Positions 1-64,000 of a stretch of DNA of 64,000 nt are shown here, one piece after another (positions within the stretch are counted from its first letter, which is position 1; each line of letters opens with the position of its first letter). Below the pieces are notes generated by a model. The model searched no databases, was not told the origin of the DNA, and saw only the letters and a program-made list of their open reading frames with translations. Source of the DNA: Chlorokybus atmophyticus (lineage: Eukaryota > Plantae > Mesostigma and Chlorokybus algae); the NCBI GenBank assembly GCA_009103225.1, contig RHPI01003369.1:1037490-1101489 (forward strand), in the 5' to 3' direction. A program made the position numbers and the translations under genes.

Positions 1-46
1 CACATTGGTGCAGACATACCTCGAATTCCACGCCACCACCTTTGGG

Positions 47-142
47 TTACTCATTTGAGTGCATACACAACATTGTCGGATCTGTGGCACCCATGCTTGC
101 GTGAGAAGCATCCGTCGCCGCCTTCACCAGCTCCACCGCCAT
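47..142 (-). CDS. Probable first exon of a minus-strand gene running off the left edge (MAVELVKAAT...)
   Basis: ATG at 142 follows a GC-rich GGCGGC-type leader like those of other genes in this window. The product is not identified. Confidence 0.3.
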   Translation of the reverse strand: MAVELVKAATDASHASMGATDPTMLCMHSNE

Positions 143-1278
143 CGCCACTGCCGCCGTCAATGCCGATGCTGCCAGGAGCACTGCTACTGTAGCTCGCAGG
201 GCGTTCAAAGTGTTGGCGCCATGCTGCTTGTGCAAGATGACACTCTCGTTGTGCGGCACGCTACATTTACATGAGACTTATAAAAGTGGCATGCACAATG
301 CATGTTGATTATGAGCTCAAAATACACCAGTAGCAATAATGTTCACTGAGTGCAGTGCAGTTGTTGTTTTATCAATTCCATCATACTTTCATTGAATAAT
401 TAAAAAGCCAGTAATCACCTGTTGATTCGTCTTGCGACATCATAAAGCATTGCGGGTACAGCTACTTACAGTATTTCATAAAGGCGATTTATAACCGTAG
501 GTCGGTAGCTGATTTAGATTTAACTCCTCAGTTCATACACCTTCCCCCGCTTTTTCACTATTATATCAAGGTTGTATGCAGTCAAAGGGTATGAATAACA
601 ACAAGTACATTACTACGTACGTAATTAATTATGTAACAATGATGACTTCGCATATACATACAACATGTTAATATTAGCCCTTTCAACCCTTGTATGAAGA
701 TTGAGATGACTTCATAGAAAGTAAATTAACGAATCAACACCTGTACCATTTTGTTGCTGACGGTGTTAGCATATTTTGTGGCGTTACCCCACCCCCTCAT
801 CCCCCCTCTCGATCAAACGCTATTGACAATGCAAAATGAAAAGAAGGGGGGGAATGCCATTACACTAAGTTATTGCAAGTGTAACATATGGTATTAAGGG
901 GTATGTAAATAAAAGAGTCAATTCACTTGAAAAGCAGCAGTTGTTGAAAAACTTGAGTTTGTTAACGCATTCCACAACTTTTGGAGCTGTTGCTGCAGTG
1001 CGGTTTTAACTGTTACATGTTAACGACTTTTTGATTGATTGCCAATAACATGGAAAAATATTATAAGAACCCAACAAGTAAATGATAAACATTTACAACG
1101 CTTTGTCTTTATAACATTTGTTGCCTTGCTTATGTGGTCTAATTGGCGTGTAAGTAGCTAACGCCCGATCTCTATTGTTGCCATGTTGTGGTGCCCAAGC
1201 TTGCTATGCTTTGCGTGCACACGCACATTTGCACTCTCTAGGTTCGCATGCACATGGTTGCTTCTCGCTTGCTGCTTG

Positions 1279-1357
1279 TGTCACAGCCCACTCGACCATA
1301 GAAGACTTGGTGCTTTTATTGTCGATCTGTGGTTATCTGATGTGCCTTCCCGTTACA
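1279..1357 (+). repeat. Direct repeat copy 1 (~80 bp)
   Basis: GTCACAGCCCACTCGACCAT..AAGACTTGGTGCTTT..TTGTCGAT..CCTTCCCGTTACA recurs at 2310-2389. Confidence 0.9.
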
Positions 1358-1589
1358 TTCCCCCCACTTAAGAACGCTGACGTCCTCAGCAGCTGCCCCA
1401 GCAGCGGAGAATCATCCCAGAAGTTTGTTAGGGTCGGTCGCCGGCCCCACTGCCAAGGACCGGTCAACTTAAGCCCATACCGGTCAACGCGTGCCGCTGC
1501 CGGCCCCACAGGTCGCATCGCGACAGGCAGGTCGCGTCCTGACGCCGACTGAACGTCGACGCGAATGCCATTAGGCAAGTCTCGACCCA

Positions 1590-2230
1590 TCGATGATGGC
1601 GCTACTGAACAGTCGGTGTGCCCGAGGGGTTCCGATCAACTCATTTTGACGACATGTTGTGGTGCTTGGACTTTGAGACTGTAGCGATGTCGATGTCAAC
1701 TGAGAGGGAATGTCTTTTTGTCGATACTTTCCCGCGTAAGCCGTCGCTGTGCGTAGACGGCGACGCACGGCATGGTGGAAACCGTCCGCACTCGTTGACG
1801 TCGCTGCGTGGGGTTTGTGACAACGTTTGGGCAGGATGTTGGGCGGGATGGCACGTTGTGTGTTATTCTAAAGGTGTGCCGGTGCAGTGCGGTCGGTATG
1901 GGCCCGGTCGTACGGTCCTCGCGCAGAGTTTAGCGGGAATGACCGGATTGGCCTGTTTTTTGCCGGCTGGAAAATGGAGCAACCCCAAACTTGAGCGAAA
2001 CAATGCACCCACACGTCGACATCGACACACGCCGTCATTTAGGAAATTGGCCTTCGTGTGTCCACGTCGACGGACGAAGACGAGTCTGCCCTTGCCGACA
2101 TCGACGCATCAAGACTTGTCACTCTGCGACGACGTAGACACAGGCGCCATAACGTAGACTTTCCTGAGTTAATCGTTTGCCCATGGAAGCTGCTCGGGCA
2201 CACCGACTGTGAAGTGACCATCTACGATAT
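1590..2230. repeat. Degenerate long inverted repeat (arms ~1590-1730 and ~2065-2230) in a CpG-rich insert; possible non-autonomous element
   Basis: Perfect 18-bp inverted pair ACAGTCGGTGTGCCCGAG (1609-1626) / CTCGGGCACACCGACTGT (2193-2210). Weaker complementarity continues on both sides. Confidence 0.75.
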
Positions 2231-2309
2231 TACTGGATCCAGAAGTAACGACCGCGGAATTGGTGTGCGAGGCAGGAAGCGACCCCAGGTTTCAAGCTCT
2301 GATGACCAA

Positions 2310-2389
2310 TGTCACAGCCCACTCGACCATGAAAGACTTGGTGCTTTGGTTGTCGATTGTCGATTTGATCAATGTACCTTCCCGTTACA
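2310..2389 (+). repeat. Direct repeat copy 2 (~80 bp)
   Basis: Diverged copy of 1279-1357, ending in the acceptor-like TTACAG. Confidence 0.9.
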
Positions 2390-2390
2390 G

Positions 2391-2992
2391 CTTGCCACTG
2401 CATCCTACTGCCTAGCCCCGCCTGGAGCACATGGTGCATACAGCGCACGTAGTTGTGAAGCCCTTGCGATAATTGAAGTGCTGCTTTTGCCTGTGTCTGT
2501 GCCTGGTTTGCTTGCTTGTGGTGTTGCTGGTTGTGTTTGGGTTGCTTCTTTGCTCTATGACCAATACCTTAAGGGTCACGATGGTACTTTTGTCCTGCAG
2601 GTACGCTACTACCAAACATGCAAAGCGCTACAACAAGCACGCAATCAAATGTGAGTGATGTATAGCAAGGGGAACAGTAGTTTGTGGTACGACAACTCAG
2701 ATGTCATCTAGGCGCGACTTGTTGGCACACTCATAGCAAACAAGTTTAGGTTGGACACTTGGAGGCACCCAATACGATGGACTGCATACGCGCAGCAAAA
2801 AGAACACCTAGCACATGCGGCACTTATTGCATGCCTAGAATGCTTTTGGAAATTTATGTACACACGGCATGTTTGCAATTCAACCCAGAATTACCCCAGG
2901 CCGAACTACCTGCGGTGGCTGCATATGTGTCACAATCCATCACTCTAATGCTGCCGTTATTGGACTGGGTGCGTGCCCGGTGCTGTGTCTGA
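2391..2992 (+). CDS. Exons of an uncharacterised multi-exon gene (its 5' exon probably lies near 1241-1330)
   Basis: Exon 2391-2600 is bounded by TTACAG and CAG|GTACGC and reads LATASYC...YDQYLKGHDGTFVLQ. A later protein-like stretch reads ELPQAELPAVAAYVSQSITLMLPLLDW. Confidence 0.35.
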
Positions 2993-3131
2993 CAGTGCAG
3001 AGTTTTGTTGCAAACCTTCATTGCAACGGTTCCCATTGCGTTATGTGACAATGAGCTAGGCCCAATCCAAACAATGCCCAACCCAAGCAACCCAAGCAAT
3101 GCCCATGAACCCTGATGTTCAGTGGTACTTG

Positions 3132-5199
3132 TTATGTTATGCCAACTTTGCGCTTCTGCATCCTTGACTGCCTGAAAGTGAGACTTACTCTTCGCTCGCT
3201 CAGTACGCCTTCTTTGGAAATCGAATGTGTATAATTGTATCGGCAGTCGCTGGTCAACACCTGGCAGCAATGCCAATGAGCACTTCAATAAGCCACATGT
3301 TCTTCGTGTTTTGCATTGAAGCCTGCATGCTAATGGACAATGCCTAGCATAGCAAGGCTCACCGACAATGCTCGGCGCTGGATGTGGCAGTCTACTTCAT
3401 GTTTGGCACCCTTTTCTCGCTTGAACATGTCATGATCACATCTCCCACAGTGGCAAGAGTTGCCAAGACAGTCCCAGACAGCTGCAGACTCAACCAGGTG
3501 TTCATGATTGAGAGTCCGCTCATGAGGAACAAGATAGGATGCAACATACGCCTGCTTGTACCACGTGGACCAACCTGGCGGTCATCAACGTGGGGTGCAA
3601 GCCAATCACCACGACTACGCATGTATTCATTGGCGTTTACTTCATTGGGATAGAAGGACTCCAAGCCAGGCAGCTGCCAGAGAGGACATTGAAACCATGT
3701 GGTTACTTGCTGGAAAGGCACCACAACACAACAGTGTACTGGCCAGTTCACTGTGCAGAGCACGCACTCAAAATTAGCTTGCAAACAGCAAATGCACACC
3801 CCCACACACATGTGCATGCATGCACGCACACATTCAATGCAGTCCTGACCTCGCGAAAGCGCGCCATTATGGGTTGCAAGACATGAGGGATTTGCCGCAA
3901 TGGAGCATCGACAGTCCTGGAAACCATGCACACATTCAGTAACATGAAATGCAGCAACAGCAGTATACAGTCAGCCTCCCGGACAGAGTACATGGCCATG
4001 CTCAACAACAGCTGAACAGCAATATGTACACATGCGGTTGTTACTTACCGCTTAGTAAGACTAACAACCACACCATACGCTTTGCGTTGGTGCTGACCAT
4101 TCCAACTGCTTGACCTCCAAGGGTTGCTGCGGTCCGCATCCAGGTACTCAATAATACACTGCTCCTCCTGCCAGTAGCTGCATACAGGATCCAAGCAAAA
4201 CAATGACATAACCAAGAGAAGCTCACTAGAACCTACCTTAGGAGTAATGAAGTCCATCAGCAGACGATGCCCTTTCACATGGTGTGGGCTGCCGACAGCT
4301 GTTGTTGGCACATGCCTCCACGGGTTGCTTCTTGGATAACCAAGCTTGGGATTGACCAAAGAAGACACTTGTGTGGGTTGTGAAGTGCTGGCCTGCCTGG
4401 CCTTGCGTGAAGCATGTTCATCACTGTCAGTTGCTGGCAGCTGAGTAACTTGTGCATCCTCTTGACCAACAATTCTGTCGATCGCACTCGTGGAGTCATC
4501 CAACTCTATTTCAGTGAGAGAAGTGTTGCTGGCTGGTGCGGGGGATATCGGTGGGCAGCAGGTGTCCAAGTGTTCGTTTATGCTGGCAAGCAGCACATTG
4601 GCCTGAAAGACATAGTGCTGGTTGGCGTGGTGTAGACAACCATACTGTTTCACCACAGAAATTGATTGCAATGTTGGCGCGCAGCTTTAGTACTGCAGTT
4701 TGCGAGAGCTTGTGTGTGCGCCTCGACATGCACACCGTGCACATAATAACTGGCCCAGAAGCTGTCGTCAAGCAGCCCGCGATAATGGGGAAATGGTCAG
4801 CAGCTGCCATGACGTTACAAAATGCAATGCTGCATGCACACAGCAGCAAGTGCGGACGAATGTGTCGTAGCTGACATGCTTGTGGGCATCCAAGAAACAT
4901 AGTGTTCGCTTCACTTATGATAAGGCTGCTGCAACTTGCTGAGCAGCTGTCGCACGGCATCTTTGGCAACGCAAGCGCTGTCATCTTGCTTGTACCAGCA
5001 ATGCTGAAGCCTACAAGCATGCACGCAAGCATGGGCACACCTGGCATACAGGGCAGACCACTCGCTGCTGCTGCTGCTGCTCCTCTCCCCCGTGCAGCTG
5101 TCGCCCGGACGCATTGACAGGAAGAGCACAAGGAGAAGAAGAAGCGGAGGCGCCACTCAAGAAGCCGTCAAGCGTCCGCTGCCGCTTAAGCTTGCCCAT
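3132..5199 (-). CDS. AlkB-family Fe(II)/2OG dioxygenase, ALKBH4-like, with N-terminal PIP box and UBZ4 zinc finger; apparent frameshift near 3427
   Basis: Spliced protein: MGKLKRQRTLDGFL...VCPVCQ|ANVLLASINEHLDTC...GLESFYPNEVNANEYMRSRGDWLAPHVDDRQ|LSGTVLATL...EVDCHIQRRALS|VLTSDCRYNYTHSISKEGVLSERRVSLTFRQS. The HxD...H...RxxxTFR catalytic set is present. ATG at 5199, TAA at 3132-3134. Confidence 0.85.
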
Positions 5200-5330
5200 G
5201 AGAGCTCACACAAACCAGCTACACACAAAACACTGCTTCGCTGCACTAAGCATCTTCTGCCTGCCGTTGCTGGCAGTGTTGGTGTGAGCGTGGGCCGGCA
5301 TTGTTGGCGGCATTGTTGACGTGGGCGGCG

Positions 5331-7891
5331 ATGGCTCTGGCGGCGCGGGTGGTGGTGCTGCCCAGCGTGCAGCCCACAGCTGCTTTCGCGAGCGTTGTGG
5401 ATGGGGTGAAGGTGATGAGAAGGAAGCTGCGGCCCAATGCAGGGGCCAAGCTGGACGTGCTCAGAGTTAGGCGTCGGCGAGGGTTGCACTCTGTTGGTGC
5501 CGCTGGAGGAAAGGTTGTCGCCGTGGCTGCTGCACCGGTCGCATTGGGGTTGGAGCCCAAAGGCGTCGACATGAAAGAGGTGAGTTGGACTGCGGAGACA
5601 AACTTCTTCTTTCCGTCAGCATTGCTCGAAGCTCCACTTTGGCCTGAGGCATGCAAGAGTGATTGCCGGTCGGTGATAATGCAAGCGTGTCATGCATGCA
5701 TGCCTACAGGTGTCCTCAGGGCACCATTGCTGCGAACATACCAGTAACATGCAGACTGTTCTTTATGCCGTACAAAATGTTCGGCACATATTCCTGGCAT
5801 GCACAAGTTCAGTACTTGTTGCACACTACCATCCTGCGCAGTACTGTTTCAGGCCAAATAAACTTTGACCATTGCCAGGTTAATGTCAATGCCTCTTGCC
5901 TGTATGCGCCTTGATGATACCGACACAAGCTTGTCCATTACCAAATGTGCATACAGACAATGCCTGCACACTCCACTTGCTCGCCTTGTGGTCGACACAA
6001 ATGGAACTGTCTTAGAGCTTCAGTTAGGCAACCGCTCATGACCCTGTCTTTACTGCTCACGCGTAAGTCGAGTAGTAAATCTGAGCCCAACTCTTTCAAC
6101 TGCAGGTGATTGAAAGGCTGATACTGCAAGAAGATTTGACGGAAGACGTGTGCGAAGGTGCTCTTGCTGATCTCCTGTCGGGAGCAGACTCCACGCAGAC
6201 AGCTGCATTTCTCGTGTTGCTGAGAGCAAAAGGCGAGACGCCAGCTGAGGTGTGCAACTTAACTGGATACTACAATTCACATCTGACCAAGCACCAGCAA
6301 CGGTTGACAAGTCATTCATCTCTTTTGCGTGCTTTTGCCAGCGCAGATTGCTGGTTTGGCCCGCGCAATGCGCAAGCGATGCGTGCCGGTAGTTGCCGGG
6401 GTGGACACTCTGGACATCGTGGGCACTGGCGGGGACGGCGCCAACACCGTGAACATCTCAACTGGATCGTGTGTGCTGGCTGCCGCTTGTGGTGCGCGAG
6501 TTGCGAAGCATGGCAATCGCTCTGTGTCATCCGCCTGTGGTGCTGCAGATGTGCTGGAAGCTCTTGGCGTGGCAATTGACTTGGGACCTGAGGTACCTCT
6601 TTGACTCTTTGAAGTATTATGTTGATCTAAAGCTTCCTTACTGTTGCAATGTAGCCAAGTGCACAATGATGCATATCCAGAAGGGCTGATGGTACAACTC
6701 AAAGCATGCTTCAAGCTGTGTTAGCCATGTGTATGCTTGGTTGCTACCCACATAATGCCTTGATCTACAGGGTGTAGCACAGTGTGTGCGCGAGGTGGGT
6801 GTGGGCTTCATGTATGCTCCAAGGTATCATCCGGCGATGAAGGCTGTGCGCGCAGTCAGGAGCGCTCTTCGCGTGCGCACAGCATTCAACATTCTGGTGC
6901 GGTGTTGCGTTACGCACATCAAAAACAGGCCTGTGTTGATGCGTTTCTTATGTCTGCCTTTGTTGAACACACGAGTTGCACACCAGGGCCCCATGCTGAA
7001 TCCAGCATCAACGCCGTACTCGTTGATCGGCGTGTTCTCGCCAGAACTAGTGTCACTTGTGGCTAAGACCATGCAGCGGCTTGGAACCAAGAAGACGCTC
7101 GTTGTTCACTCGGAGGGCATTGATGAGCTTACGCCCATAAGTAAGTGTGTAGCAAGTGCTTGGAATGGCATGCTCTAGCATTGTGCACAGCAACATGAGG
7201 CAGTCGTGCTGTATGTTGTGTGGTTTTGTCCCTTCTCTCATCAAGTCTCTGTGTTGCTGCCAGGTCCTGCAGAGGTTCTGGAAGTCACACAACATTCTGT
7301 GATAAAGAAGCGTATTTCGCCACGTAAGCAGTATCATTATTCGCTTGTTTCCAGTCCTAGCAGCCACATGTACTCGTGTGTCTCACTGTTGGCCAATCGC
7401 AGAGGACCTTGGCTTGCCCACTTGCACAATTGAAGACTTGCGGGGTGGAGATGCACCCTTCAACGCTTCTATTCTTAGAGATGTGTTCGGGGGCCAGCGT
7501 GGAGCGGTGGCAGATGCTTTGGTATATGCTTACTCCAATTGGCATTAGGATGAGAGGGTACTAGGTGTTGCTCATCATGTGTGCAACAGGTGTTGAATGC
7601 GGGGGTGGCGCTCGCCGCTTGCGAGATCGCTAAGGACATTCCGGAAGGGGTTGCAATGGCGCAGGAGGTGCAGCGGTCTGGCAAGGCTGCGCAAACGTTG
7701 CAAAAGTGGGCTGTCCTGTCCACGGTAGGTTTTGATCTGGTTGTGGTCATATCGTGTTCAGGCTGCTGGGGTTGCCTGGATTTGCTTCTCAACAGCTGTT
7801 ACAGGCGAGATGCAGCTACTTGCTAACAGCTGGCATCTCTCAGGCTTTGCGGAGACAAGAAGAGGAAGCATCAGTTGCACTAGTCAGTTAA
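5331..7891 (+). CDS. trpD: Anthranilate phosphoribosyltransferase, plastid-targeted, multi-exon
   Basis: [71 protein letters not shown] motifs. Ala/Arg/Val-rich transit-peptide-like first exon. Confidence 0.96.
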
Positions 7892-8567
7892 TATACCGTC
7901 CGCATTGCGCATAGTAGTGATAAATCTGTTTGTAATATTATTGCGCATGTTGGGACCTTGCGCGTGTTGTGAGAATGAACATCCTGTATGCGCGTGGTGA
8001 GTGTCAGACAGAGTGCAAGAGTGTAGTGAATTGCAAAGCGCGGTGTGTATAATATATGCTATGCAGCAGTGTCCTCATGTCCTGGCCTTGGACTTTGCAG
8101 CCAGTTACTAGAAACATCATAGTCTCTGCTGAGGAGGATGCTGTCAATAGCAAGTTCGTGTAACGTGCAGGCGCAGCATACTGGAGTGGCGGATGTCCAT
8201 TTGCCGCCACTGAAGTGTGCAACAACTCCAGGTCAAGCACAGCATACTCATGGGTGATGTACAGTGCAAAGCCTTGCTGCATGTCTGAGGCTCTCTGTAA
8301 TGATGGGACTCACCGGGTCAACACCAACCTGACCATTGTAAACTAGTTGCATTGCACTGAAAATACAACTGCCTTATCACCACCACCCTATCACATAACC
8401 CTATCGACTTATCACAGCATGAGGTACAGTATGTATTGGCAACCTATTGAGTTACAACGATCGCCTGTTTATGGCATAGACCCAACACAAAGTTGAGTGG
8501 TACTGTGACCGCGCGCGAAAAATTTGTTCTTGGTTTCCTAAAGCATGACACAGGCACAGGGCAACTG

Positions 8568-11058
8568 TCACAATGACAGCGTGTGTTGCGAGCGCTTGAA
8601 GTTTTGCAGATCTGAACTCTCCGCCATTCCAATAGAGGCTACACCAGACGCATCCCAACCAGTGTAATACAGCCTCCACTGCCCGTCTTCCATGTCTACA
8701 AGGCATGGCTGGCCAACACCCTCGGAGTCCCAGGATCCCTGTGTGGAACCATTGGTCAACAAGACAGCAAAGGCAACACTGTCCAAGGCTTCCTACCAGT
8801 ACCAGACCCAACATACTACCTGGGCTGCGGCACTCAGCACGGGACCGCCTTCAGATCGGGACCATGTGAGCCCGTCGTCCGATGTTGCTAGGCAGATGCT
8901 ATGCTTGCCCTCAGCGGATAAAGCCTCGTACAGCATCAGATAGCCCTGCAGTTCAGTGACATTTTGACCGTGCACACATGGATGACCGCAAGGTGTGCAA
9001 GAGCGCAATACACTTAGCAACGTTACCTGACCAGACGGTGCGGGAACAACACATCGTGCGGCCGCCCCGCGCTCGTCTGGCGCACCTGCAGGCCCCTTTG
9101 CCAGCACTCTCCCAATGCGTTTCCACCGGATACCATCTGTGCAAGGAGGTGACAATGCATCACGTAATGAACTGCCGGGCTTAGTCAGCACAAAGCTTTA
9201 TGACAACGCGCACCTCGTGAGCGTGCCAAACCAACCGTGAAGCAGCCGCGAGTCTGATCAAAGGCGTGATAGTACATGCGCATGTCTCCCGTGGCGTGCA
9301 TCACCACCTGGGCATCACATTCAACGCTGACACGATGTGCTAAGCGAAAGAATTCTGACAACATGGACAAGCACAATCGCCGCAGCATGGTGGATACCTG
9401 TGGTGCAACTACGCCAAATTCATCCCAAGTGCCGGCTTCGCCACAGTCCAAGATGGCCCCAGAATGGTGGTCTCCCTCAATGCGAGCAAAGTGCCTCCCA
9501 TCCTGGGCAACATAAAGACAACACGCTTGAACATGCTGCGCATAACAGGACAACATCCCTAGCACAAAGAGGAAACCCCACATGAAGTGCGAGAGGCATA
9601 GCAAAGCAGTACCTTGCAAGCGCACCTGTGACATCGCCAGGCCGATGCGCGTGCGCAGGCCTTTCTGCGGCCCCGCGCGCAGTCCAGTAAGAGCCGCCAG
9701 CTGTTCTGGAACATCTACCAACTCAAAGTCGCCGCCGGCGTAATACAGCCAGTATACTCCCGCTGCTCCTCCGCCACTGAGAAGCCGCAGGCAATGGCAT
9801 TGCTCATGCACACTGAGCCATTCATTGTGCATACGAATTAACTAGTCAACCCATACTGCACACCTTGACATGAGTAGGACATCGGATGCAGCAAGTTGTC
9901 GCACGTCAAAAGTCCACCAATTGCCGCTGTTGCGCGTCATCATCTGCTCACAGGGACAGATGGTGGCTGAGCAAAACACATGACATCACGTCCTCAAGCG
10001 AGATCAAAAGTGTTATGCACAGCGAATGTGTTAATATGCGGTCTGCAGTAAGAACAGCGGATGAATATCCTGTGTTGCCAGAAGCAGCATACAAACCACA
10101 TTCCACGCACCACAAAGTCAACAGCAATGACAGCTGAACTAGATATGTCAGTAATCGTCGGCTGACTACATGCATGTGCTATGATCTTGCATGTAAGAAC
10201 CTCTGCGACATGCACAACACCCCGCATGTCATGACATACTGGTGAACGATACAAGCTTCCAGGTCCATTTGAGACAGAGCCAGGAATTCTGGCATGGCAG
10301 CCTATTTTGGTAAGTTCGCGTGCTTAAGCGCATGGGTTCCCTGTCAAGAAGAAACTGTGAGCGCCACCCATGCATGCACGCGTAAGCATGCGTGCATGCG
10401 TGGGTGCATGCACGCATGCGAGCTCTTGAGTTAATGTGTGTGCGTGCGTGCAGGCGTGAATCGCAGGTCAATATTTTTGGCAAATGCGAGAGCGCAGATG
10501 ATTACTTCTAAGTGCGCATTTGTGCATTACCTGTCCAACAGCATCCTCGTCAGCGTTGACGTCTTTGGCGCCGCGGCGCCAGACCACGCCATTGGCAGAG
10601 GTAGCAACACCGACGGAGCCCATGGGGCCAGCGCAGGACCCAGGACCCAGCCGGGGTGCTGCCTCATCCCCAGCCACGTCCTCGTCAACATTGTCGTCAG
10701 GTGCGGCGGGGGCGGTGTAGTAGAGCATCCAGCTCTCCTCCACGTTCTCCACCGTGGAGAAGCGGCGGACCACCGGCCAGGCCGCCCCGGCCTGGTCCCA
10801 GGCGCCTTCAGCCTGGCTTCCCGGCCCGAACACCAGGCCAGGCCCTGACCTGGAGCCTGGCGTCACCGCGGCCTGGCCTGGCCGCTTCACCTGCGCCTCA
10901 CCGGCACTCGCTCTAGCATTGCCTGGCCTATGACACCTCCATGCCGTCCTCCGCCTCCTGCTGTTGCTGTTCCTGTCCAACCAGCCTGCCGGCAAGCTGC
11001 CGGTCCATGCTGTTGTCGTCGCCGTCACCGACAACGCCGCCGGCGCCGCCGCCCACAT
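8568..11058 (-). CDS. Five-bladed beta-propeller glycosyl hydrolase-like protein (plant arabinanase/levansucrase/invertase-like family), probable organellar targeting peptide
   Basis: Repeated blade motifs: WDQAGAAWPVV, WMLYYT, GVATSANGVVW, YWLYYAG, IGLAMSQDGRHFARIEGDHHSGAI, WDEFGVVAPQ, MRMYYH, SDDGLTW, WDSEGVGQPCLV, WRLYYTG. Confidence 0.85.
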
Positions 11059-11145
11059 GCTTGCTGCTGACACTGCGCTTGCTTGTCAGGCGGTGCATTG
11101 CTGCTTGTGCTTGGGGGTGGCGGAGGCGGCGGGGGGGCGGTAGGG

Positions 11146-12970
11146 ATGGTGGGGGTGGGAGTGGGGGCGCGGGGGGCGGGTGCGAGCGCAGGGGAGGCGG
11201 CGTTTGTGCGGGGCGGCATTGCCGCCAACCTCAGGGCGGACGGGCGTGGCAACCACGACTACAGGGAGTTCGCGCTTGAGCTAGGCCTCATCTCCCAGGC
11301 AAGCAATCGTAGCTTGCATGCAACAGAGCTGAGTAAGATGCAAGTATGATTAAGCATCCGAGGCAATGCACGCATGAATGCAGCTGTCCGTGTTTGCTAG
11401 CTACCTGCAGTGTTTGATGAAGTGCATGCAGCCCACCACTCTACCAACCATCAATGCTTTACAATCAAGCAAGCAACCTTGAAACAGACCAACAACATCA
11501 TAGACGAGCTACTTCAGTGATATCACTCATGTACATGTGCAGTTGCGTACCGACTTGTACACCTATGCTCACATTTCCTCTGAGCCAGGAGTTGAACATG
11601 TGACAGAAATACTCATGCAGCATGTTTCAGTTAGACCATAGCGGGCACTGACACAAATGTGTCAAGAGCAATCATGCAGTTGATGCGTTGCACCGTTAAG
11701 CCGTGAGTTTGGCACACGACTGTTGTTGGTGGTGCCTTGTGCTGAGACTTGAGTTACTCTAGTGATGAACAGGCTTCCGGGTCCGCTCGCCTTCGCCTGG
11801 GAGGCACCGACGTTATCACAGCGGTGAAGGTGAGAGACTTGTTGTCGGTGCTAACCTATACTCTCTGGAGGCTCCACGATGTTTTGCCCTTCAGCAACCG
11901 TCTTTCATTGTGAACAGGCAGAGCTTGGTACGCCTACAGAGGACAGCCTAGATGCCGGGCGATTGCAGTTTGCAGTGGAGTTGGCTCCGAGTGCCTCACC
12001 TGCATTTGAGGCATGTTGATGTACAACTTCTCAAACTATGTTCCTGTTTCAAGAGCTGTATTTAATGGTTGTCAGCCGCAACTGTTTGCAGGGGCGAGGA
12101 GGCGATGAGTTAGCCGCTGGGTTGGTTTCGGCATTGGAACGGGTCTACTTTGCGGGAAAGAACGGTGCAGGTGCTATATATTCTCTATGCTGTCTAGCTA
12201 TTAGCCCTACTGCTCACAGCTGTGATGCTATGCTCATAGCTCGCGGCATGCTGCTTGCAGGAGCTGCTGTGGACTTATCAACCCTGGGAGTTATTTCCGG
12301 TCGTAGTTGCTGGATACTGTACGTGGACGCCATCATCCTGCATGCAGATGGGAACCTTTTGGACGCGTTGTCCATATGCGCAAAAGTGGGTAACAGTTTC
12401 CTTGGTTGATGTGTGTGTGCTTGGTCATTTCAGGCATGACGATATATAGCTTTACTGACCTGGTGATGGCTCCTGCAGGCTGCACTATCTGATACGCGCA
12501 TACCAAAAGTGGAGGTCACGGCGGCGGAGGACGGGGGAGAGGGTGAGTTGGAAGTGAGCGACGACCCAAGCGAATGCACACGAATTAACTGTTCGCGTGT
12601 CCCACTTATCATCACGCTCACGCAGGCAAGTTTAATGACGGTTACACATGCTTGAACTGGTCAAGTGGTGTGTCAACAATGCCCTTGATCAGCGTGCCAG
12701 ATTGGTATGATACTTGATATGTTCTTGTGTGGGGCCTAGGTTGGCAAGTACACCATTGTAGATGCTACTGAAGACGAGATATCGAGTGCGCATGCAGCGA
12801 TGGCAATAGCAGTGGATGCGAGCGGAGAAGTGCGTGCAATGATTAAGCAAGGCGGGTCGGGGGTGTCGGCGGCTGCCATCCAAGACATGCTTGCTGTGGC
12901 CAAGACAATAGGAAAAGAACTTGTGCGTGCTGTAGACCAGTACTTGTCATCTCAAGCTCCCAGTGTGTAG
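11146..12970 (+). CDS. RRP42: Exosome complex subunit RRP42 (EXOSC7, RNase PH family)
   Basis: FVRGGIAANLRADGRG, ASGSARLRLGGTDVITAVKAELG, AFEGRGGDEL, CWILYVDAIILHADGNLLDA, DTRIPKV, VGKYTIVDAT. TAG at 12968-12970. Confidence 0.95.
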
Positions 12971-13299
12971 TTTATGAATGTGGATGGGTGAGTATAAACA
13001 TGCTTCATTGCGATTGAATGGCAGCCAGTGTACAGAAAATGCAAGTGATCATGGTACATGCAACATGCATGACACATGCATTGTTTACAATGCTCACCAC
13101 CATGCATCGATCTTTTACCACCTGGGTCACCTTCAACTCGCAGCACCTAGCTATTGTAACTACTGCCTCATACCCCCATTAGACATACATGCACGCGTGT
13201 GCATGTGTAAAACCAGGTTACATCATGGCAACGAGCAACATGACCTACAAGTTTGACATCAAGCTGGTGCTTGTGTGCCTGTTATTCCATTGTGAATCC

Positions 13300-13348
13300 A
13301 ACTGTGAGGGTATATCTCGTATACACGGTTACCAACACCCTCACAGTT
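13300..13348. repeat. Hairpin: 12-bp perfect stem, 25-nt loop
   Basis: AACTGTGAGGGT (13300-13311) / ACCCTCACAGTT (13337-13348). Confidence 0.8.
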
Positions 13349-14074
13349 AACCATTTACAAGACCAATCAGGCACCTCGCCCCCGTGGAATCCATCTTGGC
13401 GTTATGATGACGGCATGCGCAACATGTGCAACATCATAGTGCGCACATGCTGTGCAGCTGCATATTTTATATATGACAAAATCAGCAATGCCTGCGACTT
13501 GGGAGGAGGACGCAATGGTAACTTCCGTACTAACGTACATGAGTAAGTTTCCTGCCAGATGCCTACCAGGTAAATCAGATGCACCATCTGAGATGGCATA
13601 CTAACACACCTCCGTTTGGCTGCCGCCCTTGCCCACAACATGTTGGTGCTTGTCTCTTGCCTGCTTGGTGACCTGCGACAACGCTGCCCACCGGTCACGC
13701 GCCATAAACCGCCTGCTTGTCAGCACCCGCTACAGCGGGCGTCGACCGGCACGCTTTCCCCGCAGCAACCGGCAAAAGACTGGTGTCTTGCCGCCAAACA
13801 CCAACGCTGCTGCTGGCGCCAGCATTCGTATTCAAAAGTGGGGGAGCGCAAGTAGCAAAGCTTGAATTAGGGCTTGTGGTTCACGTTGTGGAGCGGACGC
13901 TTGTGGCTGTGTATGCTGGAGGCTGGATGTGCTGTGCTGGTGTGAGGGTTGGGCGGGTGCGACAGCGTCTTTGACTTGCTTATTGCGGTGAAGGGCTGCT
14001 GAGGCTGCTGTCTTGGGGCATTGTTCCCCGGTGCGATGTTGGAGTGAGGTTGTGTGGTTGGTGAGCATGACAGG

Positions 14075-17000
14075 ATGGCTGGCCAGGAGCATGACGGCGA
14101 CAGTGTCATGCTGGTAACGCCGGATTCTGCTGGTGGGGCTGCTCGACAGGTATCTCGGTCCGCAGGCATACTCTCTAGTAACTTTTTCAGCAATCTCACC
14201 AGAGCTAGCTTTGGACGGCGTCCTGCTCAAGGCAAGGCGCAGCTCAACTTGACCAGCATTAAAGCACGTGCGACAGCAGCACAGCAGCTGCGGCCGCAGG
14301 TACACGAACTGGTCAAAGTTGCCTCTTCAGATCTACAAAAACTGCATGTCAGCGAGGGCTGTCTTTGTAAATTGACTGGTTGTGTGCGTCAGGCTGGTAA
14401 AGATGAGTATGAATTTACTGAGGAAGATGACGCACCTTGCCAACCGCGGGTCGCTACAGCACCCAGGTCACATGCTGAACCTGCTGCAGGTGTGCTGGCG
14501 TTGTACTTGAGCGTTTGCCAAATAACCTGCAACCTTATGCTTGCTACTGGTGTCAATGTTTTGCTTAAAATTGGGTTGGTAGTTCAAGCATTGTACACGT
14601 GCACATGCTATACACACGTGTCAGCAGTGCGTTATAGTGCCTGAAGTCGTAGCGAAATGGTCTCACTGCATCCTGCTGTTGGTCATACAGACATCGCTGT
14701 AGGACGCTATAGCTTTGCACTTCATGCCTCTTACAGGAAGCAAAATGTTGCACATCATGCCTCTCTTTGGACAAGCATCAGCTGCAGCTTAACATCCATG
14801 ACTGCCTGCTTGTGCAGGTAGGCAGCATGGTGTCAATGCTACAGGCTTAATTGCTCCCCCGAGTACCAACACGCGATACAGACGATTACACAGTGAGCAT
14901 GAGCGCGATAATGGCGCCAAAGCACGCGACACTCACCTTGGACACTCTGTGCATATTGAGCGGGATGGTCAGCGCACGGCGTCAACTTCAGGCAGAGAAG
15001 AAGTGACCTCTGTGTATCACCGTGTCTCAGCTGTGCCCATCAATGGCGCAGTTAAAGAGGTTACCAGAGCTCTGGAAGGGCTGCGGACTCCAAAAGCACC
15101 CACAGACAGGATGCAGGTTGACAGGGCAGGGCAGCCCAATCGCAAGGTGCCAGTCATACCTTACACCAGGGCGCACAAGGCAGCAACGCCGTCTAGCCTT
15201 TCCTGCGTGGAGTTAACCTCAGAGGAAGAAGATGTAAATGAGGATGAGAAGCAGCATGTGCACACAACACCAGGTGCTTTCCCCTTCACAACCCATTTTT
15301 AGTTACCCAGCAAAACGTTGCGTGTTGGTTGGATAGCATCGTGCACACTGCCAGCATAGCATAACGTGCTCATGTGTGTGCAGCATCACGTCTAGAACTA
15401 CATCAATCTGAGCGGTCAGTGAAGGTATGAGCCTTGCTACTTCAAGTGTGTGCTGTGTCCTGTGGTGTACCCTGTTGTGTACCCTCTGGCGCGGTTAACA
15501 GCGAGAGATGTGCAGGCTGTGTCAGGTCGTAACTTTTATGGCAACAATGCCAGTCCAGCGCCAGTGAGCTCGAATCAGCATCAAACACCGGAACTCCAGG
15601 AATCCAACCGCATGGCAGCTCCTACTGTTGACATCCCGGAAAGGTTGGCCATGCTGCAATGAGGCACATCAGTCGTATCTATAGTTGGCTGCCAGCATCC
15701 TTGTGTACCGTTAGCTGAAACAGCTCGGTTGGCAGGCATCCCAAGAAAGCCAAAACCATGGAGTCACCTTTAACTGCTATGGACCTTAGCAACTGGCAGC
15801 CTGCCCTTCTCAAAAGTGATGTAGTGTTCCCCACGAATGAACCAGACGCTGTAACGGTTACCAATGCAGACATGGAGAGGCTGGCACCATCGGAGTTTCT
15901 CAACGACACCCTCATTGACTTCTACATCAAGTGAGTTTGCTATAGGATTGTGTTTAATCATGGCGCAACAGTTGAAGTGCTGTATCACCTGTGTAGCATT
16001 GAAGCTGTTGGCTCATGCGCATTAATTACCAGGTACCTCCAGACCAACCTTCCTGATAGTCAACGTGCGCGCATCCACTTCTTCAACAGCTTTTTCTACA
16101 AGAAACTCACTCAGGCTGACAAAGATGGACAGTCCGGTGGTACAGTGGGGTATGCCAGGGTGCGAAACTGGACACGAAGAATCGACATCTTCACCAAGGA
16201 CTACATCATTGTTCCAATCAATGAGAGGTATGCCATGGTGCATTTTGGGACATGGGCCACTGGCACGGCCTTCCTTGGCTTGGAATACATTGGCTTACGT
16301 TAAACATCTGATGTCAAGTGATACAAGTGGGTATGTGCTGGCAGTCTTCATTGGAGTGTTGCTGTCATCTGTCATCCGGGTGTCGCGAGTAAGTGGGGAA
16401 AGTACAAGCGGCTGCACGCATTCGCCTGTTGGGTGGGTAGGTGCTGATGGTTTTATCTGCGCAGGTCAAGCATCCAGTTCCTGCACACAGAGGCCTAGTC
16501 TACCATTCATTGTCCACCTTGATTCCATGAAGGGAGGCCATAACAAAGTCGATCAGTACCTTTGCGAGTATGACAGTGTACATTATCTTATCTGCTTGCA
16601 GGCAGATTGCCTCATGCTCCATTACCAGTCATGAGGTCTGCCTTTAATAGGTATTTGGCCGCTGCCTGGGAAGAACGTGCACAACAATCAAGGACCACCA
16701 ACCCATTCCCCCAAATACCAGTGTTGAGACCTAAGGTTTGTACTCAGTCTTGAAGTAAGTTCTGGCGTTGGTGCAGGCGCCAGGTCAGCAGCATAGACGC
16801 ATCTGTGCCTTGACAACTGAAGTCTTGTCGCGCAGGTGCCACAGCAAGACAACTACTCCGACTGTGGCCTGTTCTTGCTATACTATGTAGAGCGGTTCTG
16901 CAAAGACATCGTGGCGTCTGATGCGGCCACGGTTGACCAGTCCGCCGTCAACAGCTTGGTAACAACTTCACACTGTCACGCTTTTGCCCTCGCTCTGCCA

Positions 17001-17798
17001 ACTATGACAACTCTGGTTGATGAAACCTACTGCGCTGTGCAGTTGGAAGCGAATTGGTTTCTTCCGGAAGAGGCTTCTGCAATGCGGTGGGAGCTGCAGC
17101 ATGTCCTGCTGTGTTTAGATGCACAGCGCCACAACATGGAGCCACCTTCCTCACCTGTTATTCGAAAGGTGCTGCAGGAGTTCAAGCTGCAGGCAGCTCA
17201 AGAGAGAGAAGCAGCAGCTACTCGAGCCGAGGCTGCTGTTGACTTGGTCACGCCACCACCTACGGCAGCCGATGATCTCGCTTGCCAAGACGGCTTCCAA
17301 AACCTGTCTTTAAACGCCGAAGAAGAGGTCAAAACTCTTCCTTATGGTCCGTCTGTTTGCAAACAGTCGCCAGGCACACCACCTGGAGAGCAAGAGCAGC
17401 ACATGGAAGTGCTTCATCCCATCACAAACCTGACAAGGGAGCTGGGTGAAGCTGAAATTGAGGCGGAGGAACGTCCATCATCTCAGCTTCAGCAGATGCG
17501 AGACCGCTGCATAGCGGCCATTTGCCCTTCGATTCAATCTCAGGTTGAAAAGTTGCAACGGTTGTTGCCTGTCAAGGATGCGCAGCAGGGTGTTGTTTTG
17601 GAACAGCCGGGTTCAAGTGAGAGGCTTCCAGAGAAACAGGCCGCAGCCCGTTCGCATGCAGATGGTTCCAAAGTCATTGTGGTAAATTCCGATGATGAGG
17701 GTAGTGCCGTTCCCATTCAGCGCTCGTATCCATTGCGAAGCAAAGGCAAATTAGAAAGCATGAGGCAAAGACAAACTCAATCACAATTCGACTTGTAG
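14075..17798 (+). CDS. SUMO/sentrin-specific cysteine protease (peptidase C48, ULP2/SENP6-7-like); start codon uncertain
   Basis: LAPSEFLNDTLIDFYIK, HFFNSFFYKKL, VRNWTRRIDIFTKDYIIVPINE, catalytic His (HWSVAVICHP), Asp (HLDSMKG) and Cys (PQQDNYSDCGLFLLYYVERF). Confidence 0.92.
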
Positions 17799-17936
17799 AG
17801 TGCGCTAGTATGATTTTAATTGAGCTTTGCAGCTGCACATTGCAGTGGTAGATTTGCTCGCTTGATTTGATCCTTCCATTCTGAAACCCTCTACCTGTGC
17901 TGCCGTCCATTCCCCCTGGTGCAATGCGCCAGCAAG

Positions 17937-18131
17937 CCCCCCCCNNNNNNNNNNNNNNNNNNNNNNNNNNNNNNNNNNNNNNNNNNNNNNNNNNNNNNNN
18001 NNNNNNNNNNNNNNNNNNNNNNNNNNNNNNNNNNNNNNNNNNNNNNNNNNNNNNNNNNNNNNNNNNNNNNNNNNNNNNNNNNNNNNNNNNNNNNNNNNNN
18101 NNNNNNNNNNNNNNNNNNNNNNNNNNNCCCC
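17937..18131. other. Assembly gap flanked by poly-C
   Basis: N run with C homopolymers on both sides. Confidence 0.95.
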
Positions 18132-18369
18132 CGACATGCACCGCCGCAGAGGGAGTTTCCGTGCGTGCCATACATGCATGCATGTGTGTACTGACAAAAC
18201 CCTAAGCCGGCAGTAGGAGGCTGGCGGAGATGGCGGCGGGTGTGTGGGTGAAGCGGAAGGGGGAGTCCGTTGAGTCCTACGGCTGGTGTGCCCGCTGCTG
18301 CTGCAAGAAGGCCGCTGACCAAGGCGCATGTGCAGGTGATGACGCACGCATGCATGCATGCATGCATGT

Positions 18370-18425
18370 CTAACGGGTATGGGCAGTAGAGAAGGTAGGT
18401 AGCAGCTAGGTTAGCAGCCCGGTGG
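18370..18425 (+). repeat. Dispersed motif family 1 (CTRACRGG..TAGAG..GGTAGGTA..GCCCGGT)
   Basis: Related copies at 38847-38894 (+), 62691-62713 (+, partial) and 62846-62909 (-). Confidence 0.6.
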
Positions 18426-20545
18426 TTAATGAGAGTGCTTCATGGTGTGGTGAGTAGACTGCTCATGCATGTGTGTGTCACACTCTCATGCATGCCACAA
18501 TCCTTGCACTCTATTTATTATACACCCACACCACCACCCACACCCACAACCACACGCGCGCGTTTCCGCCGCGCGCAACGCCACACAGCACCCTATTTGG
18601 GTGTTGTACATGTTGCGAATGGGCATTTGCATGCAGTACTCAGCGCCATTATATCATGGCATGGACATGCGGTTGCAATGCACTGGCTGTGGCATCAATG
18701 AGCATCATGTTACTGTGAATGGTGCCATAATGAGCTATGTTTAAAACATGCATCGTACATCGCGATTGAAACCGTGCACTAGCGTCACAGGGAGGCTCAT
18801 GTGCAGGTTTCATCTCATATGTTTAGATGTGATCATCATAAGACTTGTGACTACAGAAGTTGAAGAATGCATTGGCTATAGTATGGCATCGTGCTCGTCA
18901 AGTCATGCACAATATCGCAATAATCAGGCAAACTACCTTGCATTGATAACCATCAAAGTAAAATGTCACTCAAAGAGGCGGCCCCTTGTGCCACAAAGGA
19001 AGGACCAAGCGAATGACATTACAGGCAAAGCCCAAGGTTTTGCACACCAAAAAAGTATTTTGCCTATAACATGGCACTTGCTCTTATCAAGAACATCCGC
19101 CATATCATATGGCATGATTTTTGAGTGACATATTCACATTGACCAAATATTTTGCTGCTGGTGGTATCATTAATATCAATTAAAGCCATTTAAGTGATCA
19201 TGTGACATAAACCAAACATGCTTATATAGTGTTACTTGTCACGCCTACCACACACTTACCTAGTCGGGAGTGTAGCACACTCAAACAAAGAACAACAACG
19301 ACTACCAAATGTTGTCAACAACCACCCCACAAAGGAATAGGGGAGGGCCCCTTGAACAACCAGGCTAAGCACCCCACACAATAGAGTAGAGTAAGGCCAC
19401 TTAGGCTCCATTGCCCAACACCATGTTGGTAACGCCCCAATGTACTCCCCCTTGCTGCCCTCCGACCTAGCACAACCAACTGCAAAGCTACATGCCTTCC
19501 ACAGATGTGTTGATTAACCCGTAGATAAGGCAATCATAACTGTTATTTCAGATCTGCTGCGCAGTAGCACCGGGTGATCATGTCACATTAATATTGTCAG
19601 GCAGCAACTATGCAAGCTCGTTTATGCCTTGTGCACTTTATCATGCTTAACGCCGCATAGGCTCAAGGGCATACCTCACAACCTGACTTGCTATTATAAA
19701 TAAGCACTTAAGAATGAGATGCCATGCCCTGCATGCGTGTCATTACTTCGTCTCGTATAACACATATAGCAATGTAATGCGCTCGATTACGTTGATTGCA
19801 ATCAAATACAATTAAACGTCATAACTTATGATGAGCATTGTTTATCAGTTTATAATGTGTTATTTTAAGCTCAATTACAATGTTCACATGAAACTCAGTT
19901 GTAGATAACGCATAAATACCCAAGGCCTGCACGTGTAACTTGGTTATTAAGTGCGGCATGTCGGCCGCTTTATGTATGATGCTGTTCTTCAAGTATTGCC
20001 ACCTCTTTCACAACATTATTTTACTTACCCATAGAAAAGCCACACTTTGCCTCAACTTCACAAACGCATGATTAGACAGAGCCGCAGTATGCCCTTGTTG
20101 TGATAGACTCCATCGCAGGTGTCATGGTCAAACTGGCGGCTCAGCAATTTATACAGAAGACCCTACATCAAATGTTCCAGGAGCCAATGCAAAGCTTGGC
20201 AGAAAAAACTCTTCTGCCTAAAATGTAGGATCTCGATGTTCCACCGCTTTCAGACTCGCAATTGCCGGCCAAATCGACCTTTCAAACTGGAGGTCCAGAG
20301 TCTCACATCGACGGTGTGCAGCTGCCACGTGGAAGCCAGCGTTCAGAAACATTCACTGTGCCCGCCACTGGCGACGGCGGCGGCAATGGCGACCGCACTG
20401 GGCACGGCAATGTGGTGAACAACTCGGCCTGGTGCATGCTGCGTTCAGCGTGTGCATGCTAGTTGGCTGAAGCATGGCTAGGGTGGTGCCATCGGTAGTG
20501 CTTGTCGTTAAGTAGCGGTAAGGGGTGTAAGTGACCGTCCAAGCC

Positions 20546-23500
20546 ATGACGTCCAGCAGCGTGAAAGAGTTTTGGGTAGCCGTGGCCATCAATGCGGGCT
20601 TCTTTGTCGCCATTATCACGGCCTTCCTGCTGCTGCGCCGCATCCCCGCCACCGCGCCCATCTACAACCGGCGCGTTCCGCACGACGCCGCCGCCTGCGA
20701 CCGCACCTGGTTCGGATGGCTCAGGTGGGGGTCAGGGCATGCTAATGCTTGATCAGTCGATTAGGGTTCTCGCAGCATCCACGCAGCAAATGCCTCTCTT
20801 CGTTGCATGAGCCTGTGTGAGTACGCAGCCGTGCTCATGGCGTGCACTGCATTTCTCAGTTGTACGGCTTTTCGGTTAGTCTTTGTCCTGCAGGCCACAC
20901 ATGCAAGCTGGGAAGTTAGGCCTGCAGGACAAGCTGGCAAGTGAGGCCTTTGGATGAATTGGCCAATGCAGCAACAGCACTAGCAAACATTGCCATGCTT
21001 GCACCTCTCATCAAAGCATCTACTTTGTCAAGCGAAAGACCCGTCACGTGCCATGTGGCATGGTCTGCTAACAGCTTTGTGGCAGTGTGCCTGTGCGAGG
21101 GCTACTGCACTGTAGTTACATAGTTGCTCATGGTGCAATTGCAGCTCTCCCTCCCTGTGCCATATAATGCTACACTGCTGGCATAATCTCAAGTTTTGCT
21201 GCTCGGAGCTCGTGCATGCTTATGCCAACAACTATTTTGTTGTGCGGTCAACAGCTGCGCACTTCGAGCAAGCGAGGGAGAGCTCATGCAGAACGAGGGG
21301 CTGGACGCACTGATGTTTCTGCGATTCTTCCGGATGGCGTTCGTGCTGTTGCTGGGGTACTCACTTTTCTGCCTGCCGGTGATCCTGCCCATCAACATAA
21401 GCGGCAACTACTTGAGCACGAGCAAAGCCGCCAACACCTCCGGCATGGATAAGCTCACCTTCAGCAACATTCCCCCAAAGTCCAGCTTCCTTTGGGCGCA
21501 CACCGTTGCTGGCTGGCTTGTTAGCATCTGGACTTGGCTTGTTCTGTACAAGGTCAGCCCCTTTGCGATTGCGCTAATAGCAGCTCTGTCTGTTTTTGCC
21601 ATTGGTGCCATTGGTGTCTAGCTGCATGCAGTTGTCGTTTTGGACAGCTATGCAAGCCCACATGGTGATGAACGCTTGTCTCTTCTTGTATGCAGTACTA
21701 CACTGACTACGCTGATCTGCGCGAGCGTGTAAAGACCACAGACTTGACAACAGATCAAGTATGCATCTGGCAGGATGTTGGATTTCCTGTTTTTGTGCTT
21801 TGTTGCTCATGCTGTGCGCGCCCACTGCGCATTTTGGTAGGAACACACAGTTGTCGTCACAGACATGCCAGGCCAGCTCCCTGGCACACGCGGGAACCCT
21901 GAACGCGTTCCTCAAGATTCTGCACCCCAGTTCTTTGGCAAAGTGTACCCCACCGAGTTCTTCACCGCACGCACCATCGTTGACATGAGAGAGGTGCAAC
22001 CAGCTGTGGTTATATGCTGTGGATGCCAAAGTTCAGCAGTTAACAGGGCCTCATCTGGATTCTCCATTGCATGTGTGAAGGTTGAAGCAGTGTACGCAAA
22101 GCGAGCGCATTATATCAAAGCTTTGGACCGCGTGCAGCAGGAGTTGGAGGAGTTGGCAGCCAAGGTGTGTGGGTTTGCTTCCACGTCTGGTGTGTTTGGG
22201 TATGCGGAAGCAATTTTATCAGTGCGTGGCTAAACTTTGCTTCAACAGAGCAAAGATCCAGCTACGTTGCAGTGCGTTGATGCGCATGACACTCAGCAAT
22301 TGCAACGAACGGCATACACAGCTCCCGCAGATGCTCTTGACCTGGAGCTTGGACAGCCAGCAAAGCCTGAGCCCGAGGAGGAGAAGTCAGGCAGGAGTGA
22401 TGTGCCTGAAGACTCAGATGGCGCAGTTGAAATAGACAAGCAGGAAAAGGCGGCTGCTGTTGACAGGCCAGTGTGTCGGGCCGGGTTTCAGGGCTTGTGG
22501 GGACCCCAAGTGGATGCAATGCAGTTCTATGAGCAGCAGATCCAGGCGCTGACAAAGGAGCTGGAGGCGGAGCAGACGCGCGCTATCCTCGTGCACCGGA
22601 CTCCGAGCGCGGTGGTCACTTTTAAGTCCCGAACCGCGGCTGCGTTTGCTTCACAGGTGACATCTAAAGCTCCATCCGCACAGCGCTTTGCAATGGCAAG
22701 CGTCACAAGTGATACGTGTACTAGTGTGTCGCAGACGTTGCACTGCAATGATGGCCTGTTCTGGAGAGTTGCGCAAGCGCCTGAACCCAGGGACATTTAC
22801 TTCAGGCGATTTAGGAAAAGATACCCAGAGCTCCAGGTAGGCGGCAGACTGGCATAGGTTGTGTCTGTTGCCTGTCAACCATGCCATGCCACAGTTGTTC
22901 CACAACAGGCTGCACATGGACATTCTGTAGTAACACAGCATACGACAGGTGCGGCAAGTTGTCACAACTGGTGTAGTGACAGTGTTTGTCCTTTTCTTTT
23001 TTACCATCATTGTTGTCATAGCAGGTGAGCCCTGCGTAGTTGTCAGCTGACAAGTTACACACCATGTGTGATGATGCCCAGTTGTTTGCGCCTCAATTTG
23101 ATTTGGCCCCAAGCCAACAATGAGGACACTAGCATTGTCTTTTCAAAACAGGTTTGACCAATCCGGATGAGCTTTCTCGGCGTGGAAAGTTTTGGCAGAA
23201 TCTGTTGGACGCTCCATTCATTGGGAGCGTGCTGCGAACTCTGCTTGCATCCTGGGTCCTGATTGTCCTGCTGTTACTCGTCCCACGCCTGGCGTTGCTT
23301 CTTGCTAGATGGCAATGCCCTGATTCCCAGGCAAGCAAGCAATCAGCGCTGGTGCACATGGTTGGCTGTACTTAGTACAGCTGCTATCGTCAGGCAATGT
23401 CAGATATGCCATGTAGACATGCTCATTCCGTGTACTTGCAGAGTGAGATGCAGTGGGTGGCGTTCAAGATGTTCTATGCGGTGCTCTTCTGGGACGTCTT

Positions 23501-25002
23501 CATCGGCTACACGCTGTCGGGAACTCTTGTTAGTGAGATATTGAACATCGTGGACAACCCGAGCAAGCTCGTCACGATCCTGGGCTCCTCTATTCCAGGA
23601 GCTTCTTCGTACTTTGTGACCTTCATGATGACGCGCACATTCACATTCATGCCGTTGGATCTTCTGCAGGTATGTCATGTCATATTGCTGCTGTCTTTGG
23701 TAGCAAGAGACTTTTTGCCTTGGTCAATGCTGGGTACCTTATCTGATCGTGCTATATGCAGCCATGGCCTTTGATTGTAACGGCCGTTACGACGCTCGTC
23801 GTCAGTGGACGCTTTGTTTACCGACACACTGGTGCGCGCTTGCTACGGCCTTCAACAACTGACAAGCTAGTCAACAAGCCAGTAAAGGTGCGTACCTGAA
23901 AGCGCCTATCATGCAATTGATGCAATAACTGTAACACTGCAGCAGGGCCAAAACAACAGACGCTGGAAGCCGTTTCAAATTGAGTACCATATTCATGGTG
24001 AGTTACATCCCAAAGCAGCATTATATCAGATGCAATGAAGAATGCCCTGCCTATAGCTGTGAACGCTTGCTTCCTGCCTCAGGTCCAAACCATCTCAAAA
24101 TGTTGAGTTTAGGATTAAACTTTAGCATCATCGCCCCAATCATTCTTCCATTCTCGCTGTTGTACTTCTTGATTGGCTACATCATCTGGAGGAATGCGGT
24201 GAGCTATAGTCGATATGGGCCCTTGGTTGACACAACAGCAATATGTTCACCACTTGCGGGGTTGGAACCCACGACCAACCAATCAGGGTGTTTACTGCAG
24301 GTGGCTCACTGTCGGGAGCCTCTATTCGAGAGCGGAGGCAACATCTGGCCTCTGATTCACAACAACATGCTCGTAGCGCTTGTCGTGCAGCAGATCGTGC
24401 TGATCGGCATGTTCTCACTCAAGCTCTCCGTGGCGCAAACACCGTTCCTTATACCCCTCCCCATCCTGTCGATTGTGTTCTGGCTTCTCACTCGGCAACG
24501 CCTCCGCAATGCTGCATTGTACGTGTCTGTCAACAATGCGCGCATGGCGGATTACGAGGCCTCCAAGACGGACCTCTCACCCGACTGGCCAACAAACATT
24601 GCTGCCGCGTACGTGCCTGCTTGCATGAGCGGCAGCCTATATGACCCGCGCATAGGCCGCAGGCGAACTGAGGGGGAAGATGTATCCAAGCAATCAAGCA
24701 ACGATGCTTCCTTGCAACAAGAACGACAACAACAGAGCAATCCGCTGGACATGCCGTCCGCGCAGCCGGCCACAGGTTGGAAGGCAGTGAGGAAGCGTGC
24801 GGCAATTGTCGCACAGCTAAAAGCGTTGCACCAAGGGATTGGTACAGGGTCAGGAGTTGCAACAGCTGCTGCAGCTGATGCTGGTGAAGGCAGTGCGCAA
24901 GAGACACCAAGTGTTTACAACAGCGCATTCAACACTAACGAGTCAAGTCCCTCAACAGCTGATGCAGGTCTTGAAAGCCCAACGGATCAAAAGCGCTTGT
25001 AG
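20546..25002 (+). CDS. CSC1/OSCA/ERD4-family calcium-permeable stress-gated channel
   Basis: GLDALMFLRF, LPVILPIN, MDKLTFSNIP, LWAH, AVVTFKSRTAAAFASQ, WRVAQAPEPRDIY, SSIPGASSYFVTF, IAPIILPFSLLYF, ESGGNIWP. Confidence 0.93.
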
Positions 25003-25997
25003 AGCACACATTGCAGCAGCATACTGCACGCCACAGTTTCATTGCGCAGATGATAGTGTATGACTTCAAGTTACTTCTATTCAGCGATTGTATATTCAGC
25101 AAGTTACAGTTATGCAACTTCAATGAATGGACTGAGTCGGGGTGGTATGCAAGCAGGCATGCGCTAGCTCTACAGACTGTCACCAACAGTCTACTACTGT
25201 TGCTACCATTTTGAGTGCGGCGCTGTAATGCTGTGCATGACGACACTGCGGTGTGCTGGGTGTGGTGTTATGTGCCAAATGAGCAACTACTACTATCGTC
25301 GAGCCACAAGTCAGTATGCAGTGGCCTTATGTACACTGCATACTCAGGCCATAATCCACTGTCAAGCAAGCCTGCAAGGTGTTCCACAGTCAGTCATCAT
25401 ACTGCGGGGCCCAGCACACCCCTGCCACTGTTTCCTGCTCTGCTGTCTCGTGTTGTGACTTGCTTCTTAACCCTACCATTGCCGCCTACCACCCACACCT
25501 CAACCCCTGCCCCAACCGACACCCTCGGCCCCAGACTTTACATTTAAAAGCTGTCTGATGTTGTGCCTGCGCTTGGCGTTTGTGTTTTTGCCGTTGTGAG
25601 TCTGAAACTAATCAGTTGCATATACCATGATACTGTGTCAGTCATGTTGATACTGCCTAGGCACAAGTAGGATAGATAAGTAATTATATGGCTGCACATA
25701 TTGTATACTCACGGTCGTTCTCTACCACAACACAGTCACACACACATCATCACAGTTCCAGTGCTCTTCCTGTCACACATCCGCACACATCCCCTCGCTG
25801 CCGCCGGCGCAGCGCCACTGCTGCTGTTGTCGTTGTCGCCACCCCCACCATTGCTGCTATTCTGCGTCCTGCTCCATCGCCAGCACTGCGACTGCCTCCA
25901 TGGTCAGCGGGTCTGATAGGTTGGGTTCCCCAGGCAGAATATGATGCTGGCACGCTTGCACAAGTTGCGAAGCGGGTGTTGAAAAAGCCGCTCACGG

Positions 25998-28400
25998 CTA
26001 TGCAAAAGTTGCGGACGCGAACAGGCCCTGCAGCATGGGATGCTCACGCAGGGGGCTGGCCAATGCATCGTCCCTTTGCATCTCTGCAGATGCAGTGCGG
26101 AAGATGCTATTGAAACGGGCAGTGTTGTCATAAACAAACAAGAGGTACTTGTCGCACTCCAACCCCAGTGCTTTGGCGCGTTCCTGTACACTCTTCGACA
26201 ACTGAAGGTCACACTGCTCTGCTTGCTCGCAGCCTTCTTGACGTCGTTCAGATTCCTGTCCAAGACGTCGATGTGCATGATGACAAAGGGTCAGCATTCT
26301 CACCAGATTACCATGTGAGAGGCCACCGGCTTAAACTGCCCCCTGATGAGTTGCGCCGTCGCCAGCAGATCGGCGCTTGCTTGCTGGTAATGCGCTGCAG
26401 CGTCTGCTGCTCTTTCCTTGAGATCCTTGGCAATGTCCTTGATCACGGCTGGCACTGCTGCTGCTCCCAAGCCTACAGCCGCTGCACACATGTTAAAGTA
26501 ACGAGTCAGTGACCTACACGCCGCGCGACCAGACCTGTGCAATGTCGCACCCACCGAATATTGGTACCCCAACCGAGGCAAAAGAAACAGTGCTCTACAT
26601 GTACATGCAGGTAGAACATTAGCACCGTGCCTGCCGTGGTTACATGCTTGAGTTCAGGTGTGTACCTGCGAGGTGAGCGGCTGCGGCTGCACTGACTGTG
26701 ACGAGGCCCCCCGTTGTCACGATGTCAACGGCAGTGAGGATGGACAGCAGAGTTACGCCTGCACCGCCTATATCAACTTAACTTTTCTTGCCTGCTTCTT
26801 GCCTTTGCGGAGCGCGCTTTGAGCTTTCTCGTCTTCCTGCAGCACATGGCAGTAAGTCTTGCATTTCAACAGCCTCGCTCATGCAATATGGGATGACCGC
26901 GCTAGCCATTAAAAAGCTGCAGAAAATACAGGTCTGTTGACTCTGCATTACTAGTTTGCTAATAACACCAGGTACTGCTACATGTACTGCTATGCCGCAG
27001 TACACTGTCCCACGTCATATTCAGCACCATATTCAGCGACTGCATGCACAACTTGCTTTGTCGCCTCCTGCTCAGCTGCATCAGCGAAGCTATAAAAGAG
27101 CTGGAATTTTGTTTGTGTTTGTATATCCCTGTTTGACTGGTTAACCGCTTCTGCAGCCTGCTTGGACTCATTGACCGTTGCTCGCAAGTGATGTAGCCAG
27201 GCCTTGTCGTATTGAACAAGCTGGCCCCATCAGCTGCACCGTGTCTTCCATCACCTCCTTAGACTTGGGCAGGATGTCCTTTGAGTAATGCTGAGTCTCT
27301 TGCGCAACCCTGCCGCGCAGGGCTTTGCAAAGACACATCGAGCATGTGCACGCCTTATCCTGGCAGGTGATTGTGCGCGCAATGTAGAGCCGGTGCACAC
27401 CATCGACCGCCCCCTCAAGATATTCTGAAGCACTTTCGACGGCGAGTTTCACGTCAGCCGCTGCCGTCCGCATACCACCTGACAGCTCATTGGCAGCACT
27501 CTGGAACTCTGCACTCGTCATGACTCCGGTGTATCTGAGCAAACGCCAGCCTTGTGTTAGAAGCAGTGCTTTGAAAACTTCTACTTCTAGTGTGCGCAGA
27601 CAGTGCACTCACTCAGCGCATTCTCCTACTCTGCATTGTCGAGGTGGGTGCAGGATGCAGTGCATGTGTGGCTTACCAGCAAACTGTAGCAGCTCAAGGG
27701 AAAAGAGCTCCCTCCCTTCACCGCACCTCAGAAGCCGTCTTTCACAATGCTTACCTCACCTTACCTTCAGCGGGCAGAATGCAAGGCTCCCATGGTGGCT
27801 ACAATTTACAGTCTATAAGCGGTGCTGCACTCGGCGACCGCTCACAGTCAGTAACGCATGGGGCACTACGCCCTGTATGTTGACAAGACGTGCCGTTGTG
27901 CTTTGCGATAAAGCATAAAAAACACTCTCTGCCGTTCTTCTTGCAGGCGCAAGGGTGCAAGGCGCGCCGGGAGCACCCCACCCTTTTGCTTCAGGGGGGA
28001 CTGGGCAGTGCTCCCTATGAAAGAGAGGAAGAATGCCCTCATAAGTCAAGCTTTGGAGTCATGAGGACACTCTGCTTGGGTCAGAAAGATGGGTGCCCTT
28101 GCCCACTGCCCGCACACCTCAAGGTCACAGCTGCGCAACCTCAGCAGCAGCGGGCGCTGACAGCGCCCGTCCATTCTGTAGCAGACGTGACAGTCCTCTG
28201 CACCCTTACCTTTAGCACCTGTCATGCAGAGAGTCCTGCTTGAAACGCCGCCAAAGCAGTACTGCGCACCGCATGCTCACTGCGATGCCCAGCCTCAGGC
28301 CGGCCTTCTTGGAGAGGTCGCTAACCTGGAGCTGGGCGAAGGTCACATCAGTCCTCCAAGGCAGAGCCAAACGGCGCTGTTGCATGGACGTTGTTGTGGA
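25998..28400 (-). CDS. Uncharacterised alanine-rich helical protein, multi-exon; 5' end uncertain
   Basis: Splice-bounded protein-like exons (SAEFQSAANELSGGMRTAAADVKLAVESASEYLE; VAQETQHYSKDILPKSKEVMEDTVQ; IKDIAKDLKERAADAAAHYQQ). Last exon ends LFASATFA* at 25998. Confidence 0.5.
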
Positions 28401-29424
28401 TGGACGCTGATCATGAACACGTGAAGCCTGCTTCGTAGGCGCTGACTGCAAGGGACAGCTGCACCTCGTACCAAAGGTGATACAAGTGACGGCAGGCACA
28501 AGCCGGGCTGCTGGCAGTGTGCGGTTGGGGGTCGCTTGGGGACAGCTTGCACCATGGGTACGCTGAGAGTGTCGTCATTTCACTACCTATCAATCTGTAG
28601 AGTGCTTTCTTGAACAAAGGTAGCTTTGGTTACCGCATGCTGACAATGAAGCTGTCATCATGTAGCGACGCAGCCTGCTGACAGTAGGGCTACAGCAGCG
28701 CCATGGTAATGGGCCGCTGATAGCCAAGGCGTCACAATGCTAGTCTTGTCACTCGACTCAAGCGGCCGCATCAGTCAACTGACGTGTGACACGGCTGCTG
28801 GACGTTACAGAAGGCCTCGCACATGCTGGGCAGAGATGTGACACGAAGATGAAAGTGCCACACGCCCTCGGCTGCGCCAGAAGGGCAAATGGGTAGAGGC
28901 TTCGGACAACCTGCTCCAACGCAAGGTGGGCAACATCATCACACAAGTAAACCTAGATAGAACTTGTTGGACAGTATGCACAGTCTCTCTTACATAGCAG
29001 TGCGTACCGCGGGGAGTAGACTGCCAGACACAGTTGCATGCGCATTGCAGACTGAGGCGCTGTGCCTTTGGCTCACACGAAGCTGTAATTAAACTGGGCA
29101 TTGGCTTTCAGTGGTTGCGGCTGGGCGTGAGGGAGAACAGGTGACCAACTTTGGGAGGCGGCAAAGGGTCTAGAACCCTTGACAAACAGCATGCAGCGTC
29201 ACAAACCTGCAACTTCAGGGCAACAGCCTGCTGCAGAGAGTAGCACATGTGTCTGCGCTGCAGAAGTGCAACATTATCAATTCGAAACATCTTTACATGG
29301 TGTGCATGCTTGCCTGTCTCTCACATGCGGAACACACAATATGCTGTCAACTCCGTCACAGCTGCTCTCCTTAAAGCAATTGTGCTACTCTCATACCATA
29401 CGCACCAGTTTTACGTGTGTTGCA

Positions 29425-31964
29425 GGTGTTCCCGGTGGCACCCTTTGCGCTTGCACCAGTTGCGGCCTCTCCTGCTGCCTTACTTGCAGAAACAGCAGGG
29501 CCATCATGGCACCGGCAACCAAGCTGCGTAGTACAACCAACTTGCACAACATGTTGTCGAAGATCAGAACATTTTGCCATGCACCATGATGCTGTGCAGT
29601 CTTTGTATACAATGCAGTAGCAACATCCATGCTCAGCAAGGCTTCAGAGCGGCAGTATGTCCTGGGGGAAGAAGCATTTTGTCTCCTTGTTTTACACCCC
29701 ATGGCAGCTTTCTAGTACATGGCAAACCTCTGTGCAAATCTTGCAGTCCTGGTGTCCCGTTGTGTGTAGTTTGCAAGTGACTGCAGATAGTACACTCATT
29801 GCAACCCACTTCATTAATTTACAAACACAATGCAGCCGAACTGAGCAATGTTGTTATTCTCATTGAGAAATCATGACTAGATCTTCACAATATGGCATGT
29901 GCATGCACAACTGTGGTCAGATAGACTATTACTCACCAGGTCAGGTCAGTTGTTTGGTACATGTTCGCATCCGGCATTCTTCTGCTCAATCCCATCACCT
30001 GATTCTCGAGCGATCCTCCTGACACGCAGGAGTAAATGAGCTGAAGCTTGGACCAACATCTCCTCCATATGCCAGGGGCAGTCAGGGCGGCTGCAGCAAC
30101 AGCAATACTCACTATGCTTCAACCGCTTTCGGATAAGGCAGCACTACTGGCGCACTTCAATGCAGGAAGCCACAACACGACGCTCACTCCCAATGCGTTG
30201 AAGGTGCTGGAGAACGTTAAGGTGAGTGATGTGCAATGTCTGACTCGGTCAGGCCGAGTACGAACGGCCGCCCTCAGTAAAGCCCTGAAATGATGATGAT
30301 AGCGTCCTTCTGTTCAAGCCTGTCACATGCTTGAATTGCGTGTGTTCAGCGGCAACAGCAGCCTGCCAGTCCAAGGCTGACCAATTTGGCAATGGCAGAG
30401 GTCCTTGCAAGCAGCTGAGCCAGGCATCTCCAGGTCTGAGATAGCACACCCACGGTTAGGGCCTGTTAGCTGGCGGAAGCTTCCAATCCACCACGTCGTC
30501 GGGCCGCTGATGTAATCATGCATGATGCCATGTTGCAACTGCACAGCGACAAGTTCTTGAGCAAGCTGCTCTTGCAAATGCAAGCGGCACACAGTGTACG
30601 ACACCTTGCATGTGTTGCTGCGTGCTGACTGGACTACACGTTGTGCATGCGCATGCATGTCCTGCATTTGATGTACACCAAGGTGAGTGTTGCGGCCTAG
30701 CTGGCATTTTGCTCAAACACTGTGCATCAGGTGCTGCAATGGACGAAGTGTTGGCACGCACTAGGTCTCGACCTTCATTGTAGCGCTGGAGGAGTTATGC
30801 CAGGCAGGTGGCAGGCATGGGACCGAGTCCGACCCGCAAATCATTGCGGGAACCGCGCTAATGGAGTTGCAGCGGTTGCAAACCGGCTTAGAACTCTCGA
30901 TTGCTGCTATCCCTGCGCTGTACAAGCACGTTGGCACCGGCGAGCTGTTCCAAAGCCTGCGAGGCACAGTTGTCAAGGAGATGCTTGCGTACTTGCACAA
31001 GCTCACGCCCGACTCCCACAGCGTTATGAGGGAATTGCTTGTAATGCTGAGCCAGATGCGGGCGACAAGAGCTCTCGACTCGAGAGTGCCTTGATTACCT
31101 CGAGGACAAGCGCAAACCTACAAGGCAACCATAGAGAAAACATCGTACACGCATCAGTGCATGAGGCTTGTTCTTCAAACGCTGTTTGCGGAGGCCGACA
31201 CAGTGCAGAGTGCGCTGCAGGTCAGAGCACTGAAGTTGCACGGCTGGTCCACATCTTCTTGCATGCGTGCAAGAAGTGCTCGAAGAGTTCATCAGTGTCT
31301 AACCGCAGACCCTTCTCAATGCCTGAACTGCAGGCGCAGCTCAACACACAGCCTGCCAGATTGAAGACTGATGCCAGAACTGTTACGGGTGTTAATGTGA
31401 GCAATGGCGCCACGCAAGCAGTGGCGCTGCTGGTTGCAGCACATTGCATAACAGGCGGGGGGAAACGCACTCTAACTGAGACATCAGCACGCATGGCAGC
31501 CGAGCCAGCGTCAGGTACCGAGGTGCCCAAAACAGCGCTATAGCCTGCTGTGCTTTGGCCTTGCACCTGAGTCTTGCACAACAGGACTATTGCTGCAAGA
31601 TGCAAGCTTAACCGCACACGTGCTGCGCAACAAGCAGCTAGTGAAGGAGATCGCTGAAGCCTGCCGCAGCGGGATAACTGTCAAACTTGAGCACGCAGTA
31701 AAAGTCCTCACCACACAGCTTGTGCCAATTGTCGCTCACTTCAACAAGTTCCTGTCCAATATCGCTGGCCTGTACGCGGGATTCCTTGCCCAAGTTGCAT
31801 TGGCTCGTACGGCGCTAACTGAACTACAGAGAGAGCAGCTGGCTGAGGAGAGCATCTTCCTGCCGCACATATGGAGCTTGGTAGGCCAGAGTGAGCTGGT
31901 TGCACATGTTTTCCTCAAGTACATTGCTTTCAGCGCAAACCTGGAGGCCACGACCACCGCTTAG
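29425..31964 (+). CDS. Uncharacterised alpha-helical protein, multi-exon; 5' end and some junctions unresolved
   Basis: Plus-strand exons with canonical splice sites (LENVK|GTGAG; TAG|VSTFIVALEELCQ...KEMLAYLHKL; CMRLVLQTLFAEADTVQSALQ|GT). Terminal 124-codon open frame ends at 31964. Confidence 0.45.
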
Positions 31965-32399
31965 CTGGCCATCGTTGACCATGAACTGCAGAAGGATCTG
32001 CGATCAGGCGCGGATTGCGCAAAAAATATAAGGGAGAGAAGGCTTTGCATGGAAGAGTGCACAGCAGCAACACTAATCTGACAGTCACATATTAGAATAT
32101 GCGTTTCCATGGTTGTATTCGAGTCGACATGCAGTTGTGCAGGGCATACTGTAATTGACATACCTGAGGCAAGGCTTGCTGTTGTGACTAGGGGCAATTG
32201 TGCCGTGTCGGTGTTCTGCAGACCATGTTGCCTGCAGCCTTTTGAGCATTACGGCGCCCACACTTTCAGAGAGTTTCGACAGATATCAGTGCTGTGTCAA
32301 CGATCTCGTACCTGAACACTTGCGTCACACAAAGGTAAACAAGCCAGGTAACAATGCCATTGGCCTTGCGCACAAGCTGGCTGGCTTGGTCCTTCTCAG

Positions 32400-33185
32400 C
32401 TACTACTTACACCGTCATCTCCACGTACAATGCATGCACTCCTTGCAAACCTGTGCACAATGAACCTGTACGGCAGCTTGTTTGCAACTGTGAAATCCGG
32501 CGGTACCAGTGCAAGCTCACCTTGGGTAATCTGTTGCGAGTACAGTGTCTTGCATTCTTGTGCTCTGGCTGTTTCGATTACCTGCAATGCATATGCAAGC
32601 AAAGGCCGAGTGAGTGTGCATGCCAGTCTGCAACGTGCATGTACCCAAGCAGTGGCTGCCTGTTAAGTGCCTAATCGATGAGGTGCAGACTTTTGGCTAT
32701 CCCAGCCACCCTCCTTCGCGAATTGCCAACGGAAGCGTGAGCTCACCATGCCCTACACTGTAGATGCTTCATGTAACACAGCATGCACACCATATGAAGA
32801 TGAGTTACAAGCTGAAACGGTGTGAGCAGTTGATGTTTATGCTTGGAGTAGGCCGTCAAACCAGTGCAGGGTCGCCAAGTTGGCGGTGATCTTGTAGATG
32901 AAAATTTACAGACAAGTGGAACGGTATGCTGTGAGACCCGTTTGTCACATATCACATGGCAAAGCCACGCAAGAAGTAGCGAGCGCACACAATTTTGCGA
33001 AAGACATAGATTATGTCATTAAGTGCAGCAGACAAAGAGCTAGCTAATCACAGTGCTGCGCGTCATATGCGCTGCGGACTAAGAACCAGCCACACCTACA
33101 GGACACTGCAAATCAGACGGAAGCGCTCGCCCACTGCTATGCACCTCGCACCACCCAAACACACGCAAGCGCCGAATTTGCGCAT
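32400..33185 (-). CDS. Probable short uncharacterised gene divergent from AP2A; 3' end unresolved
   Basis: GC-rich leader then ATG at 33185 (MRKFGACVCLGGAR|GT). Protein-like exon VIETARAQECKTLYSQQITQGELALVPPDF. Confidence 0.3.
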
Positions 33186-33545
33186 GGCCGCCACCGCCAC
33201 CGCCGCAACACTACCGCCACCAACGTTGTCAAGCTGCACTGAGCGTGCACACTACCATCAGACTTCTTACATGCCGGTACGGTAGTGTAGCGACAAGTTG
33301 GCTTGTACCTAACTGTTTCTGACTAAGTGGTGTCAAAATCTGCGAGTGTGTCAATTAGGGTTTGCTGCCAGCTGTCGGGGCAAGCGCTTGGAGGCGTCAC
33401 CCAGGGCGGCGACGGGACGGAGGAGGCTCGTTCCCGAAGCTGGGTGTGGTTGTCCTGCCGGCGTCATGTCATTGCACTGAACGAGCAGGCCAACTCCCCT
33501 AAACCACGGCCCGAGCGCCGCATTGTAGCATAGTTTGTTGACAAG

Positions 33546-36500
33546 ATGGCCGTGAGCGGCATGCGGGGCTTGACCCAGTTTATCAGCGACATCAGGAACT
33601 GCCAGAGCAAGGAGGCGGAGCGGGCCCGCGTGGACAAGGAGCTTGCCAACATTCGGACGAAGTTCAAAGCTGACAGGGTGCGCATTTTGTGTGGGTTGGA
33701 TCTGCGTACAGCCCGGTTAGTTGCCAAATACTTCATTACCTTTGCTGCATATGTCAGCGCGGCACAGTAGTACTACCCGCACATGCGAATAGAGACTGAA
33801 TGTTGCATGGGTTAGGGTCACAATGCTGACATGTGTGCATGTATCTCAAACGCGGCTTGCTGCACTCGCACGTTTGCACAGAACTTGAGGAGATTATGTA
33901 GCGCAATTAGCAGCAGTAACTTCCAACATGAACAGCTCTTTAAGTTGGCAACGCCGGATATTCGGGCATAGCAGGCTTATGCATGCGTACTCATCGCTAT
34001 GTCTGCAGGGTATTACACCATATGAGAGGAAGAAGTATGTTTGGAAAATGTTGTACATTTACATGCTGGGGTACGATGTGTACTTTGGGCACATGGAGGC
34101 ACTCAGCTTGATTTCATCACCAAAGTATGCCGAGAAGCAGGTAAGCCACATATCAGCAGCACCTCAGGTTCCCAGATTTTTGTGACAGCTTAAACTATTG
34201 ATTGAGGCACCATCGTCAATCTGCCTCTGCATCTACCTACCCTTGTCATTTTCCCATCGATTTAGTAACGAGTGTTCAATGCAGGTTGGTTACATTGTGA
34301 CAGCCTGCCTTCTCAATGAAGGCAATGAGTTCTTGCGGCTGGTCATCAACACTGTGCGCAACGACATTGTAGGCCGCAATGAGACCTTCCAGTGCCTTGC
34401 CCTCACCATGGTATGCCATGCTTAAAAACACAACCCACATTGCTAGTTACAAGCGTTGCAGACCATGTTAATGTCATCAGGTGGCCAATATTGGTGGAGC
34501 AGAGTTTGCTGAGGCACTAGCACCCGAAGTCATGAGGTTACTGGTGAGTGTTAAGCTCACATTGATGTAGCTTCGTTGCAAGTTTATAACTTCAACCGCA
34601 TCAATTGCAAAAACCGACTACTTATGCAGATGTCGGCAAGTGCTCGGCCAATTGTTCGCAAGAAAGCCGCCCTGTGTTTGCTTCGTCTGCATCGCAGAAA
34701 TCCTGAGATCCTCACACCAGACACATGGTAAGGACTTGTGAATGACATTGAGTAATGTTGTGCGCGCAGCTTTTATTGGTGGTGTTGGTAACCGTCAGTT
34801 CACAGGGCGGACAACATGGAGACGTTGTTGGAAGAGAAGCATGTGGGTGTGTTGACAGCATCCATGAGTCTCTTGACGGCGCTTGTTGGCCATAGCCCAG
34901 AAGGTTACGAGCACTGTTTGCGCCGAATTGTTCGAGTTTTGGAGCGTATGGTCAAGGGCATTGAAGTTCCTCAAGACTACACATACTATGGTATCCCCTC
35001 TCCTTGGCTGCAAGTGAAGACGATGCGCTGCCTGCAGTACTTCGACCCTCCTGATGACTCCGAGGTCAAGCGGGCACTGTTGGACGTTCTGGGTCGCATT
35101 CTGAACAACACGGACAACGTGAAGAATGCCAACAAGAACAATGCCATGCACGCTATCCTTTTTGAGGCGGTCAACCTGGTAACGCACCTCGACTATGACT
35201 CAGAGTTGACAGCGCAAAGCATATCTTTGCTTGGGAAGTTCTTGCTGGTTCGCGAGCCCAACATTCGGTACTTGGGGTTGGAGAGCATGACGCATCTGGT
35301 GCTGATACCTGAGTTTGTTGACCGTATCAAGACGGTGCAAGACCAGGTCATCAACCTGCTGAAGGATCCGGACATTTCCATCCGCAAGCGCGCACTGGAC
35401 TTGCTGTACAATATGTGTGACTATGACAATGCGAAAGCCATTGTCGGCGAGCTTCTGACATACTTGGATGACGCTGAGTACGGGATCAGGGAAGAGCTTG
35501 TGCTGAAGATGGCCATTTTGGCTGAGAGGTTTGCACCAGATCTTTCCTGGTATGTCGACGTCATGCTTGGCCTGACCGAAAAGGCTGGCGACTTTGTCAG
35601 TGATGAGATTTGGTACCGAGTGGTGCAAATTGTCACCAACAACGATGACCTGCAAGAGTACGCTGCTGCGAAGGTGCTGGCTGCGTTGGTTGGTGGCAGT
35701 GCCCATGAGTCCATGGTGAAGGTTGCAGCCTACATTCTTGGAGAGTTTGGCCACCTACTGGAAGGACAGCCAGGTATGTGGTCATACCATGTTTGCTTTG
35801 CAATTGATAAATGCAAATAATGGTGTTTTACTTTTTGTCTGCTCACCAATGATCAACACAGGCTGCGGACATTATGATGTGTTTATGGCACTTCACGAGA
35901 AGTTTGCAGCAGTGACCCGTCCCACTAAGGCGCTATTGCTAACTGCTTACATCAAGCTTCTCATGCACAACACGCGAGATGCACAGTTCCGCGAGGAGGT
36001 GATCACGGTGTTCAGGCGATATGAAAGTTTTGCAGATCAGGAAATCCAACAGCGTGCTGTTGAGTACGAAGCCATTGGCAAACGGCCACAGGTGCGTGCT
36101 TTAGGCATCTGATGCATTCACAGCCCAGTGGATTGCGTCCGTTCATGATATTATACTTTGTACATGCTGAGTGCTCAGTGACAAGGTCTGGCATTGGCAG
36201 ATGAGCGGCATCTTGGCTGAGATGCCCAAGTTTGGCCAGAGAGAGTCAACTCTGCACAAGAAGGTGGAGGCCTCAGACCAAGACACAGCTGATGTCTCAC
36301 TTGTTGCGCGCCTGCGAAATCAGTCCTTCCGCGGCGCTATTGTGCCTTCAACAGCCACTGCTGAGCCGATTACCAATGGCCCTGTGAAATCCGAGCCACG
36401 CGCTATTGAAGCACCAGTGGTAAGTCTCTTGGATGGTTGATGTCTCAAACCCCAACGCACCACTGCAGGTCAGTCGTCATGTGCCAGTTGCATTGAACCA

Positions 36501-38043
36501 TCGTTTCCCAGGCGGATATTTTAGGCTTTAGTGATGCAAGCGTCAGTCATGCGCCGCTTCCGCCCAAGCCGCCAACCGCAAATGGCGCCCCCAAGTCTAG
36601 CAATCCAATGGACTTGCTGGGAGAGCTTATGGTTGGTGCTCCGGCGTTGCCTGCACCGTCCCCGGCCCCAGCAACACCTGCTGCCAGCCCCATGGATCCA
36701 TTTGGTGCAGTGGCTCCCATGCCTAGTAAGTTTAGTTACCAGACAAGAGTCATTTGCTGGGCTCGTGCTGTTCACGCATGGTCCCTGTAACAGGCCATCA
36801 ACGCTATGGTAATACGCTCTCCTGCCAACCCTTTTTCCAGGTGGCGGCACCATTCAGCCCACAGGCAGCGTAGTCCAATGGTACCAGAAGCTGTGTACAA
36901 CAGACAGCGGCATATTGTATGAAGACCCATTCTTGCAGGTACTACTTAAGCAGCTTCTGCCATAACTTTAGCTGCTCTATGCAACCCACCCTGACACAAC
37001 TTGCCATGCTAGATTGGTCTGAAGGCTGAGTATCGGCAACATATGGGAAGGCTTCTCCTGTTTTTCGGCAACAAATCAGCAGCAACCTTGGAGAACATTA
37101 GGTGTGGAGTGCCACCCATGCCCGCTTTACGTGCTCAGCTTGGCCCTGTACCACCCTCAATCCCGCCACAGCAGCAGGTATATGTAGTGACAGGCTATGC
37201 ATTACAACTGATCCATGGTAGTGGATGAGGTTGCTGATCCCCCTGAGGGCACTCACGTGTTGCATTCTGTTTACAGGTTCAAGTATCGGTTGACGTGGCC
37301 TGCTCACAACCATTTGTGGAGCAACCAGTCTTCCAGCTGGCGTACTCTACGCAAGGGCAGTCTGCAACGCAAACACTGCGGTTGCCAGTTGTTGTCAGCA
37401 AGTTTCTGTCACCCACGCAGCTGCAACCGCAAATGTTTTTTGATCGCTGGAAGAATCTTGCTGGGCCGCCATTAAAGCTGCAAGAGTTGGTGAGCACTCG
37501 CTGAATGTCTTCTCCTAGCCTTTTGCTGGCATCCTGGCTGCAAGACAGTGTTGAAAGCTCAGTTTGCTCAAAAGTAGGCTTTTTCACAGCCTCTTTATTC
37601 ATCTCGTCTTTGCTTCTGGTAGGTTCGAGGTGCACGGCCATTTGATGTGCCATCGTTGGAGCAGCTGTTCACAAAGCTCAACCTCGGCGTTTCCCGTGGG
37701 CTCGACCCCAACCCAGCAAATATTGTTGCTGCTAGTGTCCTGCGCACAGAGCGTGGTGCTGAGAACTTGTGTATGGTGCGCTTGGAAACTGACCCAACCA
37801 ACCCCACTCAGTTCCGGCTTACTGTTGGTACATCTGACCAGTACAGCACTAAGAGGTCAGCAATTTGGAGTTGGAGTTTGCCCTTGTCATAGTCATGAAG
37901 TTGCTGGTGAGTGTGCAGTCACTAATGCCATCGTCGTGCCTTGCAGTCTCCTGGATACCATTCTTGACCAAATGCTTCCCGGTGGCTTGCAAGCGCGTTC
38001 CCAAGAACCTCCCAAGGCGCTGACTGCCAACCCATTTGCATGA
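33546..38043 (+). CDS. AP2A: AP-2 adaptor complex alpha subunit (alpha-adaptin)
   Basis: [95 protein letters not shown], ear/appendage region FFDRWKNL...CMVRLETDP. Confidence 0.97.
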
Positions 38044-38595
38044 ACACGTGCAGTACATAGTGAAGCCTGCCAGCACACATGCATATCTGCTTAGTTGTTC
38101 ATGACATTCAGTGCTTGCATGTTAATTGTGAGCCAGCAACAAGTCTAGCAGTTGATGGCACAGTCTCATGTATGGGGGACTCCCTGCATTCTGTGCGCGC
38201 TCTGTGTGGATGATGGCCAAGTGTGGGCAATGTCCTGCATGATGCATTGTAATGTGCAACAGCTAATATAGTTGGGCGTACAAAGGGACCTCCGGAATTC
38301 GATGGTGATTGCACTATGGGACTCCATGCAATTGCTGTGTTTGGAGCCGAGAGTATCAATAATCAAGCATGACCCATAAAGTGTGAGTGATTCCAAGATG
38401 GCGAACCCCTGTTATACAACGCCACGGTCAGATTCAATTTGCATGTTGTGGAGCAAGCAGCAGTGCTTGCTCAGAGAATGTTCGATGATGTGCACACGGT
38501 GGTTGTGCAAATAAGTTGCTTGCATGGTGTGCATTGCTTGTGCATGCATGTCAGTCACAATCACCGCATTGCTGATATTCTATATAGTAGCGATT

Positions 38596-38723
38596 GTGTA
38601 CAGAAAATGCAAGTGATCATGATGTGCCACCATGGTCAACGATTGTGCACACCCATCGTCCACACGCACGACACGGTCACCAACTCATCACAGGTAAATC
38701 TTATACACAATACACACGTAGGC

Positions 38724-38756
<33 letters not shown>

Positions 38757-39151
38757 CCCCAAGACTTGGTTAGCCAATGAACCAGAAGAATTGCGGCACA
38801 AAGGCACTCTTCTTCTGTGTAGCAGAAAGGGCTGAGACNCACACGACTAACAGGTGGGGTAGGAGTAGAGTTAGTAAGGTAGGTAGCCCGGTAGTCGAAC
38901 ATGTGTGAAGTAGGTGAGTATTTAAGTGGTGGACGTGTGTTGTACATCATGTTCATATGTATGTGCTGCACTATTGCATGCACGCAATAGCTTCTTTGAT
39001 TTCCTGTACATTACACCCCACATTAACCAAAAGCACATAACATCGCTTGCGATCGTTCTCGCATACACAACCGTATGGCACGGTACATGCGCCTTGTGTA
39101 TATGTAATGTGTCGTGCTTGTTGCATGCATCACTTGCACTTTCTGTACACT
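38596..39151. repeat. Inverted pair of dispersed motif family 2 (GTGTACAGAAARTGCAAGTGAT)
   Basis: Plus copy at 38596-38621 and reverse-complement copy at ~39125-39151. A third copy lies at 13028-13053. Confidence 0.7.
38726..38755 (+). repeat. Poly-G tract
   Basis: About 29 consecutive G. Confidence 0.95.
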
Positions 39152-39736
39152 TCACCTCCTGCTGTCGCACCTTCCCCTCCGTTTTTGCCAGTGCCCTTTT
39201 ATGATCTGCAGATCTTTGTTGACACATTGAACAGCGCGGCATCCGCCTCTGTCATTGGAGGGCCTGCTGACACCTCCACCCATCTCGGCATTGCCGCCCC
39301 TCACTCCGTAATTGCTATGGCCTGCACCAGGCCATGGCACTCGCTACAGCTCGCAAGTGACCCCCCTTTTACCGAATTCGCAAGTGTTGTGGGTAAGGGA
39401 GATACATCCCCAATTAGCCCCCACGGTGGTTGCAACTGGAACCACAACGACTGTGCGCAAACACACCAACTCAACCGCTGGTGCTGTTAACGCACGACAC
39501 CTTCAGTCCCATGCTTTTACAGTCGCTTAAGCTGTGCGCGCATCATCTCACAGCTGCTACGCTTGATTGGCTCCAAAGACACCGAAGACACCTCACGACT
39601 GAACATTGCGAATGCACTCAAGGGAGAGCTCCTAGGCCTAACCTTGTATGCACTGCGCATGAGCGGACTTGTTCACTGATTGTTGTCAGCCCAAATGGTG
39701 GTGGTTACTATCCAGTGTGGTAAAAGGTATGGTCAC

Positions 39737-40111
39737 TGGGGGAGAGGGAGAGAGAGGGAGAGAGGGAGAGAGGGAGAGAGGGAGAGAGGGAGAGAGAGAG
39801 AGAGNNNNNNNNNNNNNNNNNNNNNNNNNNNNNNNNNNNNNNNNNNNNNNNNNNNNNNNNNNNNNNNNNNNNNNNNNNNNNNNNNNNNNNNNNNNNNNNN
39901 NNNNNNNNNNNNNNNNNNNNNNNNNNNNNNNNNNNNNNNNNNNNNNNNNNNNNNNNNNNNNNNNNNNNNNNNNNNNNNNNNNNNNNNNNNNNNNNNNNNN
40001 NNNNNNNNNNNNNNNNNNNNNNNNNNNNNNNNNNNNNNNNNNNNNNNNNNNNNNNNNNNNNNNNNNNNNNNNNNNNNNNNNNNNNNNNNNNNNNNNNNNN
40101 NNNNNNNNNNN
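39737..40111 (+). repeat. (GGGAGAGA)n purine tract running into an assembly gap
   Basis: GA-rich repeat followed by about 300 N. Confidence 0.9.
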
Positions 40112-41094
40112 GGGCGTCACCATTGTTGCTGAGCAGCTGGAGCTATGGAGAAGGCTAATCTGGAACCAGGCGGGAGGGAAGGCTACGGTCTATCGTGATG
40201 CTAACGTATTCTCTCCTACGCCGCAGGTGGGAGACAAAGCCTTTGCGTCAGTCCCCATTGCTCCTACGTCTTGCACAAAACTAGTTGCCAGAGTCAGCCC
40301 CGTAAAAGTAGTATACGTGGAATAGTTGGGTGGGAACGGGTGTGTTTCCGTTTGTATTTGTGTGCACATATACTGTTGTAGCCGCTGTGATAAGATTAGC
40401 TCAAGCCATCGTCGGTGAAAGCCAACTCGCCGGCGCTGTCCAACTTGCCGTACGCACGCTTCTGTCATGAGAACATCCTAGTCGTCCATCTTTGGAAGGG
40501 CACCCCCGGTCATTCCAGCTGCCCACCACAATGCTTTCAATGCCTGCAAGGAAAGACTGCACGCACACGAACGAGCATTGGGTTAAGTACTACGGCAGTG
40601 CAAGCCCAAGGCAACATATGCATGCTATGGGCATGCATCCCTTCTTCAAGGAGACAAACAGCACTACTAACGGTATATCCCGGTGTACGTATGATATTAA
40701 GTATGGTGTATGTGCATGGTGTATGTATACATGTACATGGTGTATGTATATTCAACAGGGCATAACCCCTTGGTTCGCTGCCGATGTGGACGACGAAATA
40801 CATGTAAACGCTCAACTTGCTCACAACTGCTCTTGGATAAGGGGCCTGAAGCAGACGCTAAAGCAGTGCTTGTCTCTCAAGCTACAGCTTTCCCCAGCTA
40901 TGGTTCACCGATTGGCACACTATCGTGTCCACCGTGGGACGGGCGGCCCTGGCATTGGTGACTCGCAACAATATCGGGAGGCTGGCGCTTAGTGACTGGG
41001 CGAAGTAACGCTGTCTCACGCAGCTACGTTCAACTCTGACAATTGTGACCTCACACTCCAGGTGTCACACACAGCCAACACAACCTGTACGGTA

Positions 41095-42170
41095 CAAGCG
41101 GCTGTGCAACTGGCTAGCTAGCGAAGCTGAGTGCTTGCATACAAGGCAGCCTGAGTGGGAATGGACACGCAGCTGACTCCAGATGCTGGACGCACAACAG
41201 CAAGAACAGCAACAAGTTGTTGCTTTTCAGCAAGCTTGAATGCAACTGCAAGGCAGAAAGAGGTGAATGCAGTGGCATTCAGTAGCTGAAAGCCCACTCT
41301 GAGGCGTGCACCTGACTCGACGAAAGACTACCAGCATAGCTTGCAGTACACTACCTGTGCTCGCAGCTTACATGAAGCACAGAAATGGCGCTAGATGCAA
41401 GACTCATGAATCTTCTCGGAGCTGACTGCCTTCATTATGTTGAGCTGCACTACAGCAAATGCTATTTTGCTTGCATGGCTAGCAGCACCATCAACACAGA
41501 AACGCAGATTAGTGGCAGTTGGCTGGTGAATGAGTTCCTGCCTGCTAGCGCTGCTGAGCAACTGCCCCAGTAAGCAGCTGCTTATGCCCAGCCAATGGGC
41601 CAGCCAGACAGCATGCACCAGCAGCAGGTAAGGACGAACCCGACAACAGCCACAAGCACGGCTGGTGGCAACTGCGACAAGTACAAAGCCTCTGATGCGC
41701 GAAAAGCTCCCCCTCCTCCTCCTCCTCCTCCCCCTGACTGCCGCCACCTCCTCCGCCTGGCCAATTGCACAAACCACCAGCGTGCACTGCAATTGCCGCA
41801 GAGCTTCAAGCCGCTTGTAATGCAAGTTGTGTGGCACAGACTCTACAGCTTGTGCGTGTCACAGTTGTAAATGTGAGGCACAGGCGGAGGCGGAGGTGGA
41901 GGCGGAGGCGGCGTTGGAAGATGTGACGTGGACGGTCCGTGCGTGCACCGCGTGGCGAAGGGCAGCGGGTCAGCTTAAGCACTGCAGCATGCATCCATAC
42001 AGAAGCTAGGCTTGCATGCGTAGGCTTGCATGCACGCTGCATAATTCATGCTGGCTTGTTGGTGGCTTCCAGCAGGTTTGATTGTCGGTGTTGAGAATTG
42101 TAAGGGTACTGCGGCAAGGGTTTAGGGTGGTGGGTGTTGTGGTCAGTCGCAGAATTGGCAAGCGTTGAGG
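41095..42170. repeat. Duplicated block A (paralogous to 47265-48268); degenerate Pro-rich/Cys-rich minus-strand ORF remnant
   Basis: Colinear matches such as CACGCAGCTGACTCC, GCCAGACAGCATGCACCAGCAGC and TACTGCGGCAAGGGTTT. Both copies read poly-Pro...ACGCxVRPxxLLVHAVW, and this copy has an in-frame TAG where the other has CAG. Confidence 0.8.
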
Positions 42171-42531
42171 GCCATTGGTTGAACGCAAGAGGTGTGCATG
42201 GCTTGTGCGGTGGCTGCGTTTTCGGTGTGCACCTGAACAGGAGTTCAGCCATCTGTGCGCCAGCTGTGTGGTCACATCTTGCATGGCACAAGTCGCATAA
42301 CCACCGACAGCACCAGAGCAGGTTACTACCGCAATCTGTCCTCCGGCAGCCCAACTGAACATATTCTTTGCACTGCAAGCTTACATCGACACTCTGTCCT
42401 GCCTGGTGCTTGCCAATGTTCCTGAAGCATCAGCTGTGGTCCAGTAACATGGCAACCGTATTGCTACTCAAGCGGACCGCATTGCATGCATGTGGCACAG
42501 CAGGCTAGCGCAGTGGCTTTAGCACCCAACC

Positions 42532-43713
42532 ATGGATGGGCTCCTCAAGTCTACACCAGAGTTATTACAGGCGGAACCAGCGCAGCCACTAACGGTACGC
42601 TTTATCCAGCTTATTTGCTGTTTTGACTGCGTGCGTGCGTGCATGGTTGTGTGTTGTGTCGGAGAGCTATCAGCTTGACTTTATTGCTATTTGTGCTTGT
42701 GTGCGCAGCTCTTGTCTCTTGACGAGGGGCTGCTGGTAAGGATTTTGTTAGAGGCATGTCTCACAGCGGTAAGTACTATTACTGTTGGATGCACGCACAA
42801 CACAGCTAAAACAAATCCCTCCATGCTCACAGCAGCTTCCGGATGCAGAACGAAGCTGCGTGGCTGCTACTCGTGTGCAAGGTCTTCTGCGCCGTGCTTC
42901 AAGGCGACAAGCGTTTCTGGAAACATGTGGAAATCATCAATCCCAAGGGCGGCATTGATAAAGTGCTGAATTCAGTTCATGCCAATGCGGGAGGGCGCTT
43001 CGCCCTCAACACAGTATCATGCATGAAGTTCGTGCAGGGGGTGACCTTGTGGTAAAACAGCTGCTTGGAGGGGCTTCAGCTGCTTGGAGAAGTGTTTCCT
43101 GAGGTCACATGTGTGGACTGCTTTCTTGGAGTCGCTGATGTTGACTCCGACAATCTGGCTTGAAGCCTCAGCAACTGCAAGAACATGCACCAGCTGGGTA
43201 TCTCACTGTCTCCCTTTGGCCAAACCTTGGACCTCAGCGCACTCGCAGCATGCAACCACCTGCAAGTGCTCAAGTTGGAGTTTACAGAGCAGAGTGATGA
43301 TGAGCAGCAGGCAGCGCCAACAGGCAGATCAGTGCTCATTGCAGGGTTGAGTGCCATGCCGCAGCTTGTCACTCTGAAAGTTTGTGCACCATCTTGCATT
43401 TTGTCACAGCTTTCCAAAAACGCTGCAAGCCATTGAGTTGCTGGTGGATAACTTAGGATATGGCGGAGTTGTCCCTGAGGATCAGGTTGTTGGCTGAGAA
43501 GTGCAGCAACAGGTGTTGAACTTGGTGGCGCTTGTACCCAACCTGAGCGAGATCTTCATATGCTCATTTGGTCATGACGACAGCAACGTAGTGCGTGTCA
43601 ACGGACAGTCCGATGACGTGGTTTGCTGGCGAGCATGCTGCTTTTCAGCCCCAGACCGCATAGAGCCGAGCGTGTGTGGGTTGTTGAGATCAGAGGCGCT
43701 GATGGACAGGTAA
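42532..43713 (+). pseudogene. F-box/LRR-like gene, probably disrupted
   Basis: LLSLDEGLLVRILL...LLLVCKVFCAVL...FWKHVEI (F-box-like) followed by LRR-like LDLSALAACNHLQVLKLE. One-base frameshift in the G run near 43037-43041 and in-frame TGA at 43161-43163. Confidence 0.6.
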
Positions 43714-43942
43714 CCTGAGACCCTGTTGCGTGCGTGCTTATCCTTCTCAACCAGTCTAGTGAGGAAGCTTTACCAATCAACACTTATCAATCACATTCGG
43801 CACGCAGTTGTGGCGCAAGGAAATTGCTACTGATAGCCGTTTGGCGAAGTGTGTGTCGCTGTGACAAAAGACTAATATATTACACGGGTGCCAATTGGCG
43901 GTTGTTGTGTGCGGAGTCCAATGCTACCCTACTCAAACACAA

Positions 43943-44260
43943 TCATACGGTAGGCTGTACATGAGCAATGTCCTCAAGTACTATATGATGTCTATCGTGC
44001 ACACGCAAGGAGGGGCTGGCGGGCACTGCATCTGCAGCTAGAGCCATAATGGCAGTGGCCTGCGCGCGCTGGAACGTGACAGATATGCGCACACGGAAGG
44101 CAATCTCAAAGCGTGATGGATATCGCGTCTCCAACTCACGAGCATCCAATGCTCGGCGCGCACAAGTAGCCAACAAGTCCATCAACGGGTGACCCATCCA
44201 ACTGTGTGACTTAATCGCCAACTGGATAAGCGTGTCTGTCGTGAAACAACAAAAGTTGAA
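43943..44260 (-). mobile_element. Remnant of a non-LTR retrotransposon C-terminus (CRE/RLE-type)
   Basis: LIQLAIKSHSWMGHPLMDLLATCARRA...FRVRISVTFQRAQATAI resembles the PLAxEsxGxxG...QRLSVALQRgNA tail of RLE-bearing elements. No upstream RT was found. Confidence 0.5.
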
Positions 44261-44873
44261 AGTCTGCTTATAGTGGACAGCAGGAAGACAGGAATGAGGA
44301 AGAGCAGGCCAAGGTGTACGAGATCACGTACCTGGAAAGGCTTCACGTACACACCACTACACACCGCTCTCACAACTCCACTCGACTGTGAGCTTCCTTC
44401 CTCCCGCTGACGCCGCAGTCAGAGCAACATGGCCTCTCCCGTGGATGAAGATGAAGATTATGGATTAAAGTCCAGGATGACAATGCTGGGGTATAGGTTG
44501 AAGAGAATCTGTCAAAGCTCCCCTTGCACATAATTGCGGCTGTTTGAAATCATGCGTGGTGGCAAACAGGCTGCCTACTCCAACCAGGCATGTGCGGGTT
44601 TGATGTGGTGATGCGTAGGATGCTTGCGCTTGTACAGAACAATTGCAATTGCTTGTGTTGGTACCATATTGTAGTGTGGTTTTTGACGATGGGCTGCATG
44701 GGCATAGTCCACGGAACTCTAGCAACCTAACGCTCTGTATTATCCAGGTTTGAAATCAATGCGTACCCGCGTGTGCACACAATAATGATTCCCGTATCCA
44801 CAGAACAAAGGCAAGTTATCAGCAACTAACCTGCCAGCAATGTATAGTTTGCATTGGGATGCCATTGGATAAT

Positions 44874-46984
44874 AAGGGGCTAAACAACAAGACTCGGAGA
44901 TTATGTCCGCTACCACAGTGGCGGTCGCTTTAAACGAGTTTGTAGCGATGCAAACAATGTACCTAGCTAAAGGATAGCTTATGCCAACGCGCAAGCAACT
45001 TACGCTGTCCGCATTGACAGCTCGGAAGTTCGCGGTATAGCCATGCGCTCCTATTGTAACAGCTTGGGAAGCCGTGCACTCTCTTGCGGATCAGTAACCT
45101 GCAAGCAGCTGAGAGCTGAAGCAACCATCAAACACCATGCTAGAATGTCCATAGTGTGGGCACATTATGGGTACACCCCTTTGCACATATATAGACTTGA
45201 AGCATATAATCTTAAGAGGAAAATTGCAGGAATTGTACCGTTTCAATGGTGAGCTGGCGAAGGCTTTGCAGTCTTTCTCCTCTTGCAGCGACAGCAGGGC
45301 CTGATTGTCCTTGGACGCCTGCTTCACCGACATCATGAAGCGAACGGAGTCCAGAGATACGCGCAACCTGAATCAAGTTAAAAAAGGGACTGCTGAGTGC
45401 ATGGTACATACCATACTCGCCAATCAACCAAGGCCCCTCAATATCGCTGGCAGCAGTCAAGCGCACAGCTCCTGCATCACTGGATCATGCAAGCAGGACA
45501 GTTACCTGAAAACCATGACCAACGCCACTATGACGTTGACCTATTGTGGCCGTACCTGGCTTGCCCAGAGAAGTTTTCTTTCCACTGCGTGACATTGACC
45601 ACGTGATGCGAACAGATGGTTTTGCATGCCTGATCTATAGCATCTATAATTTAATCGCCTACACAGACAGGGACACAACATTCCAGCACCTAATCAGAGT
45701 GACGATATTCAGCTCTATCAAAATGTCGCGGCTGGTAAGCCTTATGTACTTGCTTGAAAGCTGCTGTTCGAACTCTTGACACTTCCAGCTGGAGCGCCTG
45801 CGCGCAAGCCAACAACAATGAGGACAATGCAGGCTTGTAGCAGGGCGAAGCTACACGCAACTAGCGCGTGTGCGTGCCATGTGTCGCACGAGCTTAGCCC
45901 ATGGCTTTATTACCCTCAAAGTCATCAATATCGTATCCTGCATACGCATCTTCTGCATCTGTTCATGCACTGCTCCTGGCTCCCGGCAACAGCTTGGAAG
46001 GCGCCGTGTGCATATTGCGGCTGTGACAATGACTCCACTCGCTACTCTTTTGGGGGAAATTGGTGTCACTGCCATGACAGTGCAGTTCACTGCAAGGAGG
46101 CTCGCAGCTCGTTGTAACACGTGCTATATAGCATACATTCGTTGGTTGGCACCGTATGCTGCAGGGTTCTTAAAGCTGTCAACGGAAGTCTCGACTGCGC
46201 TCGTGTGCGCTATGCTCTCCCGCATGCCGTCTTCCAGTGACGTGCGAAAGCGAGCGGCTTGCATCTGAAACAGACTGTCAACACAGATCAAAATCCAAGG
46301 ATAAGTCGCAAACAGCGCAGTTAATGGTTGGTGGACCAAGATATCAGCAACAAACCGCGGAGAGGTTGATTAGGGCGCATGCTTACTGACTCGCTCACTG
46401 AATGGGCATATGTGCCGCACTGCTTTCATCACGCGTTCCTGCCTTGCTTTCAATGTGATCAGCCACCTGATTCAGCTCTCTCTTTTTATGCGCTCTCGCT
46501 CAAGAGCCTTTTCCTTTTCCATTCTGTTATGTCATGACACAAATCAGATTCAACGCAACGCACATGGAGGTATAACTTGAAGACTGTCGTAATCGCCCAT
46601 TGTACAAAGCATGGCAAGCAGCGTGCAGTGGCGGCTACCTTCCCGCTTGCTCTTAATGTCTTGCTCTCGCAATTGCAGCTGATAGCCATTCTGCATCTGC
46701 TGCAATTTCACTTCCTGCTGCTGGCGCCGAGCACGCTCGTCCATCTGTAAACAGAGCACTTCATTTGCTTCAATCTTGTTTAACTTGGCTTCTTTCAATG
46801 ACATGGGTTGGGCTCCTGCACACCATGCCATTGTGCAACGCGCAACTGGAAGTTGCAAACAGACACGTATACAGCAAGTGTGCTCGATCACACTTGCATG
46901 CACACCTCTCGTTGTCGAGTGAGCAACTCCTCCCTTCTGCGCTCTTCCTCCTCCGTGGCTCGCTCCAGCTTGCGCTGCCGCTCC
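44874..46984 (-). pseudogene. 5'-truncated, intron-retaining duplicate of the coiled-coil gene at 49216-52188
   Basis: Colinear with 49103-51137 including introns. Starts mid-exon at ~46984. Last exon has CAA TAG (stop at 45051-45053) where the intact copy has CAA CAG, plus small indels. Confidence 0.85.
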
Positions 46985-47264
46985 ACACCATAAGCAACTG
47001 CTTACCTTACTGCGCAATACTGCACTGACCATAAACTTGGTTACTACACTTTGATGATCATACTACTGAGCTCTATTCACTTCAAGTAGTAAGTAGTAGT
47101 AGTAGTAAGCTACCAGGCAGTACTCACTGCGTGCGTCGCACTGCAGCTGTTTGACTTGATGGTAGCACTAACAAACATGCAAGTGGATAAATTGCAACTT
47201 AGAGCAGCAAGGCTTACAACCCCAACACGTGTGGTTCAAGCAGTGCTAGCCGAGCAGCAAGTTA

Positions 47265-48268
47265 TCAAGCGGTTGTGCAACTTGCTAACTTGGAGCTCAT
47301 TACTTGCACACAGCACAACCTGACGTGGCAATGGTCACGCAGCTGACTCCTTGCCAAGTGCACAAACAGCACGAGTTGTCGCTGACTCAGCAAGTTTGCA
47401 CGCGGCTGCAAGGCAGGACGAGTGAATGCACGCTGCAACTAGCTGGGTGCCCACTCCAAGGCAACTTGAAGTACCTGACCCAACAAGAACCAGCATAGAA
47501 CACATTGCATTGCCTGTGCTCTCATCTTGCATAATGCACAGAAGTAGAGCTAGATGCATGGGCTTGATTGCCTTGTGTACATTAGAAACTGCCCACTACA
47601 GCGTTGCAATTGTATGGCTAGACAGTCAAATCAACACGCCAGTAATGGCGGTTGGCTGTTGAATGCGTCACTGCCTCAGGTAGTGATTAGCAGCAACTGC
47701 AACCCATTGAGCAGCAGCTGCTTGTGGCCAACAAATAGGCCAGAGGAGCCCGCCAGACAGCATGCACCAGCAGCCGGTGAGGACGAACCAAACAGCCACA
47801 AGCACCCGCAACAGGCCCTGCCGGGCATAAGCAGAAGCTCCCCCTTTTCTTGCTCCTCCTCGCCACCGCCTCCGCCAGGCTGGCCACATGGACAGACCAC
47901 CAACTTGCACTGCTGCCTTGGAGGCACAGTTTCTGCAGCTCGTGCGTGTCGTTGTTGTGCCTCGGAGGCACAGGCCCCCCTAGGCGGAGGCGGAGGCGGA
48001 GGCGGAGGTGGTGGTGGAGGTGGAGGTGGAGGCGGCGTTGGTTGTGACGTGAACTGCGCATACGTGGCGGAGGGCAGCGGGTAAGTTTATGCCTTGCAGC
48101 ATGCATGCACAAGTCATGCATGGTGTTGCATAAGGTATGCTGGCTGGATTGTGGCTTTCAGCAGGTTCGCTTGTCGGTTTTAACAGTCGTAAAGTTACTA
48201 CTGCGGCAAGGGTTTCGTGACACCCCGTGGTGGGTGTTGTGGTCAGAAGTGGCAAGCGTCGAGGGCCG
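47265..48268. repeat. Duplicated block A' (paralogue of 41095-42170) with open Pro-rich/Cys-rich minus-strand frame 47687-48121
   Basis: See block A. The poly-Pro tract is expanded in this copy. Confidence 0.8.
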
Positions 48269-48422
48269 TCGCAAAATGTTTCCCCTGCCGGCCGTTTGAA
48301 TATTGGCAACAGACGTGCAACTGAGGATACTTATTGAGACTGTCGACCTTCAGTCTACCGGCGATCTCGATACAGGGACCTGAGCATAACGGCCGTCACC
48401 ATTTGTTAGTGGCCGTCTGCAT

Positions 48423-48506
48423 AAAGGGATTGACCCTAATTAATAGGTACCTGTCAGGTACTCAACAGTTAAGCAAAGGGGACTTGACCTAACTAACAGG
48501 TAACTG
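48423..48506 (+). repeat. Two ~31-bp direct repeats in an AT-rich, GGTACC-rich insert
   Basis: AAAGGGATTGACCCTAATTAATAGGTACCTG and AAAGGGGACTTGACCTAACTAACAGGTAACTG. Confidence 0.7.
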
Positions 48507-49008
48507 ACCGGTATATATCAGTGGGGTACCGGCAATTGTACGCTAGCTGAGCGAAATTGTCAAGTACTTTAAGGTACCTACCGTTAATGATGTGTACCTT
48601 CAAAGGTACCTGCTGCTACCGCTCGGTGATAATTAGATGTCACACGTAATTGTCGTTAGCTGTGCAAGAATGCGTGACAAATAATAAAAAACAAATAAAT
48701 AAATAAATTACACTGTAATATAATGAGCTACTACTATTACCGTTAGTACAACTAGACTACCACTCTTGCTACTACTACCTTTGTACTGAGCTGCGGCACC
48801 TGCACCGCCCGCTCCAGCTCCGCCGCCGCCGTTCTTTCTCCGCCGCCGCTGCCGCCGCCTGGCCTGGTCTGGCCGCCCTGAGGCAAGGAGGGTGGTTAGA
48901 TGGCATGCGGTGTTGCGCGTAGTACAACATCAGACAGCAACTAAGCTCACCTACTGTTAGCCGTTGCCGCCGCCGCCCACAACGCTCTATTCAACTTGAA
49001 GCCGTTGA

Positions 49009-49047
49009 GCGTTTGAATAACTTGGGCAGCCCAAGCTATTCAAACGC
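49009..49047. repeat. Near-perfect 39-bp palindrome/hairpin
   Basis: GCGTTTGAATAACTTGGG-CAG-CCCAAGCTATTCAAACGC: 17 of 18 stem pairs. Confidence 0.9.
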
Positions 49048-49215
49048 GTTGTCGAAACGTGACCCGCAACGGCATTATCGGGTCAGTCCATTGATCAGAG
49101 CAAGGGGTTGAACAGCAAGAATTGCAAACTATGTCCACTGCCATACTGGTGGTCTCTTCTGAAGAAAATGTATGCACATAATGTATGGATGAACTATACC
49201 AATACAGAAGCGGCT

Positions 49216-52188
49216 CTACGCTGTCCGCGCGGACAACTCGGAGATTCGCTGATATGCAGCCATGCGCTCCTGTTGAAACAGCTTGCGAAGGCGTGCACTC
49301 TCTTGCGGATCAGTGACCTGCATGCAAGCAGCTGAGCTGAAGCAACCATCAAGCATTAAAAGGTTATGAGTATGGCATGGCCATGGTATGGGCACAGCAT
49401 GGGTACACAGCATGGCACAACAATGTCAACTTGAAACGTACAACCTCGAGAGTAAGTTGCAGTAAGTGTACCGTTTCAATGGTGAGCTGGCGAAGGCTTT
49501 CGCGAGCTTTCTCCTCTTGCAGCGTTGACAGCAGGGCCTGGTCGAAATTGGACGCCTGGTTCATCAGCTTCATGGAGTGAGCGGAGTCCAGAGATACTCG
49601 CAAACCTGCATTCCATGAAAGAAAGGACCTTTGAGTGCATACAAGCCAGTTGACCCAAGTCAACATCGCTGGTAGTAGTCCAGCGCACAACTCCTGCATC
49701 ACTCTCCACCAAGCTAGAAGCTGTGGCCGTACCTGGCTTGCACAGAGTAGTTTCCTCCCACTGCGTAACATCAACCAGGCGTGATGAGAATGGTGTCACA
49801 ACGCCTGTTTCTTAAGGAACTCGCCTACACAGACAGGGCCACAACAATATTGCACCTGGTCAGAGTGAGCATACCCAGCTCCATCAGAATGTCGCGGCTC
49901 GCGAGCCTTATCCTGTTCCGACTGGAAGCTGCTGTGCAAACTCTTGACGCTTCCAGCTGGAGCGTCTGTGCACAAGCCATCAACAATAAAGACAAGCAGG
50001 CTTGCAGCAGGGCAAAGGTGCACACAACACCAGTGTACATGCCTTGTGTGGTGCGAACTGCCGTGGCTTCATCATCCTCAAAGTCATCATCACCGTATCC
50101 TGCATACATGTCTTCCGCATCTGCATATGCACCAATGCTCCTGGCTCCCGGCGACAGCTTGGAGGGCGCCGTGTGCACATTGCGGCTGTGACTGTGACTC
50201 CACTCGCTGCTTTTTGAGCTGGTGTCACTGCCATGACAGTGCAGTTGAGTACAATGTGAGCCTTGCAGCTCTTTGTAAATACACAGCATATGCAATGACT
50301 GGCACCTGCGGGGTGTGGTAAAGCCATCAACGGAAGTTGCGCCCGCGCTCATGCGTGCCATGCTCTCTCGCGTGCTGTCTTCCTCCAGTGACATGCGTAA
50401 GCGAGCTGCTTGCATCTGTCAACACGGATGAATTTTATAGGAGGACTTGCAAACAGCGCAGTCATGGCCGGTGCACCAAGATATCGACAAAACCATGGGG
50501 AGGTCAGCTCAGCGCTCTCATGCTCACTGACTGACTCACTCAGCAATGCATTGCTGTCTTACCGCTTTCATCATGCGCTCCTGCTTGGCTTTCATGGCAT
50601 CAATGCGATCAGCCTTCTGTTTCAGCTCTCTTTCAACGCGCTCTCGCTCAAGAGCCTTTTCCTTTTCCATCCTGTTATGCCATGACATGAAGCAGACTCA
50701 TTGCACAACACAAGGAGATATACGGCTGAAGTAACCTCCCACTGCGCAAAGGAAGGTTTGAAGCGTGTAGTATAGTGTTACCTTTCCACTTTTCTTCTTA
50801 TGTCTTGTTCTCGCAAATGCAGCTGATAGGCATGCTGCATCTGCTGCGACTTTACTTGCTGCTGCTGGCGCCTCGCACGCTCGTCCATCTCAAAACAGTT
50901 TAGTTCAGTTCAGTTCAGTTCAGTTCAGTTCAGTTCAGTTTGGTACGGCTTCAATAGCTACTGGGTTTGGCAACACTCGCGACAATGTAAAACATGCAAA
51001 CGGAAGCGTACAGACAGTCGCGCAAAGCTATTAAGCTGCAACATAGACACATGCACACCTCTCGTTGCCGAGCGAGCAGCTCCTCCCTTCTGCGCTCTTC
51101 CTCCTCCATGGCTCGCTCCAGCTTGCGCTGCCGCTCCTGCTCCTTAAACTCATCTTGCTGCCTGCAAGTGTCTGTACCAATTCAACAAGCGGTCCTACAC
51201 AACCACCACCTATGCGCCACAGACCTACCGTTTGAGCTCCTCCTCGTGCTGCCGGATTTGCTCCTGCAGCTTGCGGTGCTCCTCCGCGGCACGCTGCTTC
51301 TGAAGCAGCTCGCGACGTTTGACCTCTGTCGTGTCTTCTGCGCGCTCAACAACCTGTGCAAGCATAGGGTGTCCGTCTCAGCAAGCCATCTGCGATGACA
51401 CCTTTGTCGCTTTCTGTCCGATGGTAAGTAACGCATGCACAACAGCAGCAGCAGTAGCAGCAGCAGCAACAATAATGCAACACTCGTGACAACAACGGCA
51501 ATGACAACAATGCCGACAAGCATCCCAACACGGACGACAACGACAACAACAACAATAACAACAACAATGATGACGACGACATACCAATCACACAACAACA
51601 TCAGTGATGGTGGAGATGGTCACCTTCTTGTGCTTCTTCTCTTTCATGGCCCTCTTTGCGGCCTCTTCACGTGCTTTCTGCTGCTGCGTCAGTTGCTGCG
51701 AGAATTGTTTCAGCTTCTGCCGCTGCTCCAATTCCTGAAAGCCAACCAGAAGCACATTACTGTATGGTAAGCCTTGCAAGAATGCTTGCACCATTTGCAT
51801 GCATTGCCTTGGCGACACTGTCAATTACCTCCTCAATGTATTTGTCAACGTATTTGTCAAGTGGCCAAAAGTGTACAAAGACCAGCCTGATTATGATGTG
51901 GAATACAATAAACCCTATTTCATGATTATCGTGCAATGCAAGCTTGCAAGAACAGCTAATGCTTTCTTTCATGCTTCCTTCCTGGCCACAGTGAAACGGC
52001 TTCCCATCTAGACTGCAAATTACAGTGTCCCTGGCGCATCCGCAATGTTCAAGTTATTTACTAACAGGCCAGCCCACCTGCTGCCTCTGCAGCTCCGCAC
52101 GCTTGTTCTCCGCCGTCCTGGCCAGGAACATCCGCCGTCGCTCCGCCTCGCGGCGCTGAAGCTCCAGCGCCCTGCTGACCGGATCCAT
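49216..52188 (-). CDS. Uncharacterised E/R/Q/K-rich coiled-coil protein, multi-exon
   Basis: MDPVSRALELQRREAERRRMFLARTAENKRAELQRQQ...ERQRKLERAMEEEERRREELLARQRE...VTDPQESARLRKLFQQERMAAYQRISELSARTA*, with canonical splice sites. Confidence 0.75.
50899..50941 (+). repeat. (CAGTT)n microsatellite, intronic
   Basis: About 8 tandem pentamers. Confidence 0.9.
51438..51600 (+). repeat. (CAG)/(AAC)-rich low-complexity intronic tract
   Basis: Runs of CAG, AAC and GAC trimers. Confidence 0.85.
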
Positions 52189-52962
52189 CGCAAGCCTCCA
52201 AGTCCACCACCCTAGCCCCTCCTCCTCCTCGACTTCCTCCTCCTCGTTGTCGCCGCCGCCACCGCCGCTTGGCGTAATGGCGTTCCCGCCACGACACTGC
52301 CACGCATGCCAATGGTTGTTACAACTGACAACGTTACACATATATCTTTGAGTTGCTTGATGGCAGACCCATTGTAGGCTCTCAAGTGCTCGATATCGGG
52401 TTGCTTTGGTCAAGTCATCAAGTTTTCCAGGAGACAAAACGAGGTTCGAACCGTGTCTCTCTGCCTGCCAGCATCTGCCACTTCCCGCGCGAAATCGAAA
52501 AACGTGACAAACTGCCCATATGTATACATGCCGCTGCATGGGTATCGACGTTGTGCTGCTTATATCTGCCTATGGGCTTTTGGAAGCTGACGTAGGCTCC
52601 ATGGAACATTTGGTAGCACCATTGGTACAAATTGTACACTCACAATCACAAAGGGAGTCCCAAACCAGAAACCGACGCACGGAGTCTGTTACGTAACGCC
52701 TACCAAAGGCAGGCTACCAGTGTAGCCTACCACTGACTCTAATCCACAACTACAACTCATTATTCTCACAGTCCTGAACACGGCAGGAACATGTCTGCAA
52801 GCTTTTGCCCCCAGCAGTCTTCGACCAAGACCACCACACAGGCTGCCTGGCTAGGTGATCTGTCCCGCCCTGGAAAGGACTGCCACAAGTTCCTGAGTTG
52901 GGTTCGGGACTACCTAGACGTCACGAACCAAGTCCGGCTCGCAGCCAGCAGCGTTCCCAGCC

Positions 52963-55736
52963 ATGGCGCTGCGGGGCGGGCGAGCGGCGGCGTCGGCGGC
53001 GGCGTTGCTCTCCGCAGGGTTACGACGAAGGGGTGGAGTGGCTCAGTCAGCTCTGCCCGGCTCCTTTTCGTCGCTTCTTCCGCCGGCATGGCACGCTGCG
53101 GCGGTTACTGGAGCCTCCTGGCCGGAAGGGCGAAGGGGCATGGCGTCGCGGTCCAACGCCAGCCTCATGCAGCGAGTGAGGTCAGGGAGAGACGGGGTTA
53201 GGGTTTGGGAGGGCGGCATTGCGTGGGAAAGTTGGTGGTATTCAAGATTGCAGTGCATGCTGTTACAAGTTGTTACTGCTGTTTGCGAGATGATGCGACA
53301 GTTACAGGTAGTCAGTATTTATGAAGAGTTTAAGTTTTAAGAAATTGACAACGACAGTATTAGAGTAAACATAACTTACTGCCAGGCTTGAGCCGATTGC
53401 TTAGCTGATTATATCCTGATTGCAGTTAATATGTTGCACCAGGGAGTGGTGGTTGCATGCAGCACCCAATTCGCAGTGCTCGTCAGTATAGAATGCATGC
53501 AACCATCGCTTGCATATGAACGACAACATATGCTGTATTGTCGATCAAACGCGTTCAAGTAGCATGAACATACCACCACACTGAACCTCTGCGTGGTCCT
53601 CAGTTACATTAATTACGGCATTCGGATAGTGCCGGAGCGCACAGCGATGGTGGTTGAACGCCTCGGCAAGTATCACAAAACTCTCCTTTCTGGCATCCAT
53701 GTTCTCATACCTCTGGTAACAACAGTAGCAAGCAAATACAGCTTCTCCTCTCATGTAGTGCGTTCAATGCCTGCCAACCACAGTTGATGTCAGATCGACC
53801 GCATCTCGTACGTGCACTCGCTAAAAGAAGAGGCGCTGGCGATATCGGGCCAGACGGCTATCACAAAAGACAACGTGTCCATCAACATCGACGGCGTGCT
53901 GTACTTGAAGGCAAGCAGCGAAACGAAGTTCATTGTTTACCTATTTGGTTTGTGTTGGCCACAAACGCGGTTACGCATGCCCACATGCACCCACACCCAT
54001 GCGCACACACACATGTTGTGTGACACAGATAGTGGACCCCAAGCTCGCCTCATATGGCGTCGAGGACCCGATATATGCGGTCACGCAGCTGGCGCAGACG
54101 ACCATGCGGTCAGAGCTCGGCAAGATCACCCTCGACAAGACCTTCGAGGAGCGTGACACGCTCAACGCCAACATTGTGGTAAGCATGGGTGTATGGCATA
54201 ACAACGTTGGAGACAGGTCATGCCACTTGGAAGTGTTGGTTGGAGGCGGTGGGTATTGTTTGTGCAGATTGCCATCAACGAGGCGGCTGCAAGCTGGGGC
54301 CTGGAGTGTATGCGCTATGAAATTAGTAAGGAGCACTGTGATTGATGCATTAACTGGCAATCTCTTGGCTCGGTTTGTAAGCAAGCAACAAGCTCAGAGG
54401 GTTCAATGTTGAATCCTTGCAGGGGACATATCGCCACCATCTGGCGTGCGTGCAGCCATGGAGATGCAGGCGGAGGCCGAGCGACGCAAGCGAGCGCAGA
54501 TCTTAGACTCGGAAGGTATGGTATGCGGCTTACAGGATGACCCGTCGCCTAAGTTGCTGCGCTGCGCGACCAACAACTCGATGCGTGCAGGTGACATGCA
54601 GTCCAGCATCAACGTCGCAGAAGGCAAGAAGAAGAGTGTCATTCTCGCATCCGAAGCTAATATGATGGAGCAAGTCAACAGAGCCAAGGGTAGGGTTGCA
54701 ACTGGAAGCTTGCGTGTGGTTCCACAACGTATGTGCACACGCCCCTTTTCATGCATGCGTTGTATGTGGTTGCAGTCAGCAGGACACGCACGCATGCAAG
54801 TGCGCACTCATGCATGCGTGCACGCACACTTAAGCGCACATGCATGTTGGTTCCCATGGTGTGAGGTGTGTCACACCCACTTGCATGTTGTTGCAGGTGA
54901 AGCTGAGGCCATACTCGCGCGCGCCAAAGCCACTGCAGAAGGTTTGATGGACGTGTCGTCCGCTCTGACAGCCTCTGGCGGAATGCAGGTGCATTCCATA
55001 GCCGTATCAAATCACATTAGCATCTTCTACTGCTGTATTGAATCTACAACTAGTTTTATTAAACAGGCGGCCTCGTTGCGGGTGGCAGAGCAGTACATCA
55101 CCGCCTTCTCCTCAATAGCAAAGCAGGTGAGCTGTTGTGCACATGCACATTGCAGTTATCGTGTGTGTCATGTTGTGTCGTACAAACACACGACATGCGT
55201 GCAGGGTAACACGATGCTTCTGCCTTCAAACGCGAGCGATCCTGCCCAGATGGTGGCGCAGGCTATGGGCATTTACGCCACGCTGTCCAAGAGCAACATG
55301 CAGCAGCAACAAAAACAACCGCCACACTCCCCTTCCGACAACCCGCCCGGTTCATCCTCAGGTATGCCCAATTTGAAATCTAGGACTTGTTGCGCATGAC
55401 TCATTAGCAGCATGTTGGGTATATATAGCATTGGCTTGCATATCAGTCAAGCGCATGGCTATCGTTGCGCACGTGTTGATGGTTTGTCCCATTCCAGGTG
55501 GTGGGGACGAGACGAAGCATGAAGCCGGCGGCGACCATCAACATGGCAGCAAGAGGAGTAGAAGCTCATCATCTTCATCATCAGATATGACCCACGCGCG
55601 CGATGAGAGGCCGATTGTACAGTATGATGCAGCAAACAGCAGTAGGCGGGGAAGGAGTATCGAACATGAACACGTCAACGCGCATGCGCCCCTGGACCTT
55701 TACCCTACGAACGGGTTTTCTCTCCAACGCCATTGA
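52963..55736 (+). CDS. SLP2: Stomatin-like protein 2 (SPFH/Band 7), mitochondrial-type presequence
   Basis: [37 protein letters not shown]|[75 protein letters not shown]-terminal FSLQ. Confidence 0.95.
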
Positions 55737-56070
55737 TTCTAACTTAGAGGGTGCAGGTGCAATGTTGGGTTAGGTTGTGGATGGCAGCACAGCGCTGCCT
55801 GTTGATGTGATGATGCAGTGAATAAGTGCATGTGAAAATGTAGTTCAGTTTTCTGCAGGCACTGTGTGCGCGTGCGTGCAAGAGTGCTTGTTCGTCACCT
55901 GCATGTGCATGAGTGATTGCGAATATGGGTTGCTGTGAGTTGTTGGTTCAACTGCTGGTATGATGCTATGCAGGCGAGGCGTGGCACTTTATACACAGCA
56001 GTGACATGTAGCTCCAGCACCAGCATGAGCTTATGGAGTGCATAACTGGCCCGCCCACAGCACAGCAACA

Positions 56071-59000
56071 TCAGCATCGTTGTGTGTGGTGTTTTCCAAA
56101 TGTGTACTCGACGCTTTCTGTAGTGTTGGTGGTTTCAATGTTGTCACTGGCACTATGACTGCTGGTGAGCGGCGTGTATCGTAGCAGCTGCATAGTAGTC
56201 CCGCTCCAGCCGGAATTCTTCAAACCCCACACCTGCAAGTACACCGTGATGCTTTCCGGCAAGCTTGACACACGGGCATGAACAGTAAAAGCTATAAAAA
56301 CCTCTTGATGTGCATTGACATGCAATCGCTTACATGTGTGGAAGGCAATCCTCTGTTTTCATGTATGCATGTATGCGTGCGCGTGTGTGCATGCATGTAT
56401 GCTTGTCTTGAAGGTGAAGTGAAGGGCCAACAAACGTGTGGCTGCTTGACCCGTGCATGCTTTTACTCAAACAATGCAGACTCAGTTCAACTCAGTTCAA
56501 CACATGTGATGCCAAGATGAGAGAAAAGCTTACTAACCTTGACTGCCCCTCCAAAAGTGGCGGCTGCAATGACTGGCCCTCGCGTGCGCTTTGTGTTCTT
56601 GCCGCTGGTACTGTGACACACAGGTATCACACACAGAAAGCAAAGCAGATCCACACCGACACTTATGGTTGCGCGGGTGACAGCCGGGGCATTAATGGTG
56701 GGTATACCTTTCTGCAGTTTGCAGCGTACACACGGAAGTCACGGCGCCCGCTTCTCCAGTCAGCTGCACACGCCAAAGCATATGACTGGGCCAACTACAT
56801 GCATGGAGCATTGCATTTGCAAACACAATACACGCTTGCTCACCGTCTCAACATGCAAGCATCGTCCCGATGTGCTCGCATCCCAGACTCTCACAGTGCG
56901 GTCCGTTGAACCAGTGACCAACCTGCGAATGTATGTGTGATGCACGCCCTGATCAAGCGCCACATCAACACCTATATGTATATATGCTTAACGTGCTTAC
57001 ATGCGGCCACGCAGGCCCTCCGCGAAGCAGCATGCGTTGGTAGACTGCGTGTGGCCTTTGAGCTCCAACAACTGCTTCGCTGCCCGCCTATCCCATACCT
57101 GAGAGATACAGACTAGATATACTGTACGGCTAGTCAAACAACACACCCAACAGCAACAACTATCAAGGCCTCACCCTCGCTTCACAGCCTTCGCCATCGA
57201 AGCCGTTGCTGCAGCTTGCAAAGTAGTTTGCATCACTTGAAACGTCGCAACACAACTGGCAAGGCAATTGTTGATTATATATATAGTGCAGTGAAAACTA
57301 AGTGCACGTGTGCTTGTGCAAGCGTGCGTGCGCATGTTACAATGTGTGTGTGTGCGCAAGAGCATGCATGTGCATACAAGACAGCTGAGAGACTCTCACT
57401 CACTGGGATGTAAGTGTGGCCTTTGAGGGTCTGCACCACTTCCATGCTTCGCGCGTCCCAAACCCGGAGCCTCAAGTCCTCTCCTGCCTAATCCAACTAG
57501 ACGTTTGGCAATACGAAACTATTGCCAATAAGCCAGGATACCATAACACATTACTATCTGTATCACCTGCAAGAAGCACTGCTCGCCTGGTATCCAATGG
57601 CAATACGTCACCTGCCATGTCAATGACAAACCTTCACACACCTATCAACAACAACAACGACAACAACAACGACCACAACCACAACCACAACAGCAAGTTC
57701 ACTCACCACGTTGCTCTCGACGCGTGCGCATGCCAACTCTGTTCCTGTTTCCGCGTCCCACGTGCGCACGGTCGTGTCGCGTGACCCCGAGCACACCGTT
57801 GTCGCATCTGCAGATTGCCACATTACAACTACTCAATACGCAACAACTATGAGTCACTTTACCTCAGACATGATGATGAGGTTTACCTGGGCTGATGGCC
57901 AGTCCACTGATCACGAGCTCGTGGCCGGTGAAGGTATGGACACACTCGGCCTCTCCAAGCCGGTGCCTGTTGATGTCGCTACGTGAGCATCGGTTCCACA
58001 CCGTACATATGCGTTTACACACACTAACGCATGCACGCAGATGCACACGCGCATGTGCATGCGCGCACAGGAGTGTGCATGCGCATGCACACAGGCGCGC
58101 CCACACACAATCACAAGCAGCTTCTTTCCAGGGTAGAGATGCAACTGATCAGCCACATGCAACAGCGCGCACAACACAGAGAAAAGCATCACCACCGCCA
58201 CATGCAACTTGCATGCCACAAAAAAACAACCACATGTCTCTTACATCCGTATGGTGGCGTCTCGTCCCCCGGACACCACGACCCCTTCCGCGGCGGCGAC
58301 GCGGTTGACGGCCGCAGCGTGCGCAGAACGCCACGAATGCATCACGCCTCCGTTTCCACTCTCCCGCCCCCACTCAACGACAACCACCGCCTGCGAGCAG
58401 TAGTAGTTGTTGTTGTGGTGGTGGTGGTGGTTACTTGTCTTCGTTGTTGACACTGTGGTTGCGGTTGTTGGTGATGTTGTCGTTGGTGTCGCTGTCGTTG
58501 AGTTACAGCCGTCACACTCAACAACAGTGATCAGATCAGTCTCTTGCCTTGTCTTCTGAGCCTGTGGCGAGGAGGGATGGGCCGGCGGAGGCGACGCACC
58601 AGATGCTCTCTGACCCGTGCACCTGAAAACGAGTTAATGAGTGAGTTGTGTGTTGTTGACAGCATGAGGGCGACACAATGACTGAGTATCACTGAGTAGT
58701 TGATTGGATGCATGAGCGAATGTAAATCGTCGGATGAACCTTGTGCTAGTTACGGAGTACTTGATGGAGTGTTTTTTGCTTGTTAGAGTACTGCTTCACC
58801 GCTATGCATGTGTCTTTTTTGTGTGTGCTGCGAGTGTTTTGCTGTAATGTATCGTTCTCTCAAGCGTCATTTGCACTGCTTGTTACGTAGTCCAAAGTAA
58901 AGTAGAAGCAGAAGGACATTAGTAGGATATTAGTAGTTAGCATGTGCTTGGCAGCAGTGAGCAGTTCATCATCCAACATTTCTTACAATAGATAAAGAGC

Positions 59001-59283
59001 GGGAGTGTTTGATCATTGCATCAATTGCTGCATTGAAGCGACAACATCTTACCTGTGGCAGATGGAGTGCACAGTCTTTCCGCCTCTTGTTTCCTTCACC
59101 CTGACGCTCCTCCTCCTCCTCCTCCTCATGATGCTCATCACCATCGTCGCCATCATTGCCATCAGCTCCATCCACAATCTTTCTTCGGCGGGAAAAGCCT
59201 GACGTCGACGAGGCCGATGCCGCCGGCGCCCCGCCGCCCCAGATGGCGGCGGCGGCGGCGGCGGAGCACAGCCTGTTGCCCAT
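56071..59283 (-). CDS. WDR31: WD40-repeat protein, WDR31-like (ciliary)
   Basis: MGNRLCS start; ATGSEDK|AVVVVEW, VVSGGRDATIRM, FTGHELVISGLAISP, VCSGSRDTTVRTWDAETG...SNVVSEL. These match my recollection of the WDR31 pattern GHAMVVTGLAVSP...CTGSRD...SRNVVTHL. Confidence 0.8.
57645..57695 (+). repeat. (AAC)/(AACCAC) microsatellite, intronic
   Basis: Tandem trimer and hexamer repeats. Confidence 0.85.
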
Positions 59284-60043
59284 GAGAGCAGCAATGACTA
59301 GGACTTTAACGATGTCGCTATTGCAAACATTGGCAGCTTGAGGTACACATTTTACAACATGGCAAGCTGCTCAAGCAGTAAAACAGCGCAAGGCAAAGGC
59401 GTTTGTGCACAGACACATGCAAGGTGGACGACAAGGACGACAACCACCACCACCACCACCACCACCACAACAACCCTTTGCTCACGTGATGAGCCGAGTC
59501 GACAAGGCACGCCCTGAACCGCATCGACCGACCCGCCTCCCGCCGAGCGCCAAGTTGCCAATGCGGTTTCGAATCCCCTGTCGTATCGAGGATACGATAA
59601 CTCCGTTACGACAGAACATCGATCAGAATTTCACATGTGGTTCAAGTCGCTGCATCAAGTGGGTCTCATTTGCCCCAAGTGCGGCAACTGAAGCCCCACG
59701 CACTGCGGCCCCGCAGTCTGTGGCAGGCAATGAATTCGCTGCACAACGTGCACATCATGACATGTCAATCGCTGTGTTCGGGGTTCTGAAGAGTCATCAG
59801 TCAGTCTGTGTGTTTTGCCGTTTCGCGCGCATTTGCCAATTGGCGAAGTTGAAGCTGCAGAGCTGCCACGTGGCGGTTAGGTTTACGGCGGCGGCAGTGT
59901 CGGTGTCGGTGGTGGCGGCGGCGGCGGCGGCGGGTGGAGGAGGTCGTGGGTGACGAGGAGCAGGACGAGGACGAGGTGGTTTGTGGGCGCTGCACGGCTG
60001 GCCAAGCCGGCGGCTTACTTGACTGTTCGTTGGCGGCCGCGGG

Positions 60044-62261
60044 ATGTCAGTAACGGTGAGCCTGAGGGATGATTGGCCGTCCGTGTTGACGCTTACTTGA
60101 GGTCCAGGTCAGCTGAGCCTTGTTGCCAGTCTGTCTTAAGGCGTGCCTTGTCTGGTCCGATGAAGTTGCTTGCTGGTCGTAGCAGCAGCAGCTGGCCATC
60201 AAGCGCTGCCCTGCGTGCTTTGAAGCTCAACACCAGGCCATAGTTGATTGCCGTGTGGTTCCGTTTGCTCTGTGCACATGTCGCTTTGGCCCCTGTCGCC
60301 GAGCAGCAGCTGCATGCCTTTCTCTACATGTTGTATGATGTGTGCGTTGCTGCCACCGCTCGATAGGCTGTTTGCTCCTAGTGGGCAAGCCATTGTGCTA
60401 TTTGGTTCTGTCATTACGCAATTGGTTGGTACGCCTCATCTGTCTCAAGAAGCAACTTGCGTTCTATTCAATGTTGCATGCGAACGACATCGTCGATGCC
60501 AACTCTGAAAGCACATCATTGTGGTTGTGACATGCTACGTACCTCCAGGTGCTTAGGTCCGGCGAGGAAGCATGCGCTCCAGATGGCGCCTATGATACTA
60601 GGTGAGTGCTTTGCTGCAACCATAGCTGCCAGTGCGTCTGTTGAGTTTAGGGATAGCCGCTGCTATTGTACATGATACAAATTGGTTAAGGGTGCACATG
60701 GCACAGAATGAAGGTTGTGCATACGCATGTGTTGTTGTGGGGTGTTGCAATGTCTACATTGCCCAACCAAAGTGATTTGCATCCAACCAATTTGCACAAC
60801 TGTTGTATTAGTGGCGCGATGAGTGCACTGCTGTAGTTGACAGTCAATCGTTGTGACTTGTCAACACCGCGACTGCAGGCAACCTTGCAACATCTATGTT
60901 TGAAACACACACCATACAGGCTAGTAAATGCGCTGTGCAACGTCTTCTTTAGCATGTCTGAAGTGTTCACGGTGATTTTGCAATGCAGGCCAGAGCAGCA
61001 AACCATTGTGCGATCCTCAAACTCTGCTGCGGTGGCTTTGGAGGACAAGGCGGGATGTGTTGTGGACATGTCAAAACCGCTTGTCTTTCAGGTACACTGT
61101 CGGTCGGTGCATGACAACCATCAGTGTTCACCCAACATGAGCTCCAACATGTCATGTACAGGCAACCATATGCTAAGCGAATGCAGTCATTGTCGTCACT
61201 TGCCGGCACGCGATTCTTTGCCTGCTTCCTTTTCGTGAGTTGCTCATGTCACACACATTGCCGCTTTGCAGGTTGGCCACTTGGGTTCATATTACCAGCA
61301 GTGGGTGCATATCCCAGAGGCCAGAAAGGGACCTGCACGCTTCTTCAAGAGTGACATCATGGAGGTGAGCTTAAAGACATCCGTGTGGTGTGATCCTTAG
61401 CCACTAGTCATGCCGGATTCATGCCACAACATATGCCCTTTGCAGACGATAAGTCGCACGCCGTGGTTTCTGGTACCGCTCGTGTGGATGCCGGTGGTGT
61501 TCGCTTGTCTAGCGTACCCGCTTGTCCATTGGCAGCTGAGGAGAGATGTTGCTGTCGTCGCATTCCTTGCGGGCATGGTGGTTTGGAGTCTGCTTGAATA
61601 CCTGATACACCGATTCATCTTTCACCATGGCACTCAGAACTACTGGTATACCTGATGGGCATCCGCAGCATCACATGTTCATGTTCCTCCATTGTGATCG
61701 AGTCATTGACATGCCTTGTGTTCTGGCAGGGGAAACACTTTTCATTTCTTGTTCCATGGCTGCCATCACAAGTTACCCTTGGACAACTATCGGTTGGTCT
61801 TCCCACCTACTGCAGCAGCTGTGGTCGCCTCTTTGGTACGAAAGAGGCATTCTCCAGTTAGTCAAGCAACACATTGCATACTTCCAAGTGCGATGTTCAC
61901 CAGTTCAGTTGCTTGCAGGGCTTCCTGTTGGCACTTTCACTGGCTCCTTCTTTAAGAGAGGCACTCCCATTATTTGCTGGCGGCCTGTGCGGCTACGTGC
62001 TGTACGACTGCATGCACTATTATGTTCATCATGGGCAAATGTGGACGGCGTACCTGAAGCGCATGAAGGTATGCCCCGGCTAGCTTTCAGTGCTTTCAAT
62101 CGATTGCATAAGCTGTTGCACACGCTCACTTGCCATGCATGGCCTTGCAGACTTACCACCTTGCACATCACTTCAAGCACCCGGAACACAGCTACGGCAT
62201 CACGTCCACGATGTGGGACAGAGTCTTCCAGACTGGACCGCAAGTCCCAAAGCGTGTTTAG
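60044..62261 (+). CDS. FAH: Sphingolipid fatty acid 2-hydroxylase (plant FAH1/FAH2 type, no cytochrome b5 domain); 5' exons inferred
   Basis: VDMSKPLVFQVGHLG, RTPWFLVPLVWMP, His boxes EYLIHRFIFH, HFLFHGCHH, YDCMHYYVHH, HLAHHF, and YGITSTMWDRVF. TAG at 62259-62261. Confidence 0.92.
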
Positions 62262-62845
62262 CTCTATGAGTCCGTTTTTGCAGCATGTGGCGGTCATGTC
62301 TATTTTCATTGTCACATTGTTGTTACGATCGCAATTTCTGTGTTGCACACAGCTGTGTAGTAGGTGTAGGATTCAGGTGGAGCTGGGATAGTTGTACAAT
62401 TAATAACCTTATGCTCCTTTAAGCCAATGAGATTGAGTTATTGGGCTTGCTGAGCATGAGGTTGTGGCATATGACATGGATGTGCATGATATGGCGTGTG
62501 CTGTATGCAAGGTATTTGCATTTGGATTGCTAGTGCACTTTGCACCATCGCTGCACTTGCACACATGAGCACCTAGTGCACATAGCTGGATGCACCTTGT
62601 TTCAATGGTCATGTACACAGCTGTGGTGCAGATGACGACTTCAATACATGCATGCGTGTGTGAGACTACCCGGAAAGGCCATTAGTGGTGGTGTAGGTAG
62701 CAATAGCCCGGTGATTGGATTACGAAAAGTGTACAGGAAATTGCAGATACTATTGTACAGGATATGCGCGAGACATTTGGCGACTTGCATGACGTCAAAA
62801 CAGCATAGCATACCAACCAGCATGCAAACACAGTCACATACACCG

Positions 62846-64000
62846 CCACCGGGCTATATTGACTGCCTGTTTACCTACCACACTACCCTACTCTAGACCT
62901 CCCCGTCAGGCATGCATACATGCGTATTGTTGGTTGATTGCCTGTGCAACACACGAGCAGCAGCGTCAACCACGGTAGTCCAGGTGCAGCGTAACAGCAG
63001 CAGGTAGCATGCAGCACACTCCCTCTCCCTCCCTCTCTCCCCCTCTCCCACAGTCTCCCTCCCTCTCTCCCTCTCCGTCTGTCCTTCCCCTGCTTCCCTA
63101 CTTCTTCGTCCCCCGCTCCGCCTGTTCTCTCTCCTCCGCCTCCCCCTCCTCTTGCTGTCATTGTGCCGTCGCCTCAACTGCAAACCCTTGTCGCCGCTGA
63201 TCTGGCAAGGCCCCTCTGCCCCGCCCCTCTGCCCAGCCTCTCGTTCTGCAGGCTGGCATGCAGTGTTGCACTGTGGCACTAGGGCACTGCACTGTGTAGC
63301 GCTGGCAGTTAGGTGGTGCTGGTGGGGTTGGGTGGTGGGGTTGGACGGCTGTGTTCTTAGCACGGGCAGGCTGCGTTACCAAGCAGCCTGCTCCCCGCGC
63401 ACGTTGTCTGGTCCCGCTGACGTGGTGTCTGCGATGGTCGCCTTTGCGCGCCGGTGTTTCTGTAAAGCGAGGTACACCATCTTGTACAACAATGCCGGGG
63501 GGGGTGCAGTACGCATACGTGTTGTTGCGCATCATGCGTTGCCGCAGCGTCGCCAACATCCGTTTCAAAGAGTGGCCCTCCGACTGCATCGCTGTGAGCA
63601 GGTCCGTCATAGCGTTGATGTAATGAGTGCGATACGTGCACACGCGGATGAACCGCACGTACTGCGATTCCACCACTCCCAACCTGACGCTCTGAGGCAC
63701 ATTGGACTCCGGTAGCGGCGCCCTATGTCGTCTGATGTCTTTGTACTCCGGCAAATCTTGCTTGCTGTACAGCTTGGTGCAGATTCCGTCCGCTGTTTAG
63801 AAAACCATCAAATCTAGAAATGGCACCGATGTGCCCGCAGCTGTACATGTCACTGTGAGTGCATGTCTTGGGTACAGGCCTCCCCCTGGTACGTCACTTC
63901 CCATGTACAGCATCGCTGCAAAATCTGGCATGTCCGCCACAAACAGGTCGTCTATGTAGCGTAGCACTCCTCTTGCACAGGCCGTCAGCAGGGACATGTC
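62846..64000 (-). mobile_element. Penelope-like retroelement (Naiad/Chlamys type): RT catalytic/thumb region plus 3' UTR, cut off by the window end
   Basis: LRYIDDLF, GLYPRHALTV, SVPFLDL, KLYSK, SNVPQSVRLGVVESQYVRFIRVC. No GIY-YIG domain downstream. In-frame TAA at 63797-63799. GA-rich 3' tract. Confidence 0.85.

Follow-up and report, generated by a model that had tools for sequence, protein, structure and literature searches.

Does a single algal gene place a PCNA-docking motif, a ubiquitin-reading zinc finger and an AlkB-type dioxygenase on one protein, and what might such a protein do? The question is raised by a locus of Chlorokybus atmophyticus within a window of 64,000 nucleotides, the whole stretch of DNA analysed (contig RHPI01003369.1). 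The gene lies on the minus strand at 5199..3132, and all features described below are on this strand.

A seven-exon transcript and a frameshifted allele

Spliced RNA contigs show a seven-exon gene, spliced as the earlier note proposed. An in-frame TGA (5208–5206) lies upstream of the ATG at 5199. All six introns are crossed by one 1185-nt spliced contig of the X1 RNA, with joints at 5041/4602, 4237/4167, 4049/3916, 3850/3673, 3575/3481 and 3363/3260. The contig joins exon 1 to the AlkB exons, which the earlier note had named as one of the points on which its proposal could fail. Contigs of the X2 RNA, from a separate study, confirm four of the six joints, including 5041/4602, and one X2 contig ends in an overhang of 16 letters that also fits 3575/3481. 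The JGI model of the same locus (Chlat1/5962, here P0001) has identical exons 1 to 6. The contigs of two studies agree with P0001; therefore the finger, CPVCQ joined to ANVLLASINEHLDTC, and the N-terminal KLKRQRTLDGFL are real protein sequence. The PIP-like motif, the UBZ4 finger and the AlkB-type dioxygenase are encoded on one spliced mRNA, and the coordinates first given for them all hold.

Exon 1 (5041..5199, 53 codons) equals P0001 residues 1–53 and carries the start, a basic N-terminus, the PIP-like motif and the first half of the finger; it is covered by RNA at 5177–5040 in the X1 contig and 5092–5040 in X2. It ends at 5041 with CAG before the GT of intron 1 (4603..5040, 438 nt, GT..AG, phase 0). 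This intron interrupts the zinc finger, and its AG stands directly before exon 2, which starts at 4602. The joint, which rebuilds the finger, occurs in the contigs of both X1 and X2. Exon 2 (4237..4602, 122 codons) encodes the end of the finger, the disordered linker and the start of the AlkB domain (GHRLLMDFITPK). The N-terminal part of that domain continues in exon 3 (4049..4167), with the block EEQ..LD..PW...NG...K.YG and 39.7 bits against the family profile. Exon 4 (3850..3916), whose joints are in X1 and X2, is collinear with profile positions 196–215. Exon 5 (3575..3673, 46.5 bits) holds NE.NA.EY and the iron-binding H-x-D within the HVDDRQ signature; its ligands, His at 3592–3590 and Asp at 3586–3584 (H265 and D267), are invariant family columns. 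Exon 6 (3363..3481) is 119 nt long in this genome, its start in frame (LSGTVLATLATVGDVIMT) and the rest shifted. Exon 7 (3132..3260), with RY.YTHSI, RRVSLTFR and a TAA at 3134–3132, is intact and out of frame in this genome. It encodes the distal iron-binding His (3227–3225, in RY.YTHSI) and the 2OG-binding Arg (in RRVSLTFR), shares 50–63% identity with the C-termini of relatives and is the top-scoring exon against the family profile (50.9 bits). Pfam and PDB searches with lone exons or intron-retaining read-throughs gave no matches, the queries being too short.

The shift is caused by two extra bases at 3427..3428, which are absent only from the X1 transcript (120 record letters aligned over 122 genome letters) and are shared by the X2 RNA and X3 DNA contigs. 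The earlier note overlooked this insertion and ran the coding sequence to 3132. As sequenced, the open reading frame stops at a premature TAG (3392..3394), which ends a product of 299 residues. Because the stop precedes the His that is the third and final iron ligand, and the Arg residues that bind 2OG, the sequenced allele should be catalytically dead; its PIP motif and finger are retained. The iron triad H-x-D...H and the 2OG Arg are not in a single frame here. Only the X1 transcript, whose frame is intact at 99.9% identity, has all of them in frame. Use of another donor, 4 nt 3' of exon 5, would bring the frame back. This possibility was rejected, since X1 and X2 both use 3575/3481, and the resulting peptide misfits the family.

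The insertion stands alike in the assembly, the X3 DNA contigs and the X2 RNA contigs. Together with the Chlorokybus terminal branch, the longest among streptophytes in the in-family tree (1.52), and the failure of P0001 to reach the Pfam cut-off, this fits a gene that is merely decaying, with the frameshift normal in the sequenced lineage and the locus functionless there. We consider that quite unlikely, for the X1 frame is intact at near identity, exon 7 past the shift is undamaged and scores best of all exons, and the mRNA is still produced and fully spliced. The same three facts suggest that the lesion is very recent or strain-specific. The truncated allele and the long Chlorokybus branch could point to relaxed constraint. 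The 2-nt polymorphism provides a natural intact/truncated pair within Chlorokybus.

The N-terminal motif and the zinc finger across the family

The finger is encoded in two halves, CPVCQ (5041..5055, residues 49–53) and ANVLLASINEHLDTC (4558..4602, residues 54–68, including His64, Asp66 and Cys68). The ligands of a C-x2-C-x11-H-x3-C finger are all present (C49, C52, H64, C68). The top solved-structure match of P0001 is the RAD18 UBZ (E 0.0046), and the WRNIP1 UBZ is matched at E 0.025; identity to these two is 46–54%. The model of the finger is beta-beta-alpha, with strands at 46–48 and 55–57, a helix at 58–68 and pLDDT of 85–95, and it superposes at an rmsd of 0.5 A on 5vf0 and 0.8 A on 3vhs, to which it is 50–54% identical. 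The RAD18 match, the modelled fold and the intron 1 joint bear out the proposal of a Rad18-type UBZ4 finger split by an intron. SINEHLDTC of Chlorokybus aligns with HINKHLDSC of RAD18 and HINSHLDRC of WRNIP1, and the Asp of I-N-x-H-L-D-x-C is kept. This helix Asp is required for ubiquitin binding by UBZ4 fingers, as established for RAD18 and WRNIP1; the Chlorokybus finger is a putative ubiquitin binder. About a third of the family's fingers have Asp at that position; most relatives have H-A-x-x-C without it. Pfam scarcely recognises the finger in P0001 or its relatives.

The PIP-like motif, QRTLDGFL (5158..5181, residues 7–14), was read from the sequence. It follows the basic stretch KLKR and lies in register with the N-terminal Q-x-x-L-x-x-F-F column of the family. 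Residues 1–18 are disordered in the model (pLDDT <50). The element had been called a PIP box. Its Q-x-x-L-x-x-aromatic core is present and recurs in the family; its position 8 is Leu, in departure from the strict pattern Q-x-x-[LIVM]-x-x-[FYW]-[FYW], so that the Chlorokybus motif is not a canonical PIP box. One aromatic residue is missing in 43% of confirmed PCNA binders, and positive flanks raise the affinity of such binders (PMC6881253). The Chlorokybus motif is a candidate PCNA-binding element.

Relatives number 444 at E<=1e-3. The finger lies upstream of the HxD in 114 of 187 family members, and 45 of the 187 carry Q-x-x-[LIVM]-x-x-[FYW]-[FYWL] near residue 12 (median), about 100-fold above the shuffle expectation (mean 0.47, maximum 3). 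The finger, too, is found in relatives far more often than shuffles predict. Positions 7–8 in these 45 carriers are FF in 33, FL in nine and YF in three. The flanks of the motif average a net charge of +2, with no case of a negative total, and in 40 of 41 cases the motif lies N-terminal to the finger. Members include Klebsormidium, ferns, Trebouxia and a diatom. In a tree built from family sequences only, Chlorokybus falls together with Klebsormidium and ferns at support 94/96, and the clade that contains the diatom has the full architecture as well. Word-based protein searches with the read-through, P0001 or the family alignment returned only the model of this locus itself or 15 close members, and no ALKBH4 or further AlkB outgroup.

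The earlier note did not know the arrangement from land plants. It is present there, because ferns keep the finger. An architecture search across algae had also been proposed, with wide annotation under a known function as the adverse outcome. The architecture proved widespread, and the members with a named source are annotated solely as "hypothetical" or "AlkB-like". A literature search found no publication describing a fusion of AlkB with UBZ4 or PIP elements; it returned only reviews of PCNA readers, APIM papers and surveys of plant m6A gene families. The architecture defines a widespread, unstudied eukaryotic family.

The two elements are not equally common, the finger exceeding the PIP pattern by 114 to 45 among the 187 members, and ferns retain the finger and the basic N-terminus and have lost the aromatic pair. 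Motifs of the FF type are known to be promiscuous (PMC6881253). RIR and MIP motifs are further instances. Recruitment might thus be independent of PCNA, the finger leading to ubiquitinated chromatin or K63 chains at alkylation damage, much as ASCC2 serves ALKBH3 in trans, and the N-terminal motif serving nuclear import, REV1 interaction or another SLiM function. This is unlikely in our judgement: Q-x-x-L-x-x-F-F sits at the very N-terminus, in a disordered stretch with positive flanks, as is classic for a PIP box; the excess over shuffles is some two orders of magnitude; and SPRTN, Pol eta and kappa, and SNM1A are known to pair PIP with UBZ in the same way. Recruitment through PCNA and ubiquitin is the reading that we prefer.

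The catalytic domain and its relation to ALKBH4

About 90–100 disordered residues separate the finger from the AlkB domain. PF13532 is matched by 42 of 45 relatives at E<=0.01, the full-length relative P0068 scoring 55 bits; the truncated P0001 reaches 20–22.9 bits against a gathering threshold of 31.2 bits. When the family profile was compared with the PDB, C. elegans NMAD-1 came top (E 4e-29, 105 bits), its match spanning the whole domain, ahead of ALKBH8 (84 bits, 1e-22), ALKBH7 (49 bits, 5e-12), ALKBH5 (32 bits) and ALKBH6 (27 bits); ALKBH2 matched the profile at E 0.003. C. elegans NMAD-1 is the ALKBH4 orthologue. In the model of P0068 the AlkB domain has pLDDT >94 and aligns with NMAD-1, ALKBH6, 2, 5, 3, 8 and AlkB at Z 17.5–20.3 over 157–186 residues, the top fold match being Z 20.3 over 186 residues. 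NMAD-1 was first in both structure searches, with the P0001 model and with the P0068 model. Foldseek with the truncated P0001 model returned nothing at E<=0.001, NMAD-1 ranking first. VIA-align structure scores did not separate the AlkB clades (ALKBH4 from ALKBH6, 2 and 5), which tied at Z 18–20. Exons 5 and 7 supply the HxD, the distal His and the Arg residues, all of them invariant columns in the family. As modelled, the catalytic domain adopts the AlkB fold, the gene encodes the catalytic residues, and by profile comparison ALKBH4/NMAD-1 is its closest solved relative.

The family and ALKBH4/NMAD-1 have in common the layout D-F-I-x-x-E-E, P-W, HxD, R-Y-x-x-x-H and R-R-x-x-x-T-x-R-E. They differ in signature, the family having HxDDRQLS where NMAD-1 has H-x-D-D-x-W-x-W-G. 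The latter is probably general in ALKBH4. The NMAD-1-type signature occurs in none of 166 family sequences, of which 152 carry H-x-D-[DN]-R-x-[LMIVT]-[STNA], and the 150 best relatives include no sequence that looks like a canonical ALKBH4. The ALKBH4 clade is defined by an N-terminal Zn-binding module (PMC4738411), which in NMAD-1A comprises residues 8–20 (PMC10815869). This compact zinc module, which adjoins the domain, is missing from the family, as is the 28-residue C-terminal domain of ALKBH4/NMAD-1 (PMC10815869, PMC4738411). The sole Cys/His cluster in the Chlorokybus protein is the UBZ4 finger, which matches UBZ domains and not NMAD-1. Unlike ALKBH4/NMAD-1, the family has a long disordered arm that bears a PIP motif and the UBZ4 finger. 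The domain had been likened to ALKBH4; NMAD-1 is indeed its best profile match, and the family is set apart by its own HxDDRQLS signature and the missing zinc module. For these two reasons we call it ALKBH4-related, short of ALKBH4 itself, and regard it as a putative separate clade.

NMAD-1 has been linked with replication and repair (PMC6638966) and favours bubble or bulge DNA (PMC10815869). Its activity on DNA 6mA is described as weak (PMC10815869), and it is reported to act as an actin demethylase (PMC10278977). Since ALKBH4 and NMAD-1 also demethylate actin, the family enzyme could be a demethylase or hydroxylase of methylated PCNA-associated or ubiquitinated proteins. We give this little credence, as such targeting modules are typical of factors that act in DNA transactions, structural matches at Z 18–19 extend to DNA- or RNA-bound AlkB, ALKBH2, 3 and 5, and the family is without the two flanking modules of NMAD-1. 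RNA, either tRNA or mRNA, is a substrate of ALKBH8 and ALKBH5, and ALKBH8 is second in the profile search and has the top identity in the structural alignment (30–31%). An RNA substrate is nevertheless very improbable here: the RRM and methyltransferase modules of ALKBH8 are missing, and PIP and UBZ4 are targeting devices of DNA replication and repair.

A putative fork-targeted demethylase and known systems

We propose, with somewhat better than even confidence, that this PIP-UBZ4-AlkB subfamily, related to ALKBH4/NMAD-1, is a PCNA- and ubiquitin-targeted demethylase at replication forks. A disordered N-terminal arm would present a basic PIP-type motif first and the UBZ4 finger second, in fixed order, and a flexible linker would join the arm to the Fe(II)/2-oxoglutarate dioxygenase domain. 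The PIP motif would enter the hydrophobic pocket of PCNA, and the finger would then recognise ubiquitin attached either to PCNA or to an adjacent protein of the fork. Tethered in this way, the AlkB domain could strip N-methyl groups oxidatively from unpaired DNA at stalled or passing forks. Candidate substrates are alkylation lesions, for example 1mA and 3mC, or else 6mA; substrate and fork context are both predicted. The idea of fork targeting through PCNA and ubiquitin is reasonable, because motif, finger and domain are kept in order across a large family, and the probable role of the family is the repair or erasure of base methylation in DNA at the replication fork. More tentatively, and with somewhat less than even confidence, it may represent an ancient, unrecognised subfamily of direct-reversal DNA demethylases hard-wired to ubiquitinated PCNA. 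It would have gone unnoticed because the motif and the finger both miss standard domain thresholds; the architecture is invisible to annotation by Pfam thresholds, which yields labels such as "AlkB-like domain-containing" or "hypothetical".

If the proposal is true, replication-coupled removal of alkyl lesions or 6mA would take place in streptophyte algae, ferns, chlorophytes and diatoms, through a recruitment code common to translesion polymerases and SPRTN. The compact proteins of 300–400 residues suit the question whether ALKBH4-like enzymes truly act on DNA, and also that of where 6mA or alkyl lesions go relative to the fork.

SPRTN, SNM1A, Pol eta/kappa, WRNIP1 and RAD18 resemble the family in their targeting parts, PIP and/or UBZ, which bring enzymes to stalled forks (PMC3714560, PMC9240642, PMC11199599). 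The cargo differs, being an oxidative demethylase in the family and a protease, nuclease, polymerase, ATPase or E3 ligase in those factors. The damage-tolerance code of PIP and UBZ would then also serve oxidative demethylation in several eukaryotic lineages. Human ALKBH2 is likewise an AlkB repair enzyme with a short N-terminal PCNA-docking motif, by which dealkylation is coupled to replication (PMC2742182). It docks through an APIM rather than a PIP box, lacks a ubiquitin reader and falls in another AlkB clade. Ubiquitin-dependent recruitment of ALKBH3 to alkylation damage via ASCC was reportedly described by Brickner et al. in Nature in 2017. There the reader is the CUE domain of ASCC2, a separate subunit, whereas in the family the UBZ4 finger is fused in cis. 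Both targeting devices would sit on the enzyme itself, in contrast to the APIM of ALKBH2 and the separate ASCC2 of ALKBH3.

Gene model and transcripts

The gene lies on the minus strand, where an open reading frame begins with the ATG at 5199, three codons after an in-frame TGA (5208–5206). Seven exons deduced from the sequence, at 5199–5041, 4602–4237, 4167–4049, 3916–3850, 3673–3575, 3481–3363 and 3260–3132 (with the stop codon TAA at 3134–3132), are also found in public contigs; the read evidence consists of assembled contigs throughout, aligned to 3000–5400. A contig of 1185 nt from the public sequencing run X1 crosses all six introns, with GT..AG borders exactly as modelled. Four of these joints, 5041/4602 among them, recur in contigs of run X2, which comes from another study, and joint 3575/3481 is also fitted by the 16-letter overhang of one X2 contig. 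The pieces from a third run, X3, are unspliced, showing that X3 is DNA.

A word-based protein search identified the JGI model of the locus as P0001 (eukprot jgi/Chlat1/5962, 299 aa), which represents exons 1–6 here; exons 6b and 7 were analysed separately. The spliced contigs of X1 and X2, which join 5041/4602, and the JGI model thus establish that the exon 1–exon 2 junction, the finger and the N-terminal peptide proposed in the earlier note are real. Every exon is collinear with the family profile, exon 1 aligning to its N-terminal k-k-q-r-s-l-t-s-f-f column.

Intron 2 (4168–4236, 69 nt) and intron 5 (3482–3574, 93 nt) are multiples of three and stop-free in the exon frame, the open reading frames 4045..4671 and 3392..3931 running straight through them, so that retention of either would give an in-frame insertion rather than a truncation. 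A 3948-nt X3 contig touches exon 1 only in two 19-nt stretches, 5066–5084 and 5132–5150, which are the CAG run coding QQQQQ and the TCT-rich part coding SSS. The match is one of low complexity rather than an extra copy of the gene.

On the plus strand a divergent neighbour (5278–6579) begins about 100 bp from the ATG at 5199. Its ORF 5301–5747 has a transit-peptide-like start rich in Ala, Val and Arg, and its ORF 6106–6579 matches Glycos_trans_3N (PF02885, E 1.5e-9), a domain also present in anthranilate phosphoribosyltransferase. The end of a separate X1 contig of 1486 nt falls at 5278. A short bidirectional promoter may serve both genes.

Exon 6 frameshift and two alleles

Exon 6 is 119 nt long, though flanked by two phase-0 borders. 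The genome frame reads ...GDVIMT and later meets a TAG at 3394–3392, ahead of exon 7, which is why P0001 ends at residue 299; the earlier note had overlooked this frameshift. The X1 transcript lacks two letters at 3427–3428 (120 record letters over 122 genome letters), so that its frame is restored and reads on through ...FKREKGAKHEVDCHIQRRALS to exon 7. The two extra letters are present in both X2 (RNA) and X3 (DNA). At position 3164, X1 has C for the T of the genome (plus strand), so that AGG (Arg) becomes GGG (Gly) in the C-terminal tail, which is not conserved; this change travels with the intact-frame allele. Two alleles of about 99.9% identity therefore exist.

Exon 7 codes for R-Y-x-Y-T-H-S-I, with the distal iron ligand, and R-R-V-S-L-T-F-R, for 2OG binding, whose iron-ligand and 2OG residues are invariant or nearly invariant columns in the family. 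Since these lie past the frameshift, the predicted product of the genome allele should keep motif and finger but only two thirds of the dioxygenase, leaving the active site incomplete. Plain gene decay in Chlorokybus is a rival explanation to be weighed here, with the frameshift on one side and, on the other, an undamaged exon 7 that scores higher with the family profile than any other exon (50.9 bits) and is 50–63% identical to the C-termini of relatives. The exon 6 lesion seems to have arisen very recently or to be confined to a strain.

The dioxygenase family and its layout

Of 444 relatives found at E<=1e-3 in a full scan of 1.84 billion representatives, 246 also reach E<=1e-10. A profile built from 40 relatives and searched against solved structures matched the whole domain of NMAD-1, the C. 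elegans ALKBH4 orthologue, best (E 4e-29, 105 bits), followed by ALKBH8 (E 1e-22, 84 bits), ALKBH7 (E 5e-12, 49 bits), ALKBH5 (E 6e-7, 32 bits), S. pombe Ofd2 (E 4e-6, 30 bits) and ALKBH6 (E 2e-5, 27 bits), with ALKBH3 and ALKBH2 scoring below ALKBH6. When the full-length relative P0068 was modelled (domain pLDDT above 94), 186 residues of the model aligned to NMAD-1 with Z 20.3 and rmsd 2.4 A; ALKBH6, 2, 5, 3, 8 and AlkB lie within 1–3 Z units of this value, so the structure confirms the AlkB fold and not the clade.

H-x-D-D-R-Q-L-S or a close variant occurs in 150/150 best relatives, and the H-x-D-D-x-W-x-W-G of NMAD-1 in none of these 150. Unlike the ALKBH4 clade, which is defined by an N-terminal zinc module (PMC4738411; residues 8–20 of NMAD-1A), the family lacks this module, nor does it have the C-terminal domain of 28 residues on which the activity of NMAD-1A depends (PMC10815869). 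The proposed resemblance of the catalytic domain to ALKBH4 thus stands as to the best profile match, but not as to the signature or the zinc module. On our reading, the family forms a subfamily of its own, with ALKBH4 as the closest of its characterised relatives and a possible orthologue.

Over 187 family members, 114 have a finger of the form C-x2-C-x(6-16)-H-x(3,4)-C ahead of HxD, and 45 have Q-x-x-[LIVM]-x-x-[FYW]-[FYWL] within residues 1–60 but not in the finger; shuffles of the same 60 residues averaged 0.47 and never exceeded 3. The motif starts at a median of residue 12, with FF (33), FL (9) or YF (3) at positions 7–8 and flanks (+/-7) of mean net charge +2, never negative; it precedes the finger in 40/41 cases, the two being separated by 38 residues at the median. 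The layout of PIP-like motif, finger and AlkB domain is a family trait. Members include Klebsormidium nitens GAQ85491.1 (QPRLTAFL at residue 14, finger near residue 177), Trebouxia and the diatom Attheya, which has the motif and two fingers. The in-family tree places Chlorokybus with Klebsormidium and ferns (support 94/96), and the full architecture recurs in a separate 26-row clade including the diatom (98/90), a pattern consistent with vertical inheritance of a layout that arose long ago.

Finger and basic MAPKRQR start are both retained in the ferns Ceratopteris, Adiantum, Pteridium and Psilotum; in the fern orthologues P0151, P0003, P0176 and P0007 the finger is a variant, C-x2-C-x11-H-x4-C (HLDWDC), and the motif has lost its hydrophobic and aromatic residues, the aromatic pair included. 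Several members carry two tandem fingers, and most family fingers are H-A-x-x-C, without the Asp of Rad18-type UBZ4, a few of these scoring as Pfam zf-C2HC_2 or Sgf11 (relatives with tandem or Asp-less fingers are P0026, P0056, P0108, P0125, P0122 and P0064). Sub-clades may vary in reader specificity.

All three modules are known individually. No description of a PIP/UBZ fusion to an AlkB enzyme was found in the literature searched, AlkB evolution papers included, and source-named members are all annotated as 'hypothetical protein' or 'AlkB-like domain-containing protein' or bear a JGI AlkB label. Standard annotation displays the AlkB-like domain only, because the finger falls under the Pfam threshold and PIP boxes do not count as domains.

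Predicted targeting modules and the proposed mechanism

Residues 49–68 of P0001 form C-x2-C-x11-H-x3-C. The top solved-structure match of this finger is RAD18 UBZ (2mre, E 0.0046; 5vf0, E 0.0076), with WRNIP1 UBZ (3vhs, E 0.025) also among the best, and zf-WRNIP1_ubi and zf_UBZ rank first, below threshold, among Pfam finger families. AlphaFold2 with a 40-sequence alignment predicts strands 46–48 and 55–57 and helix 58–68 (pLDDT 85–95), superposing on WRNIP1 UBZ at 0.8 A (54% identity) and on ubiquitin-bound RAD18 UBZ at 0.5 A (50% identity). The helix I-N-E-H-L-D-T-C matches I-N-K-H-L-D-S-C of RAD18, including the Asp, which in RAD18-type helices is needed for ubiquitin binding. The finger is thus a putative ubiquitin reader of the RAD18 kind.

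The N-terminal 45 residues and the 70–160 linker of P0001 are predicted to be disordered, the usual setting of PCNA-binding short motifs. QRTLDGFL after KLKR is a plausible non-canonical PIP motif, since one of the two aromatics is missing in 43% of 77 curated proven PCNA binders, and PCNA affinity rises by orders of magnitude with positive flanks (PMC6881253). Targeting by ubiquitin only is the rival to be set beside these features, the finger being the commoner module in the family and the motif the one with favourable flanks.

As to substrate, NMAD-1 acts preferentially on DNA with unpaired bubbles or bulges (PMC10815869), and replication and repair suffer when it is lost (PMC6638966); a protein substrate is a rival, as ALKBH4 is reported to act on actin (PMC10278977), and an RNA substrate is another. 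The most economical model is probably a fork-tethered enzyme, in which the PIP-like motif and the UBZ finger would hold the protein at the replication fork and the AlkB domain would serve as an oxidative demethylase on single-stranded or unpaired DNA. Among AlkB enzymes, ALKBH3 gets to alkylation damage via the ubiquitin reader ASCC2. ALKBH2 gets to PCNA by APIM (PMC2742182). SPRTN, Pol eta and kappa, and SNM1A reach ubiquitinated PCNA through PIP and UBZ (PMC3714560, PMC9240642, PMC11199599), an established route and the pairing proposed for the present family.
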